Shown here in pieces: positions 1-64,000 of a stretch of DNA of 64,000 nt. The notes below the pieces were generated by a model, which saw only the letters and a list, made by a program, of their open reading frames with translations, made no database searches and was not told the DNA's origin. This stretch comes from Candidatus Hermodarchaeota archaeon (GTDB taxonomy: Archaea; Asgardarchaeota; Hermodarchaeia; Hermodarchaeales; Hermodarchaeaceae), in NCBI GenBank assembly GCA_016839805.1, contig JAEOTO010000006.1, positions 32,001-96,000 of the forward strand, written 5' to 3'. Every line of letters begins with the position of its first letter. Within the stretch, counting starts at the first letter, position 1. Made by a program: the position numbers and the translations under genes.

Positions 1-1319
1 AGTTTATCGGGTTCAGTAAGCACCATTATCAAATGGCGTTGTAAAGGTACGGGTCGACCTCGAAGGATAACAGGAACCAATTGTAGTTCCTGTGCTAACT
101 CCTTAGGATTACCGACTGTGGCTGAAAGGGCTACAAGTTGAGCCTTGGGGAAAAGCGTTCGGATACGGGAAATCAATCCGTCAAGTTCCGGTCCTCGATC
201 CTCATCTGCCACCATTTGAATCTCATCGATGACAACAACACCTACATCTCCGAACTGATCACCCTTACCTGATCGTAGTAAATAATCAAATCCTTCATAG
301 CTTGCTACAATAATATCCGCATCGCTTACTTCGTCGTCAACAATTACTAGGGCTTCATCTCCCACATCAATCGAACTCATTCCTACACGAATCGCCACGC
401 GTAATCCCAAAGCCTCGTATTTGTCGCGATATTCATGATATTTTTGATTCGCCAAGGCCACTAGCGGTGACAGGTAAATGTAGATTTTGCCCTGCATGGC
501 TGCTTTCAGTCCAGCCAGCTCACCAACTAGCGATTTTCCACTAGTTGTATCCGAGACTGCGAGAATCGGTTTACTATCAAAAAGACCAGCTTTCACTGCT
601 TTTGCCTGAATTGGTAGCAAAAACTCAATTCCATACCTAGCCAGGACTTGGGTGACTTTAGAGGGCAAAGGAAGTGATTTAATTGGAATCTTGGCTTCTG
701 GCTCTTTCACTGCATGGACTTGGTCATATAGAGTCATTGCAGGATTTTGACTGGGTCGAAACTGGGAGGACAAAAAGGATGCTACTTTTTCAATAGAGCG
801 TAATCTCCGAAGCATCGTATCGAGACTTCCGTAGGCTTTCTTGGATACCTGTACATCCATCGCCTGAAGCCGATTTGATAATTCGCCTGACGCACACTTG
901 TAACATACTGGTTGCCCTTCCATTTGGAAGACCTGCTGACGACGTAACATCGTCAACCGTCCATCCGTAATACACGAAGTACACGCTCGTACAATGACTG
1001 GGTCCTTGACACCGAAATCCCGCAACATTCCCTTCAATTCTATAAGAAATGGAAACCGTGGGTACCGAGGAATCGTAATATATTCGGCACTTCGCAACCA
1101 ATTCACAAAGGTTCGTGGGTCAACCGGTCGAACTCCTCCCTTCTGCACAAACCACAATTTCTGTGGACGTAACCGTCCTTTTTTCATTTGAAATTGAACC
1201 CGAGCCCGTAAAATTGGGACTGACGACCGTTTTGGTCGAAATATCACAACAAATGCTGCCAGCTCTCGCTGCTTTTCAGGAAAAAGAGCCAACCCAAACG
1301 GAGGTTTCAACGGACGCAT
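1..1319 (-). CDS. Archaeal DEAD/DEAH-box SF2 helicase (COG1202-like), runs off the left edge of the window
   Basis: Manual translation from ATG at 1319 (MRPLKPPFG...): CTSC...CYKC Zn motif, Q motif LLPIQ, Walker A DTTSGKS, motif Ia PLVALANQKY, motif II VVVIDEIQ. Missing from the ORF track because it is truncated. Confidence 0.88.
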   Translation of the reverse strand, partial: MRPLKPPFGLALFPEKQRELAAFVVIFRPKRSSVPILRARVQFQMKKGRLRPQKLWFVQKGGVRPVDPRTFVNWLRSAEYITIPRYPRFPFLIELKGMLRDFGVKDPVIVRACTSCITDGRLTMLRRQQVFQMEGQPVCYKCASGELSNRLQAMDVQVSKKAYGSLDTMLRRLRSIEKVASFLSSQFRPSQNPAMTLYDQVHAVKEPEAKIPIKSLPLPSKVTQVLARYGIEFLLPIQAKAVKAGLFDSKPILAVSDTTSGKSLVGELAGLKAAMQGKIYIYLSPLVALANQKYHEYRDKYEALGLRVAIRVGMSSIDVGDEALVIVDDEVSDADIIVASYEGFDYLLRSGKGDQFGDVGVVVIDEIQMVADEDRGPELDGLISRIRTLFPKAQLVALSATVGNPKELAQELQLVPVILRGRPVPLQRHLIMVLTEPDK

Positions 1320-1410
1320 ACCCAAACACAATATAATACGGCTTTCGCAAGGAACTCCTGACAAGGCTTATTAGTCTTATCTTACTCTAAGGAGGCAGGG
1401 GACTTAGTGA

Positions 1411-2106
1411 ATGCCATCAATTGAAATCTTCCCCGGAGTGCTATCCCTTATTCTCAGCAGGGCAGCCCGTGCAGGACGGACTGAAATTGGTGGCTTCCTC
1501 TTCGGAAAACTCCAACGTAATCGGCTCCTCATTACTGGTGCGACCTTCCCACAACAACACGGAACACGTACCCATGTAACCATAAACGATCTAGACATGG
1601 CTCTCCTTGCTGAAGAACTTGCCCAACGGGGTACTGGCGAAGTCATCATCGGCTGGTGGCATACCCACCCAGGATTGGGAGCGGGTTTTATGTCTAGCAC
1701 TGATATTTCGACGCAATTACGATACCAGGCGTTTTTCCCTGAAGCAGTTGCAGTAGTGATTGATCCTCTGAGATTTTCTGAATCTATGGATTTGGCAGAT
1801 TTGGATCTTCATGTGTATACTGTGGAGAAGCGGAAGGAGCGCGATTTAGAGTATATGTATGTGCAAGATCCAGAGGAAGTGATTCCCGATCTTTATGGTA
1901 TAATGATGACGCTAGAAGAGCCTGAGCACATGTTGTTTGAGGACACTTGGTTTGAGAAGATGTTGCGTGATGTGTTTGGGGAAGAGGTGACTACACCGGT
2001 GTTTACCTATCGATTAGGCGATTTTATGGAAGCAGCTGTGGTTATTGGAGCGATGATTTTTCTTGGTATCTTTGTCGCAATTGCACTGATGGGATTGGTT
2101 GTGTAG
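1411..2106 (+). CDS. MPN+/JAMM metalloprotease (Rpn11/CSN5-like) with C-terminal transmembrane anchor
   Basis: EIGGFL; WWHTHPGLGAGFMSSTD (HxH...SxxD); DISTQ...AVAVVIDP as in Rpn11; last ~24 aa hydrophobic. Confidence 0.88.
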   Translation: MPSIEIFPGVLSLILSRAARAGRTEIGGFLFGKLQRNRLLITGATFPQQHGTRTHVTINDLDMALLAEELAQRGTGEVIIGWWHTHPGLGAGFMSSTDISTQLRYQAFFPEAVAVVIDPLRFSESMDLADLDLHVYTVEKRKERDLEYMYVQDPEEVIPDLYGIMMTLEEPEHMLFEDTWFEKMLRDVFGEEVTTPVFTYRLGDFMEAAVVIGAMIFLGIFVAIALMGLVV

Positions 2107-2187
2107 AATCGCCTAATGTATCACTGGCTATTTTTTCATGATTAAGTGAATTTCATTTCGGATTTAGAAAATTAAAATAAATTGATA

Positions 2188-2889
2188 TTACTCGGGTTCA
2201 TCAAATCCGAGGGCTTTCAGAGCGGCAAGGATGGCTTCTTTATCGTCAACGGAAACGTCATCGACTTCAGAGCTAGCTTCGGAGACGCTCACCGTTTCAA
2301 GACCGGTTCCTTCTACAGGAGCAATAGTGGGCTCTGCTGCAACAGTTTCGGGTTCTGCGGTTTCTGCAGGTTCTGGGATTAGGTCTGGAGGTGTGGGTGT
2401 TTCTGCAGGTTCTGGTTCAGTGAATGCCTCGGCAGCTGCAATGGGTTCAGAGGCTGCTGCTGGCATTTTACGGAACCCAAGGAGTTGGTCGGGTTCTAAG
2501 GGATGGGATTCCATGATTTTGGTCACTTTGGTTGCATAAATTTTCATTAATCCGATATAGTAGCCCAGTCGAATTTGATCTCGGCTAGCGCCAACCAAGA
2601 GGGTTTCGGGGGTCCCTCGCATGATAATGGTGAAACCTTTGTTTCCTCTTAGTATCACCTCGGATAAAGTACCTTGACTTAATTGTCGAAGCGTTTCTTC
2701 GCCAACATTAACTAGCGTGGCTGTCGCTGCAGAAAAAATATCCGAGTCCACATCACCACTAACCGCACAAGCGAGCCGAATACCCTCACGAGTAACTACA
2801 GCAAGAGCTTCTAATCCAGTTGATTGCTCGATGCGTCGCATTAAATCCTGTAAATCTTTAAAGGGAGTCTCAGCCATCGTCCAACTCAC
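2188..2889 (-). CDS. Roadblock/LC7 domain protein with acidic Pro/Glu/Ala-rich tail
   Basis: ALAVVTREGIRLA...FSAATATL...LSEVILRGNKGFTII...RLG is the roadblock pattern; low-complexity C-terminal half. Confidence 0.85.
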   Translation of the reverse strand: MSWTMAETPFKDLQDLMRRIEQSTGLEALAVVTREGIRLACAVSGDVDSDIFSAATATLVNVGEETLRQLSQGTLSEVILRGNKGFTIIMRGTPETLLVGASRDQIRLGYYIGLMKIYATKVTKIMESHPLEPDQLLGFRKMPAAASEPIAAAEAFTEPEPAETPTPPDLIPEPAETAEPETVAAEPTIAPVEGTGLETVSVSEASSEVDDVSVDDKEAILAALKALGFDEPE

Positions 2890-3081
2890 TCTGTGAACCT
2901 GTCTTGATTGTTCTCTCCCCTGTTTCCTATATCAACCTTGCTGTACCCATAGCTAGAGTTTTCATCGGGTTGCGAGCGTCTAAAATTTAGTGATGCAAAA
3001 AGATTACTTTCAGTTTCCCCTACTAGTCAAGGGTTTGCTTGAACGTATTGGAGTTTAAATATCTTCTGCGAGAATCGCAAA

Positions 3082-4194
3082 GTGGGACAAGTAACCATGG
3101 CGTCCTCTGTTAATGCGCTCTTCAACGTGAACTATTTACCAACTCGGCTTCTGCATCGAAATCAGGAACTTATAACACTTACAAACCTCTTCAACTCTAA
3201 GGAAGGCACAACTGAACCGATCAATATTTTGGTGCATGGCAGCTTTGGCATAGGTCGTACCACTCTTCTCCGCTTCTTTGGGCAACACGAGTTAAGCATT
3301 TACCACCGCCCGTTCATTAATTTCCAACACAAAGAAACAGATGAAATCATAGACGATACACTTCATGCCCTACTCCCCACTGCTAACAATTCCATACCTT
3401 CTCTCGAACAATGGACTCTGATTAAACGGCTGATTAGGAAGGCTGAATCGCCCCTTGTTTTCACTTTTGATGACGTAAACTCTCAAACAATGAAGATCTA
3501 TAGTAAATTCATCAAGGTGTGCAAAGAAAACGGTGTCTCCTCAATGGCTACAGCACCTCTCTACTTTCCCCGCCAACTCGATGGCGAGATATCACGGTTT
3601 CTTGATGTTTCTCTCGAGTTAGAGCCTTTTTCCGATCATCAATTTCTGGACATCATTAAACAACGTGTGGCTGAAGTTTTTCCTCATCCAGTTCACTCAC
3701 AAGTTACCGAATTCATGGCCGATATTATTTGTATGTTAGATTTCCAACGTCCCGCTACTGTCGTTGAATTACTCCAAAATCTACATCCTCTGATTTCCCA
3801 TACACAAGTTATTACTGCGAACAAAATCCGTCAGGCTTGTCTAAATTCACGAACCTTACACTATGATTTTTGGAATGGTCATCTCTCGAGTCTCACTGAA
3901 TTAGATGCAACGACTATCCTTTTGCTCCAAGCTGTTGGGTTATACTTCACCAATAATCCTGGTCACATATACGTAAGACAATCTAGTTTATTCAATCAGT
4001 ATCAGCAAGTTGCAGAGGGAATAGGGTTTCGTTCAACATCCTCGCAGTTCTTTAGAGCATTGAATACGCTTCTATTTCAAGATCTCTTACTCCGATCTCG
4101 TTATGACTCTCAGAATTACTTTACCCTCCTTCCTGCTGAGGGTTACATCGAAATCGTTGAGTTGCTTCTTGGTGAATACCAACTAGAACAGTAG
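3082..4194 (+). CDS. Divergent Cdc6/Orc1-like AAA+ ATPase
   Basis: YLPTRLLHRNQE (Cdc6 N-terminus), Walker A GSFGIGRTT (K to R), Walker B LVFTFDD, C-terminal winged-helix-like region. Confidence 0.75.
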   Translation: MGQVTMASSVNALFNVNYLPTRLLHRNQELITLTNLFNSKEGTTEPINILVHGSFGIGRTTLLRFFGQHELSIYHRPFINFQHKETDEIIDDTLHALLPTANNSIPSLEQWTLIKRLIRKAESPLVFTFDDVNSQTMKIYSKFIKVCKENGVSSMATAPLYFPRQLDGEISRFLDVSLELEPFSDHQFLDIIKQRVAEVFPHPVHSQVTEFMADIICMLDFQRPATVVELLQNLHPLISHTQVITANKIRQACLNSRTLHYDFWNGHLSSLTELDATTILLLQAVGLYFTNNPGHIYVRQSSLFNQYQQVAEGIGFRSTSSQFFRALNTLLFQDLLLRSRYDSQNYFTLLPAEGYIEIVELLLGEYQLEQ

Positions 4195-4214
4195 ATTGTG
4201 AACAGAGAAGCGTT

Positions 4215-4799
4215 TTAATTACTGGATTGGTTTTTTACGAGTGCCCGTGCCAGAATGCGTGCTACTCGAATCGGTTCTGGAATTCCTCCAAAGCGGGTGA
4301 ATCTTTTTAACACTCCTTTTACAATCTGCTTTTTACAACCAATGAATTGTCCATAGACTATATGCTGATTACTGAGTGAAAAGGACTGGATCTCACCATT
4401 TCGACGATAAACTTTCAACCGCTCCTTCCAACCTGAAGGAAAGGTCGATTTCAAATGGGCTTCTAAATCCTCTTGGGGCTCTCCTGTAATACTAATCACA
4501 GGAAGATTTGTTGCTTCGTGCACTTCTGCTAAGTTAATAATATTGTACCCAGCAAGTATACAACCATGAATCATGATGCCATTCAAATCAGCTCTCGCCA
4601 GCCGTTGAACCATACCAATTATCGTATCTGTCGCATCCATTCCCCTAACCGTCACTTTCGACCATACTATTCCGTCAATAATCAAATCCGCACGTATCAC
4701 TATACCGCCAAGTACGGAGTGACTGGCTCCCATTAGTCCACTTTCTGCTATACCTAATAAACGAGCAGCTGGTTTCAATAATGAGGTTTCAGGAGTCAC
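4215..4799 (-). CDS. DUF99/UPF0215 family protein (endonuclease V-like)
   Basis: RLLGIAES, VTVRGMDAT, LAGYNII, IPEPIRVARILAR. Confidence 0.85.
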   Translation of the reverse strand: MTPETSLLKPAARLLGIAESGLMGASHSVLGGIVIRADLIIDGIVWSKVTVRGMDATDTIIGMVQRLARADLNGIMIHGCILAGYNIINLAEVHEATNLPVISITGEPQEDLEAHLKSTFPSGWKERLKVYRRNGEIQSFSLSNQHIVYGQFIGCKKQIVKGVLKRFTRFGGIPEPIRVARILARALVKNQSSN

Positions 4800-4862
4800 T
4801 GCAAAACGCCGTATAAGATTACGACGTCCGGGAAGAAAAAGGGAAGGGGTGGAAGAGAACAG

Positions 4863-6380
4863 CTAGGCAGGAGCATTGATTTTCTTCCCTGGATGCTCCG
4901 TCTGCCATTCTTCCACAGGAATTGCAAATTTTTCTTCGATTTTTGCTCGGTGAAGGCTGTTCATCGCACAGAACGGTACAATTCGACCATCAGGAACAGC
5001 ATAATGAATACCACAGCGTTCAAGGCGTTCTAGGTCGAAATTGTAGGGATCTTGGAAATGCATCGAACCAATCATAATAATGCGTTCCATGAATTCAGCT
5101 AATGAGTCGTAGTCTTTTTTCCGTAAGAAATTATTAGCAAGGTTGAAGAGAAGTCCCTTCTTCTTGAAGAAGCGCATAGCACCAATGATTCCTCGCAAGG
5201 TACCACGGGTTTTCCTGCCTTTTTCATAATCAGTTGCCATTTTCTCCAGTGTACCAAGGAATTGTTCCACTTTCACATAATCAGTAATTGGTTTGTAGGT
5301 TCCATCTTCTTCGATGAGGATGAAGGTGGCCATTCCACAGGCAGGATGGGTTGAAAATTCGACTGCTGGTGCTCCACCTCGTGCACCAAGGGCGCGGGCT
5401 AGGGGAACTACGAAGGGTACTGGATACCAGTCAGTACGCTTGATTACACCGTCCGTTTGCTCTTCAGCAAGTTGCATTAAATCTGGGATGGTGATGCGCA
5501 TTTCTTGGCGTTTATCATAGTCGATTCGCCCGGTAATAGAGACTGGTTGAAAGTTGATACAGCGTATAATATCGTGATTTTCAACACCAAACCGGATGAT
5601 ATCCCCAATTTGTTCGTGGTTTACGCCACGAACAAGGGTTGGGACAAGTACAATGCTTCGAAGGCCCTCCTCACGACAGCGTTCTAATGCTTTTTTCTTT
5701 TGAGAAAGAAGGTTAACACCACGGGCAGCAAGATATGGCTCTGGAGTCACCCCATCAAACTGCATATAAACTGTGCTTAGTCCAGCTTCTGCTAGCTTCT
5801 TAGGATACCCTTTCTTCGTCAGCATAAGGCCATTGGTGGCAATTTCAACATGTGGAAAACCGGCGTCTTTTGCGGCTTTGATGATTTCAGGAAGATCCGC
5901 ACGCATTGTAGGTTCGCCACCAGCGAATTGAACGGCTGGCGCTGGAACAGGTCGATTTGCCCTTAGATTTGCTAGCATTTCCTTAATTTCGTCCATGCTT
6001 GGTTCATAGACGTAACCTGCCTTCCCGGCGTGGGCAAAGCAGATCGGGCATTCAAGGTTGCACCGGTTTGTAACATCAATTAGTGCAAGGCAAGTGTGGG
6101 TCTTGTGATTAGGGCAGAGTCCACAGTCATTGGGACATTGATTTACGGTTTCGGTTCTGGGGTTTTCAAGGCCAAGTCCTTTGTATGCAAAATTAAAGGC
6201 TCGGTGGAAATCTTCTGCGTTAGACCAATAAACATCTTTGAACTCACCATGTTCTTTGCACTTTTTTTGAATCATGACTTTGCCATCTTCTTCATAGACT
6301 TCTGCTTCAAGCGTGCAGAAGCATTCGGGACAGATGGACTTGGTAGTATAGGGGAGTTCTTTGGGGGCCATTTTTTCCAT
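4863..6380 (-). CDS. tes: Tetraether lipid synthase (radical SAM, MJ0619/Tes family)
   Basis: N-terminal TKSICPEC...KKCKEHG, CPNDCGLCPNH, CNLECPIC SAM motif, QFAGGEPT, C-terminal CGIHYAVPDGRIVPFCAMN. Confidence 0.88.
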   Translation of the reverse strand: MEKMAPKELPYTTKSICPECFCTLEAEVYEEDGKVMIQKKCKEHGEFKDVYWSNAEDFHRAFNFAYKGLGLENPRTETVNQCPNDCGLCPNHKTHTCLALIDVTNRCNLECPICFAHAGKAGYVYEPSMDEIKEMLANLRANRPVPAPAVQFAGGEPTMRADLPEIIKAAKDAGFPHVEIATNGLMLTKKGYPKKLAEAGLSTVYMQFDGVTPEPYLAARGVNLLSQKKKALERCREEGLRSIVLVPTLVRGVNHEQIGDIIRFGVENHDIIRCINFQPVSITGRIDYDKRQEMRITIPDLMQLAEEQTDGVIKRTDWYPVPFVVPLARALGARGGAPAVEFSTHPACGMATFILIEEDGTYKPITDYVKVEQFLGTLEKMATDYEKGRKTRGTLRGIIGAMRFFKKKGLLFNLANNFLRKKDYDSLAEFMERIIMIGSMHFQDPYNFDLERLERCGIHYAVPDGRIVPFCAMNSLHRAKIEEKFAIPVEEWQTEHPGKKINAPA

Positions 6381-6519
6381 TTTGTGTAATCGCTCCTATG
6401 TGGTTACCACTCAGTAGTGGTGATTTTCTAGTGAATCGCACATGAGTTTCTTAAAAGGCTTTTCCGAAAAATCCGAGTAGGAGAACGATAGTTTAAGTCG
6501 GGTGAAAGTGTTTTTATAT

Positions 6520-6552
6520 TACCCAGGTATACCCCAGGGTATGTCCCGGGTA
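6520..6552 (+). promoter_or_regulatory. Three imperfect palindromes directly after a TATA-like box upstream of the RHH gene (candidate operator)
   Basis: TTTTTATATT (6511-6520) followed by TACCCAGGTA, TACCCCAGGGTA and TCCCGGGTA. Confidence 0.35.
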
Positions 6553-6738
6553 ATACGCTTGCATTTGGTCTCCGTAAAGCTTCCCAAAGCCTATGTAAAG
6601 GGGCTCGATACACTCGTTGAAAGAGGAACATATCCTACACGCAGTGAAGCGATTCGTGTGGCAATCCGTGATCTGCTCAAGCGGGAACTATGGATATCAG
6701 GGTCTCCTCTCACAATGCCTAGAAAAGCTGAGGACTAA
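6541..6738 (+). CDS. Ribbon-helix-helix regulator (CdrS/aCcr1/CopG-like); start at 6541 or TTG 6559
   Basis: LVSVKLPKAYVKGLDTLVERGTYPTRSEAIRVAIRDLL. Confidence 0.85.
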   Translation: MSRVIRLHLVSVKLPKAYVKGLDTLVERGTYPTRSEAIRVAIRDLLKRELWISGSPLTMPRKAED

Positions 6739-6755
6739 TATCAATATTTTAGGCA

Positions 6756-7850
6756 TTACCGTTCGCGGTTCCCTTGGATAAATTCTTCAACGCGTTGTTT
6801 CGCAATACTATCCTCAATCTGCTCTGGAGGATGCTTAAAGGAATAACTCGAGATGCTCATCAGAGGACCACTGGTCCCTCGATCCAAAGCAATTTTCGTT
6901 GCACGAATGACGTCGGCAACGACCCCAGCACTATTCGGCGAATCTTCCACAGAGAGTTTCAACGCAATGTGAATCGGCATACCGCCCCATTTCTTTCCTT
7001 GCGCATGAATATAACACACCTTAGTATCATCCAGGAAAGGAACATAATCACTAGGACCAATACGCGTAGGCACAGGATAATCCAGAATGCTAGTCACAGC
7101 CTCAGTTTTGCTAATACGTTTACTCGCTAGGCGGTTTTCTGCAGTCATATTTTCAAAATCGGTATTCCCACCGATGTTGAGTTGGTAGGTTTCATCAATT
7201 TCTACTCCGCGATCAGAAAGAAGTTGGGCAATTACCCGGTGAAGAATTGTCGCGCCCACTTGGCTTTTGATATCGTCTCCTGCCATCGGAAGTCCTGCCT
7301 TACGGTATTTCTCTTGCCACCCGCTATCGGATACGATAAATTCAGGGATGCAATTAATAAAAGCGCAGCCTGCATTGAGGGCAGCTTGGGCGTAAAATCG
7401 AGACGCCTCAGCACTACCTACTGGAAGAAAGTTGACGAGAATCTCTGCGCTAGAATTACGAAGTTCTTCACTGATATCCACAGGCTTCATCTCTTTGGGA
7501 TCATAGACATTAAAAGAATCCTGCATGTGTTCAGCAACTCCATCTAATATTGGTGCTGGAAGAACTTTGACTCCTACTTTCGGAGTATCTGCAAATTTAA
7601 TTACGCAATTAGGGTGAACAAAGATTGCATCGCTGATATCTTTCCCGATCTTCCCAGAATTCACTTCAAAAGCAGCAACGAATTTAATATCCCCGGGTAG
7701 ATATCCGCCAAAGGAAGGGTGCATCAACCCTGTAACCCGCTCTTCTTTTCCCGTAACATCTTTGTAATAATTTATGCCTTGAACGAGGCTTGAGGCGCAA
7801 TTACCAAGACCTGCGATGGCGACTTTAATCGGTCCCATGTTAAACACCAT
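6756..7850 (-). CDS. ino1: myo-inositol-1-phosphate synthase
   Basis: IAGLGNCASSLVQG, GDDIKSQVGAT, YQLNIGGNTDF, VEDSPNSAG. Confidence 0.95.
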   Translation of the reverse strand: MVFNMGPIKVAIAGLGNCASSLVQGINYYKDVTGKEERVTGLMHPSFGGYLPGDIKFVAAFEVNSGKIGKDISDAIFVHPNCVIKFADTPKVGVKVLPAPILDGVAEHMQDSFNVYDPKEMKPVDISEELRNSSAEILVNFLPVGSAEASRFYAQAALNAGCAFINCIPEFIVSDSGWQEKYRKAGLPMAGDDIKSQVGATILHRVIAQLLSDRGVEIDETYQLNIGGNTDFENMTAENRLASKRISKTEAVTSILDYPVPTRIGPSDYVPFLDDTKVCYIHAQGKKWGGMPIHIALKLSVEDSPNSAGVVADVIRATKIALDRGTSGPLMSISSYSFKHPPEQIEDSIAKQRVEEFIQGNRER

Positions 7851-7991
7851 GAGCTAATAGTTTATGATGATATAATATATGGGCGATTAAGCCACGAACA
7901 CCATTTAAGCATTTCTCCTTTTTTCCCAGACTACCCAATCAAAGACAGCAACTTAAAATCGGTGTATTCTCTTTATCGCTAGCGAGCAGCC

Positions 7992-9143
7992 ATGTCATTC
8001 CTCTACTCCCACACAAAGCGTTCAAGCATTCTACTTCCAATTCTCGTCGCTATCGGCATGATTGCCTACTTCATCGCTCTAATTTATGCCCTGAACTTTT
8101 ACTTTCCGTTACCAACATCAAGTGCAATTCGATACGCTGTTATGCCGGTTGCGTTTGCCTTTCCTTGGATTCTCTTTGTATACATCTTCCGCGAACGCAC
8201 AATCAATGCTTCAGATATCATGAACCGAAAGGGAAACCTCATTCCACTTCGATGGCGAATGTTGTACGGATTCAACACCCTCATCATCCTTGCCTTCTTC
8301 ATTTTTCCTTTCATCTCACCGCCCCTAGCCATTTTTGCAGCCCTTGTTCTAGCATACCGTATTGTCCATTACTCAGAAAAAATATGGGAAAAAACCCAAG
8401 GCACCCGATTAGGCTACACTCTTATTCTCTTCCTGCTCCTAGCTGCCATTCCCATCTACTTGACAATCATTTGGTTTCAATACTTCATCACATACGTCGC
8501 GTTCTTCATTCTCATGGTCTGGATTACAAATTTTGATTTAATGTATTTCACATCACTTTGTATTGTAAATGCTCTCTCAGTGGGTGCACTGCTCGCCCTC
8601 TCCTACGGCACCCTGGACGAACGAGGAAAACTCCAATACGCTGACAGCAAAAAAATGTGGCTAATTTACTTCGCGCAATTAATTTTAATCAGCGCTCAAT
8701 GGATTCTCTTTAACCCCTTCTACCAGTTTTACAGCATTTGGGGGTTCACCTTAGCCACACCTGACCCCATCGGCTTTGCTGGAACACTAGGTAATATTAC
8801 TTACATCAACTACCTTAGTCTGGCCATTATCGGTATTGTGTACATCGTCAAGTTTGCTGTCGGAATGGGCGGTGAATTGAAACTATCAATAATTGGTGTA
8901 TTATTTGCCGCAGCATTCCTCATCGTCGAAATTCTCTCAAGCCTCTTCATCTTCCCAGGCACCATCCTACGACCCGCACTAATCATCGGTTCAAGTCTCC
9001 TATTCGTTATCGCCTTTACCATCAGCTTCTTCGCCGCCCCCGACGAACTCATCGAAGGAGACGAACCCATCACAGAGGAAATCGATAGCCTAGAAGAACT
9101 AACCACAGACGAACCAGAAACTACGACTGAAGAAGAAGAATGA
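7992..9143 (+). CDS. Polytopic membrane protein (~10 TM) with acidic C-tail, function unknown
   Basis: Long ORF with many hydrophobic segments. Confidence 0.7.
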   Translation: MSFLYSHTKRSSILLPILVAIGMIAYFIALIYALNFYFPLPTSSAIRYAVMPVAFAFPWILFVYIFRERTINASDIMNRKGNLIPLRWRMLYGFNTLIILAFFIFPFISPPLAIFAALVLAYRIVHYSEKIWEKTQGTRLGYTLILFLLLAAIPIYLTIIWFQYFITYVAFFILMVWITNFDLMYFTSLCIVNALSVGALLALSYGTLDERGKLQYADSKKMWLIYFAQLILISAQWILFNPFYQFYSIWGFTLATPDPIGFAGTLGNITYINYLSLAIIGIVYIVKFAVGMGGELKLSIIGVLFAAAFLIVEILSSLFIFPGTILRPALIIGSSLLFVIAFTISFFAAPDELIEGDEPITEEIDSLEELTTDEPETTTEEEE

Positions 9144-9160
9144 TAACCAGTTAGGATGTG

Positions 9161-9517
9161 CTAGACGTTGCGAAGGAACGCAGGTACCTCTGATAATTCA
9201 ATCAGAGGTATGTAAAGCCACTTACGATCAAAAGTACCTGAAGCATAATCCCACTGCTCCTCCGGATCCGACTTGTACTTAATGAATGGTCCTTTTGGTC
9301 CCTTATCAAGCTCTACATACAAAAACAGCGGAAGCCCTTCAAGGTTATAATATGCTGGAATTGTGGTAGTTGTCCCCATGATGTGTTTGTTTCCTTTTTT
9401 GAAGTGTAGAATTGTAGCGGTGCGTTCGCGAACGGCCCAGAAATGTACTAAGCGTACTAGGTTATTGAGGTCTTTGATTTTCATGCGGACAGCGGGTTTG
9501 ATGTCGATATCTGTCAA
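9161..9517 (-). CDS. Archaeal hypothetical protein
   Basis: 118-aa ORF filling the gap between genes; no function recognised. Confidence 0.6.
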   Translation of the reverse strand: MTDIDIKPAVRMKIKDLNNLVRLVHFWAVRERTATILHFKKGNKHIMGTTTTIPAYYNLEGLPLFLYVELDKGPKGPFIKYKSDPEEQWDYASGTFDRKWLYIPLIELSEVPAFLRNV

Positions 9518-9622
9518 GGTTATCAGCTCTGCGTCTTAATTGTATCCAGAAGATAAAGGCTTTGCTTGATTGAATCTTAGTACCAGCAGTTTTAAGGAAG
9601 CTCGTTTAGGTCCTAGTTTGCA

Positions 9623-10402
9623 ATGGAGTTTCGTGTTGCTTGTGCACAAATGGATATTGCCCTTGGAGATAAAGAGGTGAACTTTGAAACCGCAGTGCAA
9701 ATGGTTAAAGAAGCGGCAAGCCGGAAAGTAGACGTATTAGTACTGCCTGAATTATTCACAACTGGTTATTGTTTAGAAAAAGCTAACGAACTTGGTGAGT
9801 CACCAAACGGGCATTCTATTGAGCTCCTTCGTGACTTAGCTGGTCGATTTCGTATCTTCTTAGTTGCTGGAAGTATTTTAGAAAAACGAGGCCAAGAAAT
9901 CTTCAATACATGCCATTTGATTGGCAAGGATGGTAAACTACTTGGATTTTATGATAAAGTACAATTATTTCCACCATTTGACGAAAATCGGTATTTATCT
10001 GCTGGCTCTGAAACTCCCATTTTTAAAACGGGATTTGGGATTTTTGGTGTGATGATTTGTTTTGATCTCCGGTTTCCTGAACTAGCACGTACACTGGCTG
10101 TGAATGGTGCACAGGTGATTTTTTGTCCAGCTGAATTTCCAACAGAGCGTATTGCTGTATGGGCGACATTGTTACGAGCGAGAGCAATAGAAAATCAAGT
10201 TTTTGTGGTTGGCTGCAATCGGGTGGGAAGCGACGGTAAACATGTATTCGGTGGACGAAGCGCCATCATCAATCCAGAAGGGGTTACTTTAGCCCAAGCC
10301 TATGATAGACCTCAATTGATTGATGTTGAGATAAATCTCGATGAAATAGAAGATGTCCGGCAAAGCCTCCCTTTGATGAAGTATCGACATAAAGATTTCT
10401 AG
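9623..10402 (+). CDS. Carbon-nitrogen hydrolase (omega-amidase/nitrilase family)
   Basis: LPELFTTGY (E), YDKVQLF (K), ICFDLRFPEL (C), RARAIENQ. Confidence 0.92.
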   Translation: MEFRVACAQMDIALGDKEVNFETAVQMVKEAASRKVDVLVLPELFTTGYCLEKANELGESPNGHSIELLRDLAGRFRIFLVAGSILEKRGQEIFNTCHLIGKDGKLLGFYDKVQLFPPFDENRYLSAGSETPIFKTGFGIFGVMICFDLRFPELARTLAVNGAQVIFCPAEFPTERIAVWATLLRARAIENQVFVVGCNRVGSDGKHVFGGRSAIINPEGVTLAQAYDRPQLIDVEINLDEIEDVRQSLPLMKYRHKDF

Positions 10403-10499
10403 TGTTAGGAATCCGCCAGGAATCAAATCGTTAAATCGGAAATTAACAACCGATGATACCAACTTCTTCCGAATTGGTTACAACTTTCTTTGAGATAGA

Positions 10500-11300
10500 T
10501 TATACTAGCTCGGAACGACGTTTCAAGTATTTTTCGCGGAGACGCCGATAAGTCTCTTCGTCGACTCCCCCACTCCCCTTGCGTTGTTCTAACCTATTAA
10601 GAAGCTCATCAATGGCCTGAAGTTCAGAAGAAGCATCCTCGCTGGATAAACTACTATTATTTGGAGTGGTGTTTGATACTTCAGCACTTGAGGGAGGAGA
10701 AGTGAGTTCTGGAGGGGATGCGGAATTTTGGTTAGACGAGGAATTGGTAATACCATTCTGCTCGAGTTGTTCCTCGAGTTTTGCCATTTCAAGTTCGAGG
10801 GCGTCCAGTTGTTCTTGAACTTGTTTATCCATTTCCTCTGCTTCCGCTGTACGGGTTCTTCGGGATCGAAGGAATCTAGCAGTTGACGAAGAACTTTCTT
10901 GGGCATTTGATGTAGTGCTTATTGAAGCATTGCTCTGAAGAGCAGAGTTGCTAGCTTCTCCAGGTTCTACAACGATTGTTTCTAATTGAGCAGCCCGTTT
11001 ACCTCGCTTAATCCGTGGCTGAGGACGAGTTCGAGCGACCGGTTCTCCCGAGGCAGATCGGGCTCCTGGAGGAGGTGTACGGGGTGGAGTTTCCGAAGTA
11101 GTTGGTTGGGCTCGACGATCTAATAAAATACTAGCAAAAATAATGGGTAAAAATGCAATAACCAAAATATTCAACAAACCACCTAGCCCTGAAAACAAAC
11201 TGTCAAGTAAGAGACCTTGAAAGAGAAAGAAATCACCTATTATCAAAATAGCTATGATTACCCAGATACCAATGATGGCCGATGAGCGCTTACTTGGCAT
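10500..11300 (-). CDS. Two-TM-anchored, disordered/coiled-coil protein with C-terminal CdvA/SHOCT-like helical hairpin
   Basis: N-terminal TM pair, Ser/Pro-rich linker, coiled coil, C-terminal LLNRLEQRKGSGGVDEETYRRLREKY. Confidence 0.65.
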   Translation of the reverse strand: MPSKRSSAIIGIWVIIAILIIGDFFLFQGLLLDSLFSGLGGLLNILVIAFLPIIFASILLDRRAQPTTSETPPRTPPPGARSASGEPVARTRPQPRIKRGKRAAQLETIVVEPGEASNSALQSNASISTTSNAQESSSSTARFLRSRRTRTAEAEEMDKQVQEQLDALELEMAKLEEQLEQNGITNSSSNQNSASPPELTSPPSSAEVSNTTPNNSSLSSEDASSELQAIDELLNRLEQRKGSGGVDEETYRRLREKYLKRRSELV

Positions 11301-11310
11301 ACTTCAATGG

Positions 11311-11994
11311 TCACCTGTTCTGGTCTTTTTTTGATCCCCGGTTAGAAGAGATTTCACTCCTCCTTCTTGCTTTCTCCATCCTTGCTAAATACTTGTCGCG
11401 TAACCGGTTATATAACTGGTCAGAAATTGCGCGTTTCGCAAACTTCTCATCAAGGGTTTCCAATAGATGTTGAATTGCAACTACTGTTAATTCCTCCTCA
11501 CACTCTAGTTCTGCCTTCGCTGGAGCTATAGAATCTGGGGTAGTTGGCTCAATTGAAGGTTCAGCAAAAGGCTCTTTGGCTAGTTGTTCCTTGAGTAATT
11601 TAATTCGTTTCTCCAATTGTATTATTTGTCTCTGAAGCTTTTCAACTTCAGTTTCTGATTGACCTTCTCCCTCTAGCTCTGGTTCAGAGGTCTTTGAATC
11701 AGCCATTAGAGTATCAGCATCAAGGACCCGAACACGAACTGATTCAGAGTGGTTAGCACCTGCATTTTCAACAAGGTCACTTGGTTCTGAATAAGGAGGG
11801 AAGAAATCACTGGGTTCCGGAATCACCTTTTGCTCTTTTTCATGACGGAGAATGAACATAATACCAATTGTTAGACATGCGATGATAGTTACAATTATTC
11901 CCAAAATTGGTGATATCAGGAGGGTAATGATTCCTATAACAATTGTGATGCCAACGCAACAACCAACCCAAGAATTACTTGTCTGGCTCATCAA
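11311..11994 (-). CDS. Two-TM-anchored coiled-coil protein with C-terminal CdvA/SHOCT-like motif (same architecture as neighbour)
   Basis: N-terminal hydrophobic hairpin, coiled coil, LLETLDEKFAKRAISDQLYNRLRDKY. Confidence 0.65.
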   Translation of the reverse strand: MMSQTSNSWVGCCVGITIVIGIITLLISPILGIIVTIIACLTIGIMFILRHEKEQKVIPEPSDFFPPYSEPSDLVENAGANHSESVRVRVLDADTLMADSKTSEPELEGEGQSETEVEKLQRQIIQLEKRIKLLKEQLAKEPFAEPSIEPTTPDSIAPAKAELECEEELTVVAIQHLLETLDEKFAKRAISDQLYNRLRDKYLARMEKARRRSEISSNRGSKKDQNR

Positions 11995-12145
11995 CTGTCA
12001 ACCAAAATGCTGATCTTTATAAAGGATTTTCTTTGTATGCAACGTCCTATCACTTTCTGCAAATACTCAACATTATAATGTTGCGTATCTTTCACTGAAT
12101 ATTTTCTCCTGATAAACACACATTTAAACTAATTTTCCTGCAGGA

Positions 12146-13189
12146 TTGATGCGTGGTGTCTATAAAATGCCAATTTTTCGACCAGGAAAAGTTCCTCCCG
12201 AAATACTTGAGAAACATGTGTTTCCCTATCTCGGAGTACGGGATCAGGATGTTATTCACGGTCCAGGTGTAGGACGTGATGCGGCTTTAATTCGAGTTGG
12301 TCGGCAAGTTATTGCTGCAACTACAGATCCGATTACTGGGACCGTTAGCCGGATAGGATCGTATGTATTACATATCTGTGCCAACGATATTGCGACCTTT
12401 GGGATTGAACCACGCTGGTTTCTGGCGACAATCCTTCTTCCTGAAAATACTGACGAGTCACTGCTACAAGACATTATGACTTCTATGCATACAGCTGCAG
12501 AAGATCTTAATGTTTCAATTATTGGCGGACACACCGAAATCACAACAGGGTTACCCAGGCCTCTAGTGATTGGGTTTATGCTGGGAATTGCTGGACAAGG
12601 AGGGTATGTGACTTCAACAGCAGCTCAACCAGGAAATACCCTCATACTTACCAAGGGTGTGGGCATAGAAGGAACTGCGATTCTGGCTGCAGAACGCGCT
12701 GCTCAGCTTCGTGTTAAACTTGGAAGGAGTATAGTAGATCGTGCACAGCAGTTTATTGACAGATTAAGTGTTGTGCCCGAAGCTTTGAAAGCCATGGCGC
12801 TGAAGGCAGTAACGGCTATGCATGACCCTACTGAAGGCGGAGTCGCTAATGGGCTTCATGAAATCGCTGATGCCTCTGGAGTTGGTTTTGTTGTTCAACG
12901 TAAAGGGTTAGTTATTCATGAGGAAACGCAGCGAATTTGTCAAATATTTGATATCAATCCTCTCAATTTAATTGCCAGCGGAGCAATGATCATGGCTGTT
13001 AAATCCAACAAGGTAAAAGCGCTCATTCAGACTCTAGAACAAGATGGAATTTCTGTTTCAATTATTGGACACCTAGTAAAGGATGCCTCAACACGGAATA
13101 TTGTTGAACCAGACGGCTCAGAGACTCGACTTCAGCACACAAGTGAAGATGCTTTGTGGACCGCTCTAGAAAAACCCTTAGACGACTAA
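12146..13189 (+). CDS. AIR synthase-related protein (PurM/HypE/ThiL superfamily)
   Basis: GPGVGRDAA, TTDPIT, ANDIAT, IIGGHTE, MHDPTEGG. Confidence 0.88.
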   Translation: MMRGVYKMPIFRPGKVPPEILEKHVFPYLGVRDQDVIHGPGVGRDAALIRVGRQVIAATTDPITGTVSRIGSYVLHICANDIATFGIEPRWFLATILLPENTDESLLQDIMTSMHTAAEDLNVSIIGGHTEITTGLPRPLVIGFMLGIAGQGGYVTSTAAQPGNTLILTKGVGIEGTAILAAERAAQLRVKLGRSIVDRAQQFIDRLSVVPEALKAMALKAVTAMHDPTEGGVANGLHEIADASGVGFVVQRKGLVIHEETQRICQIFDINPLNLIASGAMIMAVKSNKVKALIQTLEQDGISVSIIGHLVKDASTRNIVEPDGSETRLQHTSEDALWTALEKPLDD

Positions 13190-13194
13190 AATTT

Positions 13195-14454
13195 TCATCT
13201 CTTAGCTATTCGTTTCCTTATAATATCTAGAATTTTGTGTGAGGCTTTGAGTTTTAGGGTCTTTGAAATATGAACTGCTTTTTTCTCTGTATCAATTACG
13301 AATAGCTCATTGGTCTCTGTACCAAATCCGACTCCTGGTCGACCCACATCATTAGCCACTATCAAATCCGCTTTTGCTTTTTTTAATCGTCGGTGTGCTC
13401 TCGCAATCAATTCTTCGTTTGAAACAGAGTGTTCTGCTTTGAAAAGTACAAGATAGGTTGTTTTTTGCCATTTTTTTATTGCGTCAACGATTTTTGGAGT
13501 TGGTTGAAATGTTACTGAAAGCGTGGCAGCTTTTTCTGTGGGCACTTTTATTTTCCGTGGTTTTTTAGGCGTCCAATCCGCAACTGCTGCAGCAGCAATT
13601 ACTACATCAAAAGATTCAGCCTTTAGCTCAGATGCGACGGCATCATACATCTCTTGAGTTGTATCAACCTGTACAATCTTCACCCCTTCTGGTGGAGAAA
13701 GCGATCCACAGCCATAAACAAGGGTAACATCAGCGCCTCGTTCATAAGATGCTCTCGCTAATTCTATCCCCATTCGTCCTGAACTTTTACTAGTTACAAT
13801 CCGTACAGGATCAATATATTCGACCGTTGGTCCTGCAGTGATTAAGATTCGTTTGTGTGTGAAATCATGTTTCGTTCCAAGTTTTTTGATAATGGTGGAA
13901 ACCACTTCAGTTGGCGTAGCAATCTTTGCTTTGTCTTCCTCTAAGCGTGGACCCACAAATACAACTCCTACTCCCTCCAGCTTTTCGATGTTCTCTTGAA
14001 GAATTGGGTGTTTATACATGGACGCATGCATTGCAGGAACAATCATTATCGGAATTCCTGCCCCAAATGCAGTAGTAACCGTTGATGTTACAGGAGTATC
14101 ATCAATACCCATCGCTATCTTGGATATCGTATTAGCCGTTGCAGGTGCAACCAGAATCAAATCCGCTTTTTCTGAATGATCACCAGCTAGGGCGATATGT
14201 TCGATCTTACCAGTTAATTCAGTAACCACAGGATTGCCTGTCGCCCATTCCATGAGATACGGATGGATGATGAGATGAGCTGCCTCAGAAAACACAACCA
14301 CAACCTCTGCGCCATGTCGCATCAACAGACGTGCTATCTCTGGGCTCTGAACCGCAGCGACACTTCCTGTAATTCCTAATACTATCTTTTTTCCACGAAG
14401 TTCCGTACCCAGGGACTCAACGATGTCCATTGAGGGATGTTTGCTGCTTCTCAT
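13195..14454 (-). CDS. coaBC: Bifunctional phosphopantothenoylcysteine decarboxylase/synthetase
   Basis: GITGSVAA, APATANTISK, VPAMHASM, ITAGPTVEYIDPVR, AAAVAD, IVANDV; start placed at MRSSKHPS. Confidence 0.95.
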   Translation of the reverse strand: MRSSKHPSMDIVESLGTELRGKKIVLGITGSVAAVQSPEIARLLMRHGAEVVVVFSEAAHLIIHPYLMEWATGNPVVTELTGKIEHIALAGDHSEKADLILVAPATANTISKIAMGIDDTPVTSTVTTAFGAGIPIMIVPAMHASMYKHPILQENIEKLEGVGVVFVGPRLEEDKAKIATPTEVVSTIIKKLGTKHDFTHKRILITAGPTVEYIDPVRIVTSKSSGRMGIELARASYERGADVTLVYGCGSLSPPEGVKIVQVDTTQEMYDAVASELKAESFDVVIAAAAVADWTPKKPRKIKVPTEKAATLSVTFQPTPKIVDAIKKWQKTTYLVLFKAEHSVSNEELIARAHRRLKKAKADLIVANDVGRPGVGFGTETNELFVIDTEKKAVHISKTLKLKASHKILDIIRKRIAKR

Positions 14455-14489
14455 TATCACCACATCTAGTTTTGTTTCATTTCTCCTTC

Positions 14490-15260
14490 TTAATGGTAAG
14501 TATGACATTTTTCGGGGTACTTACCACTTTGTACTTCATTTACGAACTCGGTAACAGCTTTATCAATTACTTCGTGCAAATTGGCATATTTTTTTACAAA
14601 TTTTGGTAGGGGCTCCTTTCCAACTAATCCAAGCAGTTCAGTGATCACCAACACTTGTCCATCACAATATTTTCCTGCGCCAATACCAATAGTTGGTGTT
14701 CTAACATCATGAGTAATTTTTCGCGCCAGCCATTTCGGAATACATTCGAGAACTATCGAAAAGACGCCGAGTTTATCTAACTGTAAGGCATCTCGCCATA
14801 TCTGGTCCGCTTCTTGGGGGGTTTTTCCTTGCACGCGATATTTTTCAGCAGTTTGTGGCAATAGGCCAACATGTCCCATAACGGGGATGTTATTTTCCAA
14901 AAGCACTTTAATTACCGTAGATTGATTTCCCTCAATTTTCACTGCCTGCGCACCCGCCTCAAGTAAATGTTTAGCGTTTGATAATGCTTCTTCAGGAGTA
15001 TCATAACTGTGAATTGGCATATCAGAGACAATTAGGGTTCTCTTTACTCCCTGGGTCACTGCACGTGTATGATATAACATTGCAGACATTGTGACTTTTT
15101 TCGTGTCAGGGTTCCCTTGGAAGACCATTCCCAAACTATCTCCTACTAAAATCATGTCAACTTCATTTTCATCAAGAATTCTCGCTATCTGAAAATCGTA
15201 GGCCGTGAGCATAGTGATCTTTCGTTTTTCTTTCAAATTACGAATTTCGTCGACGTTCAA
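14490..15260 (-). CDS. panB: Ketopantoate hydroxymethyltransferase
   Basis: MLTAYD, LVGDSLGM, AVKIEG, MGHVGLLPQ, IGIGAG..CDGQVLV; TTG start overlaps the panE stop. Confidence 0.95.
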   Translation of the reverse strand: MNVDEIRNLKEKRKITMLTAYDFQIARILDENEVDMILVGDSLGMVFQGNPDTKKVTMSAMLYHTRAVTQGVKRTLIVSDMPIHSYDTPEEALSNAKHLLEAGAQAVKIEGNQSTVIKVLLENNIPVMGHVGLLPQTAEKYRVQGKTPQEADQIWRDALQLDKLGVFSIVLECIPKWLARKITHDVRTPTIGIGAGKYCDGQVLVITELLGLVGKEPLPKFVKKYANLHEVIDKAVTEFVNEVQSGKYPEKCHTYH

Positions 15261-16156
15261 TCCTGGACACTCTCCTTGAACTGGACTAACTGAGTCAAAC
15301 ACTCATTCACAGGGGTGGGGATATTGTGTTTTTTTCCAAGTTCCACAATCTTCCCGTTTAAGAACTCGATCTCTGTTTTTCTCCCATGTTGAATATCTTG
15401 CAGCATAGAAGTTCGATTCTGATATTTGGGCAGAGCTTGCTCCATAATTTGAAGTAGACTCAAATTGAGCTTCACCCCCTCCGCCGCTCCTACGGTCTTA
15501 CACTCATTTATGATATTGTATCGGAGTTCTGCTAAATGTGGAGAAAGTAGCTGGTATGTATAAATCCCCAAAATAGCACTTAATGAATTGGTAACACAAT
15601 TGATTGCAACTTTCCGCCACAAATCAACTAAGAAAGAATCCGAAATTACTACTTCCAATCCACTTGATTGAAAAACTTGAGTAACCCGTTTAGAAGCTTC
15701 ATCTGAATCAAAGATTGTAATGTTCAATGAAACATTGATGCGACCCGGTTCAAGGACCTCAGATCCCGCACGCACTATTCCACGAACAATAATTCCCCGT
15801 CCTTTGACTGCTTTCCGAGCGATTTCTTTGATTCCTAATCCATTCTGTAACAATAACAGTACGGTATCATCGCGAATTAATGATTGGATTGCAGAAAGCG
15901 AATCGTGTAAATCATGGGCCTTCACGCAGACAATAAGGAGTGTTTCAGCCGGGATTTCCGTTATCTCAGTTGCTGTTTGGATGTTGTTAGTATAAGTGCC
16001 AGCTCCATCACCGAGCAACGTTAGGCCGTTGTTGGCTATTGCACTCATGTGCGCTTGTCGTCCAACGAGTGTCACATGCTTGACACGCGACAGGAAAGCT
16101 CCATAAGCAGACCCAATTGCACCGGCACCTAGGATAATTATCTTGCTGAACGTCAT
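15257..16156 (-). CDS. panE: 2-dehydropantoate 2-reductase
   Basis: LGAGAIG, LQNGLG, WRKVAIN, SMLQDI..GRKTEIEFLNG. Confidence 0.93.
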   Translation of the reverse strand: MTFSKIIILGAGAIGSAYGAFLSRVKHVTLVGRQAHMSAIANNGLTLLGDGAGTYTNNIQTATEITEIPAETLLIVCVKAHDLHDSLSAIQSLIRDDTVLLLLQNGLGIKEIARKAVKGRGIIVRGIVRAGSEVLEPGRINVSLNITIFDSDEASKRVTQVFQSSGLEVVISDSFLVDLWRKVAINCVTNSLSAILGIYTYQLLSPHLAELRYNIINECKTVGAAEGVKLNLSLLQIMEQALPKYQNRTSMLQDIQHGRKTEIEFLNGKIVELGKKHNIPTPVNECLTQLVQFKESVQD

Positions 16157-16160
16157 TGCA

Positions 16161-16952
16161 TTATTCCCCCGTTGATTGGATGCTCTTAGTGTTTGCCAGG
16201 ATTCTTAGTCGCTCATTTATCAATCGAATAGCTTCAGAGAGATTTTCTCGATTATCAAAGTTATTTGCGATTTTTCGAAGGTGGTCATCAGAATCTTTTC
16301 GCAACTCTTTACAAAACTCAATCATCAATGGTAACGCGCGCACAACATTATCTACAATTGTAATTGTTGCCATTTGCGCTGTACGTGATAAAGGATTCAA
16401 ATCAACGGTAATCACTTGTTTACCAAGTTTTACTAGACCTTCTGTTCGGTCACCATCCTCGAGCGGAACAAAAACAGAATCAGCAATAAACAATCCCCGA
16501 TGGTCAACCACCCTTCGATCACTGAATATTTCAGGAATCGTCTCATGAAACTTCGAATCAGTCCCATAGATCTCTTTAGCACCCGCACTTCGGAGCACCA
16601 TGGCAATGGCTTTTGCCCGTTTTATAGAGGGATGATACAAGTTAATTTCTAATTTTGCATCTGAAAATTTCGCCAGTTTTACTAACTCCTTTGGAACAAG
16701 TGCAGCAACATTCCCATTCACCGACAGAACTGGATTTTGAGCTAACAACAAACAGGCTGCAGCCACACGAATTGCCCTTCGGGCATTCTCTGTGGTTATT
16801 TCACCAATGAGGTAATCGAAAGCTTCGCCTCGTCCATGGGCAAATAATCCAAACAGCGAAGTTACGCCAGTTTCAAAGCCTTGAACCAGCTGCACTCGAA
16901 TCCGCAATGAAGTAGCCCGTGGGTGCTTAGGTGAAACTTCATGATTATTCAT
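16161..16952 (-). CDS. Archaeal 4-phosphopantoate--beta-alanine ligase (phosphopantothenate synthetase)
   Basis: HPRATSL, AHGRGEAFDYLIGE, SVNGNVAAL, VPLEDGDR, VDLNPLSRT. Confidence 0.93.
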   Translation of the reverse strand: MNNHEVSPKHPRATSLRIRVQLVQGFETGVTSLFGLFAHGRGEAFDYLIGEITTENARRAIRVAAACLLLAQNPVLSVNGNVAALVPKELVKLAKFSDAKLEINLYHPSIKRAKAIAMVLRSAGAKEIYGTDSKFHETIPEIFSDRRVVDHRGLFIADSVFVPLEDGDRTEGLVKLGKQVITVDLNPLSRTAQMATITIVDNVVRALPLMIEFCKELRKDSDDHLRKIANNFDNRENLSEAIRLINERLRILANTKSIQSTGE

Positions 16953-17859
16953 CTAGTAATTTCGCTCCATCACAATCAACATTCATGACTAAAACGTCAT
17001 GGTCTGGTGTTTTATGCCGATCAAAAATCGCGTTAATTTCTTGAACTTGATCCGGGAACACAAGTGAAAAGACATTTTCACCAAAAATCGCTGTGCTACA
17101 GGTAAATCCTGCTTTATCCGTTTCCTCAAGAACGGAATGAACGCGGTTAGTGATAATTCCAACGTGTTCTGCAAAGTCACGTGAATATTGTAAAAAATTC
17201 GCTACTGTAGGATGGCTTCGTAAGGCTTCTGTTAATAGTTCTCCGCGTTCATTTATGCGCTGCCTTACCTTTCGGTCTTTTAGGTTTTGAGCAGTTGATA
17301 TCGGACCAAAGGGAAGACATACGACCACATAATCTCTACTTGCAGGTAAGATTTCAACCCGCCCAACATCTGGTCCTCCGGCAGCAACTCGGATTTCAAT
17401 ACCACCCACATTTTCTGCAATGACTGTCCCTAAGCCGGTTTTCAACTCGACTTCAACAGTATGTGCTATCTGTGCAACCTCTGTACGCGGTAAATCTAGA
17501 TCTAATGTCTTATTCAAAGCCAAAGCTAAACTCAGGGCTGCTGCGCCACTGGTTCCAAATCCATATCCAATAGGTAATGCGACGTCATGGATAACTTGAA
17601 TATCAAAACCTTGCGAAGGTGTCAACTTTAAAAACCGTGAAATCACGGCCTCCGATACGGAAGCTGATTGGGTTATGTAACCATTAATTCTAACTGAAAC
17701 TCTCGTCTTCTGTGTTCGTGACACCTCGACGTTAGTAGTAACTCCTCGACTCACTGATACACCTGCTCCTCGGGATCCTTTCATTAATGGGTTTTCTGGC
17801 TCGTCACAGATTTGGAAGAATCCAGTAATGTGTCCCGGAGAGAATGCTTTAGCTTTCAT
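16945..17859 (-). CDS. Pantoate kinase (GHMP family)
   Basis: AFSPGHITGFF, GSRGAG, PIGYGFGTSGA, AHTVEVELKTGLGTV; located in the CoA cluster. Confidence 0.92.
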   Translation of the reverse strand: MKAKAFSPGHITGFFQICDEPENPLMKGSRGAGVSVSRGVTTNVEVSRTQKTRVSVRINGYITQSASVSEAVISRFLKLTPSQGFDIQVIHDVALPIGYGFGTSGAAALSLALALNKTLDLDLPRTEVAQIAHTVEVELKTGLGTVIAENVGGIEIRVAAGGPDVGRVEILPASRDYVVVCLPFGPISTAQNLKDRKVRQRINERGELLTEALRSHPTVANFLQYSRDFAEHVGIITNRVHSVLEETDKAGFTCSTAIFGENVFSLVFPDQVQEINAIFDRHKTPDHDVLVMNVDCDGAKLLDE

Positions 17860-18040
17860 CACGATGCCTGCCGTAAAACACAGTCTAACTCTATTAGAGT
17901 AAGACGTGTAGTGTATAATGGGAAAATAAATATTTTGTACACGATATTTAAAGAATTTAAATTTCATAAGTAAATGGAGAAAAAGGTCTACATGGTGAGG
18001 TATTTAGTTAATAGATAATTGGAAAAGGAGTCTACACAGC

Positions 18041-18965
18041 ATGGAGTCAGCAAATGCCTTTTGCCCCGGAGGAATTTCAAGTTTTTTTCAAGCTGTCACC
18101 ACTAGTCCAATACCTCGAAGCTTTGATGAGGTATGTCGTATCGGAGCCAGAGGTGGAGGCTTTATCATTGACAAAGGAGTAACTACAAAAATTTCAGTAA
18201 GTCCCGCTTCGGAATCGCAAGTCGAGGTCAGGATAAATAATCAAAATGCACCGGGAGCTAAAGTTACACACGAAGTATGTTCACTCCTATTGGAGAAAGT
18301 GATGTGAAATGGCATATTTCTGTTGATCACGCTGTTGAAGTTCCTATTGGTGCCGGGTATGGAGCCAGTGCAGTGGGTGCTGTAAGCACTGCTATGGCCC
18401 TCTCTAAAGCATTGGGTATTCATTTTACGCTGAATCAAATTGGACAACTCGCTCATACTGCTGAAATACGAAGTGCTACTGGATTGGGTACTGTTAGTGG
18501 TGTAATTCGTGGCGGTGCAATCCTAATCTTAGAGCCTGGGGCTCCAGGTTATGACCGAGTAGATTGGTTACCACTAAATCCATCACATCGAATTGTAACG
18601 GCTAGTTTCGACCCATTTCCAAAGAAAACATCATTTTCTCTAAGAAAGCCTTACGAGTAGTGAATCGTGAAGCTCAACGTGTTTTGGATCAAATTTTGAA
18701 AAATCCTAATCCCGTGTTTTTTATGGACTTATGTCGGGATTTTGCCAAGAAAGCTGGCTTTCTTTCCCAACGGCTTGCTAAGGTCTTGGACAGAGTTATT
18801 GATGCCGAAGCCTTAGGAGCGACCCAGAATATGATTGGAGATGCTTTTCATGCCCTTGTGGATGTTAATTCCATAACTTCTGTTGTGAACTCATTGACTG
18901 ATACTTTTCCCTCCAACGTCGTTCAAGTAATGTTGCCTTCGCGTAGTGGACCAAGATACGTATAA
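18041..18965 (+). pseudogene. Second pantoate kinase-like GHMP kinase split by two -1 frameshifts (pseudogene or sequencing indels)
   Basis: Three consecutive ORFs carry AFCPGGISSFF/GARGGG, PIGAGYGASA/AHTAEI..TGLGTV and QNMIGDA; shifts near 18297 and 18615. Confidence 0.8.
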
Positions 18966-18977
18966 GGCTAGACTGTC

Positions 18978-19760
18978 TTGTACAATACAGAAGTGAAGCA
19001 TATGAAGGGGTCTTCAATTTTCCTTCCTCAAATGCCCAAATCTCTTCTCATCTCAATTACTGCAATCATGGCTGCTTTAATTGCTGTACTGACAATTTCT
19101 TTTCAAATTGCTGTCCCCGCTACTCAAGGCTACTTTAACCTCGGCGAGGTCGGTGTCTATATTTCAGCTCTCTTGTTTGGTCCTGTAATCGGTGGATTAG
19201 CTGGGGGAATTGGGTCGATGACAGCTGATCTCGCCACTGGATATGTGATATATGCTCCTGGCACGTTAGTTATCAAAGGAATGGAAGGATTTCTTGTTGG
19301 CTATTTGAGCTTTGCTTTTCGCGACCGATTGGCACCAAAACCATTGAGATATCTTGGAATGGGTCTAGGTATAGGATTGGCAATTTGTCTAGCGGTTATT
19401 GGTGTGTTACGATTTAGTGGAGAAATAGAGTTTATTGGTGGCCCCGAAGTCCCCTGGTGGTTAATTCCTTTCTTTCTTCCATCTTGGGTGTGGTTTATTC
19501 TAGCGGGAGTTCTTGGGTCAATGACCGTTTTCATAACAGTCAGATATGAGCCTAAAGCTGCTTGGAATGTATTTGCAATGCTGCTAGGTGGGATAGTGAT
19601 GATTAGTGGATACTTCCTTTATGAATTGATGATTTTTGGCACAGCGGCAATAGCTGAATTGCCTGTGAATTTCATGCAAGTCATAATTGGGATAATGGTT
19701 GCGTTACCAATCACAGAGCGGTTATTACCAACCCTGAAGAATTTAGGCTGGATAAGCTAA
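18978..19760 (+). CDS. ECF transporter S component
   Basis: VPATQGYFNLGEVGVY, GGIGSMTADL..GY..YAPGTLVIKG, ELPVNFMQ. Confidence 0.85.
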   Translation: MYNTEVKHMKGSSIFLPQMPKSLLISITAIMAALIAVLTISFQIAVPATQGYFNLGEVGVYISALLFGPVIGGLAGGIGSMTADLATGYVIYAPGTLVIKGMEGFLVGYLSFAFRDRLAPKPLRYLGMGLGIGLAICLAVIGVLRFSGEIEFIGGPEVPWWLIPFFLPSWVWFILAGVLGSMTVFITVRYEPKAAWNVFAMLLGGIVMISGYFLYELMIFGTAAIAELPVNFMQVIIGIMVALPITERLLPTLKNLGWIS

Positions 19761-19828
19761 ACCTGAATGTAGGCGCAGGTTTTTAGCGGTGTGAATCAAG
19801 TTTTAATTCCAATATAGCGCTGTTATCC

Positions 19829-20233
19829 GTGTTGCCGATGACCGAACCGGACCTCCCTGAAGACCCAATGGAAGCTATTATGCAGATCCTTAGAGAGGCT
19901 GAACAAGGTGTTGATGGAATTCGGGGAGTGGCGGTCGTTTCTACAGATGGTCTTCCAATGGCTAGTGCGGTTGATGCGAAGATCGGGGAAGCTGAGTTAG
20001 CAGCTTTAGCTTCCTCCATGTTATCAATTGGATCAACAGCCATAGACAATCTCAAGAAAGGTGAACTGGATAGCATTTATGTGAAATGTGATAAGGGCTA
20101 TATTCTTCTCAGATACAGCGGACCGCTTGCCGTTGTCCTTTTTATCACAGAGGAGAATGCAAGGCTAGGACCCCTCTTACTTGAATTAAAGCGCACTGCT
20201 CAACGTCTTGAAAAAATGCTAGGGTTTGGTTAA
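19829..20233 (+). CDS. Roadblock/LC7 domain protein
   Basis: GVAVVSTDGLPMAS, LAALASSML, LDSIYVKCDKGYILL, ARLGPLLLELKR. Confidence 0.92.
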   Translation: MLPMTEPDLPEDPMEAIMQILREAEQGVDGIRGVAVVSTDGLPMASAVDAKIGEAELAALASSMLSIGSTAIDNLKKGELDSIYVKCDKGYILLRYSGPLAVVLFITEENARLGPLLLELKRTAQRLEKMLGFG

Positions 20234-20256
20234 TCCATCTAGTTTCGGTTGGGTTC

Positions 20257-21048
20257 CTAAAACCCTAAATGCTCAATAACAGCTTCAACGCCGATGTCCT
20301 TTCTAATGCTTGTACGGAACACCACAAGCTTGGGGTTAATCTGTTTTGCATCCCGTTCGAGCTGATCAACATCAACTTCCATGACTTCAGCCAAATCGAT
20401 TTTATTAATTACAAGAATATCTGCTTCATGAAACATCACAGGGTGTTTTTGAATCATCCATGGGCCCTCTGTAACACTGACAACTACAAGTCGAAGATGA
20501 CTGCCTAAGGGGAAATCTGCAGGGCATATCAGGTTCCCAACATTTTCAATAATCAGTATCTTCGTCGAAGCCAAATCAATCGATTGCAAGGCTTTTTGAA
20601 TCAACTTTGCGTCAAGATGACACTCAACTCCAGTATTAACTTGAATTGTTCGAACTCCCTGTTGGGCAATGCGATCTGCATCAATGGTAGTTGTGACATC
20701 ACCTGCAATCACAAGAATCTCATCTCGGCGATGGGCCAGTTTTCGGGAAATTGCCTCAACTAACGAAGTTTTTCCTGATCCAACACTCCCCAAAATGTTG
20801 ATAGTGCGGATTCCATGTTTTTCAAAAAATTGTAAATTATTGCGAGCGAGTTTTTTATTGCGTTCCATGAAATTTTCTTCTAACGTAATATCCACAGTTT
20901 CACTGCTAGGAGGATGTGAATGTCCATGATGATGACCATGTGCATGGTCATGATGGTGTTCTCCCTCATCTGGTGTGATTACAATTGGCTTTTCTTTCTT
21001 ATCTTCTGGCACTAGTGCGTTACCTCCATACAAGAGATACTCATCCAA
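20257..21048 (-). CDS. hypB: Hydrogenase nickel incorporation GTPase
   Basis: His-rich N-terminus, GSVGSGKTS, ECHLDA, ENVGNLICPA, INKID. Confidence 0.93.
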   Translation of the reverse strand: MDEYLLYGGNALVPEDKKEKPIVITPDEGEHHHDHAHGHHHGHSHPPSSETVDITLEENFMERNKKLARNNLQFFEKHGIRTINILGSVGSGKTSLVEAISRKLAHRRDEILVIAGDVTTTIDADRIAQQGVRTIQVNTGVECHLDAKLIQKALQSIDLASTKILIIENVGNLICPADFPLGSHLRLVVVSVTEGPWMIQKHPVMFHEADILVINKIDLAEVMEVDVDQLERDAKQINPKLVVFRTSIRKDIGVEAVIEHLGF

Positions 21049-21164
21049 CTGTTCTTTTTCAATTATTCCATCATTCTAGGAGTCGGATAATAACCCGACT
21101 CAAATCAGTTCTGTTTTAAATATATAGAAGGTGCACCATAAGAGATGGGGTTGGAGGTCTTTCG

Positions 21165-21965
21165 GTGCAGGCACTTCATATTACTGAAACTCGAGCCATT
21201 GTACCAGTTACTCGAAAACTTTCGCAACTTCGATTTACATTAGAAGATTTGATTGGACCAGCTGCTGCCTCTGCTGAGGAAGAACCAGAAGCACCAGGAG
21301 GTCTACGAGGACGTTTAAGTAGCCGGCGAATAGGGCAATTACTTCCGAATGCCGTCTTACAATGTCAGAAAGCCTCTTCAGAGTTTATTGAATTGAATCT
21401 AACATACGATCGAACGGTGCGAATTCCTGAATATGTCACTCGAGAAAGACGCTATAGGACCTTCACATACACCGCCAGTTCTGAGATTCTTTGGCGTCCT
21501 GAAACTGGTTTTTGTTTTGTCATGGATATACCCAAGCGGGCAATCAAAGCAGTAACTTGGATATTATCGTCAGCAGTTCTGGGCTATCCCGGTCGGTTAT
21601 CTAGCTACGATTTAAGTCAAGCTAAAATGCGTAAAGTAATTCAGTTTCTAACAAAATCATCACCAGGTGGACCGGGTGAACTTGTTCGTGCCGTCTTTCG
21701 AGATATTGAAATGAACGGAAACTTTTTCGAGGAAGTGAATATTCGCGCGCGGGATTTGAATAAATTAGATCTGTATAAAGAAGTCGTAAAAAGCGCTGGG
21801 CATATTCACGCAATTAGTTTTGTCACACCTATCATTATGGATATTGGGCGCGCTCTTGTATGTCGAATGGATTCAAGTGGTGCAATGCAGATTTACTCTC
21901 AAAGACTAGCCTCTGATTCGCTACGCGCCCTCCTTCTCTGGCTTGAGGAAATGTTTGCGAAGTAA
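21165..21965 (+). CDS. Hypothetical protein
   Basis: 266-aa ORF with GGAGG SD upstream of GTG; no recognised motif. Confidence 0.65.
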   Translation: MQALHITETRAIVPVTRKLSQLRFTLEDLIGPAAASAEEEPEAPGGLRGRLSSRRIGQLLPNAVLQCQKASSEFIELNLTYDRTVRIPEYVTRERRYRTFTYTASSEILWRPETGFCFVMDIPKRAIKAVTWILSSAVLGYPGRLSSYDLSQAKMRKVIQFLTKSSPGGPGELVRAVFRDIEMNGNFFEEVNIRARDLNKLDLYKEVVKSAGHIHAISFVTPIIMDIGRALVCRMDSSGAMQIYSQRLASDSLRALLLWLEEMFAK

Positions 21966-22057
21966 TCTAAAGACACTATACGGATAACCTGGCATCCACT
22001 AAGCTTATTTGTATCTGGTTAAAGGTAAGGAACACTGCTACGTGAGGAAAGCTGCTT

Positions 22058-22948
22058 ATGGTTATTATCACAAGTGGAAGCCCGTCCAAAACACTTGCAT
22101 GGAAAGTTGCTCAAAAACTTAATGCCACATATCTCGACACCGAAGTGAAGCGATTTCCAGATGGAGAAACATATCTTCGATTTTTGGGTAAAGTTGAAAA
22201 AGAAGACGTTATTGTCGTCCAATCACTTGGGCACCAACCCAACCATTATCTTGTAGAACTATTCCTTATGCTCGATGCTCTCAAGGATCTTCAAGCAAAA
22301 CAAGTTACTGCCGTTCTTCCCTATTTCGCCTACGCTCGCCAGGACGAACGTTTCAAATCCGGCGAAGCTGTGAGCCTCAAAACGGTAAGTCGCCTTGTTG
22401 AGGCTGCGGGTGCAGATAATATTTTCACAATAGACTCTCATCGTCACCGAGTCGTCGATCAGGATGACTTGACCACTGTACCTCTACAAGATTTGACCGC
22501 TATGGCTGAATTAGCAAAGTACATGAACTCAAAGTATGATCTGCACAATCCGGCAGTAATTGGACCTGATGCTGAAGCAGGAGCATGGGCAAAAATCGCG
22601 GCTGACGCCATTTCAGTAGAATATGATGCGTTGGAAAAGAAGCGATTCGATGCTGAAACAGTTGAAATCAAGCCTCGACGCCTTGATATTGAAGGTCGGG
22701 ATATCCTTATTGTTGATGATATAATCAGTACGGGTAATACAATCATTAAAGCCATAGATGTCTTGAAGAAAAATGGCGCTAAAGACATCTACGTTGCCTG
22801 TACACACCCTCTCTTAGTTCTCAATGCTCTCGTTCGCATATATCAGGCTGGCGCTATTGAGGTTGTTGGAACCGATACGGTGCAATCAGCTATTAGTAAT
22901 GTCTCCGTAGCTCCTGTCATTGCAAATGCCATTAAGAAGATGAAATGA
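22058..22948 (+). CDS. prs: Ribose-phosphate pyrophosphokinase
   Basis: RFPDGE, PYFAYARQD, IVDDIISTGNT. Confidence 0.95.
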   Translation: MVIITSGSPSKTLAWKVAQKLNATYLDTEVKRFPDGETYLRFLGKVEKEDVIVVQSLGHQPNHYLVELFLMLDALKDLQAKQVTAVLPYFAYARQDERFKSGEAVSLKTVSRLVEAAGADNIFTIDSHRHRVVDQDDLTTVPLQDLTAMAELAKYMNSKYDLHNPAVIGPDAEAGAWAKIAADAISVEYDALEKKRFDAETVEIKPRRLDIEGRDILIVDDIISTGNTIIKAIDVLKKNGAKDIYVACTHPLLVLNALVRIYQAGAIEVVGTDTVQSAISNVSVAPVIANAIKKMK

Positions 22949-22951
22949 CTG

Positions 22952-23227
22952 GTGAACCCAAGAATGGCCTCTCAAACACGAAAATATTGGAAAGCACTCA
23001 AATGTCCTGTATGTGGTCAACGTGCTGTCTTTTACGTAACAATGGCAGCAGTGAAGGATGCTACCCAGTATCCAGTACCATTTGAAGTGATCCACGAAGA
23101 CCATAAGTTCCTCATTTACCTTGATTCCGGTCTTTTGATTAGCCGAATTGAAGAACCTCAACCACCACTATCCTCCCCATCACAATCAACGAAAAAGAAG
23201 AAAACAAAAAGGAAAAAGACTAAATAA
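22952..23227 (+). CDS. Small putative Zn-binding protein (CxxC...HxxH) with basic tail
   Basis: KCPVCGQ...IHEDHKFLIYLD. Confidence 0.6.
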   Translation: MNPRMASQTRKYWKALKCPVCGQRAVFYVTMAAVKDATQYPVPFEVIHEDHKFLIYLDSGLLISRIEEPQPPLSSPSQSTKKKKTKRKKTK

Positions 23228-23251
23228 TGCACCATAATCTTTCAGCGTTAA

Positions 23252-23353
23252 AGCCCGGTAGTGTAGTGGTCAATCATCCGAGGCTCTGGGTCCGTCACTA
23301 TAATACGGTGGAGACACCTTGGGACCGCGGTTCGAATCCGCGCCGGGCTACCA
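23252..23353 (+). tRNA. tRNA-Gln(CUG) with 26-nt intron at position 37/38 (23290-23315) and encoded CCA
   Basis: Acceptor AGCCCGG/CCGGGCT with A1-U72 typical of archaeal tRNA-Gln; anticodon stem CGAGG/CCTTG; CTG at 23286-23288; T arm CGCGG-TTCGAAT-CCGCG. Confidence 0.93.
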
Positions 23354-23367
23354 CTTTTCTGTTGATA

Positions 23368-23916
23368 TTATCGATCAAAGAAAGGACTTTTTCCACTTGC
23401 CGCTAATGGGATGCCAATTACGATTGTACAATCAGGCATAAGCTTGAGCTGATATGCCCCTACCCCTGCACGAAAGAATATGCGATTATCCACATTATGA
23501 ATTTGTGCAGTTTTAACCGCGCTACCGATAGCGATGCCTAAATCGAGAGCTTTGATAATACAAGTAGGGCCTGCAAAGAAGGTTCCTTCTTTTCGTCCTG
23601 CTTTGAGCATCTGTCCGCAATTTTCGTATCCACATGCGCCGCACTGAGTACCTAATGCCTTAGGACCTTTTAACCCAATCAACACCAAGGCATTACATAG
23701 TTCAACATTTTTTGCATCCCGCGTCCAGTGGTCGTCTGGATTTTTTGCTATCTTATGCATTTCCTTGGCGACGGCATCTTTTTCCTTTCCTGTGAGAATC
23801 ATGGTTTCGATATCATCGGCCCCTTTTCCCTTGGGAGCTGTTCGTGCGGCAAGTAACATAAGCCGTGCAACATCGATTACGGATTTCTCTTCTTCTTCCA
23901 GACCTTGGATTCGCAT
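23368..23916 (-). CDS. DUF2148 ferredoxin-domain protein
   Basis: AARTAPKGKG, CGACGYENC, DLGIAIGSA, VDNRI, GKSPFFDR. Confidence 0.85.
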   Translation of the reverse strand: MRIQGLEEEEKSVIDVARLMLLAARTAPKGKGADDIETMILTGKEKDAVAKEMHKIAKNPDDHWTRDAKNVELCNALVLIGLKGPKALGTQCGACGYENCGQMLKAGRKEGTFFAGPTCIIKALDLGIAIGSAVKTAQIHNVDNRIFFRAGVGAYQLKLMPDCTIVIGIPLAASGKSPFFDR

Positions 23917-24106
23917 AATAACACCGATGACAACAACAAGGGTCTGAGCCTTTAGTGTTTACCATCAACTGAATCAATTATACTAGCAACAAACCAATCC
24001 TCTTTAAAGAATGGTTGAAACAACCTTCACGTGATCAATGCTGAACTAACAAAAATCTAAAAACCGAATTTTTATTGTAACTGCTGGCTAGTTATTAACC
24101 CAATCA

Positions 24107-25135
24107 GTGGGTAACAATTTCCAGTATGAGGTAAGCTTCTTGTCAAGATTAATTCGGGTCTCTGTGGGTACAGCAGCAGTACTGAAGTTAGTTCATTGTA
24201 AACTCGACGCCCAACCCACAACTGCATACACGATGACTTTCTCAAAAAACCGGTGTATTGCTAATTGTGCTTTTTGTGCACAGGCTAGCGGAAGTGAAAC
24301 AAAGGCAAATCGTCTCTCACGGGTAACTTGGCCCAAGTTTGCTCTCACCCAATTTATTAACAACCTTTCACTAAGAAAATTCCAGGCACAATTTCAACGG
24401 CTTTGTGTTCAAACAATCTGTTATCCAAATCTAATCGATGATCTAAGGTACGTTACTGAAACATTTTCCCAGAAACTTCCAAATATTCCCCTTTCTTTAG
24501 CTCTACCTCCTATCGGAAAAAAAACACTACAGGACTTTTTCGATATGGGTATCGATCGGATCGCTATCTCACTCGATGCCATAACACCTACCATTTTTGA
24601 TAGAATTAAGGGGACAGGTGTTAACGGTCCCTTTACTTGGAATCAACACTTCCAAGCCCTCAAGTCGGTTTTATCGGTTTTTGGTCCGGGTCGAACTACC
24701 ACTCATCTCATTATTGGACTGGGTGAAACAGAAAAACAAGCAGTAAAATTAATCCAAAAACTAACAGACAAAGGTATAACTATCGGTCTTTTTCCATTCA
24801 CACCAATAGCTGGAACTCGGTTAGAAAACCATAATCGCCCTGATATCGACCATTATAGACGCATCCAATTAGCTCACTATCTCATCCAAAATCACAAAAT
24901 CGAAGCTGCACAAATGCAATACAATACTCAGAATCAGCTTAGCAACTTTGGACTCTCAAATAAGGTATTAACTACAATTATCACTCGGGGAGAAGCATTT
25001 CAAACTGCCGGCTGCCCCTCCTGCAATCGTCCCTTCTTTACTGAAAAACCTGGAGGACCTCTTTATAACCATCCAACACCACCAGACGCACAAGGACTCG
25101 ACGCAATTCAGAAACAATTAGGAGGATTACTCTAA
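24107..25135 (+). CDS. lipS2: Radical SAM lipoyl synthase subunit LipS2-like
   Basis: CIANCAFC; C-terminal TAGCPSCNRP matches the TxGCPxC(N/D)RP LipS2 motif; adjacent ligase. Confidence 0.82.
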   Translation: MGNNFQYEVSFLSRLIRVSVGTAAVLKLVHCKLDAQPTTAYTMTFSKNRCIANCAFCAQASGSETKANRLSRVTWPKFALTQFINNLSLRKFQAQFQRLCVQTICYPNLIDDLRYVTETFSQKLPNIPLSLALPPIGKKTLQDFFDMGIDRIAISLDAITPTIFDRIKGTGVNGPFTWNQHFQALKSVLSVFGPGRTTTHLIIGLGETEKQAVKLIQKLTDKGITIGLFPFTPIAGTRLENHNRPDIDHYRRIQLAHYLIQNHKIEAAQMQYNTQNQLSNFGLSNKVLTTIITRGEAFQTAGCPSCNRPFFTEKPGGPLYNHPTPPDAQGLDAIQKQLGGLL

Positions 25136-25138
25136 ACC

Positions 25139-25936
25139 ATGGTCCAATTATGGCGACTAATACGCACCGGAATCTTCAACGCATTCGAAAACATGGCCAT
25201 TGACCACATTTTACTCGATGCTCTTCATAAGGATACAGCTGCAAACACCATTCGATTTTACCGTTGGAATCCCTCCGCAGTGTCCATTGGACGATTTCAA
25301 CATCTAGAAGATGAGGTAGATGTGAACGCTTGCCAAGTACTCAATATTGACGTTGTCCGTCGCATCTCGAGCGGTGGCGCTGTATATCACGACTTTGAAG
25401 GTGAGCTCACCTATAGCATTCTTTGCCGCATTGATAATGCCCAACTACCAACTGATATCATCGAAACCTACCAACACTTATGCAATGGACTGTTGAAGGG
25501 ACTCAACCGGCTCGGTATTCGAGCAAAATTTTCTTCAGGATCTGAAACCTTCTGTCCCAATCTATTTGTAAAAAAACGAAAAATTTCTGGGAACGCTCAA
25601 TCACGCCGTGGTAATACCCTCTTACAACATGGCACAATTTTACGCCAACTTGACCTCACTAGAATGTTTGCAGCACTTAAAGTAAACAAAAGCAAAGCTG
25701 ATGCTGAAGTAATGAAAAAAGCAGCAACTCGTATAACATCACTTCAACATGAACTCGGGAAGCCTCCTACATTTGGACAAATTGAAGAGGCTCTAATCGA
25801 AGGTTTAGCCGGTGCCTTACCCGCCAGGTTTTATGAGGAAGGATTAACCGAAGCTGAACTCCAATCTGCTCGCAAAATTGCTGCCTCCTGGTACGCGAAG
25901 CCCGAATGGACTTTTCGGCGGGGGTTTCAACAATGA
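25139..25936 (+). CDS. Lipoate/octanoate-protein ligase (LplA/LipM family)
   Basis: ENMAID, RFYRWNP.AVSIGRFQ, VVRRISSGGAVYHD, KISGNAQ, LQHGT. Confidence 0.9.
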   Translation: MVQLWRLIRTGIFNAFENMAIDHILLDALHKDTAANTIRFYRWNPSAVSIGRFQHLEDEVDVNACQVLNIDVVRRISSGGAVYHDFEGELTYSILCRIDNAQLPTDIIETYQHLCNGLLKGLNRLGIRAKFSSGSETFCPNLFVKKRKISGNAQSRRGNTLLQHGTILRQLDLTRMFAALKVNKSKADAEVMKKAATRITSLQHELGKPPTFGQIEEALIEGLAGALPARFYEEGLTEAELQSARKIAASWYAKPEWTFRRGFQQ

Positions 25937-26892
25937 TCCCTTTTTCCAAACCTGAAACAATCTTGAAATCCTGGTTCACTACTCCTCGTTCCGAACTCGC
26001 CGAATTGTTTAGTCAAGCTCAACACATCACTGAACGGGTGTTCAATCGCCAAATCACAATCTATAACCCTGGATCACAATTTCCTGCAATTTCAATTACT
26101 GGAAAACACTGCCAATTAAACTGTAAACATTGTGAAGGACACTTTCTCCACCAAATGACCCCTCTAATACGTCCAAATGATCTACTGGCCTTTTGCCGAG
26201 AATTAGCTCAAAAAAATGGTGTAGGCTGCCTAATTAGTGGTGGCTGTGATTCAGAGGGCACTGTCCCGCTCACACCCTTTATCTCAACCCTCAAAAAGAT
26301 TAAACAAACAACGAAGCTTTTTCTCAACGTACATACCGGTTTCCTTGATTATTCAGATGCAAAACTTCTGGCTGAAACAGGGATTGATTGCACCTCAGTG
26401 GACATTGTTGGTGATATCTCAACCCTCCATGAAATATACGGGCTTTCCCGGCGCTCAATTGACGACTACATTACGACCCTGAAAGTACTTGAACAAAACC
26501 AAATACCAGTTACTCCACACATTTGTGTTGGTCTCCACCAAGGTCAACTAAAGGGTGAACTTGCAGCTCTTGAACTAATCAAATCCGTTCTACAACCACG
26601 AGTCCTCGTCATAATCGCCTTGATGCCAACTCAGGGAACGTCTATGGCTACCAGCCCAGCCGCAAATCCTCTGGACGTTGCTAAAGTGTGTGCACTTACA
26701 CGGCTTCTTTTTCCAAGAAGTGAGATTGCTCTTGGGTGTATGAGACCTCGTGGGAGTATCCGACGAGAAACCGAACAGCTAGCAATACGAGCAGGTGTAA
26801 CGCGATTGGTACAACCTACCAAGATGACTATACAATATCTTCGGGAGAACGATTACAAAATTCAAACTAAGAATGCATGTTGTGTTATGTAA
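25933..26892 (+). CDS. lipS1: Radical SAM lipoyl synthase subunit LipS1-like
   Basis: CQLNCKHC, LISGG, GCMRP and C-terminal CC motifs; ATGA overlap with the ligase stop. Confidence 0.82.
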   Translation: MIPFSKPETILKSWFTTPRSELAELFSQAQHITERVFNRQITIYNPGSQFPAISITGKHCQLNCKHCEGHFLHQMTPLIRPNDLLAFCRELAQKNGVGCLISGGCDSEGTVPLTPFISTLKKIKQTTKLFLNVHTGFLDYSDAKLLAETGIDCTSVDIVGDISTLHEIYGLSRRSIDDYITTLKVLEQNQIPVTPHICVGLHQGQLKGELAALELIKSVLQPRVLVIIALMPTQGTSMATSPAANPLDVAKVCALTRLLFPRSEIALGCMRPRGSIRRETEQLAIRAGVTRLVQPTKMTIQYLRENDYKIQTKNACCVM

Positions 26893-26923
26893 TTTCTGAA
26901 CTTCTGAGCGAGTTTAGAAAATA

Positions 26924-27541
26924 CTATATGCTTTCGCGGGAGATTTCAACGCCCTTGGAATCAGCAACAGCGATTTGAATCGAACCACCTGACGCAATAT
27001 CTCGTTTTCGAGCGGCATTCACAGACCGCATCACGAGCTGTTTTCCCTCGTCAATGGACATATCTTTGCGATACTCATCTTCAAGAACACCATAAGCCAC
27101 AACAGATCCACTTCCTGTTGCCGTGAACTCCTCTTCTTCCAACATACTCCCCAACGGATCTAACATGTAGATGTGTCCGCCTTCATCATCAACACCCCCC
27201 ACAATGAGCATCGCTATCAAGGGAAACATACGGTTTCGAAATAGAATAGAGGAGGTTAATCGTGAAATGGCTTTAACAGAAAGTTCGCGTCCCTTTTCAA
27301 GAGCCTCTAATTGTGCAATAGCTCGTACGCTATTGACAAGCTGCTGAGCGTCCGCGACTGAACCAGAAATGGTCATCGCTGTGTGGTCCGTAATTTGGAG
27401 AATTTTTGGGGCTGTATCACTGGCAACCAAGTATCCCATTGTAGCCTGCGATTCTGTACCAAGAATAATGCCACCATTTACCCTTACAGCAACGGTTGTA
27501 GTATGAGACATTAATCGATGTTTGTCACTTTGTTCCATCAT
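26924..27541 (-). CDS. psmB: Proteasome beta subunit
   Basis: Short propeptide then TTTVAV; MTISGSVADAQ; ATGSGS; RDIASGG. Confidence 0.93.
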   Translation of the reverse strand: MMEQSDKHRLMSHTTTVAVRVNGGIILGTESQATMGYLVASDTAPKILQITDHTAMTISGSVADAQQLVNSVRAIAQLEALEKGRELSVKAISRLTSSILFRNRMFPLIAMLIVGGVDDEGGHIYMLDPLGSMLEEEEFTATGSGSVVAYGVLEDEYRKDMSIDEGKQLVMRSVNAARKRDIASGGSIQIAVADSKGVEISRESI

Positions 27542-27723
27542 AACGGATTCACTCTCTAACGCATTGAATCTTTGCCCACGAATATGCGTATCAATTTAAG
27601 TCTTCTTCTCTTTTTGGTTTCAAAGGCTCGCAATCCTTAAGAACTTCTGGGATATGGCACGTCAAAACATTTTTAGCTGGAACTCTTCTCGTCTCCTGCG
27701 TTTAACTGTAAGGTGAACTTTCC

Positions 27724-28410
27724 ATGGCTTTCCGACCTGAAATTCATGCTCCCCAATCAGGAGATTCTCGTCGCGGACGAGGATTTAGTTTTCAAGAATT
27801 AAAAGATGCTGGGCTTAGTCTTGCTGACGCCCGTTGGATGGCTATCCCAATTGATAATAGACGTAAGACTCATCATCCTGAGAATGTCGAGATGCTTAAA
27901 GACTATATCAAACGGATTAAGAAGCTTGGAAAGGGTGCAAAGGCTGCTAAACCCAAGGCTAAGGTCGAGAAAGTTGCTCCTACCAAAACTACACCTATTG
28001 ATACAGACTTGACTGAACTTTCTGGTGTTACGAAGAAACTAGCTGAAACACTAGCCGTTGCTGGAGTAACTGATATTCATGACTTAGCAACTATCTCACC
28101 CCGACGACTTGCTAGAAAAACTGACCTTAAACGAAACCGAGCAGAGAAGCTTGTAGAAACTGCCAGACAATATCAACGAGAAAGGGCCAAAGTCGCTCGG
28201 GAAGAAAAGGCTAAGATTCCTAAAATCACTGAGATGAAACATCTCCCAGAAATTACTGGTGATGATATGAAGAAATTAAGGGAACTTGGAGTTGAAACAC
28301 TCGAAGATCTCAAAAATGAAAATCCGCGAGACCTTTCGTTAATCACCGGTATATCTGAAACCCGAATCAAGGAATGGCGAAAAATTATCCGAGCGCTGGA
28401 TAAACAATAA
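27724..28410 (+). CDS. rpl13e: Ribosomal protein L13e fused to two helix-hairpin-helix domains
   Basis: RRGRGFSFQELKDAGL...IPIDNRRKT..ENVEML, then LTELSGVTKKLAETLAVAGVTDIHDL and KKLRELGVETLEDL...ITGISETRIKEW. Confidence 0.85.
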   Translation: MAFRPEIHAPQSGDSRRGRGFSFQELKDAGLSLADARWMAIPIDNRRKTHHPENVEMLKDYIKRIKKLGKGAKAAKPKAKVEKVAPTKTTPIDTDLTELSGVTKKLAETLAVAGVTDIHDLATISPRRLARKTDLKRNRAEKLVETARQYQRERAKVAREEKAKIPKITEMKHLPEITGDDMKKLRELGVETLEDLKNENPRDLSLITGISETRIKEWRKIIRALDKQ

Positions 28411-28433
28411 AACCAAATATCTTCAGTGCTGGA

Positions 28434-29429
28434 CTAGCTCCTTTTTTCTAGATACTCTTCCCAGGGTAGGACCTGTTCTGTTGAATACCATCCAAAGGCT
28501 CGATAAAGGATTGCAATTGCACCTTGTGGTGGAATTACACCTTGTTCAGTGATAATTGCGTCAATGAATTCTGGAGGAGTCACATCAAATGCTGGATTTC
28601 TTACACTAACATGCTTCCACCTCGCAAGTTTGTCTTGTGATATGACTTCTGCTGTATCCCTCTCCTCGATTTCGATAAGCTCTCCTGCCATTGTTGCCGG
28701 ACTGAACTTGTAACTTTCAGCTGCGACATAAAAATCAACACGCGCCTCATTTGCCGTAAGCGCTACCAAACTTGTCCCAATCTTGTTAACCACAGCACCA
28801 TTAGCTGTAATCGCATCAGCACCAACAAAAACCTTGTCTGCACGACTCATAAGATACCGAATAGAATTATCTGTGATTAGTATAGCCGGGATCCCTGCCT
28901 TATCTAGCCATGTAGCCGTAATGTGTCCTTGGTATTTCGGTCGAGTTTCAGGTACATAAACAGTGAATTTTTTACCCAGCGAAAATGCAGCTTTCAGCAC
29001 ACCAAAAGCAGTAGCACTGTTACAATAGGTAAAAATGATATCTCCATCCACAATTAAACGTGCACCGATTTCCCCGATCGTTTTCACCGCGTTATTAGAC
29101 ATATCAATGAAACCGGTTCCGATTTTGTTTGCCTCTTTCTTTAATTCCCCGATCTTTATGATCTGTTCAGCTTTAGCAATTAAGCGTGTATAAAAATAAC
29201 GTAACCCGTTTGGTAAAGAAACTGCTGTTGGTCTAGTCTCATGAAGTATCTGAGCCGCAAGAGCCACATCTTGAAGGAGTTTGTTAACCTGCCTTGCCTT
29301 TGACTTTTCTGTAGCAATCATTAGGCCTTTAACAGCAGCCCGTGCGATACGACCTGCACCTCTGGTCCGCATTGAGCGAATATCATCAGCAATTGCTTGG
29401 GTTTCAGCAGGAACTTTAGCCATGACCAT
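28434..29429 (-). CDS. Ribose-1,5-bisphosphate isomerase (eIF-2B family)
   Basis: RGAGRIA, RPTAVSLPN, TYCNS, ETRP, VGADAI, VNKIGT, NPAFDVTP. Confidence 0.88.
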   Translation of the reverse strand: MVMAKVPAETQAIADDIRSMRTRGAGRIARAAVKGLMIATEKSKARQVNKLLQDVALAAQILHETRPTAVSLPNGLRYFYTRLIAKAEQIIKIGELKKEANKIGTGFIDMSNNAVKTIGEIGARLIVDGDIIFTYCNSATAFGVLKAAFSLGKKFTVYVPETRPKYQGHITATWLDKAGIPAILITDNSIRYLMSRADKVFVGADAITANGAVVNKIGTSLVALTANEARVDFYVAAESYKFSPATMAGELIEIEERDTAEVISQDKLARWKHVSVRNPAFDVTPPEFIDAIITEQGVIPPQGAIAILYRAFGWYSTEQVLPWEEYLEKRS

Positions 29430-29462
29430 CGCCGAGCCATTTAATACATCATCAGGGTATTA

Positions 29463-30410
29463 ATGCTGCCATGGAGGAACGATTTCATGAACCTTGACTG
29501 GCTGATTAAAAAATTTACGACCTATGAAATTGCCAGTGCAGATGGAACAGCCATTGCCGCCGCCTCTGCGCTCAAGGATATTGCGATGAAAATACAAGCG
29601 AAATCTACAAAGGACCTCTATGAAAAAATCAAGGTCAACGCTTACGGACTTAGGGAGGCACGACAGAGCTCAGCGGCGTTGCTTAATTGTCTTGATTTCA
29701 TCGAAGATGCGGCTCTCTCCGCCTACCAGGTAAAAACACCCCTGAAAAAAATGCGAGAAGTAATTAGTGAAGCATGCACAAACTTCGTGGAACGGATTGC
29801 CGCAGCAAAGGACAAAATTGGAGAAATTGGATCAAAACGCATACGTTCCGGTGATCGGATTCTCACACTCTGCCGAAGTACGACTGTCTTATCGATTCTA
29901 AAGAAAGTGGCTGAGCAAGGGAAGGATATTGAAGTCTTTGTCGCGGAGAGTCGTCCCGATCTAGAGGGTCGTCTATTAGCAAATGAAGTGGCTGCGTTAG
30001 GCATACCTGTTACATTTTTCACAGATTTTGCCGCACGGATTTTTCTTCCTGATATGCATGTGATGCTAGCAGGAGGCGAAGCTATTGCTGCAAGCGGGGC
30101 CATTGTTTCCAAGGTTGGAACCGCAACACTTGCAGAGCTGTGTCATGATGCGCGAGTCCGTGTTCTCATCGCCGTAGGAAGCTACAAGTTTTCCCATGAA
30201 ACCATTTTGGGACGTCTAGTGGTTCTAGAAGAAGGAAATCCAGAACAAGTAGTACATAGTGACAAAATTGACTCTAAAGTAACGGTTCGTAATCCCCTCT
30301 TTGATGTTACCGGGCCTGAACACATAGACGCCTTCATAACTGAACGTGGCATCATTCCTCCCCAAGGAGCCTATCTACTTTTTACAACGAACCAAGAAAA
30401 CAAGCATTAG
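29463..30410 (+). CDS. Divergent eIF-2B/R15P-isomerase-family paralogue
   Basis: TLCRSTTV, ESRP, KVGT, NPLFDVT, ITERG retained; RGA lost and GAD replaced by GGE. Confidence 0.85.
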   Translation: MLPWRNDFMNLDWLIKKFTTYEIASADGTAIAAASALKDIAMKIQAKSTKDLYEKIKVNAYGLREARQSSAALLNCLDFIEDAALSAYQVKTPLKKMREVISEACTNFVERIAAAKDKIGEIGSKRIRSGDRILTLCRSTTVLSILKKVAEQGKDIEVFVAESRPDLEGRLLANEVAALGIPVTFFTDFAARIFLPDMHVMLAGGEAIAASGAIVSKVGTATLAELCHDARVRVLIAVGSYKFSHETILGRLVVLEEGNPEQVVHSDKIDSKVTVRNPLFDVTGPEHIDAFITERGIIPPQGAYLLFTTNQENKH

Positions 30411-30471
30411 AAAGGCTCAAAAACCTTAAACTACCGTGTTCTTCGAGAGTAACACGCTGGAAGTAAAACCC

Positions 30472-30687
30472 ATGCCTCCTACAACTACCACTAAAAAAAG
30501 TACAAAGAAATTAGCTGACATTGACGGCGAACTCTGTGGTGTTTGTCAAGCATGTGCCACAGTCTGTCCAGTCAACGCAATCGAGGTTACTGAAAGTTAC
30601 CTTATTGTTATTCCCGAAAAATGTACTGGCTGTGGAGTTTGCGTTACAGTGTGTCCTGTGGGAGCCATTACCCTAATAGAACGCTAA
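30472..30687 (+). CDS. 2[4Fe-4S] ferredoxin
   Basis: CGVCQACATVCP and CTGCGVCVTVCP. Confidence 0.92.
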   Translation: MPPTTTTKKSTKKLADIDGELCGVCQACATVCPVNAIEVTESYLIVIPEKCTGCGVCVTVCPVGAITLIER

Positions 30688-30718
30688 AATTGGTTAGAAC
30701 TTCTCAGAAGGTGTTAAT

Positions 30719-31936
30719 GTGTCAAATGAAAACCGTGTTATCGTTGTTGGTGCGGGACCAGCGGGTTCATCCACAGCAATGGGCGCCTTACGGGCTGGAG
30801 CGGCTGTAACGATTATTGATAGAAAAACCAATGTTGGGATTCCAGTCCAATGTGGAGAAGCCATTGGAAAAACGGGACCCGGGCTAGCAGAAATTAATGT
30901 TCCAGACGAATCAATTCGAGCTTCTGTTCGAGGGTTCCGTGTGTATAGCCCAGGTCAAATTACAGTAGATTACGCAGAAAAAGAACCAAGCGGGTACATT
31001 GTTGATCGACGCGTTTTCGACAAGGAACTCTTCGCCCGTGCTACCGAAGCTGGCGCTGATAGCCTCCTCGGAGCCCGAGTTCTGGACATCACACGATCTA
31101 ACGGAGTTGTTACTGGGGTAATTGTTCGCCACGACGGCCGACGCAACACCCTGAAAGCAAAAGTGGTCATAGGTGCAGATGGCGTAAACAGTCAGATTGC
31201 TCGCCTTACTGGACTTCGAAAATCTTACAAACCCGCAGATATTGATTCTTGTTTCGCCTATGAAATGGCAAATAGTGAACTTGAAGTCACAGATCTTATG
31301 GAATTCCTTCTAGGAAATGAAGTCTCACCACGAGGATACATTTGGATCTTCCCCAAGGGAAATGGTCGTGCAAATGTAGGTATTGGAATCGGCGGAACAG
31401 TCAAAACGAAGACAGCAAAAGAATACCTCGATCATTTCCTCAAGCATCATGATGTCGCTAAACGACAGCTAAGCCAGGCAAAAGTCATTGAAACTCGAGT
31501 GGGAGCTCTTCCTGTCTGTGGACCGAACAAAAAAAATGTGGTTGATGGCGCGCTTTTAGTCGGTGATTCCGCAGGTCATGTGCATCCCATTACAGGTGGT
31601 GGAATGGGGTATGCGATGGTTTGTGGTAACATCGCAGGAAGAGTTGCAGCTGAGTGCATCATGAAGGAGCAAGTAAGTGCTAAACATCTTCAAAAATACG
31701 AAGATGAATGGCGTAAGATCTATGGATCTGAGTTCGAGCAATCTCTCAAACTCCGCGAACTCATACTAAAAACTGATGATGCAACTTTGGATAAACTTGC
31801 AGGTATTGTTACCGGAGAATCGATTGTGCGCATGACGGCTGGAAAAAAGGTAAAAATCTTCATGAAAGCCATGGCGACTGGTGATAAACACCTTATTGCA
31901 TTAATGAACGAATTACGAAAACTTCGTATGGTATAA
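30719..31936 (+). CDS. Geranylgeranyl (digeranylgeranylglycerophospholipid) reductase
   Basis: VVGAGPAG, PVQCGE, PRGYIWIFP (PxxYxWxFP), LVGDSAG.V.PITGGG; upstream ferredoxin. Confidence 0.9.
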   Translation: MSNENRVIVVGAGPAGSSTAMGALRAGAAVTIIDRKTNVGIPVQCGEAIGKTGPGLAEINVPDESIRASVRGFRVYSPGQITVDYAEKEPSGYIVDRRVFDKELFARATEAGADSLLGARVLDITRSNGVVTGVIVRHDGRRNTLKAKVVIGADGVNSQIARLTGLRKSYKPADIDSCFAYEMANSELEVTDLMEFLLGNEVSPRGYIWIFPKGNGRANVGIGIGGTVKTKTAKEYLDHFLKHHDVAKRQLSQAKVIETRVGALPVCGPNKKNVVDGALLVGDSAGHVHPITGGGMGYAMVCGNIAGRVAAECIMKEQVSAKHLQKYEDEWRKIYGSEFEQSLKLRELILKTDDATLDKLAGIVTGESIVRMTAGKKVKIFMKAMATGDKHLIALMNELRKLRMV

Positions 31937-32009
31937 CGTGGATAATTTAGGGTAAACAACTTTAAATCATCATTCTCCTCTCATAATCAGGATAATCGAG
32001 GTAAGCTCC

Positions 32010-32492
32010 ATGGCATCCTCAACAACTGGCACAATAATTGGTGTAATCGTTGGCTTTTTCGCCTGCTTAGGCATCTCTTTTGGAATCTTGTATGCTGCTG
32101 CTATGGGATTTCCACTTACAGGTCCTGGTCTTATACCGCCCAATGTTGCAGCTACCTTCCTTAGTCTACCCGTGTTGAATCAACTGCAAACAGTCTATAC
32201 GGAGGTTCTCTTAAACATCCTCATTGTCTTCATCCTAGCGCCCATTGTCTGGCTCATTAGCGGGCTGATTGGAGGACTAATTGTCCGTGATATGATGAAA
32301 GGGGCCGCTGCAGGGTTAATTGCGGCTATCATCGCGCCTTTCGTAACCCTGGCAATTAACTGGGTTATCGCTCCTGGATTAAACTTTGATCTTCTCCTCG
32401 GCTGGGTTATCAATGCAATTCTAGCCGGGTTAATCGCTGCTGTCGGTGGAGTCATCGGTGGAACACTCACCTCCCGATTCGAAGCACACTAG
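32010..32492 (+). CDS. Small Gly-rich 4-TM membrane protein
   Basis: Hydrophobic helices with GxxGG motifs. Confidence 0.65.
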   Translation: MASSTTGTIIGVIVGFFACLGISFGILYAAAMGFPLTGPGLIPPNVAATFLSLPVLNQLQTVYTEVLLNILIVFILAPIVWLISGLIGGLIVRDMMKGAAAGLIAAIIAPFVTLAINWVIAPGLNFDLLLGWVINAILAGLIAAVGGVIGGTLTSRFEAH

Positions 32493-32530
32493 AGCCACAT
32501 TAATAAACCCACATCCCAAGGCTCCATATC

Positions 32531-33124
32531 ATGCCTAAACCCAGGAGTTCCTACACTGTTTCTTTTGGACTCTTTGTTGGGGTGACTCTCTCCATTCTTG
32601 TTTTTTTCTTGCAGTCAGCTTTAATCCAAACTCTTGTATACACCACATACGCAGGACTAATTGACGTTTTCCAATTATATGAATTAGCCTGGATTCTCGC
32701 CACTATTGACTATCTTCTGAACTTTACTTTCATAATTCCATTAAGTCTCTGGATTGCGCTATCCATAGTAATAGCACTTCTCATTCGAAACATGACTGCA
32801 ACTCTCACCACAATCAGTATAGGAATATTACTACCTGGTTGTATCTGGTTGCTCTTCACAATCAAATACGCTATTATCGCTGGGTTCACAATCAGCTTCA
32901 TATTTTCCTTCGTCCTGTGGCATATAGTAGTACCCCTCACAATTACGCTAAGCATTGCTTCGCTGATTTCCCTTCCATTTTGGGCATTACAACGTCGTCA
33001 ACCTGATGTTACTACTGCACCAGCAACCATGAGCTTTGTCTGTTCACAGTGTGGCACCGAATACCGTTCTAAACCACTAATCTGTGTCCAATGTGGTGAA
33101 GAAGGTACAATCGAAGAAGCCTAG
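32531..33124 (+). CDS. Membrane protein with C-terminal zinc ribbon
   Basis: About four TM helices; CSQCG...CVQCG. Confidence 0.7.
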   Translation: MPKPRSSYTVSFGLFVGVTLSILVFFLQSALIQTLVYTTYAGLIDVFQLYELAWILATIDYLLNFTFIIPLSLWIALSIVIALLIRNMTATLTTISIGILLPGCIWLLFTIKYAIIAGFTISFIFSFVLWHIVVPLTITLSIASLISLPFWALQRRQPDVTTAPATMSFVCSQCGTEYRSKPLICVQCGEEGTIEEA

Positions 33125-33231
33125 CATATGTTGCGGTTTTATTAATCGTTATTGTGATAATCTCAAAAAAACATTAAGTCTGTTGAGAAAAACATAAAGA
33201 CTTATTTATGTTCTTTGGCGATTATTCAGTA

Positions 33232-33377
33232 GCCGGTAGGGCAAGCGACACAATTTTAAAAAACCGAAAACTCCTCATAGGCAGAATCCTCCCAAGGAGG
33301 CCTCAGGCCCGAGTCGTCCTCGCCCTCCAAAACAACATCCCTCCTCCCTCGACTGCCCTTCCGGCGTCATTTTTTTT
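33232..33377 (+). ncRNA. Candidate structured small RNA (unassigned)
   Basis: Terminal stem GCCGGTAGGGCAAGCGA/TCGACTGCCCTTCCGGC, internal hairpins, TATA-like TTATTTAT ~25 nt upstream, T8 tract downstream; lies between convergent genes. Strand inferred. Confidence 0.5.
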
Positions 33378-33424
33378 ATTATAATGATTTGACAAAATAG
33401 CGCGTAGCTACTAAATGAAACAGG

Positions 33425-34288
33425 TCAAGTGGCTACTGGTTTGGCGAGGATGTTGTTGGTAATTGCAAATTCTAAGACTTCAACGATAGCATATTCAGGT
33501 AATCCTAGTAGAAAGGCGATTGTTTTGACATCTCGTTTCCCATCGACTAGAAATAGAATGTCTCGAGCAAAGGGACCAAATTTATCATAGAGATTACCAC
33601 CCACAGGTGATCCTTTGTCGAGAGCGGCGAGTAGGGCCTCGCCTCCTTGTGGGACAAAGGTTAGATCTATTCGAGATTCTGGTGATGTGGGTGTTGGGGG
33701 AGGTATAGATTCGATGGATTCAACTGGTGGGGGTTCTAATGGTGGGGGAAGCGATTCTTCATCAGAAATAGGAGAAACTGGTTCTATCGGTATTGTTGGT
33801 TCTGGTGGTGTAGCTGGGACCGGAGTGGGTGGTGGAGTGGGGGGAGGTTCAGTTTTTGTCTCTGGTGGGAGTGTTTCTGGTGGAGGTGGAGCAGGTGTTG
33901 GTGTTGTAGGTTGTGGGGGAGGTGTAGGTTTGGGTTCAGCAGGAGCTACAGGCATGGTTTTTAAGATTTCCAGATCCAGCTCACGGAGAGCAAGAAGGGT
34001 AGCTTTGGTTTTTACTACAGCTATTCCTAGTGAGAGATTGGGTGGAAATAGAACTGCGAGTAACCAATTGTTAGCAATTTTTGATATAACTACGAGCCCA
34101 GCTTCGGTGTTGACTGTGAGCTGGCTTATTTGCCCCTTGTAGAGACTCACAGTCTGTTTTACCATGGCTTCGGTGTCTGGATCAAGTTTGCTTTGATAGA
34201 CGACATTATCGGGTGATATAATACAGAATGCTTTGACCATCCGGTCAAACCGAAGGTTATCAAGTGCCCGCTGGACATCCTCTGCCAT
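33425..34288 (-). CDS. Roadblock-like domain + Pro/Thr/Glu-rich linker + C-terminal winged helix
   Basis: AFCIISPDN...QLTVNTEAGLVVISKI...LLAVLFPPNLSLG; polyproline linker; ILFLVDGKRDVKTIA. Confidence 0.7.
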   Translation of the reverse strand: MAEDVQRALDNLRFDRMVKAFCIISPDNVVYQSKLDPDTEAMVKQTVSLYKGQISQLTVNTEAGLVVISKIANNWLLAVLFPPNLSLGIAVVKTKATLLALRELDLEILKTMPVAPAEPKPTPPPQPTTPTPAPPPPETLPPETKTEPPPTPPPTPVPATPPEPTIPIEPVSPISDEESLPPPLEPPPVESIESIPPPTPTSPESRIDLTFVPQGGEALLAALDKGSPVGGNLYDKFGPFARDILFLVDGKRDVKTIAFLLGLPEYAIVEVLEFAITNNILAKPVAT

Positions 34289-34367
34289 TGCTAGAGCTAT
34301 ACCCCCGAATGCGCATTTTGACTATACGGTACTGGGAATTAGCGCTCTAAAATCTTTGCGCCTTTAA

Positions 34368-36098
34368 TTATTCAGTCATGTTAATGTTGACTTTCTCCCC
34401 ATTTCCATCAATAAATCCAAAACCTTTACGTTCTAATTGAATAATTGTGCCTGGTTTTACCTCTCGAATTGCGTGTTCTGCTATTCCCTCCACCTTCCGT
34501 AGACTCGAAGAATTCAATTCACCTTTAATAAAGAGAACATCGGGATAACGCAATTCCATAGGAATCGAGTCATCTATGACCCATTGAATTCTAAATTCCG
34601 CCTGATCTAAGTCATCCCCTGCATAACTACAGTATATTGCTTTCTTTGTTTTTCTTTGAACCTGAATATTATAGCCGTGTTTCAATCGGAATATGTCTCC
34701 ATTCTTCAGTCGATTTGCATCTTGTCCATCAATATAGACGCTGTCCTTTATTGTGATGGTTCGAGTTCCTCGGTCTTTGAAATCAGGATGAAAAGGAATC
34801 TTCGCTGTGTGAGGCTTTGCATTAGAAATCTCAACCAGACTGGGTTGTGTAACAGCATAATAACGGTTAGCAATCGGGTCAACCAAGCGGCGATTGATGC
34901 CCAGAAGGACAGACCAATCTAATACAGGTTGTGCGACACTCAGTCCGACTTCCCGAGTCATTTCCCTAATCGCTTCAGGTATAATCCCTCGCCGTCGAAG
35001 AGCGGCTAGTGTGGTTAGACGAATGTCGTTCCATCCACTGATGAATCCAGATTTTATCAATGGTCGAATCTTACGTTTACTGACAGGACTACCTTCAATG
35101 GTAAATCGCGACCATTCTTGAATTAGAGGTTGGGGCAACTGAAAGAGATCTCGAATATATGCTTGGAGTTCATCTCTACTTGCAAATTCGTTACTCCGCA
35201 GTATGTGGCTGATCCCATTGCGGTGATCTTCTAATGCATTAGCAAAGTCATAGGTGGGCCATAGTCGGTATTGGGTTCCTTGAAATGGATGGGGATAATC
35301 GATAATACGGAAAATGTTAGGGTCGCGCATTACTGCGTTTGGGTGGTTCATGTCCACGCGCAAGCGACACACAATTTCCCTTTCTTTATATTTTCCATCA
35401 ATTATCTTATCCCAAATTGCTACATTCTTGTCACCTATATCTTGGCGATGTGGGCAAGGTGTACCGGCTCGGCGACCTTCTTTGATGACATCTGCTTGGC
35501 AAGTGCAAAAATACGCTTCCTGGCGTTCGAGTAGTTCTCGGGCCTTTTCATAGAAGTATGGCATGTCATCGGAAACCTTTAGCTCTTCATCCCAATCAAT
35601 CTCCATCCATTGATAGCCTTTTTTGAAAGCTTCATAGTACTCTTTTTGGACGTTTCGCGGGTTGGTGTCTTCAAATCGGAGGATTAACCGACCCCTGTAT
35701 TTCCGCGCATAATACCAGTTAATGTACCCTGCGTATGCATGCCCAATATGTGGGTAGCCACTTGGTTCAGGGGGTAATCGCGTCACCACTTTTCTCATTT
35801 TCGCGTCTTGTAGAGCTGGAAGCTCTTTGACACGACGTTCCTTGGACGCTTCTAGCAAATCGGGAGCCAAGTCCTGCAGTTCAGCTATTTGGTCAGCCAG
35901 AGGTATCTTATTGACCTCAGTTACAATACGGTTTACCTGCTCAATGATATCCTGAGCTTGTGATCGCAATTCAGGTCGTTCTGCAAGTAACTTTCCAATC
36001 ACGGCTTGTGAATTTGCCGTTCCGTGGAATTTAATGGCATTCGCTAGACTATATTTTCGAATAATGGGTCCTACTGGTATTTTGGAATCTTTATTCAA
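34368..36098 (-). CDS. gltX: Glutamyl-tRNA synthetase (archaeal)
   Basis: PPEPSGYPHIGHA, LRFEDTNP, PTYDFA, SKRK. Confidence 0.95.
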   Translation of the reverse strand: MNKDSKIPVGPIIRKYSLANAIKFHGTANSQAVIGKLLAERPELRSQAQDIIEQVNRIVTEVNKIPLADQIAELQDLAPDLLEASKERRVKELPALQDAKMRKVVTRLPPEPSGYPHIGHAYAGYINWYYARKYRGRLILRFEDTNPRNVQKEYYEAFKKGYQWMEIDWDEELKVSDDMPYFYEKARELLERQEAYFCTCQADVIKEGRRAGTPCPHRQDIGDKNVAIWDKIIDGKYKEREIVCRLRVDMNHPNAVMRDPNIFRIIDYPHPFQGTQYRLWPTYDFANALEDHRNGISHILRSNEFASRDELQAYIRDLFQLPQPLIQEWSRFTIEGSPVSKRKIRPLIKSGFISGWNDIRLTTLAALRRRGIIPEAIREMTREVGLSVAQPVLDWSVLLGINRRLVDPIANRYYAVTQPSLVEISNAKPHTAKIPFHPDFKDRGTRTITIKDSVYIDGQDANRLKNGDIFRLKHGYNIQVQRKTKKAIYCSYAGDDLDQAEFRIQWVIDDSIPMELRYPDVLFIKGELNSSSLRKVEGIAEHAIREVKPGTIIQLERKGFGFIDGNGEKVNINMTE

Positions 36099-36146
36099 GT
36101 CTTGTCCGATCCTAGTTCACATATTTGTCAAAGTGTTGAGGCGCAC

Positions 36147-36755
36147 TTATGCTTTTTGTGGTTTTAAGGGAAGCGTCCGCTCTTCCATTATTTGATGTAG
36201 AAGTTTTGGATCTAAGGTGTGTAGCCACGAGATTTGCCCAACGACAAACTGATTTCCTTTTCCTGATAAAATTGCTTCGATGGCTTCTACTACTTCTTCA
36301 AGTGTTAGACTGGTGGTATCGACTTCGAAGACCTTGGAACTGTCATGGCGAGTCATTGCCTGAGCCGTGCATTCACTCAGTATTTCTGCTTGGATATTCT
36401 CCAAAATTTTCTCATGCGTCCAACCACGTTGAAGCAGTCGTTGGGTTAAGACAACAGGATTACACCGCAATACTACTATCAATTCCAGAAATTCAACAGG
36501 TACTTCATCAGCAAAATGGCCAACAGCGATATAACGCTCATCTGCCTTACGAGCCAGATCAACGAGAAAATGTCGCAGCTGATCAACATCTACTATGAAG
36601 GTATCTCGCTCCTGATCTCTTCCTAGGAGCAGTTGTTTCTGTTTTGCAAGGTCACTGAGCTCTAGGATTTGAGCATTAAGGCGCTTAGCTAATAGTTGAC
36701 CTACTTCGGTTTTACCAGTGCCAGGAGTTCCTGAAATCGCGAGTATGCGGTTCAA
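36147..36755 (-). CDS. Adenylate kinase AK6/Fap7 family
   Basis: ISGTPGTGKT, AVGH, VVLRCNP, RGW...KILENIQAEIL. Confidence 0.9.
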   Translation of the reverse strand: MNRILAISGTPGTGKTEVGQLLAKRLNAQILELSDLAKQKQLLLGRDQERDTFIVDVDQLRHFLVDLARKADERYIAVGHFADEVPVEFLELIVVLRCNPVVLTQRLLQRGWTHEKILENIQAEILSECTAQAMTRHDSSKVFEVDTTSLTLEEVVEAIEAILSGKGNQFVVGQISWLHTLDPKLLHQIMEERTLPLKPQKA

Positions 36756-36908
36756 TCTGCTTCACCAATTGGCTTTATGTGTATAACATGAAGTAGCTCA
36801 TTAGATCCCATATGATTCTGGGAAAATACTTGATAAGGCTAATGCCCAGAACGCAAAAACACCTTTTTTATTACTGCATCTATGCTGAAAATCTTTTCAC
36901 AAAAAGTT

Positions 36909-37094
36909 TTACCGGTTCTCCCTTTCGTAGTCCTCGAGGGCTGCTAATTCACGTTGAAGGCGAATTCGATGAGGACCTGTTGAGGCTGCAATGGCTTGGC
37001 GAAGTAAACGTTTCTCCCGGCGAATATCCCGGTGAGGAAACTCGTCACGGGATCTTGAATGACCTCGTACAACCTCTATATAATCTGTGCTCAC
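36909..37094 (-). CDS. Small hypothetical protein
   Basis: 61-aa helical-looking ORF co-oriented with its neighbours. Confidence 0.45.
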   Translation of the reverse strand: MSTDYIEVVRGHSRSRDEFPHRDIRREKRLLRQAIAASTGPHRIRLQRELAALEDYERENR

Positions 37095-37170
37095 TTATCT
37101 TGCACCGACTAAAACCACGAATGGAGCTATTTAAAACCAGAGAGGGGTTCGTATAAGTAAAGAAGGGTCA

Positions 37171-37836
37171 TTAAGGTTCTTCTGGCACCTGATAACGAGT
37201 GCCACCTAAAAAGCTCTTCTTTTTAACTACCATTTTCTTAGCAATCAATGCATCAAGAGTCAGCTGCACCCGTATTTGAGGCCATTGAGTGGACAGCATA
37301 ATTTGTTCTAGCGATACTTTTCCTGATTTTCGTGCTGCGATATCAAGAATAGTGGCTTCATCTTCGCTGAGAAACTCATCATGTAATTGCACGACAAGAG
37401 TTCCTTGTACTTCGGAGATGTGCAGTACTTTTTCGTTTTTGAGCTTCTTTAGAACTTTTTGAAGTTCTTTACTCGAGAGTTTACTATACTGGTCGATTGC
37501 ATGAATTTGAGTGTATAAATCCGCTGCTGTTAGAGGTGCCTTGGTTTTTTTGCCGGTAGAGTCAGTTGCTAATAAGTGCACAATTGATTCTTCTAGAGTT
37601 TGGGGGAGCTGGATTTCGATATGGAATTCTTCTTTCAGTTGCTTGAGCTGTGGTTCAATATCGGAAAATAATTGGGTTTTCGAAGGGGCTTGGCTGTCGA
37701 GTTCTTCGAGTCGGGTACGAAGCTCTGTATCTTTGGTAGGATCACCTGCTTCGACTTTTTTCTTCAATCGTTTGCCGAATCGCTGAAAGGCTTCATCAAG
37801 GTCATCTTGGTTATCTTGTTCAGCAGGCATTGACAT
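37171..37836 (-). CDS. ESCRT-II Vps22/Vps36 (EAP30)-like tandem winged-helix protein
   Basis: C-terminal LSEDEATILDIAARKSGKVSLEQIMLSTQWPQIRVQLTLDALIAKKMV resembles the second EAP30 winged helix. Confidence 0.65.
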   Translation of the reverse strand: MSMPAEQDNQDDLDEAFQRFGKRLKKKVEAGDPTKDTELRTRLEELDSQAPSKTQLFSDIEPQLKQLKEEFHIEIQLPQTLEESIVHLLATDSTGKKTKAPLTAADLYTQIHAIDQYSKLSSKELQKVLKKLKNEKVLHISEVQGTLVVQLHDEFLSEDEATILDIAARKSGKVSLEQIMLSTQWPQIRVQLTLDALIAKKMVVKKKSFLGGTRYQVPEEP

Positions 37837-37987
37837 AACTCCCAGGGATTACTTCATTTACTCTAAGAAGTGTCACACTTTTAAAGAATTGGAGCTGTGA
37901 CCTCCTTTTAGTGCAGTGATGGGGTTGATTGAGAAATACCCAATGCAAAACCATTAACGTCTTTTCCCGACATCAGGAATTAAATTA

Positions 37988-39388
37988 TTATGGTAATAAC
38001 CATCGGCGTAAACTGGATATTATTGGAATGATTAGTAACCCAGGTTCTGTGGAATCAGTGTAAACAGAATGTACGGGGTGTTCTTTTTTGCTAACTAGTG
38101 TATTTTTCATACCAAATGAAGCAGTTGGTGGACACTCTAGTGATCTGCTTGTTGGCATTCGTAGAGAAATAGCAGAGCCAATCAAACCTGGGGTCGAGTT
38201 TCCAGGCGGAGTTACATTGACCCATACTTGGGGGAACCGGAACCAAAGGTTGGTTATATTCTGTTTCCAGTCAATATCACGAGGAGTATGAATCGTGATA
38301 TCGGCTTTGGGGAAATGCATGGGCTGGTCTAATATTGTTCCTGTATACCCTGACTGAAGGAAGTATTCGTTATCAGGTGTCGTAAAATCTAGGAGACAGA
38401 ATGAGGAATTTGTGAATGTCGTTACATTGAGATCAAAGACTAATCCCCAAGAGGTGTTGGCTGACAAGGCGATATCGAAGTTCGCATGAAACCCAAGGTG
38501 AGTTTCATTGTCTACAGCTGGTGTTAGGTCCCCACCTGTGGGTCTTCCCACTTGGATTACATCATCAAGTGTAATATTCGCTATCAGAGTCGTTTCATTG
38601 TAGATCTGTTTTGGGAAAAGGAGGGTGCAATTACCATAGTTATATTCGTTAGTGTCAGGTCCCGTATTGAACGTGACGTTGCAATGGACTATGGTTGGTG
38701 TATTGTAGATGAGAGTATCGTTTTCCATGGAAATTGTGAAGTTGAAAGAGAACAAGTCACTTAGGGCATCCTCAGCTAGGAAGGTGTTGTCACTACTGTT
38801 GAGATAAAAGTCCCAAAATAGTGACCAATAGCCTGTCATCTGAGGTCCACCTACGAGGGGGATCTCAGGGTCATCCTCTAAGAAATTCGGATTTATCCAG
38901 TTAACTGAATATTCCACACTATTTGCATCAGTGTTTGGCACAATATTATACTCATTACCATAATAATCGTAAAAGACAGTAAATTCCGGAAAGGTGAAAT
39001 TCACTTCTGGTTCTTCGAAAACACGCTGAAACGTAACATTTAGTGGCTGATTACCTGTATGCGTACCAGCACCATACCGGCTTCGTAGATAATCAACGTT
39101 CACTTGACCCGTTTCATTGATGAAAATGAAAAAATTATCCTGTTGCAGGATTTCAACTCTGCCTGGGTCAAGCTCTGGAGGTGGGGGAACATATCTTGGC
39201 CAAAGAATGATGGCACCTGTAATAATGATAATAAGAACTGCAACTATAAGACCGCTGCGTATCCATCCAGGCATCCGTTGGACTCGGTATCGTTCTTGGC
39301 GTTCTCGTTTGCGCTGTAGTTTTTCAGGAATACGTTCCAAACGTTTCTTTTCTTTACGTTTCTTGTCTTTCCGTCGTCGAGACACCAC
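37988..39388 (-). CDS. Single-pass membrane protein with basic N-terminal tail and N-glycosylation-rich external domain
   Basis: K/R-rich N-terminus, one TM helix, PPPP, many NxS/T sequons. Confidence 0.7.
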   Translation of the reverse strand: MVSRRRKDKKRKEKKRLERIPEKLQRKRERQERYRVQRMPGWIRSGLIVAVLIIIITGAIILWPRYVPPPPELDPGRVEILQQDNFFIFINETGQVNVDYLRSRYGAGTHTGNQPLNVTFQRVFEEPEVNFTFPEFTVFYDYYGNEYNIVPNTDANSVEYSVNWINPNFLEDDPEIPLVGGPQMTGYWSLFWDFYLNSSDNTFLAEDALSDLFSFNFTISMENDTLIYNTPTIVHCNVTFNTGPDTNEYNYGNCTLLFPKQIYNETTLIANITLDDVIQVGRPTGGDLTPAVDNETHLGFHANFDIALSANTSWGLVFDLNVTTFTNSSFCLLDFTTPDNEYFLQSGYTGTILDQPMHFPKADITIHTPRDIDWKQNITNLWFRFPQVWVNVTPPGNSTPGLIGSAISLRMPTSRSLECPPTASFGMKNTLVSKKEHPVHSVYTDSTEPGLLIIPIISSLRRWLLP

Positions 39389-39585
39389 AAACTACCTACC
39401 TTTCTTGGCGAGACCGTCGTGTATGTTTCTATATTTCAACCTTACGGCTACGGTAAGCGAAGTGAACTACGGTTTTATTATTTTGCTTTCGATTATGAAA
39501 TGAGCCATCAGAAAATTTAAATGACCCACTGTGAACTGAGGTCGCGCCATCTAAAACTATGATCCATAGAATCTAAGAGTGTGAA

Positions 39586-39954
39586 ATGTTCATGTCTGAA
39601 GAAGAAAAGCCCTCCGAAGAAACCCCGAAAGAACCCACAGCTGAAGAACCTAAAGACGAGCAAGAGGTATTAGAGCCAGAAGAAGATAGTGATGACATCG
39701 ACGAGGAGCCAATCAAGGAAAAGAAGACTAAACCGAAGAAGACTTCAAAGCAACGGGCAAAATTGACTGTTCTCCAGGCGGCAGTCTTAGAAACTGTTCG
39801 TGAACGACCACAACGTCCACGTGCCATTCAGACCATTATCTATAGTGCGGGTGGTGTAGAGATTCCACGAAATGAAATCATTCGTTCCCTAAATGAATTA
39901 CGTGCAAAGGGTCTTGTTGATAAAGTCTCAGCAAAAGCCTGGCAAGCGAAATAG
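39586..39954 (+). CDS. Acidic N-terminus + winged-helix protein
   Basis: LTVLQAAVLETV...PRNEIIRSLNELRAKGLVDKVSAKAW. Confidence 0.65.
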   Translation: MFMSEEEKPSEETPKEPTAEEPKDEQEVLEPEEDSDDIDEEPIKEKKTKPKKTSKQRAKLTVLQAAVLETVRERPQRPRAIQTIIYSAGGVEIPRNEIIRSLNELRAKGLVDKVSAKAWQAK

Positions 39955-39971
39955 TCACGGTAATACAGGTT

Positions 39972-41510
39972 CTATTTCTTCTTTCCTTTTAATTCAGCGA
40001 GTGCTCGTTCTGCAATATTCATCGCTTTTTGGTATTTTTTCTCAGTTTTTTCTAATTCAATTTGCAGTTTCCGAATCCGGACAGCTAACTTGTTATTTTC
40101 ATCTCGAAGTTGATGGAGTTTTTGTTCAGCTGCTTGGAGTTCGGTTCGTAAGGCATGAACATGTTGTGGGGCTTGACCCCCGTTGGCATCAGCACTAAGC
40201 TGTTGGAAACGTTCAACAGCCGCTTTAATTCGTCCTGCAAAATCTGTTCGGAGACGTATTCTGCGTTTTTCAAGCTCCTCAAGGGTTTGTGGTTCAGCGA
40301 AATCCAGAGGATTAAAGCCTGTGGCACCATGTGTTGTTTCACGGGCGCGAACATCAAGAATTACAGGGACCTGTACCGCATCACCAGCAATAACGGCTTG
40401 ACCCGTATCAAGGCGTTGGATATCTTCACCCCAATCCTTAGAGATGCCTTCTGTACTTGTTACAGTGATATCCACATCTCTGACATCAGTAAGTTGATGA
40501 ATGATCCATGTGCCTACTTGACTGCGAACTGTAGTATCTAGGAGCTGTGGTTTCTGAGTGATTACTACTAGATTAGCTGCAAATTTTCTTCCTTCTTGGG
40601 CAATGAGCCGCATCATGCCGGTTGTTGCGGCTTTTCCTCGGTTTGGTGCGAGAAGATGTGCCTCATCGACAAAACAATAGAAGGGTGGTATTTCACGATT
40701 TACTGCGGCTTGATACAGGTCATTTAATATTTCCTGGGATAGCGCTTCTTGAATACCTAAATCTAATCCTCGGAAGTTGATAATCGTTCCTTGACCAGAG
40801 ACAATCAAATCCTTTGGGTGAGTTCCAAGAAGAGCTTCGATAGGAAGGTCTGCGCCAGGATTTGCATGCAGATCAGCAAATTCAATGACGCTCATCTCAT
40901 AACTTCGTGGTTCCACATTAAACCGTTCATTACCCTCCTCTGCAGGAATCTTCAAACTAGAATACTCGCCATGTCGGTCCAAGACAACTATCGGAATTCC
41001 TTTCTTCAAGAATTCTTCCATAATCACCGCAGTGGTGTAACTCTTTCCACTACCCGTTTTTCCAACAATAAATAATCGACCGAGCTGTTTAACAGGTAAA
41101 CGTACAGGAACTGTATGGTCTGAAAGTTGACCTGCATACACTGACTCCTCAATAGGGATATCGATGCCTAAGGCTGCGCTAACAATTCGTGGGCTGGCCT
41201 TATAGACTAACATCTCAGGATTAAAAGGTGTCCGAGGCATCGGACCAACAACACTACACTGTCCAGTAGTTTTCCCTTTCTCGCGCCATAATTCCTTACA
41301 GAGGAGCAAATACTCTTCGCCCTGATGTGTAATTGAGAGAAAATCATTTCGTCCTACTTCTCCCGGCTTCGTTACCTGAATTCTAAGTGTATGTGTCGTC
41401 GTTTTACCGATGATTTCAGCGACTGGATCCATTTTCTCAGCCTTGGCTGATAAGGCTGAAGAGTTCTCGATCTTAGTAGGTGGTTCATCAGGTGGATTTG
41501 AAGACATCAA
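39972..41510 (-). CDS. HerA/FtsK-family ATPase (DUF87) with C-terminal coiled coil
   Basis: GKTGSGKS, VLDRHGEY, FVDEAH, EGRKF, ITQKP. Confidence 0.88.
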   Translation of the reverse strand: MMSSNPPDEPPTKIENSSALSAKAEKMDPVAEIIGKTTTHTLRIQVTKPGEVGRNDFLSITHQGEEYLLLCKELWREKGKTTGQCSVVGPMPRTPFNPEMLVYKASPRIVSAALGIDIPIEESVYAGQLSDHTVPVRLPVKQLGRLFIVGKTGSGKSYTTAVIMEEFLKKGIPIVVLDRHGEYSSLKIPAEEGNERFNVEPRSYEMSVIEFADLHANPGADLPIEALLGTHPKDLIVSGQGTIINFRGLDLGIQEALSQEILNDLYQAAVNREIPPFYCFVDEAHLLAPNRGKAATTGMMRLIAQEGRKFAANLVVITQKPQLLDTTVRSQVGTWIIHQLTDVRDVDITVTSTEGISKDWGEDIQRLDTGQAVIAGDAVQVPVILDVRARETTHGATGFNPLDFAEPQTLEELEKRRIRLRTDFAGRIKAAVERFQQLSADANGGQAPQHVHALRTELQAAEQKLHQLRDENNKLAVRIRKLQIELEKTEKKYQKAMNIAERALAELKGKKK

Positions 41511-41675
41511 AATTACCTCATGCGTGTAAAGCCTTTGAAAGCACGCCCTTATAGACTTCGCGTGCTATGAAAAGCTTCATCTTTTTCGACCATTTTCTCG
41601 TAGAGAACCAAATGAGCTTCGCTTCTCCTACATCAATTGCATTAACACCTTGATGACGTAAATTCCTATAGTCAG

Positions 41676-42368
41676 GTGCAACAGAACACTTTTTTCCTCA
41701 TTATCCACAGTTCTGTAAGAGGGTTTTTTGCCTTGTCAACAGAGATTCCAATCGGGGAACTATCACCTAGCCTTGCCTTTGGGGCCGCCTACTTCTGCAT
41801 TTCTTCCATTGGTACACGCCTCACAAATATTGCGGAAACCTATACAGAGGAGGGCTTCTTTGGCACAGCCACAGTGGCCTTCCGTATGCCTAACACTGAG
41901 GATCGATTAGAAGTAACACTCCTTGTCGACTCAAAATCTCCCGCTATTCAACTTGAACTTAGTGGAGGAGATGAAGAAAAACAACCAGAATACCTAAAGG
42001 AAATTGCACAACGCATCACTGAAACCCTGGAACTCTTCAGTAATGTTCCAGGCGTCAAATTGTCCCATGCCTCTAAAGCTGTCGTTGTTGAACGGAAAAT
42101 TGACGAGTCACTCAATCAACTCCTTACTGACCCCGATTATCAAAAGGTCTATGTTAAAGTCGCTGACGCTCGTGAACGCCTAATTCGTATTGGTGGTGAC
42201 TTCCAACCCGCTACCCTCGAAATGGGCGCCATCTTGACGCCCCTTGCTGGCAAAACCGGACCCATACCACCAGAGGCGCATGAAGAGCTCGCTTTGAACC
42301 TGCTCCGATGGAAAAAAGAGATTAAGAAAGTCGTAAACCAGCTAACAACAGAAACGGATGAAGAATAA
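41676..42368 (+). CDS. Hypothetical protein
   Basis: Long ORF; no motif recognised; start uncertain. Confidence 0.6.
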   Translation: MQQNTFFLIIHSSVRGFFALSTEIPIGELSPSLAFGAAYFCISSIGTRLTNIAETYTEEGFFGTATVAFRMPNTEDRLEVTLLVDSKSPAIQLELSGGDEEKQPEYLKEIAQRITETLELFSNVPGVKLSHASKAVVVERKIDESLNQLLTDPDYQKVYVKVADARERLIRIGGDFQPATLEMGAILTPLAGKTGPIPPEAHEELALNLLRWKKEIKKVVNQLTTETDEE

Positions 42369-42379
42369 CCCTCACAAGG

Positions 42380-42619
42380 CTATGCGCCATACCGCCACTT
42401 TTCCACTTTTTTATCCTTCTTTGTCTGCTTCTTGAATAGCTTGTAGTGTTTTTGACATAAATAGGTCCGTCGAGCCCGATTATCCTTCAACGATATCCCT
42501 GTTGACTGAAGTGCCTCTCTTGCTTTATCAGTGGCGAAGGATCGAACCGCCTTCTCCTCACATCCTTCCACACTGCAAACTGCGCCCTGCTTCACCTTAC
42601 CCATTCGACCACACCCCAA
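42380..42619 (-). CDS. Small archaeal putative Zn-binding protein
   Basis: CSVEGC...YLCQKHYK. Confidence 0.7.
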   Translation of the reverse strand: MGCGRMGKVKQGAVCSVEGCEEKAVRSFATDKAREALQSTGISLKDNRARRTYLCQKHYKLFKKQTKKDKKVEKWRYGA

Positions 42620-42625
42620 GTAGCT

Positions 42626-43732
42626 CTAAGCATACTCCACCTTGATAGCATCATGACCACATTTTGCTGTACAATCTAAACACAGAATGCAGTCAGGACT
42701 GTAGATTTTTCCAAAAGGACGTTCAATCACATCAATACCTACTGGACATGCAGTTTTGCATCGTTGTCGATCGCAGGTGGGTCCCAGACATTCAGTGGCT
42801 GATCGGGACACGGTGAGGAAACTGAATTGCCCAACAAGGCCCATCATGGCACCAACCGGGCAGATCCAACGGCAATAGGGGCGCCGGATAAAGAGAGCAA
42901 TGAAAATGATAATTGCAAGGAAAATAATTCGAATCCACATAAGAGGGTTCCAAAAAATGGGTGGGGGATTCCACTGCGTCAGGATTGGAGAGACAATTCC
43001 AAATATCCAGAGGTAAGGAAGGATGACGAAGAATGTTCCTGATGGGCTAAGGACAGCCCAGAAGGCAGTACCGAAGGCTCCAAGAGTGGTCACCAACCCT
43101 TGTTCTATTCCAAGAAATGTCGAACTCCCGACCCAAGCTACCATGAATAGGGTGATGAAAAGGATGATGTATTTAATTCGAGAGAGTTGACGATCAGTAT
43201 TTTTTGAGGGATATCGAGTTCGAATCGGAGTGAGAGCGAAGAGGTCTTGAACAAAACCGAAGGGACAAATCCATCCGCAGAAACTTCGACCTACTAAAAT
43301 AGGAACAATAAAAATAACGCCGACAGCGATGAAGGGAAACACGCCTGCTTGACCGATGAATTGAATCATGTCAAAGTACCCAGTTGCGGTGCCTTGTGCT
43401 ATTCCTTGTGGCATATCAAAAGGCATAGGAATATACCCAAAAATTGGGATTAGATACGCGACCCCTGCAAAGATAGTGGAGAACAAGGGGTCGTATCCTA
43501 ATACAAAAACAATACCTGCATAGAATAATAATAGAAAGGCGATGAGCTGGACTACGAATCGAATAATGCGAATGGCAAGCAATTCGTCAAAGGCTTTCTT
43601 CACCCAGTAGTGGAGGGTTTTATGTGGACGGCTCTTTTCTAGAAGGATTTTCTTCCATCGGGTAAATACTCGGCCAATGCGGACCCAGAAGCGTTCTGTT
43701 TCCTCTGGTGTTTCGGCTTCGTTTTCGCTCAT
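42626..43732 (-). CDS. Membrane 4Fe-4S protein (NapH/MauN-like)
   Basis: GRSFCGWICPFG, RPYCRWICPVGA, CILCLDC; start placed at MSENE after a GAGGAG SD. Confidence 0.88.
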   Translation of the reverse strand: MSENEAETPEETERFWVRIGRVFTRWKKILLEKSRPHKTLHYWVKKAFDELLAIRIIRFVVQLIAFLLLFYAGIVFVLGYDPLFSTIFAGVAYLIPIFGYIPMPFDMPQGIAQGTATGYFDMIQFIGQAGVFPFIAVGVIFIVPILVGRSFCGWICPFGFVQDLFALTPIRTRYPSKNTDRQLSRIKYIILFITLFMVAWVGSSTFLGIEQGLVTTLGAFGTAFWAVLSPSGTFFVILPYLWIFGIVSPILTQWNPPPIFWNPLMWIRIIFLAIIIFIALFIRRPYCRWICPVGAMMGLVGQFSFLTVSRSATECLGPTCDRQRCKTACPVGIDVIERPFGKIYSPDCILCLDCTAKCGHDAIKVEYA

Positions 43733-43745
43733 TTTCTTACTCTCC

Positions 43746-43901
43746 TCAGGGTAGTAGCGGTTGTGGGAAGTAAGGTGCATATGCATCGGAGAAGACTTGG
43801 AGCCATGAGCGAACGATCTCATGTTGCCCGAGACTTAATCCGAAAGCGAGGGCTGCAAAACCTATGCAGAGGATGGCAATAGCAATGACTCGTCGGTTCA
43901 T
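43746..43901 (-). CDS. 51-aa membrane peptide (not in the ORF track)
   Basis: MNRRVIAIAILCIGFAALAFGLSLGQHEIVRSWLQVFSDAYAPYFPQPLLP*; GAGGT SD upstream; stop 13 bp before the 4Fe-4S gene start. Confidence 0.6.
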   Translation of the reverse strand: MNRRVIAIAILCIGFAALAFGLSLGQHEIVRSWLQVFSDAYAPYFPQPLLP

Positions 43902-43995
43902 GAATACTTACCTCTGGTGAGAGGTTCAGAAATGCACTAGCGTATAAAATGTTTTGCGTTGGGTCGAGCTTTTCTACTTCACGAGGAAAATTTGG

Positions 43996-44748
43996 TTAGA
44001 AATCGCGTAGAACGGTTTCGAAGATTTCGACTTGGTGTCCAAGAACTTTGGACCGTTTCTCTAATTTTGTTTTCCGAGACTTATAATCCGTTTCTTTGAC
44101 TTCACCCACAGAGTGACGGGCATCTAAAAGCGATAATTCATCTCGGACTGCCTTATACTGAGCTTTGAGTAGTGCCAACCATTCACGGGCTATGACGACT
44201 TGTTCCTGATATTGAGCATCAGTTTCAGATTGGTTCTTCTTATACTCTTCCTGGAGCCGTAGATAGACACTTTCACGAACTTTGCCCTCCTCCTTAAGCC
44301 CCTCCAGTTTCTCAATCCGATCTTTCCATCGGTGGCGCTCCTTGCCTGCCTTTTCAAAATTAAATTCTTTGACCTTAGCTTTCAGTTTCTTTTCACGGGC
44401 CTTCAAAGCCTTAATCTTCTTTTGCAAAGGTTTGATTTCCTTTTCTAACTCAGCAATCGACCGATCGCCTTGCTCTAACTCTTTATCGAGCTTTTCTAAT
44501 TCTTTAAGAAGCTCTGTTTCTTCTTCTTCCAAGCTCATTATTTCAGATCGAGCTTCCAACTGTCTAAGCACTTCGGCAGGCACTTCAGTAACAGGCTCTC
44601 GATCTGGCACCACAGGTACTGCCCGACTAGTAGTCACTGGGCGAGATACCGGAGTCGACACAGATGGACCTAATTTGGCACCGCAATATTTACAAAACTT
44701 CGCTGAATCCTTCACCGATTGCCCGCAGTTAGAACATATACGTGGCAT
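43996..44748 (-). CDS. Zinc-ribbon + CdvA-like coiled-coil protein
   Basis: CSNCG...FCKYCG; IEKLEGLKEEGKVRESVYLRLQEEY and LDARHSVGEVKETDY. Confidence 0.7.
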   Translation of the reverse strand: MPRICSNCGQSVKDSAKFCKYCGAKLGPSVSTPVSRPVTTSRAVPVVPDREPVTEVPAEVLRQLEARSEIMSLEEEETELLKELEKLDKELEQGDRSIAELEKEIKPLQKKIKALKAREKKLKAKVKEFNFEKAGKERHRWKDRIEKLEGLKEEGKVRESVYLRLQEEYKKNQSETDAQYQEQVVIAREWLALLKAQYKAVRDELSLLDARHSVGEVKETDYKSRKTKLEKRSKVLGHQVEIFETVLRDF

Positions 44749-44893
44749 ACACTCACCTGCCGAATCTCTTATAATTTCACACCTAAAATCCTTCGCTAAC
44801 CCAAATTTTACATTACAAAAAATATCAAAATTTCCGTAAAGTATATGCCCACGAAGTTAGCACCACTACATGAACATAAGAGGGACAGGAACG

Positions 44894-45784
44894 ATGCAAT
44901 TCGATCTGTTTAGCTTCATCCTAACCTATTGGTGGATTATCGTAATCCTCGTCTTCATCATCATACTCCTTCTCATCGTCCCCTTCATCAAAATCCTCAA
45001 AGAGTACGAACGAGCCGTCATCTTCCGCCTCGGACGCGCCGTACCCGGCGTCAAAGGCCCCGGAGTTGTCATCCTACTACCAATTCTGGACAAAATGGTC
45101 AAAGTCGATCTCCGCGAACAATACTTCGAAATCGAACACCAACGCTGTATCACCAGTGACAACGCCCCCGTCGACATCGACCTCCTCATCTACCACCGCG
45201 TCATCAACGCCCGAGACAGCGTCCTCCGCATCCGCGACTTCAGCGGCGCCGCCCTCGGCATCAGCCAAACCACCCTACGCGCCGTCGTCGGCGACATCAC
45301 CCTCGACGACGTCCTCGCCAAACGCGAATACATCAACAGCATACTCCGAGAAAAACTCGACGAAAACACTGAGCCATGGGGTGTCAAAGTTACTAAGGTG
45401 GAAATCCGTGAGATTCTTCCTCCTACGAAGGTAAATGAGGCGATGATCATGCAGATGGAAGCCGAGAGGCGACGTCGTGCTATGGTCACGGAGGCTGCGG
45501 GTAAACGTGAGGCGACGATTGCTGTTGCTGAGGGTGATAAGCGGTCTGCGATTCTGAAAGCTGAGGGTGACAGGGAGGCTTCTATTCTTCGGGCTGAAGG
45601 TGAAGCGCTGGCTTTACAGAAGGTCTTCGATGTTGCGAAGGGTATTGATGAGAAGACAATGACGCTTCAGTACCTGAATACCTTACAGGTTATTGGCGCA
45701 AGTGAGAGTACGAAGTATGTGATTCCCATCGAGTTTACCCAGCTCATTTCGCCGATTCAAAAATTCTTGAAGGCTGTCAAGTAG
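44894..45784 (+). CDS. SPFH/band-7 (stomatin-like) membrane protein
   Basis: N-terminal TM, EYERAVIFRLGR, QTTLRAVVG, WGVKVTKVEI, AERRRRA. Confidence 0.93.
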   Translation: MQFDLFSFILTYWWIIVILVFIIILLLIVPFIKILKEYERAVIFRLGRAVPGVKGPGVVILLPILDKMVKVDLREQYFEIEHQRCITSDNAPVDIDLLIYHRVINARDSVLRIRDFSGAALGISQTTLRAVVGDITLDDVLAKREYINSILREKLDENTEPWGVKVTKVEIREILPPTKVNEAMIMQMEAERRRRAMVTEAAGKREATIAVAEGDKRSAILKAEGDREASILRAEGEALALQKVFDVAKGIDEKTMTLQYLNTLQVIGASESTKYVIPIEFTQLISPIQKFLKAVK

Positions 45785-45805
45785 GACTGGTTTACGATAT
45801 TCCCT

Positions 45806-45832
45806 GAGCCAGGTAGACGTTCTACCTGGTTC
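45806..45832. terminator. Hairpin between convergent genes
   Basis: GAGCCAGGTAGA-CGT-TCTACCTGGTTC. Confidence 0.45.
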
Positions 45833-45850
45833 CTCGTCTCATATTACGTG

Positions 45851-46162
45851 CTATTTGGCCGCGGCTTGAATCTTTTCCTTGGCTGTTTCTCGGGTATCGT
45901 TATCCAAGACAGTGGTGTAGGAGTCATAGCCAGGTAGGCCGGTGGTGATTTCTTCGATGAGGAGCATGAGGGCTTTTTCGGCATCAAGGTCCCGTACTTC
46001 AAGGCTGGCATCATCAAAGATGAAACTTGCTTCTTTCCATTTCCCTTCTCCGATTTGATACATCAAATACAGGTAATCATCAGTCATGAGTATGGCGGAT
46101 TTGACTTTCCATGCTTCTTCTAAGATTTCGAGAGTTTTGTTGGCGTTCTCCTCTTTGCTCAT
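45851..46162 (-). CDS. Hypothetical protein
   Basis: 103-aa ORF co-oriented with endA. Confidence 0.6.
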   Translation of the reverse strand: MSKEENANKTLEILEEAWKVKSAILMTDDYLYLMYQIGEGKWKEASFIFDDASLEVRDLDAEKALMLLIEEITTGLPGYDSYTTVLDNDTRETAKEKIQAAAK

Positions 46163-46243
46163 GAGACATCACTTCAGTGTAAGTGTACTTTACATTGGCG
46201 CATAAAAATCCGGTGGTAAAAAAGTGGTGGTTCTTACAAGGAT

Positions 46244-46804
46244 TTAGGGTTTGATCCAGGAGAAAACGAAGTAGCGGATTTTCCCTTTTTCGGTGGAAGT
46301 GGCTAGGACAAATCGTTTCCGTACGGAGGTGGCGAGTCGACCAGCACGGACAACTTCGATGGCTGAGACTTCATCGGATTTCGCAATTACCTCGACGATG
46401 AAAAGCGAATGATCGATACCCGGACCTTGCCGGTAAACTGCAAAATCTGCTCCAAATTTGAGTCCCGGGCGAACGACGAATCCGCGTTTTCTGAGGTCCT
46501 CATACACCTGGTACTTCCGACTGAAATCTTGATGGTGCTCCTCAGCGATGGCAATTAGTCTCCTTTCGTCTAATGGAGCTTTAGGGTCCTCTATGAATAT
46601 CTCGATGGTGCCCTTACGAAGTAGGTGAAGAGCTTCGAAGAAGGATAGTTGGGAGGGGCGGTCGAATTCAGTGGTTTTAGGCTTTCGAATGCCAAGTGGT
46701 TTGCCATAGAATCCATTGCTATATAGCTTTGAACCGTCTGCGGGGTCCCAGACAATGACTTTGTTTTCTACAATTTGGGTTGGAATACGTTGCGTGGCTG
46801 GCAT
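46244..46804 (-). CDS. endA: tRNA-splicing endonuclease (single catalytic unit)
   Basis: LSFFEAL, VYEDLRKRGF, GLKFGADFAVY, HS, SVRK (Y/H/K triad). Confidence 0.92.
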   Translation of the reverse strand: MPATQRIPTQIVENKVIVWDPADGSKLYSNGFYGKPLGIRKPKTTEFDRPSQLSFFEALHLLRKGTIEIFIEDPKAPLDERRLIAIAEEHHQDFSRKYQVYEDLRKRGFVVRPGLKFGADFAVYRQGPGIDHSLFIVEVIAKSDEVSAIEVVRAGRLATSVRKRFVLATSTEKGKIRYFVFSWIKP

Positions 46805-46862
46805 TATAAATTACCTGGAATTCGACTGAGGTATTCAGAGGATTGGTGATTTAAAAGGAGTC

Positions 46863-47516
46863 CTATGGAATCCGAGCAATTGCGATAATTCTGACTGCGT
46901 CAGCAGCATCTTCAGCAGCGTCCGCAATTTCCTCAAGATGTTGTCCTAAATCCTTTAGGCGTAATAAGACTTTGATATCAAGATTGGACTGATAGAGGAA
47001 CTGTCCAAATTTGCGATGAGCAGCATCAGCATCTCGCTCAGCTGAATCAACTTCCATGGCCATTTCAACGGCTTTGTCAGAGTTCTGCTTTAAGAACAGA
47101 ATAGCCTGCCTCATCTTATATACAGCATCAGAAAGCGCATCCAACATCGCTTTGAAGTGTCCTCGTGTCTTCTTATCAGGTTGAAATTCTTCAAGACCTG
47201 AAAGGTCCCAGGCTGAAGCCTCACAAAGATCAGCGATATCGTCAGTTCGCATGACTAAACGGAAGTAATCACTTCGTCGGAGCATCGTTTCTGCAACGGA
47301 TAATTCATCCAAAATTACTCGTTTGATACTGTCAGCTTTCCGTTCCAGTTTCGCTAGTTTGTTAAAATGGTCACGGTGTCGTCCCTTTTTTCCTTCCATC
47401 CAGTCTTCAATCATGACGCGGAGGGCTTTTGCCGCTTGTAGAACAACACCCGCATGATCTTGAGCAATAGCTATTGCTTTGTATTCAGCACGATTTCCTG
47501 CGCGTTCTAAGGTCAC
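46863..47516 (-). CDS. DUF47/PhoU-like phosphate transport regulator
   Basis: LERKADSIKR, DDIADLCE, AERDAD, LEEIADAAEDAAD. Confidence 0.85.
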   Translation of the reverse strand: MTLERAGNRAEYKAIAIAQDHAGVVLQAAKALRVMIEDWMEGKKGRHRDHFNKLAKLERKADSIKRVILDELSVAETMLRRSDYFRLVMRTDDIADLCEASAWDLSGLEEFQPDKKTRGHFKAMLDALSDAVYKMRQAILFLKQNSDKAVEMAMEVDSAERDADAAHRKFGQFLYQSNLDIKVLLRLKDLGQHLEEIADAAEDAADAVRIIAIARIP

Positions 47517-47584
47517 GTTCGTTCAACCTCTCGGCGTGGGTGGGTCAGGTACACCTCTATTAAAGCCTATCGTATGCACTTTAT

Positions 47585-47802
47585 CAAAAGTTGTGAGAAG
47601 AACCCGTCCGTCAGGGCGGGGAGGAATCGCGGAGTTTAAAAGGCTCGATAAATAGACACGGGTGAGGTCCCGGTTGGGAGCCGAGAACCAAGGCGTACTT
47701 GACCGGGCAATATCGCCGGAACGGTGAGTAGAGCCTGTGGACCAGTCGGCACTAGTCGATGGCGTGAAGCAGGAAACCCCCCTTCAGGTCGGGGTAGTTC
47801 AC
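47585..47802 (+). mobile_element. Non-autonomous IS200/IS605-family mini-element (left end, omegaRNA-like scaffold, right end; no ORF)
   Basis: LE hairpin CCCGTCC-GTCA-GGGCGGG; GCCTGTGGA...GAAGCAGGAA; RE ACCCCCCTTCAGGTCGGGGTAGTTCAC. Left boundary uncertain (after TTTAT 47584 or TTGT 47594). Confidence 0.75.
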
Positions 47803-48662
47803 CATGGAACTCCGAAAATTATTGTAGGAATCGTGAGAATCAAGACAATGGCTCCTAAAATGACACAAAAGATCCACCATGGAATACGTACGGCGGAGTA
47901 TCGAAGTACCGTTAGTACTCCTAAACCAGTGAGAAAAGCTACTATCACCATCATTGCGAAAAATGTCCAAGGTAGAACAAAAAGTGCTTCGCCAAAGATG
48001 AGGTCAAGAGCCACTACACCAAAAGTCGCGGGAACGGCTAAAATGAAGCTCAAGCGAAGTGCTTCTTCGCGCTTTACGCCCCGAACTAGTAACCAGGTTA
48101 ATGTCATTCCCGACCGGCTAATTCCTGGTAACACGGCAATTCCTTGAAGTAATCCTAACACGAAGGCTTCTCTAAGGGAGATGTCGATTAGTAACAAATC
48201 ACCCTGAACACCTCGCTGAAAATACAACACCACACCTGTAACAATCAAAAGGATTCCAACAAAAGCCGTGATCACATTTCCCAAGAAGTATGTTACAAAT
48301 CCTTGGAGAAAAAAGTACAACGGCAAAGCCACAACAACAGTACCAAGTGTGCCTACAATTACAAAAACAAAGAGTGGACCAAACAACTTCTTTGAGCTTG
48401 TTTTTGTAGTCATTTCTTCCTTTGTTGGAGGTGATATTCGCGCGTATAACGGACTAAAAATATCGCGGTGATAAAAGACAATGATTGTGAAAGCTGTACC
48501 AAGATGCAACCAGAAGATAAGCGAGAGTGTAAAAGCGGCGTCAAAATGATATATGTTAACAGCAACAAGCAATATCTGCCCCTCACTGCTCACTGGTAGA
48601 AACTCAAGCAGACCCTGCATCAGCGCTAGCAAAAGAAGCGGAATAATCATACTCGCCTTCAC
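47799..48662 (-). CDS. uppP: Undecaprenyl-diphosphate phosphatase (BacA family)
   Basis: QGLLEFLPVSSEG, HLGT, LPGISRSGMT. Confidence 0.92.
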   Translation of the reverse strand: MKASMIIPLLLLALMQGLLEFLPVSSEGQILLVAVNIYHFDAAFTLSLIFWLHLGTAFTIIVFYHRDIFSPLYARISPPTKEEMTTKTSSKKLFGPLFVFVIVGTLGTVVVALPLYFFLQGFVTYFLGNVITAFVGILLIVTGVVLYFQRGVQGDLLLIDISLREAFVLGLLQGIAVLPGISRSGMTLTWLLVRGVKREEALRLSFILAVPATFGVVALDLIFGEALFVLPWTFFAMMVIVAFLTGLGVLTVLRYSAVRIPWWIFCVILGAIVLILTIPTIIFGVPW

Positions 48663-48677
48663 CTATGCTAGTCACCG

Positions 48678-49196
48678 ATGAGACGAACTTCACCTATAAG
48701 GATTATCAGTCAAACCGCGGACCAAAAAGCACACAATCAATCCAAACAGTTACCCCTTATTGTTCCTTTCTGCTTTTTATTGAAGGCGAATCGCTTAAAA
48801 CCTGCCGTTGTCAAATTCTTTCGAGGATTGGCAGTGGATAACGATCAGAAGACCCCCTCAATTAAAAATAAGAAATTAACTGTCCTTCGTGAAATCGTAC
48901 AAGGAGATCTCACCAGACGCGAAATTCTACGGTGTCTTAGCGATGGGATGTGGCACACAACTTCCGAACTAGCACGGTACGCGCGAAAAACCAATCCTGT
49001 CATGGGGCTGGTGACAGTTGGTACCATTCTTAGTCGAATGCGAGAACAACTGGGGGAACACTTCTTAGAACAAATGGTCCAGAAAGCGGAAGAAGGCATT
49101 ACTTCTTGGCGGATTGGTGTGGATTGGCTGGATATTGTTAACGAAGCCCTTAAAGAAGATGAAACGCCATCGAGTTCATCAATTTTTAACGCTTGA
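48678..49196 (+). CDS. Winged-helix protein (true start probably ~48834)
   Basis: TRREILRCLSDGMWHTTSELAR...WRI. Confidence 0.6.
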   Translation: MRRTSPIRIISQTADQKAHNQSKQLPLIVPFCFLLKANRLKPAVVKFFRGLAVDNDQKTPSIKNKKLTVLREIVQGDLTRREILRCLSDGMWHTTSELARYARKTNPVMGLVTVGTILSRMREQLGEHFLEQMVQKAEEGITSWRIGVDWLDIVNEALKEDETPSSSSIFNA

Positions 49197-49327
49197 GCTA
49201 ACCCTTTTACTTCATTTGGAAAACACAGGGCTTAACACAGCCTCCACTAATAATCGGTCTTTTTATCGGTGTAAAACTTAAGTAGGAGCAGTAAGAACGG
49301 TTATTTTAGAAAAAAAGGGTGTAGTAA

Positions 49328-49567
49328 ATGCCGAGAGAAAAAACCACTCGTGTTATTCCGCTTGCTCCCATTGATCGCCTTATCCGGAAAGCCGGTGCCG
49401 AACGGGTTAGTGAACATGCAGCTACTGAACTAGGTGAAGTCCTCGAGGAACTAGGGATTGATATCGCAACTATAGCGAAAGAACTCTCTGAATTTGCTGG
49501 GCGAAAAACCGTTACCCGTAAAGATGTGCGACTTGCCTATAAACAGTGGAAGAAGACCCGACGCTAA
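49328..49567 (+). CDS. Archaeal histone (HMf-type)
   Basis: IPLAPIDRLIRKAGAERVS...AGRKTVTRKDVRLA. Confidence 0.93.
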   Translation: MPREKTTRVIPLAPIDRLIRKAGAERVSEHAATELGEVLEELGIDIATIAKELSEFAGRKTVTRKDVRLAYKQWKKTRR

Positions 49568-49645
49568 TTCCCTGACTAGACAAGGAACATTCTCAAGACT
49601 TTAAATGGGTTCAATAGCACAATCTTAGTCAATATTCTTTTTTAG

Positions 49646-50872
49646 GTGAACATGATGCCAGACAATACATTACGTAATAACCTCGTGACCGAACGCACTA
49701 AGACAATTCATTATGCTATTCGTGATGTTGTAGTTGCTGCGAAAAAACTTGAAGCCAAAGGTCAAAAAATCACGTTTCTAAACATAGGTGATCCTATCGT
49801 CTATGACTTTGAAACTCCACACTTCATGATCGAAGCCTTTTGCAAGGCTGCAAAACAAGGGTTTAATGGATATTCTGCCTCGCAGGGAATCCCTGAGTTC
49901 CGTGAGGCTGTTGTTGAAAAGGAGAAACGAATCAACCAGGTCTCAATTCTCGCGCAAGATGTCATCGCAACTGCTGGAATTTCCGAAGGGATTCAAATGA
50001 TGATGGCAGCTCTTGTCCACCCTAAATCCGAGGTATTAGTCCCCGGACCAACTTATCCACCTTATCTCGCATTTGTCAGGTTCTTTAATGGAAAAGCAGT
50101 CACCTATCGTTGTATCGAAACCGAAGGGTGGCGACCAGATATCGAAGATATACGCGCCAAAATCTCCGATAAAACTGCTGCCATGGTGCTCATCAATCCT
50201 AACAACCCTACTGGCGCGATTTATCCCCCCAAAACCCTCCAAGCTTTCATCGATCTTGCTGGCGAATACAGGATTCCCCTTATTTCCGATGAGGTTTATG
50301 ACCGCTTAACCTATGATCAAACGGCAGCGAGTACGGCTTCTCTAGCGAAGGATGTCCCTATCATCGGTTTTAATGGACTATCCAAAGTATTTCTTGTTCC
50401 TGGATGGCGGATTGGTTACATGTACTTCCATCATCAAAACCAGGAATTGAACGAGCTCAAAGAACACATACTCAAACAAGCCCGAATCCGCATTTGCACT
50501 AACGCTCCTGCCCAATATGCAGCAGCTACTGCCTTGCACGAATCAGATGCCTATCTTCAGGATGTATTATCCCGTCTTCGAGAACGCCGAGATCTTGTCT
50601 GGAACCGCCTCAACGAAATTAACGGAATTTCTGCAACCAAGCCTGAAGGGGCTTTCTACATTTTTCCCAGTATCGATTTACAGAAAAGATGGTCAACAGA
50701 TGAAGCGTTCGTCATGGCCCTGCTAAAAGAAACTGGTGTTTTAGTTGTTCATGGTTCAGGCTTTGATCCCATTTTTGGTGCTGGACATTTTCGTTTAGTT
50801 TTTCTCGCTCCGCCAACTACACTCAACTCAGCGTTGAATGCCATTCAGCGGTTCGTTGAAAAAAGTCACTAA
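49646..50872 (+). CDS. Class I/II PLP-dependent aminotransferase (alanine aminotransferase-like)
   Basis: YAIRDV, LNIGDP, INPNNPTG, SDEVY, GLSKVFLVPGWRIG. Confidence 0.92.
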   Translation: MNMMPDNTLRNNLVTERTKTIHYAIRDVVVAAKKLEAKGQKITFLNIGDPIVYDFETPHFMIEAFCKAAKQGFNGYSASQGIPEFREAVVEKEKRINQVSILAQDVIATAGISEGIQMMMAALVHPKSEVLVPGPTYPPYLAFVRFFNGKAVTYRCIETEGWRPDIEDIRAKISDKTAAMVLINPNNPTGAIYPPKTLQAFIDLAGEYRIPLISDEVYDRLTYDQTAASTASLAKDVPIIGFNGLSKVFLVPGWRIGYMYFHHQNQELNELKEHILKQARIRICTNAPAQYAAATALHESDAYLQDVLSRLRERRDLVWNRLNEINGISATKPEGAFYIFPSIDLQKRWSTDEAFVMALLKETGVLVVHGSGFDPIFGAGHFRLVFLAPPTTLNSALNAIQRFVEKSH

Positions 50873-50887
50873 ATATCATACTCGCAT

Positions 50888-51193
50888 TTAAGGGGGTTGT
50901 GAGCTGGACTCCGGATCTGATGGTCCAGCTGTATTTATCCTCGCCTCTTGAACCATCCGACCAATCGCACCAAACATTCGCTCAGGAGAGAATTGTGGCA
51001 TACTGACATTGTTTTGAATAGCATTGAAAATCTCGTTATGATTCAAGTCTGTCATCAATGGAGTAGTTGCGATTTCGGTTTTGCCCCGGAAAATCCGTAT
51101 TGCCCAGCGATCTCCAATACGACCCAGTTCTACAAGATAGGATGTCAGTGGGAGTAGGTATTTCTGGGTGATAGGTTGGTATTCTTGGGACAT
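50888..51193 (-). CDS. Hypothetical protein
   Basis: 101-aa ORF. Confidence 0.55.
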   Translation of the reverse strand: MSQEYQPITQKYLLPLTSYLVELGRIGDRWAIRIFRGKTEIATTPLMTDLNHNEIFNAIQNNVSMPQFSPERMFGAIGRMVQEARINTAGPSDPESSSQPP

Positions 51194-51258
51194 GAACTGT
51201 CGCCTCTATCTATCGTATCCACCCATATGGGCTAAAAAGCCTTTGTGCACTTGTTTTT

Positions 51259-52509
51259 CTAAGACTTAGGTGTTGAACCTTCAACAAGGACTGTCTGTAC
51301 TGCTTCGGGAAACTCGATAGTGATGTCATTTCGAGTCACCTTTGATAACGACTTTTGAAGACGTTTTTGAAGAGTCTTCAGCTGTGAAGAAATCCTTTTG
51401 ATTTGTTCTTTATTATGAGTTAATTCCGATTTTACATCGCGATGTTCCCATTGCGCCCGTTCTAATGACTTTTCTAATTCCCGCCGCTCATCAGAAGACA
51501 CTGAAGCTTTCAAATCGGTTTTCCGTGACTCAAGATTAGTAAAACGATGCCGATACTCATCCAATGACCCTTTCTCACATATCTCCTCTTTACGCTCCAA
51601 CACTTTCCTTTCTAAGCTAGCTTTAAATTTGATTTTACTCCCTTGCAAAGCTTCTGCCAAGGCCCTCAATCCCGCCTTTAATTTCTCCAAGGATTCTGTA
51701 TCATTTTGAAAAGCCTGCCACGGATCTGCCGAATATGCATCAGCTCCTTCACCTGCTGTTGATGAAATCATCACAGCTCGTCCAGCAGCTTGACTTAATT
51801 TCTTGAACGGTTTTTTCAAAAAGTTCAGCTGGTTGGTGACAATCATCCGAACGCTGTCAATTTCCTTCCCAATCCCATCAATCTCATCCAGCCCTGAATC
51901 CATACGAAACTGCTCAATATCCCCCTTCTGTTCCTCAATCTTTCCTACCTTTTCCTCCTCCACCTTTTCAAGCTCAGACAATTGCTCTACCAACGACAAT
52001 AACTGACGAGACCTGTACTCAATCTCCTCTACTTCTCCCCCAATCTGATCCAATTGCTTCGGTACCTTTTCCTTCTCCCAAATCTTTCGAATCTTCTGGT
52101 AACTCTGTCCCACCACCCGAAACTGGTAATCAAACTCTTTGACAATCTTCTTATGGACTTTTGGCAACCGCGGAATATACCGTCTTCCAGCATCCGTAGC
52201 TTCGCGCAAATAGTCCTCTAAATCATCTAACAATTCCTGAACCGACGAATAGATAATTTCTTCAGGAATCATCATATCTTCAGCAATACTCTTTAACCGA
52301 CTTGACAACTTTGCCGCGGCTCCAGGCACTGTCAACTCTCCATCAATTACAACTTCTGCTAAAAGTTGATCCGAGGTTTCTACCGTCTTCGCCAAAGCGC
52401 CTTCAATCCGATCAGTTTGACGTTTAATGTCCGATCGATAGTTAAAGAGCAGCTCCTCAGCCCGCTTTTCAAACCATTCCGGTAATTCATATACACCAAT
52501 CGAAGTCAC
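51259..52509 (-). CDS. Long coiled-coil protein, function unknown
   Basis: Heptad-rich E/K/L composition; no ATPase motif seen. Confidence 0.7.
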   Translation of the reverse strand: MTSIGVYELPEWFEKRAEELLFNYRSDIKRQTDRIEGALAKTVETSDQLLAEVVIDGELTVPGAAAKLSSRLKSIAEDMMIPEEIIYSSVQELLDDLEDYLREATDAGRRYIPRLPKVHKKIVKEFDYQFRVVGQSYQKIRKIWEKEKVPKQLDQIGGEVEEIEYRSRQLLSLVEQLSELEKVEEEKVGKIEEQKGDIEQFRMDSGLDEIDGIGKEIDSVRMIVTNQLNFLKKPFKKLSQAAGRAVMISSTAGEGADAYSADPWQAFQNDTESLEKLKAGLRALAEALQGSKIKFKASLERKVLERKEEICEKGSLDEYRHRFTNLESRKTDLKASVSSDERRELEKSLERAQWEHRDVKSELTHNKEQIKRISSQLKTLQKRLQKSLSKVTRNDITIEFPEAVQTVLVEGSTPKS

Positions 52510-52672
52510 ACTGATATCCTCGCCTCACAAATCAGAAACAAGTATTAAAAAAACTACCTCAAAGAGAACCTTATACACCCCTACTACACCAAGCAATCCG
52601 CCAAAAAGCTTATCAGCGCCCTCCCATAGTCAACAATAGCAGAACCAACGCATCCTGGGATGTGAGCGGGCA

Positions 52673-53563
52673 ATTATCCATAACGCAATACTTTTCACCA
52701 TCAGCCCTCGCACAGACGAAGTCGGACTCCAAGCCAACGTCATCTTCCGCAAACAATACTGGCGCGTCGCCCTCAACGACGACATGATCCGCGAATTCCT
52801 CCGCGCCTACAAAGAATTCATGAGCCACGTCCAAAGTACCGACATCCCCACCCTCCCCATCCACATCCAAGGCGCCAAATACATCTTCACCAACATCGAA
52901 GACCTCCTCCTCGTCTTCATCAGCCACATGCAAGACGAAGACAACCGCGTCGCCGAAAAAGTCAAAACCGCCCTCCGCATGCTCGTCGGCAAATACGGCA
53001 CCGAACACATCAAAGAACTCGGCAACAACGACACCGCCGAACCCATCGAAGACCTCATTGACAACTACATCATGAGCAAACTCAAAGTCAGCCTCGTCGG
53101 CGAAGGCGGCGTCGGCAAAACCACCCTCCTCCGCCTCCTCAAAGGCAGCGCCCCACCCACCGAATACGTCCCCACCATCGCTCTCAGCATCGAACAAATC
53201 GAAGCCACCCGCTACGGAACCTACTCAATAATTTTATGGGACTTCGCAGGACAAGAGCGGTTTCGCCGGCTCTGGACCATTTATTTCAGGGGCTCAGACA
53301 TCGTATTCATCATCACCGACTCCACCCTCAACAACGTCATTGCCACAAAAGAAATCCTAGATGTCATCCGAAAAGACGCACCGGGTGTCCCTGTCTGGGC
53401 GATTGCCAACAAACAAGACCTCGAAGGCGCCCTCAGCCCCGAACTCGTCGAACGCATCCTCGGCATCCCCGCCTTCGGCATGGTCGCCATCGACCAAACC
53501 CGCAAAGAAGAAATGCTCCAAATTTTGCTCGATGCCGTCGATCGCTACATCGGGACGGAATAA
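52673..53563 (+). CDS. Longin-like domain + small GTPase (Arf/Rag-like); probable ATT start at 52673
   Basis: GEGGVGKTT, PTI, WDFAGQ, ANKQD. In-frame extension IIHNAILF...FRKQYWRV aligns with MIHNVFIM...FHRQYWSV of the 57870 paralogue. Confidence 0.88.
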   Translation: MIHNAILFTISPRTDEVGLQANVIFRKQYWRVALNDDMIREFLRAYKEFMSHVQSTDIPTLPIHIQGAKYIFTNIEDLLLVFISHMQDEDNRVAEKVKTALRMLVGKYGTEHIKELGNNDTAEPIEDLIDNYIMSKLKVSLVGEGGVGKTTLLRLLKGSAPPTEYVPTIALSIEQIEATRYGTYSIILWDFAGQERFRRLWTIYFRGSDIVFIITDSTLNNVIATKEILDVIRKDAPGVPVWAIANKQDLEGALSPELVERILGIPAFGMVAIDQTRKEEMLQILLDAVDRYIGTE

Positions 53564-53753
53564 AGACTATCACTTTAATTCAGACTAGTCACTTGTTTCA
53601 TGTAATTCTCCCAAGTACTCCGATAGAAATTCTAAGCGCATGTCTTGATCAGGCTTGGGTCATGGTCTTCCATCGTTGCGTAGGTTAAGCGGTGAACGCT
53701 TTTGTGTTGCCTCCTGCCATCAAGTTATAAGTTGGAACTTGAAAGGTAACTTT

Positions 53754-54110
53754 GTGACTGATCCGATGATTGTTTATTGTGGTCTTAACTGCAGTGAATG
53801 CCCTGCCTTTATTGCTTATCAAACTGATGATGATGCATTACGGAAAGAAACGGCGAAAAAGTGGTCAACACCGGATCATCCGGTTTCTGTTGAAGACATA
53901 AATTGTATGGGATGCAAATCAACGGAACCTCCTATCCATAGTTTTTGTTCAAAATGTGAAGTCCGAAGTTGTGCCATTGAACATGAGGTCGAAACTTGTA
54001 CCCATTGCCCAGAATACTCTTGTGAAAAACTCGATAAAATAATCGAAATGGTTGGCGATGAAGCAAGAAATCGACTCGAAAACATACGGAAACAGTTGTC
54101 TAAATCCTAA
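53754..54110 (+). CDS. DUF3795 Cys-rich protein
   Basis: YCGLNCSECPA, CMGC, CSKCEVRSCA, CTHCPEYSC. Confidence 0.85.
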   Translation: MTDPMIVYCGLNCSECPAFIAYQTDDDALRKETAKKWSTPDHPVSVEDINCMGCKSTEPPIHSFCSKCEVRSCAIEHEVETCTHCPEYSCEKLDKIIEMVGDEARNRLENIRKQLSKS

Positions 54111-54254
54111 ATTTGTTACCGAAAAAAACTGCTGAACTATTTGAGAGGAAGCCTTGTTGTTTGGGTGCTCTTTTTTCGGATTGGTTTATTCGAAATGAAT
54201 TTTATTGGCTAATAGGTGCGTCTTCTGAATTCGAAACGTGGAGAATGTATAAAG

Positions 54255-54671
54255 ATGGAACCAAGTAGGCTGGCTCGTCGGCTTGGAATGGCACTGATTG
54301 CCTGGAGTATTACAAGTATTGTTATTGGTTTGGTGTTACTGTTTGTTCCGATTAGTGTGCTTCAGGGGATTGGTCTACAAGCATTGCTGTGGGGTATTAT
54401 TGATGCTATAATCGCGGTGGTGGGGGTCTTCAGGAAGCAGGAGCAATCAGCGGACAAAGCGACGCGGTTTCTGAGAATTAACGTGTTTTTGGATGTCGGC
54501 TATCAGCTTGTGGGAATTCTGTTGATTGTGTTTTTGTGGCAAGATGCGTTCCTGTTAGGGAATGGGATTGGTATCATAATCCAAGGGGCGTTTTTGTTCG
54601 TATTGGATCTGTACTTTTACCGAAAATTTAGAAACATGGACATATCTACGCCTTCAAATAATGGAATGTGA
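54255..54671 (+). CDS. Small 4-TM membrane protein
   Basis: WGIIDAIIA, INVFLDVGY, GIIIQGAFLFVLD. Confidence 0.7.
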   Translation: MEPSRLARRLGMALIAWSITSIVIGLVLLFVPISVLQGIGLQALLWGIIDAIIAVVGVFRKQEQSADKATRFLRINVFLDVGYQLVGILLIVFLWQDAFLLGNGIGIIIQGAFLFVLDLYFYRKFRNMDISTPSNNGM

Positions 54672-54775
54672 TTAAAAAATCCACAGCTTTAGCTCCGTAG
54701 TTGAAAAAAATAAGTCTGGAAGACGTCGGGTTGTTCTATTACAGATTTTTGTGCTAATTGTGACTTAGATTAAGT

Positions 54776-55351
54776 ATGGATAAGTTGTCAGAGCTTCCTG
54801 ATCGGCTTGAAGCAGAACGCGTAGTAGTTAGGCGTTACCAGCAAGGCGATGGCAAAGCGCTGTTCGCCCTTCTTGAACGGAATAATAATCGTGAGTTTCT
54901 TCACGCGAATGTGGAGGAGGTTGCCTCGCTTGCCACGGTGAGAGACGCAGAGACTAAGGTTCAACGGCATATCACTGAATGGGTAGCGCGAGAACGTTTT
55001 GTTATGGGAATCTGGTTAAAATCAGATCTGAACTATGTGGGAGAGATATGGATTGAACCAAAGCGATGGGAGGTTCCCTCCTTTGAACTGGGATGGTTTT
55101 TAGATCAAGGTTATCAGGGAAAGGGACTCGCCACTGAAGCAGCCAAGCGGGCGTTGGGATTCCTGTTTTCTGATTTACATGCCCACAAAGTCATTGTCAT
55201 TACACGGGATACGAACCAAAGAAGCGCGAAATTAGCTGAGCGTTTAGGATTTACAAAAGAGGGACATTTTCGTGAATGCAGAGCAGAAAATGGCATTCAC
55301 TATGGTCTGGTCTATTATGGACTGCTCAAAACAGAATTTTCCCATGAATAA
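54776..55351 (+). CDS. GNAT N-acetyltransferase (RimJ/RimL family)
   Basis: ELGWFLDQGYQGKGLATEA, NQRSAKLAERLGF. Confidence 0.9.
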   Translation: MDKLSELPDRLEAERVVVRRYQQGDGKALFALLERNNNREFLHANVEEVASLATVRDAETKVQRHITEWVARERFVMGIWLKSDLNYVGEIWIEPKRWEVPSFELGWFLDQGYQGKGLATEAAKRALGFLFSDLHAHKVIVITRDTNQRSAKLAERLGFTKEGHFRECRAENGIHYGLVYYGLLKTEFSHE

Positions 55352-55452
55352 TACTCCAGTGACAAAGAGTTGACTTCAAACACATTTACGACTTCCGTGT
55401 GAATAATTACGTATTTGTAATCACCGACTGCTAGCCCTTATCCTAAAAAGGA

Positions 55453-56118
55453 ATGGTGAGTAGAATTATTGGGGAGACTCTTTTGTCTATTGGAAATGTT
55501 GATGGGCTTATCCAAGAGTGGAGAAGAGATAAAAAGCGGAGGTCTAGGAGGGGAACGTTTGCTCAGGATCCGAAGGGCTACCAGCAGTTCGTTGCTACAG
55601 TAGCGGGTCAATATCTTCCAAAGATCAGAGCTTTCCTTACGTCGGATTACCATGATCGAAAAGCGGCTCTTAAGACGTGGAGAGAGCTTATCGCTGAGTT
55701 TGGGGAGGATATGAGGATGTTGGATGCATTTGATCCAACTGGTAACACTCAGTTCTTCGCTGCCATTGTCACTGCTCAGGGAGCCCTGCGAGATAAGGAG
55801 GCTAAGAAGGCATTTGAGCAATCGAAAAAAGAGCCTAGTGACGCCTTCGGGAATCCTGAATTCATCAGCAGTATAGCAGCTTCAATCGACACAATTCTCG
55901 ATCAGACGTTCCATGCGATGCGGGGGATGATTGGCAAGGATTTACGGCGCTCATTGATTAGAAAAGCTTCCCAGAAGCTGCATAATACCTTAGCACAAGG
56001 ATTGGTTGAAGCCATTAATGATCTAACTGCTCTTCTTCTCCCCTCGTTGGTCATTGTAGAAATGGAATTAGAGAAATTCCACATTAAGAAACTGAAGGTT
56101 CCTGAACGGGGTCAGTGA
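55453..56118 (+). CDS. Hypothetical helical protein
   Basis: 221-aa ORF; no motif recognised. Confidence 0.55.
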   Translation: MVSRIIGETLLSIGNVDGLIQEWRRDKKRRSRRGTFAQDPKGYQQFVATVAGQYLPKIRAFLTSDYHDRKAALKTWRELIAEFGEDMRMLDAFDPTGNTQFFAAIVTAQGALRDKEAKKAFEQSKKEPSDAFGNPEFISSIAASIDTILDQTFHAMRGMIGKDLRRSLIRKASQKLHNTLAQGLVEAINDLTALLLPSLVIVEMELEKFHIKKLKVPERGQ

Positions 56119-56282
56119 ATAGATTCTAAGTATTTTTCTCCGATCCACTATTTGCCGTTTTATTAACATTAACTAGGTAGGTTTATTTTTCATCATAAAA
56201 CTGAGCGAAGTTAACACTAGGTAGCCGAAACCAATACATACAAATCATGCTTGAATTGTAACGGATTCCACTTACTACTAGG

Positions 56283-56648
56283 GTGTGCTTTAAAATACCT
56301 CGAGTAATAGATTTTGAAATTCCAGCTGATGATATTGAACGTATTACGCAGTTTTATACGACAGTGTTTGGCTGGAAGATCGAAAAGTGGCCAGGACCAG
56401 TAGATCACTGGTTTTTAATTACCGGTGATGATTCGGAGCTAGGAATTAATGGTTCCTTTGCAATGCGTGAGGATTTTCCCGAAGGTACTACTGTGAATGT
56501 GATTGGTGTGGATGATGTGGACAAGTATGCAGCGTTAGTGGAGGCGCATGGGGGTCAATTGGTTGGTGACAAGATTGTGATTCCTGGTGTAGGTTGTTAT
56601 CGCTATTTCAAAGATACCGAAGGGAATCTAATGGGAATGATGCAATAA
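56283..56648 (+). CDS. VOC/glyoxalase family protein
   Basis: FEIPADD, FYTTVFGW, IPGVG, FKDTEGN. Confidence 0.88.
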   Translation: MCFKIPRVIDFEIPADDIERITQFYTTVFGWKIEKWPGPVDHWFLITGDDSELGINGSFAMREDFPEGTTVNVIGVDDVDKYAALVEAHGGQLVGDKIVIPGVGCYRYFKDTEGNLMGMMQ

Positions 56649-56828
56649 GATTCTTCTTCAAGATAATCAGCCAAAAAGTGACATTTTCGGATTCAGTATC
56701 TCGGAATGAATGCACCTAATCCGCTATAAGTGCAAAAACCTTTTCTGCGCCGTTTCTTAACGTTGGTTGAAGCCAAGACATTGAACTTGATTTGGTCTAC
56801 ACAATTCCAGGCTAGAAGGTGAGTTATC

Positions 56829-57848
56829 ATCCCTCGGGGGCTCGTATTAAGTCATTGGGATACTAAGGAAGGATTAGAAATTTTAGCGAAATTTCCGACC
56901 TCCCTGGACTTCGATGTTGAACATCTATCCATGATGTTTTACAGCTGTGCCCTAGAAGAGCCTGGAACCGTTTTTCAAGTATTTCCAACTAAAGATGTGA
57001 CAGAAAGGGCAGCAATCACCTGTACACGGACCATCCGAGATGGAGTCGAAGACGACTTCTGTATCACCGCGTTGCTCACTTCCGAAGAAGAGGGATCTGC
57101 TTATGAAGCAATCCTCAACTCTACTCTAAAACGAATTTTAAATGCGAAAAGTGATTCTCCCAAACGTTCACGCCGCTATCGACAAATTCTCTCAGATAGC
57201 TATCGCAAAATTGAACGGCGGGGTGGTTCACGTGACCGCTCATTGTGTCCCTACAAATATGAACGACCAGTCAAGGGTGATAAACTCACCTCCTATTGCC
57301 GTGTCGTGAAAAAACAATGCTATCTCACCATTTACGAAATGTCGGGTTATCCCCAATGTCCCCGGTATATTCGGCGTGAACGGCAAATCCAACTCGCTAA
57401 TGCCCGACGATTAGTACGTGCTGGCATCAACCGTATTCTCGAAGAATACGATCAAGAACGACAAAAGTCTAAAAAGCATAAACCAGGAGCCTGGAGCGAA
57501 CCGGTTCACGCCATCCTCGAGAGGCTATTCGCCATTCTCTCAGTTTCTCCTGAAACTGAAAACTACTCCCACCGTATTGTTGAACATGTTGGCAAAGAAG
57601 GGTTTTTCCAGGGGCATCCTCGTCCAATTATAGCCGCATCAATTGCTTATTATAGTGCCAAACAGACCGGTGATTCCTTACCCGAAAACGATATAATCGA
57701 ACTTGTGGGATGTTCCCGTACTTCCCTACGTCGAAATTACAGGGAACTCCGAAACCTCCTCGGTTCGGACGATAAAAAACTCCCGCAGCATAAACGACGT
57801 CAGCGTCGCACATCAAGACGAGAAAAAGCCGCTACTCGTGCAGAATAA
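56829..57848 (+). CDS. Longin/uDENN-like domain + Cys4 motif + TFIIB cyclin-fold repeat fusion; probable ATC start
   Basis: In-frame upstream IPRGLVLSHWDTKEGLEILAKFP aligns with MPRGLSVCRWDDKVGLRIVGVYP (59518); C-terminal GFFQGHPRPIIAASIAYYSAKQTG...VGCSRTSLRRNYREL resembles the TFB repeat. Confidence 0.75.
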   Translation: MPRGLVLSHWDTKEGLEILAKFPTSLDFDVEHLSMMFYSCALEEPGTVFQVFPTKDVTERAAITCTRTIRDGVEDDFCITALLTSEEEGSAYEAILNSTLKRILNAKSDSPKRSRRYRQILSDSYRKIERRGGSRDRSLCPYKYERPVKGDKLTSYCRVVKKQCYLTIYEMSGYPQCPRYIRRERQIQLANARRLVRAGINRILEEYDQERQKSKKHKPGAWSEPVHAILERLFAILSVSPETENYSHRIVEHVGKEGFFQGHPRPIIAASIAYYSAKQTGDSLPENDIIELVGCSRTSLRRNYRELRNLLGSDDKKLPQHKRRQRRTSRREKAATRAE

Positions 57849-57869
57849 AACACAGGAGAATTAACTCGC

Positions 57870-58739
57870 ATGATTCACAACGTCTTCATCATGACCCGCG
57901 AAGGACGCATGGCCTTCCACCGTCAATACTGGTCCGTCGATATCACCACCGAAGATCGACAAGAATTCGTCGCCACTTACAAACACTTCGAAAAAGACCT
58001 CGGAGCCACCGTCGACCTCCCCATACATGTTAAAAACAACAAATTCATCTACACCGATGCTGGCACTCACCTCCTCCTCGTTTTCGCCGTTGACATCTCC
58101 GACGAAGACGAAAAAATCCGAGAACTCCTCAAAAAAACTCGCGAACTCCTCATCGACAAATACGGTCACGAAATCGACGCCTACATCCAAAAACCCGCTC
58201 CCCTAGGCCAAGCCTTCCAAGGCTTCGAAAAAGAACTCGACAGCGTCATCGTCACCATGCTCAAAATCTGCCTCCTTGGTCAAGGTGGCGTCGGCAAATC
58301 CACCATGCTCAAACTACTAACCGCCGACAGCATCCCCGGCGAATACTACCCCACCATCGCCGTCGACATCGAAACCCTCCAAGGCGTGCGCTTTGGCCCC
58401 TACGAACTCGCCGTCTGGGACTTCGCAGGACAAGACCGCTTCCGCTCCCTCTGGAACTACTACCTCCGGAACGCAGACGCCGTCTTACTCGTCACCGATT
58501 CCACCTTGAAAAATGTCTTAGAAACCCGTGATATTTTAGAAATCGTCCGCAAGAATGCACCCGCCTGCATTGCCTGGGCCATTGCCAACAAACAAGACCT
58601 CCCCGGCGCCCTCGCCCCCAAACTCGTCCAACGCATCCTCGGCGTCCAAGCCTACGGCCTCGTCGCCATCGACCCTCGCTATCGCGAAACCCTCTACAAA
58701 ATCATCCTCGGCGCCGTCGCTGAAGCCACCACCGATTAA
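57870..58739 (+). CDS. Longin-like domain + small GTPase (Arf/Rag-like)
   Basis: N-terminal MIHNVFIMTREGRMAF; GQGGVGKST, PTI, WDFAGQ, ANKQD. Confidence 0.9.
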   Translation: MIHNVFIMTREGRMAFHRQYWSVDITTEDRQEFVATYKHFEKDLGATVDLPIHVKNNKFIYTDAGTHLLLVFAVDISDEDEKIRELLKKTRELLIDKYGHEIDAYIQKPAPLGQAFQGFEKELDSVIVTMLKICLLGQGGVGKSTMLKLLTADSIPGEYYPTIAVDIETLQGVRFGPYELAVWDFAGQDRFRSLWNYYLRNADAVLLVTDSTLKNVLETRDILEIVRKNAPACIAWAIANKQDLPGALAPKLVQRILGVQAYGLVAIDPRYRETLYKIILGAVAEATTD

Positions 58740-58747
58740 ACAGTGAA

Positions 58748-59281
58748 TTATCCCTTTTTTAGCTGGTTTCGTTTTAATTGGATACCTACCATAGGAATTA
58801 TGGTGATAGTTCCCATTAAAAGAAATACGGCTGCAGATAAAACATATGGAGTTAGTAACATCAGGAGGGCTCCGGTCACAAAGACCATTATAATGATCAG
58901 CATGGCTGCGATCCAAAACCCCGGGAGTTCATGCTTGGACACATACTGCATTCGCCATAACGCCCAAACCAGATGAACCACGGCAAACATGACAAACCAC
59001 CCTAGAATATAATCCAACCACGGAATCACATCCATCGGTAACCATCCATACGCAACCCATGAATACGGGCTCAACAAAATAAAAGCTCCAGATACAAGAG
59101 CCCCTCCAATCCATGTAGCTAGAGCCAACGGCACAAACAACCATTTACTCCACCTTTCCACCTCCCTCCCGCCCAACGTCGGTCGAAGTAACCAATTAAC
59201 CCACAAAGTAAACCCCCAACTCCCAAGTAAAATACAAACAAATGGAAGAAAGAACGTTAAACCCGGAATCACATTCAACAT
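58748..59281 (-). CDS. Membrane protein (~5 TM), function unknown
   Basis: Hydrophobic segments; GGAG SD upstream. Confidence 0.65.
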   Translation of the reverse strand: MLNVIPGLTFFLPFVCILLGSWGFTLWVNWLLRPTLGGREVERWSKWLFVPLALATWIGGALVSGAFILLSPYSWVAYGWLPMDVIPWLDYILGWFVMFAVVHLVWALWRMQYVSKHELPGFWIAAMLIIIMVFVTGALLMLLTPYVLSAAVFLLMGTITIIPMVGIQLKRNQLKKG

Positions 59282-59517
59282 CTCCTGAAACCAATTTCTA
59301 TTCCTTCATTCAAATATCCGTTGGTGTCGACAATTCAACCTAGTAAAACAGTTCTTATCCCGTTTAGATAAAGAAAGCAGCAACGAATATACACGAAACG
59401 GCAACGACGACAAACAAGTTAAATACGGGAAATCCGATAGTCAAAACGAAGTGCCAATAGGTCACTTTAAGTAATAAAGCTACAGGAAACTTTTAACCAA
59501 ACGGGAGGCTAAAAGAA

Positions 59518-61095
59518 TTGCCACGTGGTTTATCAGTCTGCAGGTGGGACGATAAAGTTGGCCTGCGTATTGTGGGTGTGTACCCGCGGAACCTAGAGGT
59601 TTCTGAGGATGATATGTTACGTGTTTTTACGGCGCACGCTATGGGTAAGCCGGAAGCTGGTTTTCTCACTATGACTCTTGAAGGAACGAACCTGGCGGTA
59701 GCGTCTTTTTACACTGGCATTCTCCGTGGGCGTGATCAGTTTTGTATTATGATGTTTATGGATTTGGATGAAGAACCGCGGAGTTTTGAAGAGGGGTTGA
59801 CGCTTGCGTCGAGTGAGATTGTGGAGAATATTGGTGAGCCGGAGTTTGTTGAGTATCTGGGTGAAGTGTTTGAGAAGCTGAAGCGGATGGTGGAGCTGTC
59901 CGTGGAGCAGCGGCTTGCTAAGGTGTTTGTGGATCAGGAAACGCGGTTGTTGATGCATAAGTTGGCTCGTGGTGGTATTTCCGCAGAAGAGCTCCGGGAA
60001 TGGCTTGAGTTACAGACAGGGAAGCATTACCCCGATTTAGGGCTAGTAACTCTGCCTTTGTTACGAAGTGGACTAGTGGAAGAGGATTGGATTAACGCGG
60101 TGTCAGACAACTGTGTCTTTCTAGTAAACGATTTGTTGGGTGCACGGTTTCCGCCAGAGCAGGTGATTAAACTTGCTAAAGGTGGCGGGTTAAACAAGGA
60201 GCAATACAACGAATTAGAAACGCGTGTGAAGAGTTTCTTTGAGGGTTATCAGTGGACTGAAGAAGATACGATTATTATTGGTCAGTTGCTGCTAGATCCG
60301 GATATTTATGACGTGACGAAGACGTTACGGCGGAAAATTGCGCATAAATCCGAGTTGGCGGGAGTGGTCGAAAAGGAAGCATCATTGGATAATGTGCTTC
60401 GACGTCTAGAGCAGGTACAAGTGATTACGAAATTTGGTGAAAATGCTGTTGACGTAGCTGCTAACGACGATCCGTTGATTGTGTTAATGGCGGATGTACA
60501 CTTTGAGTCTTTCTTCCCGGAATTTCTAGTATTGCGTATTCAGGAACGGTTAGAGGCTAAGGATATTCATCCGGATATTGCGAAGCGGCATCTAGAGTTG
60601 CTTAGTGAAATGTATATGCGTATGCGAGAGAAGATGAAAGAACGCAAGAAGCGAAAGAAGGAAGAGGAAGAAGAGGAACTTCCTGAAATCGAAGCTGAAA
60701 TGGTTCACCCGCCCGAAGTCGCTGAGGAGGAACCTCTAGAAACCGCTGAAATGCCTCCACTTGACGAAAAAGAAGCGAAACGCATTCGAAAAGAGGAGGA
60801 GAAAGCACGTAAGGAAGAGGAAAAACGTCTAAAAGTCGAGGAGAAGAAGCGGAAGAAGGAAGAGGCGCAAAAGAAGAAGGAAGAGGAGAAGCAGAAGAAA
60901 GAGGAAGAGAAGCGTCGCAAGGAAGAGGAGAAGCAGAAGAAGGAAGAGGCGCAAAAGAAGAAGGAAGAGGAGAAGCAGAAGAAAGAGGAAGAGAAGCGTC
61001 GCAAGGAAGAGGAGAAGCAGAAGAAAAAGGAAAAAGAGAAGAAGCAAAAAGAGGAAAAAAAGAAAGAAAAGGAACCTGAAGCTGAGGCTACCTAA
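59518..61095 (+). CDS. Longin/uDENN-like domain protein with K/E-rich single-alpha-helix tail
   Basis: WDDKVG..IVGVYP N-terminus typical of longin/uDENN modules; C-terminal (KKEEE)n. Confidence 0.72.
   Translation: MPRGLSVCRWDDKVGLRIVGVYPRNLEVSEDDMLRVFTAHAMGKPEAGFLTMTLEGTNLAVASFYTGILRGRDQFCIMMFMDLDEEPRSFEEGLTLASSEIVENIGEPEFVEYLGEVFEKLKRMVELSVEQRLAKVFVDQETRLLMHKLARGGISAEELREWLELQTGKHYPDLGLVTLPLLRSGLVEEDWINAVSDNCVFLVNDLLGARFPPEQVIKLAKGGGLNKEQYNELETRVKSFFEGYQWTEEDTIIIGQLLLDPDIYDVTKTLRRKIAHKSELAGVVEKEASLDNVLRRLEQVQVITKFGENAVDVAANDDPLIVLMADVHFESFFPEFLVLRIQERLEAKDIHPDIAKRHLELLSEMYMRMREKMKERKKRKKEEEEEELPEIEAEMVHPPEVAEEEPLETAEMPPLDEKEAKRIRKEEEKARKEEEKRLKVEEKKRKKEEAQKKKEEEKQKKEEEKRRKEEEKQKKEEAQKKKEEEKQKKEEEKRRKEEEKQKKKEKEKKQKEEKKKEKEPEAEAT
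60853..61020 (+). repeat. Perfect in-frame tandem duplication, 2 x 84 bp
   Basis: KKEEAQKKKEEEKQKKEEEKRRKEEEKQ twice, identical at DNA level. Confidence 0.85.
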
Positions 61096-61102
61096 CGCTT
61101 TC

Positions 61103-61771
61103 TCAATCCTTCAAACTCCGTTGTTGTTTTGTTGAGAGAATATCACGGGCCGTTTCCCAAGTTTGCCGGACAACCTCAGGAAATGTATCATGTGTGCTAA
61201 TCCATTTCGTGAGAAATTGTCGTGTTTTTGGATCGTTTGGGTAGCCACTGCCAAAATCACCAAATTGCTTATGTAATTCTTTGATACGTTGATCTCTTCG
61301 TACTTTTGCGATAATCGAAGCTGCAGCAACAACAGGATAACGACTATCTGCCTTATGTTCACTGATTACCTTCTTTTTGGTGAATAATTGTGATTGAATC
61401 ATCCGTCCATAGCGGTCAGCATTAACGTCCGAAGCATCAATGTACGCTGTGTGCCACTGGAGTTGATTCAGTACCTGCGCCATCCATTGGGCTTCAAGGG
61501 TGTTGAGTGTCCGTTTTTGCCGGCGTTGATCATCAATTTCTTGAGCACTAATTTCTAATACTTCCACTTGATTCGCAAGGCGTCGTATTTGCTGGTTAAG
61601 GGTTTCTCGTCGTCGGGGGGTCAACTGTTTTGAATCTCGAATTCCCCATTCAATCAGTGCTTCTTCTTGAGATTCTATAATAACAATTCCTGCGATTACT
61701 AATGGTCCAATGACTGGACCCCGACCTGCTTCATCAACACCTGCAATTCGCTGCGACATACTCAACACCAA
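61103..61771 (-). CDS. rnhB: Ribonuclease HII
   Basis: GVDEAGRGPVIGP, DSKQL, HKAD, AASIIAKVRRD, GSGYP. Confidence 0.95.
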   Translation of the reverse strand: MVLSMSQRIAGVDEAGRGPVIGPLVIAGIVIIESQEEALIEWGIRDSKQLTPRRRETLNQQIRRLANQVEVLEISAQEIDDQRRQKRTLNTLEAQWMAQVLNQLQWHTAYIDASDVNADRYGRMIQSQLFTKKKVISEHKADSRYPVVAAASIIAKVRRDQRIKELHKQFGDFGSGYPNDPKTRQFLTKWISTHDTFPEVVRQTWETARDILSTKQQRSLKD

Positions 61772-61839
61772 TTACGCAATATCGATTGCTCCGAAACCAT
61801 TAACAGGTACGCATTCTTTTAAATTCGTACTTAGATGCT

Positions 61840-62139
61840 TTGCTTGTGACTTTCATGGAAGAATGTAAATACGCTGAAATATGGCTCAGTATGTATGAGG
61901 GACAATTTCGTGTCTCCAGCCGACTGCCCTCCCATGTTGAAGTTCCATCTGATTTTCAATGTTTAACACCTGAGGGAGAAAGCATACCCGTTTGTGTTTC
62001 ACAATTATACTCCTCAATTCACGACGCTAAGGGACGCGCAGCAACTTTACAAGATACTCTTCAACAACAAGGCTGTAAGGTCATCTTCTATTTTGAGCTA
62101 CGTCCACCGATTATCGGAAATCCTCATGGTCCTAGCTAG
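61840..62139 (+). CDS. Hypothetical protein
   Basis: 99-aa ORF filling the gap. Confidence 0.45.
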   Translation: MLVTFMEECKYAEIWLSMYEGQFRVSSRLPSHVEVPSDFQCLTPEGESIPVCVSQLYSSIHDAKGRAATLQDTLQQQGCKVIFYFELRPPIIGNPHGPS

Positions 62140-62872
62140 ATTCCCCGGATTCTTTCACAGTAGTATTGATTTCATTAACTTTTGCCTGCTTTGCTCGACG
62201 ACGGATAATAATTCGATAGACCAAGAAAACGACAAAGAAGATAATGAGTATGACTAAGATCATAGTTTCAAAGAGGTCTATTAACTCAGCTAAATTAAAG
62301 AATGCAATACCAACTACCCACCCTAACACCCCTAAAATCAAACATCGTGGTAATGCGCCAAGAAAAGTTATGAAAGTAAACCGTTTGATGTCCACTCGAA
62401 TAGCTCCATAAAGAAGGGAGACGACTGAAAGCGGGATAATCGGTATGGCTCGTGCCGTAAAAAGATAGATTTCGTCGCGAGAAGATTGTTGCATGCGTTG
62501 ACGCATATACTCAATTTCATCTATGGAAGTTCCCAAGTATTTCCCATATCGTTCAATTATAGGATATCCTCCAAAGTAAGCGATTCCATACCCAAAGAAA
62601 GAACCAATAGTAACGGCAAATGCGCCAACTAACATCACATTAACAATAATGCTAAGAATTGCAGCATAGGGGTCTAATCCGATGGTCAAGATAAACCCCG
62701 CTGCCATCATGATAATCGGAGAGGGGATTGGTGCAATGAAGGTCTCTATCATAACACCAAGGAACACTCCAAGTGGTCCTAGGGCATGGACCCATGAAAT
62801 TATTAACCAAATGAGGCCTTCAATCCATGCATCAATAATATGTAGCCAATCAAGGATAATGTTCATTATCAA
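62132..62872 (-). CDS. DedA/VTT family membrane protein
   Basis: ETFIAPIPSPIIMMAAG, GSFFGYGIA, ARAIPIIP. Confidence 0.9.
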   Translation of the reverse strand: MIMNIILDWLHIIDAWIEGLIWLIISWVHALGPLGVFLGVMIETFIAPIPSPIIMMAAGFILTIGLDPYAAILSIIVNVMLVGAFAVTIGSFFGYGIAYFGGYPIIERYGKYLGTSIDEIEYMRQRMQQSSRDEIYLFTARAIPIIPLSVVSLLYGAIRVDIKRFTFITFLGALPRCLILGVLGWVVGIAFFNLAELIDLFETMILVILIIFFVVFLVYRIIIRRRAKQAKVNEINTTVKESGESS

Positions 62873-62919
62873 TTACAAAACGCCCCGAAATGACCCATTA
62901 TCGAAAGATTCTCTACATA

Positions 62920-63258
62920 TCATTCTCCAGGATGAGCACTTGAAATTTCATCCCGGGAAGGAAATTCCGAGTCATCAACGAGCACAATTTCTCCATAGCG
63001 ACCCGCTGAGAGCTCCATTTCTCCCCGAAAAGTTTTCACAAATCCGTTGTTGATTTCTACCACCACGTCTTCATCAACTTTGTCAATATCATCGTTCCAT
63101 AGGGATAATTTAATGGTGCCGGTTTCATCTCCCGCCTGAGCAGTGGTTACGCGGGCCTTTCCATAGCGTGTCTGCACTTCTCTTACTGGCTCTAGAGAAA
63201 GGATGCGTAACCGTATGTCAACGCGACGGGAAGCAGAGGATAATTCATTTACTTTCAT
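62920..63258 (-). CDS. Single OB-fold ssDNA-binding protein (SSB/RPA)
   Basis: MKVNEL, AGDETGTIKLSLW, NGFVKTFRGEMELSAGRYG. Confidence 0.88.
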   Translation of the reverse strand: MKVNELSSASRRVDIRLRILSLEPVREVQTRYGKARVTTAQAGDETGTIKLSLWNDDIDKVDEDVVVEINNGFVKTFRGEMELSAGRYGEIVLVDDSEFPSRDEISSAHPGE

Positions 63259-63314
63259 TATTCTGGAAACCCTCGTTACAAGATTTATCAAGGATGTACT
63301 AATACACACTTTTA

Positions 63315-64000
63315 AAACTTGTTTGCAAGTTCTCACTTTTCAAGGCGGGATTAAATTGACCCAAGACCAGCAGACTGAAAAACAACGAATACGGTCATAT
63401 CCTTAGAATGCGCCCGCTGCCACTCACCCGGAAAATTCGCATCTTTCCCACACCCCAACAAGAATACGTTCTGTGGGCCCTATCCGAGAAATGCCGTCTT
63501 CTCTACAACTTTGCCTTGGTTGAACGACAGCAATATTGGGAAGCCAACCGGACGAAACCACCCGAGGCGCGCACTTATATAACCTACATAAAGCAGCAAA
63601 ATGACCTTCCAACCATCAAAGAACAGTATCCCGAATACGCCTGGGTTTATTCCAAGGTTCTCCAGATGGTCTTACGACGCTTGGATGCCGACTACAAGTC
63701 CTTCTATGCCCGCTGGAACAATGGTGATCACCACGCACGTCCACCCCGTTTCAAAGGCAAGCAGTATTTCACCACCCTTTGCTACAACCAATCGGGATTT
63801 ACCATTGACATAGAAAATAAGCGGATCCGCCTCTCCCACAATCACCCCTCCGGTGTGGAACTCCTATTTGACCTACCATGGCTAACAAAAATTACAGGCA
63901 AGGTCAAACAGGTAGAACTCTTTCAGGATCGGCGACGTAGGTGGTTCGTAGCTATCACTACTGACGAGACGGTACCTGCCTATGTGGACAACGGGTTATA
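63315..64000 (+). mobile_element. IS200/IS605-family element (tnpB-only, IS1341-like), left part
   Basis: Imperfect LE-like hairpin TCTCACTTTTCAAGGCGGGA (63331-63350) upstream of tnpB; no tnpA seen; boundary approximate. Confidence 0.6.
63408..64000 (+). CDS. tnpB: TnpB RNA-guided endonuclease, runs off the right edge of the window
   Basis: Manual translation MRPLPLTRKIRIFPTPQQE...CRLLYNFAL...YSKVLQMVLRRLDADYKSF...PPRFK...YNQSGF. Confidence 0.9.
   Translation, partial: MRPLPLTRKIRIFPTPQQEYVLWALSEKCRLLYNFALVERQQYWEANRTKPPEARTYITYIKQQNDLPTIKEQYPEYAWVYSKVLQMVLRRLDADYKSFYARWNNGDHHARPPRFKGKQYFTTLCYNQSGFTIDIENKRIRLSHNHPSGVELLFDLPWLTKITGKVKQVELFQDRRRRWFVAITTDETVPAYVDNGL

What the first reader, a model, noticed from the sequence alone, without database searches (positions are those of the whole stretch)
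47580..47825. ORF-less IS200/IS605 mini-element retaining a TnpB omegaRNA, inserted in the uppP stop codon
Seen: a ~210-bp unit with an LE hairpin, TATA-like TTTAAA/ATAAAT, the GCCTGTGGA...GAAGCAGGAA scaffold and an RE ending TTCAC. Removing it with either candidate left boundary restores uppP ...GTT CCA TGA; with it the gene reads CCA TGG TGA, so the element supplies a new stop. Established: TnpB guides derive from the DNA flanking the RE. Inference: a stand-alone omegaRNA cassette with guide CATGGAACTCCGAAAA..., which could use TnpB in trans for homing (possible TAM TTTAT) and would also be antisense to the uppP 3' end.
Basis: partly seen in the sequence, partly recalled or inferred. Interest (0 to 1): 0.72.

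Follow-up and report, generated by a model that had tools for sequence, protein, structure and literature searches.

The report
Gene-less mini-transposon carrying TnpB guide RNA
A 218-base, protein-less jumping element of the IS200/IS605 family sits inside the stop codon of the uppP gene of an Asgard archaeon; it keeps only its two ends, a promoter and the guide-RNA scaffold of the TnpB nuclease, which is a real but already described kind of element.

Summary
Window 47585-47802 is a 218-bp ORF-less IS200/IS605-type element (a PATE).

- **Empty site:** a sister genome (G013, flanks 88-94% identical) reads CTTTAT|CACGGAACTCC there. The element therefore inserted 3' of TTTAT without target duplication. 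It split the uppP stop codon (TG|A) and supplies TGG TGA, adding one Trp.
- **Copies:** the genome holds 10 such minis (76-83% identical) at different sites. All follow TTAT and end in TTCAC. The family was found in 8 of 14 other genomes of the genus and in none of 26 outside it.
- **Link to tnpB:** a covariance model of the 3' 144 nt matches, end to end, the 3' end plus right end of two intact ISDra2-like tnpB genes in the same genome (E 7e-20 and 1e-15).
- **Structure and promoter:** stems show compensatory changes. The RNA core is the best conserved part (0.92, against 0.76 for the LE hairpin and 0.45 for the flanks). A TTTAAAT box lies 28-29 nt upstream of the scaffold start in 20 of 24 copies.

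Use of the RNA by TnpB in trans, and its transcription, are inferred and untested. No Y1 TnpA was found in this 87%-complete assembly. PATEs that encode omegaRNAs are already described (Meers 2023, PMC10055086; Dyall-Smith 2011, PMC3119063), and this scan had already reported other copies of this family. It is a new member of a known kind.

The parts
47580..47584 (+). Target/TAM TTTAT (host DNA, not part of the element). Its last T is the third base of the original uppP stop codon on the minus strand.
   Evidence: The empty site in G013 reads CTTTAT|CACGG. TTAT precedes nearly all of the 25 copies examined and the full-length C41 element.
47585..47602 (+). LE linker (CAAAAGTTGTG) plus the conserved foot GAGAAGAA 5' of the LE hairpin. 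The TAM lies 18 nt 5' of the hairpin.
   Evidence: Alignment of copies. Mean column identity of the linker is 0.65. The foot GAGAAG is conserved.
47603..47620 (+). LE subterminal hairpin, 7 bp with loop GTCA.
   Evidence: Sequence, fold, and the same hairpin in the C41 full-length element.
47635..47642 (+). Archaeal TATA-like box TTTAAAAG (family consensus TTTAAATA). It is the same box that lies 28 nt before the ATG of leaderless tnpB in the C41 element.
   Evidence: A box of this type was found in 21 of 24 copies. The distance from the box to the scaffold start is 28 nt in 16 copies and 29 nt in 4, with an unconserved spacer (0.52). C41 LE.
47663..47802 (+). omegaRNA-type scaffold, 140 nt. 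Its modules are: a 5' hairpin 47669-47707 with the conserved loop GAGAACCAA (47683-47691); a small hairpin 47713-47727; CCUGU (47734-47738) pairing with GCAGG (47769-47773); a hairpin 47742-47762; the RE hairpin 47776-47795 with loop UUCA; and the tail AGUUCAC 47796-47802.
   Evidence: Alignment A1 and RNAalifold: 40 pairs, 12 with compensatory changes. The loop is enclosed by variable stems in 24 of 25 copies. Model R1 scores this copy 150.7 bits, E 8e-37, and matches tnpB 3' ends. The core 47709-47781 has column identity 0.92.
47803..47818 (+). Presumed guide segment CATGGAACTCCGAAAA (host DNA 3' of the RE). It is the reverse complement of the last codons of uppP.
   Evidence: Position only. 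Flanks diverge directly after TTCAC in all copies. After excision, TTTAT plus this sequence would form the donor joint, as seen in G013 with one mismatch. No other TAM-adjacent 12-nt match exists in the genome.
47799..48662 (-). uppP/BacA gene. The stop TGA (47799-47801) and the first base of the added Trp codon (47802) come from the element.
   Evidence: ORF list, Pfam PF02673 E 4e-42, comparison with G013.

Best explanation
Window 47585-47802 is a non-autonomous, protein-less derivative (PATE) of an ISDra2-like, TnpB-only IS200/IS605 element of a Hermodarchaeia (Asgard) archaeon.

**Origin.** It arose from a full-length element by loss of almost the whole tnpB reading frame. The left-end promoter, which in the full element starts a leaderless tnpB mRNA, now sits 28 nt upstream of the omegaRNA scaffold that normally overlaps the tnpB 3' end and right end.

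**Insertion.** It inserted as single-stranded DNA 3' of TTTAT. This was presumably done by a Y1 TnpA supplied in trans. There is no target duplication. The insertion point falls between the second and third base of the uppP stop codon, and the element's terminal GTGAA (minus strand) restores a stop after one extra Trp.

**Likely function (inferred).** The promoter transcribes a roughly 140-nt scaffold plus the flanking CATGGAACTCC... as guide. TnpB from the two cognate elements (C41, C22) can load it. If the element is excised, the complex cuts the TTTAT-flanked donor joint, so that recombination restores the element. [quoted passage not shown]

Shown here: mobility, boundaries, TAM, copy number, homology to tnpB 3' ends, covariation, promoter spacing. 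Inferred: transcription, TnpB loading in trans, homing.
For: - **Insertion:** empty allele in sister genome G013, no duplication, insertion 3' of TTTAT.
- **Copy number and range:** 10 copies in the own genome, all ending in TTCAC with unrelated flanks. The family occurs in 8 of 14 other genomes of the genus and 0 of 26 outside it.
- **Parent element:** the full-length element C41:9285-10579 has the same TAM (TTAT), LE foot and hairpin, promoter box and RE tail.
- **Cognate TnpB:** its TnpB (P0001, 400 aa) has all three Pfam TnpB domains. It matches ISDra2 TnpB structures at E 7e-68. The DVG / VESLN / DRDLNA RuvC motifs and the CxxC...CxxC zinc finger are intact.
- **Scaffold homology:** model R1 aligns over positions 1-144 to the tnpB 3' ends at 86.6, 71, 89.4 and 89.4 bits, with arm-for-arm compensatory differences.
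- **Structure:** 12 of 40 consensus pairs show double changes. The GAGAACCAA loop is closed by variable stems in 24 of 25 copies.
- **Conservation:** the profile peaks in the RNA core (0.92), not in the transposase-recognised hairpins (0.76-0.79).
- **Promoter:** the TATA box to scaffold distance is fixed at 28-29 nt.
- **Literature:** the scaffold layout and the tail G-U-U-C-A match the ISDra2 omegaRNA description (PMC10097598). PATEs 'often encode omegaRNAs' that TnpB acts on in trans (PMC10055086).
Against: - There are no expression data, so the RNA is not shown to exist.
- No Rfam family matches.
- No Y1 TnpA was found in the own assembly (86.7% complete). It occurs in only 1 of 15 genus genomes, within a different tnpA-tnpB element whose right end is TTGAC, not TTCAC.
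- Copies are only 76-83% identical, so there has been no recent burst.
- One orthologous pair (G006/G005) shows changes at otherwise invariant core positions in one member. Individual copies therefore decay after insertion.
- Four genus genomes have minis but no cognate TnpB at >=67% identity in their incomplete assemblies.
- The 5' part of the mini's scaffold differs from that of the full-length elements, so compatibility with their TnpB is unproven.
Confidence: 0.85

Rival explanations
1. It is an inert relic. A deletion derivative of a TnpB element landed in the uppP stop codon, and its omegaRNA-like part is now non-functional DNA that is slowly decaying. The family-wide conservation reflects only descent from a few master copies.
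For: - Copies are old (76-83% identity).
- The orthologous G005 copy carries changes at invariant core positions.
- No TnpA is present in the assembly.
- Some genus genomes keep minis without a detectable cognate tnpB.
Against: - Conservation is highest in the RNA core, not in the ends that a transposase needs.
- Stems keep pairing through double changes.
- Promoter box and spacing are kept while the spacer sequence is free.
- This copy scores as well as the best copies against the model (150.7 bits, range 148-161).
- It inserted after the split from G013.
Confidence: 0.25
2. It is a domesticated stand-alone guide or antisense RNA. The cassette has been taken over by the host to regulate uppP (by antisense read-through) or a distant TAM-flanked target, in the manner of TldR-type repressors.
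For: It has its own promoter. Its transcript would be antisense to the uppP 3' end.
Against: - The insertion is absent from the closest relative, and nothing of the kind is conserved at this locus in 12 other genus genomes.
- It is one of 10 dispersed copies with unrelated flanks.
- No TTAT-flanked 12-nt match to any of the 12 guides exists elsewhere in the genome.
- The cognate TnpBs keep their catalytic residues.
Confidence: 0.05
3. The conserved 140-nt block is a cis-acting DNA signal for transposition (an extended right end for TnpA) rather than an RNA.
For: Covariation in hairpins cannot tell single-stranded DNA from RNA. The RE hairpin is certainly a TnpA signal.
Against: - The block is homologous to a region that in ISDra2 is the experimentally defined omegaRNA scaffold, with the same tail and stem order.
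- A promoter with fixed spacing sits directly upstream.
- Characterised IS608-type ends need far less than 140 nt (established knowledge of IS608, not tested here).
Confidence: 0.07

Closest known systems
PATE-like, protein-less IS200/IS605 elements that encode omegaRNAs (Geobacillus stearothermophilus; Meers et al. 2023, PMC10055086)
   Same: They have LE and RE like those of tnpB elements in the same genome and no protein gene. They carry an omegaRNA that must be used by TnpB made elsewhere, and they insert scarlessly next to a TAM.
   Different: The host is an Asgard archaeon, not a Firmicute. An archaeal TATA box from the LE sits directly at the scaffold start. TAM is TTAT and the RE end is TTCAC. 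There are no expression or activity data here.
PATEs of Haloquadratum walsbyi (Dyall-Smith et al. 2011, PMC3119063)
   Same: All defining features are shared: no terminal inverted repeats, near-terminal palindromes, no target duplication, too short to code, related to IS605/IS1341-type elements, arising by core deletion, and heterogeneous copies.
   Different: Those were described before omegaRNAs were known, and some are only 52-bp fused ends. This family always keeps about 140 nt of RNA scaffold plus a promoter.
ISDra2 TnpB-omegaRNA (Deinococcus radiodurans; Nakagawa et al. 2023, PMC10097598)
   Same: - The cognate TnpB matches the ISDra2 structures at E 7e-68.
- The scaffold has the same order of stems.
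- The RE hairpin has a U-rich tetraloop as its last stem.
- The tail before the guide is G-U-U-C-A.
- A GAAC is available upstream for the pseudoknot.
   Different: The TAM is TTAT rather than TTGAT. There is an extra small hairpin. In the minis the 5' hairpin carries the loop GAGAACCAA, which in the full-length genes lies about 410 nt upstream inside the coding sequence. The pseudoknot is not demonstrated.

Membership tests
IS200/IS605-derived PATE | No terminal inverted repeats; imperfect palindromes (hairpins) near both ends | tested here: met
   LE hairpin 47603-47620 and RE hairpin 47776-47795. Both are kept in the other copies, the RE hairpin with compensatory changes.
IS200/IS605-derived PATE | Insertion without target-site duplication, 3' of a conserved short motif | tested here: met
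   The empty site in G013 is CTTTAT|CACGG and the occupied site is TTTAT[element]CATGG. TTAT precedes nearly all of the 25 copies examined. Two other copies (C4, C41) do show an 8-9-nt repeat, which is unexplained.
IS200/IS605-derived PATE | [quoted passage not shown] | tested here: met
   The element is 218 bp. Only chance ORFs of 44-136 aa cross it, running into the flanks. In 21 of the 23 relatives' loci examined, no same-strand ORF runs to the RE end.
IS200/IS605-derived PATE | Ends shared with a protein-coding IS605/IS1341-type element | tested here: met
   C41:9285-10579 has the same TAM, LE foot and hairpin, box and RE tail around a 400-aa TnpB.
IS200/IS605-derived PATE | A Y1 (HUH) TnpA available in trans | tested here: inconclusive
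   PF01797 is not found in the own assembly, which is 86.7% complete. It is found in 1 of 15 genus genomes (G013), in an element with similar hairpins but the RE tail TAGTTGAC.
TnpB omegaRNA | Homologous to the 3' end of tnpB plus the right end | tested here: met
   Model R1 matches positions 1-144 at C41 (86.6 bits, E 7e-20), C22 (71 bits), G013 and G010 tnpB 3' ends (89.4 bits each).
TnpB omegaRNA | Conserved secondary structure supported by covariation | tested here: met
   12 of 40 consensus pairs have double changes. A variable stem encloses the invariant loop in 24 of 25 copies. Arms differ in a compensatory way between minis and tnpB 3' ends.
TnpB omegaRNA | Pseudoknot between the tail next to the guide and an upstream segment | tested here: inconclusive
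   The tail GUUC (-6..-3) can pair with GAAC in the 9-nt loop (-118..-115) or with GGAAC at -85..-81. All of these bases are invariant, so there is no covariation to test.
TnpB omegaRNA | Transcribed, and bound by TnpB to guide cleavage of the TAM-flanked donor joint | not testable with these tools
   Only indirect support: a conserved TATA box at a fixed 28-29 nt, intact cognate TnpB, and a donor-joint sequence that exists in G013.
Rfam RNA families | Match to a curated covariance model | tested here: not met
   No match at E <= 1 in 47000-48300, and none at gathering score in the whole window. This shows only that no curated model fits this scaffold.

The most novel reading that the evidence does not exclude
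In this Asgard genus the promoter-equipped minis form a dispersed set of trans-acting guide-RNA genes. They outnumber their nuclease genes (10 minis to 2 cognate tnpB) and are kept by RNA-guided homing. Two signs point this way. First, the RNA core is under stronger constraint than the transposase signals. Second, two copies (C4, C41) have the LE linker replaced by 8-9 nt of their own guide-matching flank, which could be scars of imprecise TnpB-cut-and-copy repair. In addition, the minis have brought next to the scaffold a hairpin (loop GAGAACCAA) that in full-length elements lies inside the tnpB coding sequence. This suggests an undescribed long-range element of these omegaRNAs.
Probability: 0.15. 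Interest if true: 0.55.

Novelty: new member of a known kind. Interest (0 to 1): 0.3.

Why it matters
It documents, with an empty allele and exact boundaries, an omegaRNA-only IS200/IS605 element family in Hermodarchaeia (Asgard archaea). It gives the TAM (TTAT), the right-end motif (TTCAC), a compact ~140-nt scaffold and two intact cognate TnpBs, which together form a ready-made system for a trans-complementation test. The pattern of conservation, with the RNA core above the transposase hairpins, is indirect evidence that guide-RNA function matters for the persistence of protein-less elements. For genome annotation, it explains the extra Trp and altered stop of uppP and the ~280-bp 'intergenic' stretch. 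It does not change what is known about the mechanism.

Tried and rejected
- **Rfam:** the scan of the region (E <= 1) and of the whole window found nothing.
- **tRNA/tmRNA:** ARAGORN found no gene in the window. My first thought, that the block was another structured RNA gene, was dropped once 10 dispersed copies appeared.
- **Minus strand:** folding it gave no signal (z -0.72, against -2.28 for the plus strand).
- **Closer parent:** I looked for a tnpB whose 3' end matches the 5' half of the mini scaffold. None was found in the genus. Only the last ~97 model positions align well to tnpB 3' ends.
- **Autonomous partner:** no Y1 TnpA in the own genome. The only one in the genus belongs to another element.
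- **Trans targets of the guides:** no TTAT-flanked 12-nt match (<=1 mismatch) for any of the 12 guides, so a host-regulatory role was rejected.
- **Co-occurrence of minis with cognate tnpB across the genus:** not informative, because the assemblies are incomplete and the genomes are related.
- **Empty site for the C41 mini:** only its right flank is found in G013.

Full report
**Where it lies.** The window is G000:C26:32001-96000 of a 2.3-Mb, 86.7%-complete assembly. Exact matches to a 22-nt core motif of the element occur only in MAGs titled Candidatus Hermodarchaeum yapensis and 'Promethearchaeota archaeon'. The host is therefore a Hermodarchaeia-type Asgard archaeon, as earlier notes of this scan also say.

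The flagged stretch lies between two minus-strand genes. One is uppP/BacA (48662..47799, PF02673, E 4e-42). The other is a PhoU_div/DUF47 gene (47516..46863, PF01865, E 1.7e-22).

**Observation.** The element is not unique. BLAST and a genome search found 9 further copies of 210-230 bp at 76-83% identity on 8 other contigs.

In an alignment, all copies end in GTAGTTCAC and the sequence diverges at once after TTCAC. On the left, homology ends about 18 nt 5' of a hairpin, directly after a conserved TTAT. The same pattern holds for about 15 more copies in other genomes of the genus. The family was found in 8 of 14 other genomes of the genus and in 0 of 26 genomes outside it.

**Empty site.** The closest relative, G013, has the uppP 3' end and the PhoU_div 5' region at 88-94% identity but lacks 216 bp between them. 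Its sequence reads ...GCACTTTAT|CACGGAACTCCGAAAAT..., so uppP ends GTT CCG TGA. The window reads ...GCACTTTAT[CAAAAG...GTAGTTCAC]CATGGAACTCC.

From this comparison:
- The insertion is 3' of TTTAT.
- It made no duplication. A shared CA gives a 2-nt ambiguity, which the family consensus resolves to 47585-47802.
- It fell between the second and third base of the stop codon.
- On the minus strand the gene now reads GTT CCA TG|G TGA: one added Trp and a stop supplied by the element.

**Relation to tnpB.** The genome has 13 TnpB-type ORFs above the PF07282 cut-off and one weaker match. Two of them, C41:9293-10495 and C22:21764-22960, share ends with the minis.

The C41 element is complete. It runs TTAT|CGAAAACTGC-GAGAAGA-hairpin-...-TTCAAATA-20 nt-ATG...tnpB...GAAGCAGGAAGC-hairpin-TAGTTCAC.

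Its product (P0001, 400 aa) shows the following:
- It has the HTH_OrfB_IS605, OrfB_IS605 and Cas12f1-like TNB domains.
- It matches the ISDra2 TnpB structures 8h1j/8bf8/8ex9 at E 7e-68.
- It keeps the RuvC D/E/D motifs and the zinc finger.

The C22 copy abuts what reads like the 3' end of a tRNA gene, judged by eye, and has lost its LE hairpin.

A covariance model (R1) built from 25 distinct mini scaffolds finds the 10 minis at 148-161 bits. It also finds, over all 144 model positions, the 3' ends of the C41 and C22 tnpB genes (86.6 and 71 bits; E 7e-20 and 1e-15) and those of tnpB genes in G013 and G010 (89.4 bits each). Between the minis and these genes the stem arms differ in a compensatory way: CGCCGG/CGGCG against CCGAGG/CCUCGG, and CCAGUCGGC/GCCGAUGG against GCUGUCAGC/GCUGAAGC.

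**Structure and conservation.** RNAalifold gives 40 consensus pairs, 12 of them with double changes that keep the pair. MAFFT blurs a further stem. Folding each copy on its own shows the invariant 9-nt loop GAGAACCAA enclosed by stems of differing sequence in 24 of 25 copies.

Mean column identity along the element:

| Segment | Identity |
|---|---|
| Flanks | 0.45 |
| LE linker | 0.65 |
| LE foot and hairpin | 0.76 |
| Promoter box | 0.82 |
| Spacer | 0.52 |
| 5' hairpin | 0.81 |
| RNA core 47709-47781 | 0.92 |
| RE hairpin | 0.79 |
| RE tail | 0.99 |

The strongest constraint on the lineage that gave rise to the copies is therefore on the RNA core, not on the hairpins a transposase reads.

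The layout matches the published ISDra2 omegaRNA (PMC10097598). The last stem is the RE hairpin with a U-rich tetraloop. A stem joins CCUGU to GCAGG. A hairpin lies between them. The tail G-U-U-C-A precedes the guide. In ISDra2, -5..-3 of that tail pair with -105..-103 to form the pseudoknot. Here GAAC in the conserved loop (-118..-115), or GGAAC at -85..-81, could do the same. All these bases are invariant, so this cannot be tested by covariation.

**Promoter.** A TTTAAAT(A) box was found in 21 of 24 copies. The distance from its first base to the conserved TGAGG start of the scaffold is 28 nt in 16 copies and 29 nt in 4, while the 20-nt spacer is free to vary. In the C41 element the equivalent box lies 28 nt before the ATG of tnpB, the geometry of a leaderless archaeal mRNA.

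The deletion that made the minis therefore joined the transcription start to the omegaRNA scaffold. In the minis the LE promoter should drive the guide RNA directly. This is inference from spacing; no expression data were available.

**Mechanism, and what is missing.** The anatomy fits peel-and-paste transposition by a Y1 TnpA, and retention by TnpB-guided cutting of the donor joint, as shown for Geobacillus elements (PMC10055086). [quoted passage not shown]

Several points weaken the functional part of this reading:
- No Y1 TnpA was found in this assembly.
- In the genus only G013 has one. It lies in a divergent tnpA-tnpB element with similar hairpins (loop TTCA) and the RE tail TAGTTGAC.
- The copies are old, at 76-83% identity.
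- An insertion shared by G006 and G005 has decayed at invariant positions in G005.

None of the 12 guides has a TTAT-flanked 12-nt match elsewhere in the genome. This fits homing guides and argues against a host regulatory role.

**Comparison and novelty.** The element meets every defining feature of a PATE (PMC3119063). It is the omegaRNA-bearing type described by Meers et al. Earlier follow-ups of this scan reached the same reading for other copies of this family in the same genome, and for a similar family in another genome.

The new points are the host group, the exact empty allele in a stop codon, and the promoter-to-scaffold fusion. It is a new member of a known kind, with modest interest.

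**Seen in passing.**
- Two other minis (C4, C41) carry, right after the TAM, 8-9 nt identical to their own right flank. The empty C4 site in G013 has only one copy of that stretch. This looks like a target duplication, which this family should not make. I suggest, without test, that it is a scar of imprecise cut-and-copy repair.
- The loop motif CGAGAACCAAG also occurs inside three tnpB genes, at the codons R-E-N-Q just before the RuvC-II Glu. Each time it sits in a hairpin with different complementary arms.

Noticed in passing
G000:C4:7594-7805 (L004:1501-1712, +) and G000:C41:21397-21608 (-): In these two mini copies the 8-9 nt directly after the TAM equal the first 8-9 nt of the right flank: TTTAT-AGTGTCCG-G...TTCAC-AGTGTCCGC, and TTTAT-AGCCTCCAC-G...TTCAC-AGCCTCCACA. 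This looks like a target duplication and replaces the usual CTAAA... linker. The empty C4 site in G013:C349 has a single copy (TTTTTAT|ACTATACACTTGCC). The other 23 copies lack it. It may be a scar of imprecise TnpB-cut/recombination repair; untested.
   Followed up: partly
G000:C41:~9698, G000:C22:~22169, G000:C42:~70860 (inside tnpB genes): The invariant loop motif CGAGAACCAAG of the minis' 5' hairpin also lies inside three tnpB coding sequences. In C41 and C22 it falls on the codons R-E-N-Q just before the RuvC-II Glu, about 410 nt upstream of the right end in C41. Each time it is flanked by different but complementary arms, with synonymous compensatory changes between C41 and C22.
   Followed up: partly
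window 63408-64000 (+), runs off the window end: This is the start of another TnpB-type gene: a 455-aa frame in the genome, with its PF07282 match at C26:96392-96583. It belongs to a different family from the minis' cognate TnpB.
   Followed up: no
L097 (G013:C208:1-2307): This is the only Y1 TnpA (PF01797, E 6e-38) found in 15 genus genomes. It lies divergent to a 379-aa TnpB. Its ends resemble those of the minis (TTTAT upstream, hairpins with loop TTCA, RE tail GGTAGTTGAC), but model R1 does not match its 3' region.
   Followed up: partly
L094 (G000:C22:20256-23421), upstream of tnpB: The C22 tnpB element directly abuts what reads like a tRNA 3' end (GGTTCGAATCC...GCGCCA, by eye; not checked with a tRNA finder). 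It lacks the LE hairpin and its RE tail reads CTCAC, so this copy is probably immobile although its TnpB frame is intact.
   Followed up: no
L057 (G006:C14) and L047 (G005:C26): The same mini insertion (same flanks) is present in two species. The G005 copy has substitutions at several positions that are invariant in the rest of the family (e.g. GGGAAAC, ATTGCC, GATTAG, ATTAAG). Single copies therefore decay after insertion.
   Followed up: partly
window 47540-47556 (minus strand) and relatives L063-L073: The motif CCTCTATTAAAGC upstream of the PhoU_div/DUF47 gene is conserved across the genus. It is probably that gene's TATA box on the minus strand. The mini inserted about 25 bp upstream of it without disturbing it.
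   Followed up: no

Follow-up and report, generated by a model that had tools for sequence, protein, structure and literature searches.

A conserved longin-Cys4-TFB-repeat protein in a GTPase operon of one Asgard archaeal family: a candidate link from GTPase state to gene expression

In a 64,000-nucleotide stretch of a Candidatus Hermodarchaeota genome (the window) we identified a gene, here named X, whose product joins an N-terminal longin domain, a four-Cys module and a single C-terminal TFB-type repeat, and which shares an operon with the gene of a longin-bearing Arf-like GTPase (GTPase 1). A second GTPase of this type (GTPase 2) and a paralogue of X encoded from position 59518 (the 59518 protein) complete the cluster (table 1). 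The conservation of a longin-TFB-repeat protein in a GTPase operon suggests that a GTPase switch could be connected straight to gene expression. Tentatively, and with a little less than even confidence, we propose that X couples a DNA-binding output to a longin platform serving the neighbouring GTPases; X would then bind a GTPase, the paralogue and DNA, and would affect transcription. For the scores of small GTPases, longin proteins and roadblock proteins that Asgard genomes encode, hardly any partner or output can, to our knowledge, be named. Here two GTPases and two NPRL2-like longin proteins, one ending in a basal-transcription domain, form a fixed and conserved block. If the proposed coupling is true, this block is a tractable four-protein system for finding out what archaeal Arf-like GTPases signal to, and a way to ask whether the logic of a longin GAP complex controlling gene expression predates eukaryotes.

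Table 1. Positions in the window of gene X, its parts and the associated genes and DNA elements.
Feature	Position	Strand	Remarks
Conserved block 1, TTCAGTATCTCGGAATGAA	56692..56710	+	about 120 nt 5' of the start codon
Conserved blocks 2, GCAAAAACCTTTTCTGCGCC, then 3, AACGTTGGTTGAAGCCAAG	56732..56777	+	candidate BRE/TATA region and 5' leader
SD-like AAGGTGA	56816..56822	+	TGA 56820-56822 is the in-frame stop closing the upstream frame
Gene X, longin-Cys4-TFB-repeat protein	56829..57848	+	339 aa, ATC start, TAA stop 57846-57848
NPRL2/FLCN-type longin domain, X residues 1-131	56829..57221	+	AF2 fold, VIA, Foldseek
Four-Cys module, X residues 138-178	57240..57362	+	C140, C157, C164, C177
Basic linker helix, X residues 178-213	57360..57467	+	from Cys4 module to cyclin repeat, net +6
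Single TFB-type cyclin repeat with HTH, X residues 219-314	57483..57770	+	VIA, PDB profile, PF00382, HMM
Disordered basic tail, X residues 315-339	57771..57845	+	net +7, pLDDT <50
Intergenic spacer X-GTPase 1	57849..57869	+	21 nt, GGAGAA about 10 nt 5' of the GTPase ATG
GTPase 1, sigma-adaptin-like longin (~1-110) and Arf/Ras-type G domain (~128-289)	57870..58739	+	289 aa, ATG
GTPase 2, second longin-Arf-like GTPase	52673..53563	+	296 aa, probable ATT start
Paralogue, NPRL2-type longin, two winged-helix domains and Lys/Glu-rich repetitive tail	59518..61095	+	525 aa, TTG start

The operon link between X and GTPase 1 is solid. The 21-bp gap noticed between the two genes in an earlier sequence-only reading was borne out (stop codon at 57846-57848, GTPase ATG at 57870) and is conserved. 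In 14 loci the spacer is 21-22 nt long and always contains a GGAG core, and in the sister genus (g2) the two genes overlap as ATGA; every locus of adequate length has either the short spacer with its SD or the overlap. The gene order is GTPase 2, X, GTPase 1, paralogue. GTPase 2 lies directly 5' of X in g2 and at locus L001, and 3.3 kb off in the source genome. A gene of the 59518 type comes next after GTPase 1 in 12 of 19 loci, where the sequence reaches far enough, and in the relatives it starts some 190 bp 3' of the GTPase gene. All 19 genomes of one Asgard family, from two genera, carry the full fusion in one copy each, and it was not found among 381 other genomes of the phylum. Synteny also upheld the linkage to a GTPase, which every genome with X possesses. 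Since architecture and gene order are conserved over 19 genomes of two genera, both go beyond chance; since the gene is confined to one family, whatever X does is not a general Asgard mechanism. We found no description of this fusion architecture in the searchable literature.

The partner gene of X encodes an Arf/Ras-type small GTPase. In Pfam, GTPase 1 matches Arf (4.9e-20), Roc (5.4e-20) and Ras (4.1e-17), and its G domain is nearly invariant over 18 orthologues, with G1 GQGGVGKST, switch I T162, G3 DFAGQ and G4 NKQD unchanged in all 18 sequences. The best PDB matches of its N-terminal profile are AP sigma subunits (1-100 to 1-97, E 0.03), and Clat_adaptor_s of Pfam matches the same region at E 0.016. 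GTPase 2 shares 43% identity with GTPase 1 over the full length, its I-I-H-N aligning with M-I-H-N. A minus-strand ORF at 52613-53197 is a low-complexity antisense artefact of GTPase 2.

The N-terminal domain of X was examined by structure prediction. In the AF2 model (mean pLDDT 78, about 80 in this domain) it forms a five-stranded sheet with the topology beta-beta-alpha-beta-beta-beta-alpha-alpha (DSSP: E6-13, E17-24, H32-41, E49-54, E63-72, E75-84, H91-107, H115-133). VIA aligns it with a Lokiarchaeal longin (8yqg_B, Z 13.9, 135 aligned) and with NPRL2 (9o5d_D, Z 12.8, 131 aligned). The top Foldseek match is again 8yqg, a Lokiarchaeal Roadblock-Longin protein; FLCN, Lst4 and DENND1 are matched too, with probability 1.00 to FLCN, Lst4 and the VAMP7 longin, and the best ESM Atlas row is a eukaryotic NPRL2, with SMCR8 also listed. 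AF2, Foldseek, VIA and the ESM Atlas thus agree with the longin fold first proposed, of the NPRL2/FLCN/uDENN kind. No Pfam family matched X residues 1-135 at E<=10, NPR2 (PF06218) and Folliculin (PF11704) included, and a PDB profile search with the combined X and paralogue longin alignment returned nothing at E<=10; on the predicted model, the likeness to the NPRL2/FLCN family is one of fold only. The 59518 protein (AF2: pLDDT 88, pTM 0.77) gives a similar picture, its longin matching NPRL2 (9o5a_H, Z 13.1) and its second winged helix matching ArsR/SmtB regulators (Z 8.5-8.7), with GATOR1/FLCN as weak top Foldseek rows (E ~2e-3). Its orthologues in other Asgard families are 360-380 aa long, and three of nine have a GTPase nearby. 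Because the paralogue joins the same longin type to ArsR-like winged helices, the combination of an NPRL2-like longin with an HTH is found twice in the cluster.

One longin motif recalls known regulators. W10-D11-x3-G15 stands at the beta1-beta2 turn of X, and W-D-x3-G is also there in the 59518 family. C9orf72 has W33-D34...G38-P39, and a GP motif at the start of beta2 is described as specific to GAP-type longins (PMC12290439). The motif of X has the same spacing and place but reads G-L instead of G-P: the Gly (G15) is invariant, whereas the residue after it, Leu in X and one of Leu, Ala, Thr and Ile in the paralogues, is in no case Pro. GAP-type longins (FLCN, NPRL2, SMCR8, C9orf72) have a catalytic arginine finger on a loop beside that motif. 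In the X longin, R60 is invariant, R67 is nearly so, and one position of the beta4-beta5 turn is mostly basic.

These features bring forward the possibility that X is a subunit of a GTPase regulator and nothing else, pairing with the 59518 protein in a GATOR1- or C9orf72-SMCR8-like heterodimer that would be GAP or GEF for both GTPases. The Cys4 module and cyclin repeat would then be structural or protein-binding, like the C-terminal domains of NPRL2 and NPRL3, with no role in DNA binding or transcription. The best structural matches of both longins are indeed NPRL2, NPRL3 and FLCN, W-D-x3-G occupies the position of the catalytic-pocket motif of C9orf72, and two longin regulators with two GTPases recall GATOR1 or FLCN-FNIP with RagA/C. 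Cyclin folds commonly mediate protein contacts, many being pure protein-protein modules, and in VIA the X repeat also matches CDK cyclins (Z 12-13). Furthermore, NPRL2-like proteins of Thor MAGs have already been described by Liu et al.

The C-terminal half of X bears directly on this scenario. Its AF2 model has one five-helix cyclin repeat (residues 225-315), with the HTH sequence G-C-S-R-T-S-L-R-R-N-Y-R-E-L at the repeat end, and VIA superposes it on Pyrococcus woesei TFB (1d3u_B/1ais_B) with Z 15.0 and rmsd 1.3-2.5 (1.3 A over 89 residues). In a PDB profile search the top seven matches were all TFB/TFIIB. One C-terminal TFB/cyclin-fold repeat, as originally proposed, is supported by this fold match together with sequence profiles (PDB, PF00382, HMM, NCBIfam). 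The PF00382 match that had been expected is present in relatives, namely in 18 of 27 X family members at E<=0.1 (best 4.7e-6), and fails in the source-genome protein, which lies below the Pfam TFIIB threshold, is absent from the genome PF00382 scan and gives only Cyclin_C at E 0.082. As to which TFB repeat it derives from, structure alone is ambiguous (P. woesei TFB second repeat, Z 15.0; human TFIIB first repeat, Z 14.8), and the sequence profiles decided. With an HMM of the X repeat, five host TFB frames give 11.8-21.8 bits for their second repeat and -2.0 to 6.6 for their first, the largest second-repeat score being 21.8 versus 5.3 bits for the first in the same TFB; in a sixth host TFB the scores are 6.1 (second) and 5.8 bits (first). 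The alignment to the host second repeats is gap-free over 78-81 columns, and the NCBIfam TFIIB profile PRK00423 matches X at profile positions 224-306 of 312. We thus regard the X repeat as a second TFB repeat. A longin fold, a TFB-type repeat and a conserved GTPase linkage, on which the sequence-only reading depended, are therefore all present.

The relationship to TFB is one of partial retention. X shares with TFB/TFIIB the five-helix cyclin repeat and a recognition helix ending in ...R-x-x-Y-[RK]-E-L, and its HTH block is among its most invariant stretches. In contrast to TFB/TFIIB, it has one repeat only, is fused to a longin and has no Zn ribbon, B-reader or B-linker; all its TFB/TFIIB structure matches span a single repeat, whereas host TFBs show two PF00382 matches each. 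Lacking these parts and the first repeat, X cannot be a general TFB or recruit RNA polymerase in the manner of one. The TBP stirrup, in TFB-TBP-DNA structures, is contacted chiefly by the first TFB repeat, which X lacks, and we know of no autonomous function for a lone second repeat. Most recognition-helix positions differ as well (S-R-T-S-L-R-R-N in X, T-E-V-T-V-R-N-R in host TFBs). Because these base-reading positions differ, the BRE specificity implied at first by the TFB repeat is unlikely.

Between longin and repeat lies the four-Cys segment first read as CPY...YC...C...CP, which was recovered, with its C-P-Y, Y-C, C and C-P invariant in 27 of 27 sequences. Numbered from the ATC start the cysteines are C140, C157, C164 and C177; in the numbering of the AF2 model they are C142, C159, C166 and C179. 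AF2 predicts a beta-hairpin and a short helix (pLDDT 67-77), and the module is probably a metal site. The cysteines are separated by 16, 6 and 12 residues, and a CxxC pair is absent throughout the protein. Having no CxxC knuckle, the module is not the classical TFB Zn ribbon; an HMM of the region scores the N-terminus of one host TFB at a non-significant 2.2 bits, and neither Pfam (E<=10) nor an ESM Atlas feature search gave a match to the module. Net charge reaches about +9 over residues 126-180. The linker helix that follows (180-215 in AF2-model numbering) has many invariant R/Q/N/A residues, and its end superposes on the helix before the second TFB repeat (model 199-325 versus 1d3u_B 1171-1299). 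Of 27 aligned orthologues, 19 have a tail that ends in R-A-E or a near variant of it.

These observations argue against a protein purely devoted to GTPase regulation, which we consider rather unlikely. The sequence of the repeat marks it as TFB-like, and as the second, HTH-bearing copy in particular, rather than as a generic cyclin. The HTH helix and the basic Cys4 module, helix and tail are the most conserved and most positive parts of X, so that nucleic-acid binding fits better than a scaffold. The ArsR-like winged helices of the paralogue point the same way.

The reading we prefer, of a longin platform with a DNA-binding output, takes X as a lineage-specific signalling adaptor with an input and an output half. 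The input half would be the longin of the NPRL2/FLCN/C9orf72 kind, arisen by duplication of the N-terminal domain of the 59518 protein. It most likely works as a platform, as in GATOR1, FLCN-FNIP and C9orf72-SMCR8, probably as a heterodimer with the 59518 paralogue, and would bind the adjacent Arf-like GTPase or GTPases and read or change their nucleotide state. The output half would comprise the very basic Cys4 module, the long basic helix and a cyclin/HTH repeat derived from the BRE-reading C-terminal repeat of TFB; it most likely binds DNA at specific sites, with recognition-helix residues unlike those of host TFBs. The output might consist of promoter-specific repression or recruitment tied to GTPase state. 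In eukaryotes the longins of NPRL2 and NPRL3 form a heterodimer, and a longin-loop arginine (Arg78 of NPRL2) mediates their action on Rag GTPases (PMC8534245); by analogy, this suggests the 59518 paralogue, rather than the sigma-adaptin-like longin of the GTPase, as heterodimer partner of the X longin. Complex prediction for full-length GTPase 1 with X residues 1-135, using alignments, gave a score of 0.01, which is evidence neither way. A more elaborate version would connect an archaeal small-GTPase switch straight to DNA: the NPRL2/C9orf72-like longins of X and of the 59518 protein, as a pair, would read or set the nucleotide state of both Arf-like GTPases, and each partner would bring its own DNA-binding output, a TFB-derived HTH repeat in X and ArsR-like winged helices in the 59518 protein. 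This version is conceivable but on balance doubtful. If it is true, the Rag-GATOR1/FLCN signalling to transcription of eukaryotes would have a prokaryotic counterpart that works in a single step, and a repeat of a basal factor would for the first time be seen to serve a GTPase regulator as effector domain.

In an alternative scenario X is a TFB-derived modulator of basal transcription, either a BRE-like DNA decoy or a binder of TBP, TFB or RNA polymerase. The longin would serve only dimerisation or ligand sensing, and the GTPase neighbour would reflect co-expression rather than physical coupling. Second-repeat homology and the conserved HTH are compatible with this, as is the host genome: it encodes at least five complete TFBs with both repeats, besides further partial matches, indicating that TFB duplication and specialisation are active in the lineage. 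Truncated TFB paralogues acting as regulators are, moreover, known in Sulfolobus (TFB3). Nevertheless, we judge the scenario improbable. The longin is of a GTPase-regulator class and has a paralogue that is itself linked to GTPases in other Asgard families, the tight and universal coupling of X to the GTPase gene, down to the ATGA overlap, argues for a shared function, and competition for the BRE is unlikely with base-reading HTH residues that differ from those of TFB.

The start of gene X deserves separate consideration. The names given to homologues in databases go no further than "cyclin family protein" or "hypothetical". We place the start at ATC 56829, not at ATG 56931: the frame 5' of this ATG reads open back to the TGA at 56820-56822, and the product begins I-P-R-G-L-V-L-S-H-W-D-T-K-E-G-L... 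The resulting N-terminal extension of 34 codons is kept in 19 of 19 orthologues, and its variable sites (24, 13 and 33 at codon positions 1, 2 and 3) follow a coding-like pattern. The distance from GGTG (56818-56821) to the ATC or ATT codon is exactly 7 nt in 18 of 19 orthologues, with a variable intervening spacer, and 6 nt in L001; two orthologues (L001 and L009) have ATG at the start site itself. The alignment with the 59518 protein that had been noticed upstream of ATG 56931 was confirmed by BLASTP (E 9e-12, 24% identity over X residues 1-130), the start of X coinciding with the ATG/TTG start of the paralogue. That the extension is an untranslated leader and the true product a 305-aa "cyclin family protein" from ATG 56931, as gene callers predict, as most database entries (which begin at or near this Met) imply and as the lack of any ATG, GTG or TTG from the stop at 56820 up to 56931 would favour, is very improbable, given that the upstream codons are conserved as protein with third-position-biased variation, form longin strands beta1 and beta2 in the AF2 model, match the start of the paralogue residue for residue, follow an SD at a fixed 7 nt and open with ATG in two loci. 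A start at the GTG within the SD followed by a frameshift was rejected, as that frame ends after 15-16 codons (two loci read). Gene callers drop the first two longin strands because the start codon is AUC or AUU, and X corrects this systematic mis-annotation even if the link from GTPase to DNA is false. The AUC/AUU start probably holds X low relative to GTPase 1, which has an AUG on the same mRNA.

Upstream of this start, block 1 is near-invariant across 12 genus-level orthologous regions, with variable flanking spacer, and may act as a promoter-proximal operator or otherwise. Its single other match in the 2.3 Mb genome is attributable to chance, having three mismatches and lying inside a 588-aa ORF, in line with chance expectation. 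Blocks 2 and 3, conserved among orthologues of genus g1, may represent promoter and leader; block 2 occurs once in the genome. A genome-wide regulon search with the upstream blocks returned no genuine second site, and no regulon is visible since the blocks were found nowhere else in the genome. Rfam gave no family match at E<=1 for 56500-57000.

Among known systems, TFB3 of Sulfolobus resembles X in being a partial TFB kept as a specialised rather than general factor. The two differ in what is kept: TFB3 has the N-terminal Zn ribbon but little of the core, X the C-terminal repeat alone, joined to a longin. With NPRL2-NPRL3 of GATOR1/SEACIT (Npr2-Npr3) the cluster has in common the N-terminal longin fold, NPRL2 being among the best matches of both X and the paralogue, and GATOR1, FLCN-FNIP and C9orf72-SMCR8 offer a precedent of longin heterodimers acting on Rag or Arf GTPases. 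Similarly, the cluster sets two paralogous longin proteins beside two paralogous small GTPases. The X longin nevertheless has no detectable sequence similarity to these systems (no NPR2 or Folliculin Pfam match, no PDB sequence match), and in place of the DENN, TINI and NPRL2 C-terminal domains X has the Cys4 module with a TFB repeat, and the paralogue has two winged helices. Rags carry C-terminal roadblock domains, whereas the GTPases described here have N-terminal sigma-adaptin-like longins. An NPRL2-like family is reported in most Thor MAGs by Liu et al. (bioRxiv 10.1101/2020.10.19.343400; Nature 2021), and the 59518-type protein probably belongs to that set; the fusions named in the accessible text are to two-component-system domains, and one to a TFB repeat is not mentioned there. 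GTPases 1 and 2 share their longin-G-domain architecture with the longin-fused GTPases of Asgard archaea (Tran et al. 2024, PMC10933270). The GTPase genes of MK-D1, however, generally do not share an operon with a roadblock or longin gene (Tran et al. 2024), whereas in the X cluster the pairing of GTPase and longin is a fixed operon.

The structure of X, the longin-Cys4-TFB-repeat protein, was modelled with AlphaFold2 from 27 sequences (mean pLDDT 78; table). Its N-terminal domain is a longin and belongs, by fold, with the uDENN/NPRL2 group of GTPase regulators; sequence searches of Pfam and the PDB gave no match, so the assignment is one of fold only. At the top of the Foldseek list stands the Lokiarchaeal Roadblock-Longin protein 8yqg, matched through its longin domain (VIA-align Z 13.9 with 135 aligned positions, 8yqg_B), followed by FLCN, GATOR1 NPRL2 (Z 12.8, 131 aligned), Lst4 and DENND1. 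In the ESM Atlas the nearest cluster is eukaryotic NPRL2, with SMCR8 and Avl9 also among the matches. By sequence this domain is a paralogue of the longin in the 59518 protein (E 9e-12), with P2, W10, D11, G15 and P23 common to both.

Features of the window and of the modelled protein X (residues in model numbering)
Feature	Position	Strand	Source
GTPase 2 gene (longin-Arf-like)	52673-53563	+	
221-aa protein without family	55453-56118		
Blocks upstream of X	56692-56710, 56732-56751, 56759-56777		
Start region of X	56816-56831		
X gene	56829-57848	+	
GTPase 1 gene (longin-Arf-like)	57870-58739	+	
177-aa ORF	58748-59281	-	
59518 gene (longin, winged helices)	59518-61095	+	
Lys/Glu tail of 59518 protein	60640-61095		
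X, beta-beta-alpha-beta-beta-beta-alpha-alpha domain	residues 6-133		AlphaFold2
X, beta-hairpin and short helix bearing cysteines	residues 142-179		AlphaFold2
X, 36-residue helix	residues 180-215		AlphaFold2
X, five helices (cyclin repeat)	residues 225-315		AlphaFold2
X, C-terminal tail, disordered, basic	after residue 315		AlphaFold2

The sequence-only reading had placed a TFB/cyclin-fold repeat at the C-terminal end of X, and both fold and sequence profiles bear this out. The five helices superpose on P. woesei TFB with Z 15.0 and an rmsd of 1.3 A over 89 residues (VIA-align), the top PDB chains for the family profile are all TFB/TFIIB, PF00382 is found in 18/27 family members (best 4.7e-6), and the NCBIfam TFIIB model matches the repeat at model positions 224-306 of 312. 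The window's own X falls below threshold in the Pfam search, hence its database label "cyclin family protein". An HMM of the repeat scores 21.8, 21.5, 13.8, 12.9 and 11.8 bits against the second repeats of five host TFBs versus 5.3, -2.0, 0.8, 6.6 and -0.3 bits against their first repeats; one further host TFB gives 6.1 (second) versus 5.8 (first) bits. Since these scores favour the second repeat, with which X aligns over 78-81 columns without gaps, the sequences trace the cyclin repeat to the C-terminal TFB repeat, the one that bears the HTH. The four-Cys segment of the same reading, a probable metal site, also holds: C140, C157, C164 and C177, as counted from the first Ile, are unchanged in 27/27 sequences. 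No other stretch of the protein is as conserved or as basic (net +9 over residues 126-180, and +6 in the following helix). The segment has no CxxC knuckle, Pfam and the ESM Atlas gave no family for it, and HMM comparison with host TFB did not connect it to the TFB Zn ribbon.

Full two-repeat TFB genes number at least five in the genome itself, two of them in tandem on contig C21, and PF00382 also matches partially near the ends of contigs or within short frames. The TFB-related contigs are C21, C22, C27, C42, C23, C44 and C26 (at its start); for a 2.3 Mb genome this TFB family is large.

The ORF list places the start of X at ATG 56931, but the frame is open further back, to TGA 56820-56822. 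The intervening 34 codons translate as I-P-R-G-L-V-L-S-H-W-D-T-K-E-G-L..., the same peptide that had been read from the sequence as an N-terminal extension, and their variation is that of coding DNA: first, second and third codon positions hold 24, 13 and 33 variable sites. Their only candidate initiators are GTT, ATC and ATC. In orthologous loci of the two genera of this Asgard family, the codon just 5' of the Pro codon is ATC or ATT (19/19), and a GGTG ends 7 nt before it in 18/19 loci and 6 nt in one, while the spacer itself is variable and the two codons preceding ATC/ATT lack conservation. In the 59518 family an ATG or TTG start aligns at this position, and in two orthologues of X an ATG lies one to four codons further 5'. 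On the strength of the fixed GGTG spacing, the ATC/ATT conservation, the coding-like variation, the aligned paralogue start and the upstream ATGs, ATC 56829 is taken as the start of X, giving a protein of 339 aa (alignment A2 of X counts from this Ile, whereas the model numbering adds two residues). Database entries starting at an internal Met, or at an arbitrary GTG/TTG, are thus shortened versions. This non-canonical AUC/AUU start, seen in the window and in the orthologous loci L003 and L005-L022 (19/19 orthologues), therefore leads gene callers to shorten X by up to 38 residues, losing the first longin strands.

Upstream of X, three blocks are near-invariant across the genus within variable DNA. 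They have no Rfam match and no second copy in their own genome, and could be a promoter, operator or leader element, possibly an autoregulatory site. The 221-aa protein upstream of X has an orthologue just upstream of X in a relative (L003:5084-5710, 57% identical), and may belong to the conserved surroundings of X in this genus.

The tight linkage to a longin-GTPase gene was confirmed by measurement: GTPase 1 begins 21 nt after the X stop, and a GGAGAA lies about 10 nt 5' of its ATG; the spacer is 21-22 nt in 14 loci, and in the sister genus the two genes overlap as ATGA. GTPase 1 (289 aa) has an Arf/Ras-type G domain with all G motifs invariant. Its N-terminal domain is, by sequence, a sigma-adaptin-like longin, because AP sigma subunits are its best PDB matches (end-to-end alignment, E 0.03). 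Over 18 orthologues from two genera (alignment A3) the G domain is nearly invariant, whereas the co-transcribed X falls to 53% identity, which suggests that the GTPase surface is under unusually strong constraint. GTPase 2, 43% identical to GTPase 1, lies 3.3 kb upstream of X in the window, and directly upstream of it in the sister genus and on one metagenomic contig. Its start is probably a non-canonical ATT (52673), where its I-I-H-N lines up with the M-I-H-N of GTPase 1; the closest ATG (52660) runs straight into a TGA (region 52657-52684), and the ORF list begins the gene at 52784, 37 codons later.

The first 375 residues of the 59518 protein (model pLDDT 88) consist of a longin domain that matches NPRL2 at Z 13.1 and, after it, two winged helices, the second with Z 8.5-8.7 to ArsR/SmtB regulators. 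Its tail of about 150 residues is almost only Lys and Glu, in repeat units such as EEKQKKEEEKRRKEEE, and is absent from relatives in other Asgard families, which end at about 360-380 aa. The gene lies 779 bp downstream of GTPase 1, with a small minus-strand membrane ORF between them. This 177-aa ORF is hydrophobic, with membrane-protein-like composition and no Pfam match, and looks like an insertion in the window genome, because in relatives (e.g., loci L003 and L010) about 190 bp is all that separates the flanking genes. Compared across relatives, the neighbourhood thus comprises four conserved genes: GTPase 2, X, GTPase 1 and the longin-winged-helix paralogue.

X is single-copy in 19/19 genomes of a single Asgard family spanning two genera, was not found at E<=1e-20 in 381 other genomes of the phylum, and is represented by three clusters only among 1.84 billion cluster representatives; NCBI labels of its homologues are mixed (Thor-, Hod-, Hermod-, Promethearchaeota). 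Other Asgard families have longin-winged-helix proteins of 360-380 aa, some of them encoded beside a GTPase. The paralogue is the older protein, and X thus looks like a family-specific derivative, seemingly a duplicated longin, a Cys4 module and half a TFB core placed between two GTPase genes.

We tentatively favour a scenario in which X couples GTPase docking to a DNA-binding output. X, probably with the 59518 paralogue, would dock on the neighbouring GTPases, and its basic Cys4-helix-HTH half would bind DNA. Aligned to host TFBs, the HTH has retained the TFB framework, yet most base-facing residues are changed, and so it is expected to have its own target sequence and not BRE. X lacks everything that TFB needs for polymerase recruitment; instead of serving in initiation, it might be an adaptor or a repressor at specific sites. 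The longin fold would also suit X being purely a GAP or GEF subunit, which we consider unlikely; the 59518 paralogue independently combines the same longin type with winged helices, which strengthens our belief that DNA-binding-type outputs are a theme of the gene cluster. That X is a TFB decoy without connection to the GTPase, given a repeat of TFB descent but a gene so closely joined to GTPase 1, seems highly improbable.

Our literature search found no paper combining Asgard, longin and TFIIB. Liu et al. report NPRL2-like proteins in Thor MAGs, with that longin fused to two-component domains, and the main text mentions no TFB fusion (bioRxiv 10.1101/2020.10.19.343400). Longin-GTPase fusions in Asgard genomes are likewise described in two sources (PMC10933270; bioRxiv 10.1101/2020.10.19.343400), and GAP-type longins of Asgard archaea have been discussed (PMC12290439). 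NPRL2-like longins, their fusions and longin-GTPases are therefore known, while the longin-TFB-repeat fusion is new as far as the search reaches.

The longins of NPRL2 and NPRL3 heterodimerise, and an arginine on a longin loop stimulates Rag GTP hydrolysis (PMC8534245); C9orf72-SMCR8 acts in the same way on Arf (PMC12290439). Arginine-finger candidates in X are R60, R67 and the basic residue of the beta4-beta5 turn. In C9orf72, W33-D34 and G38-P39 are part of the catalytic pocket, at the turn that leads into strand beta2 (PMC12290439). Although the Pro of G38-P39 is replaced in both proteins, X and the 59518 paralogue carry W-D-x3-G at the same turn with equal spacing.
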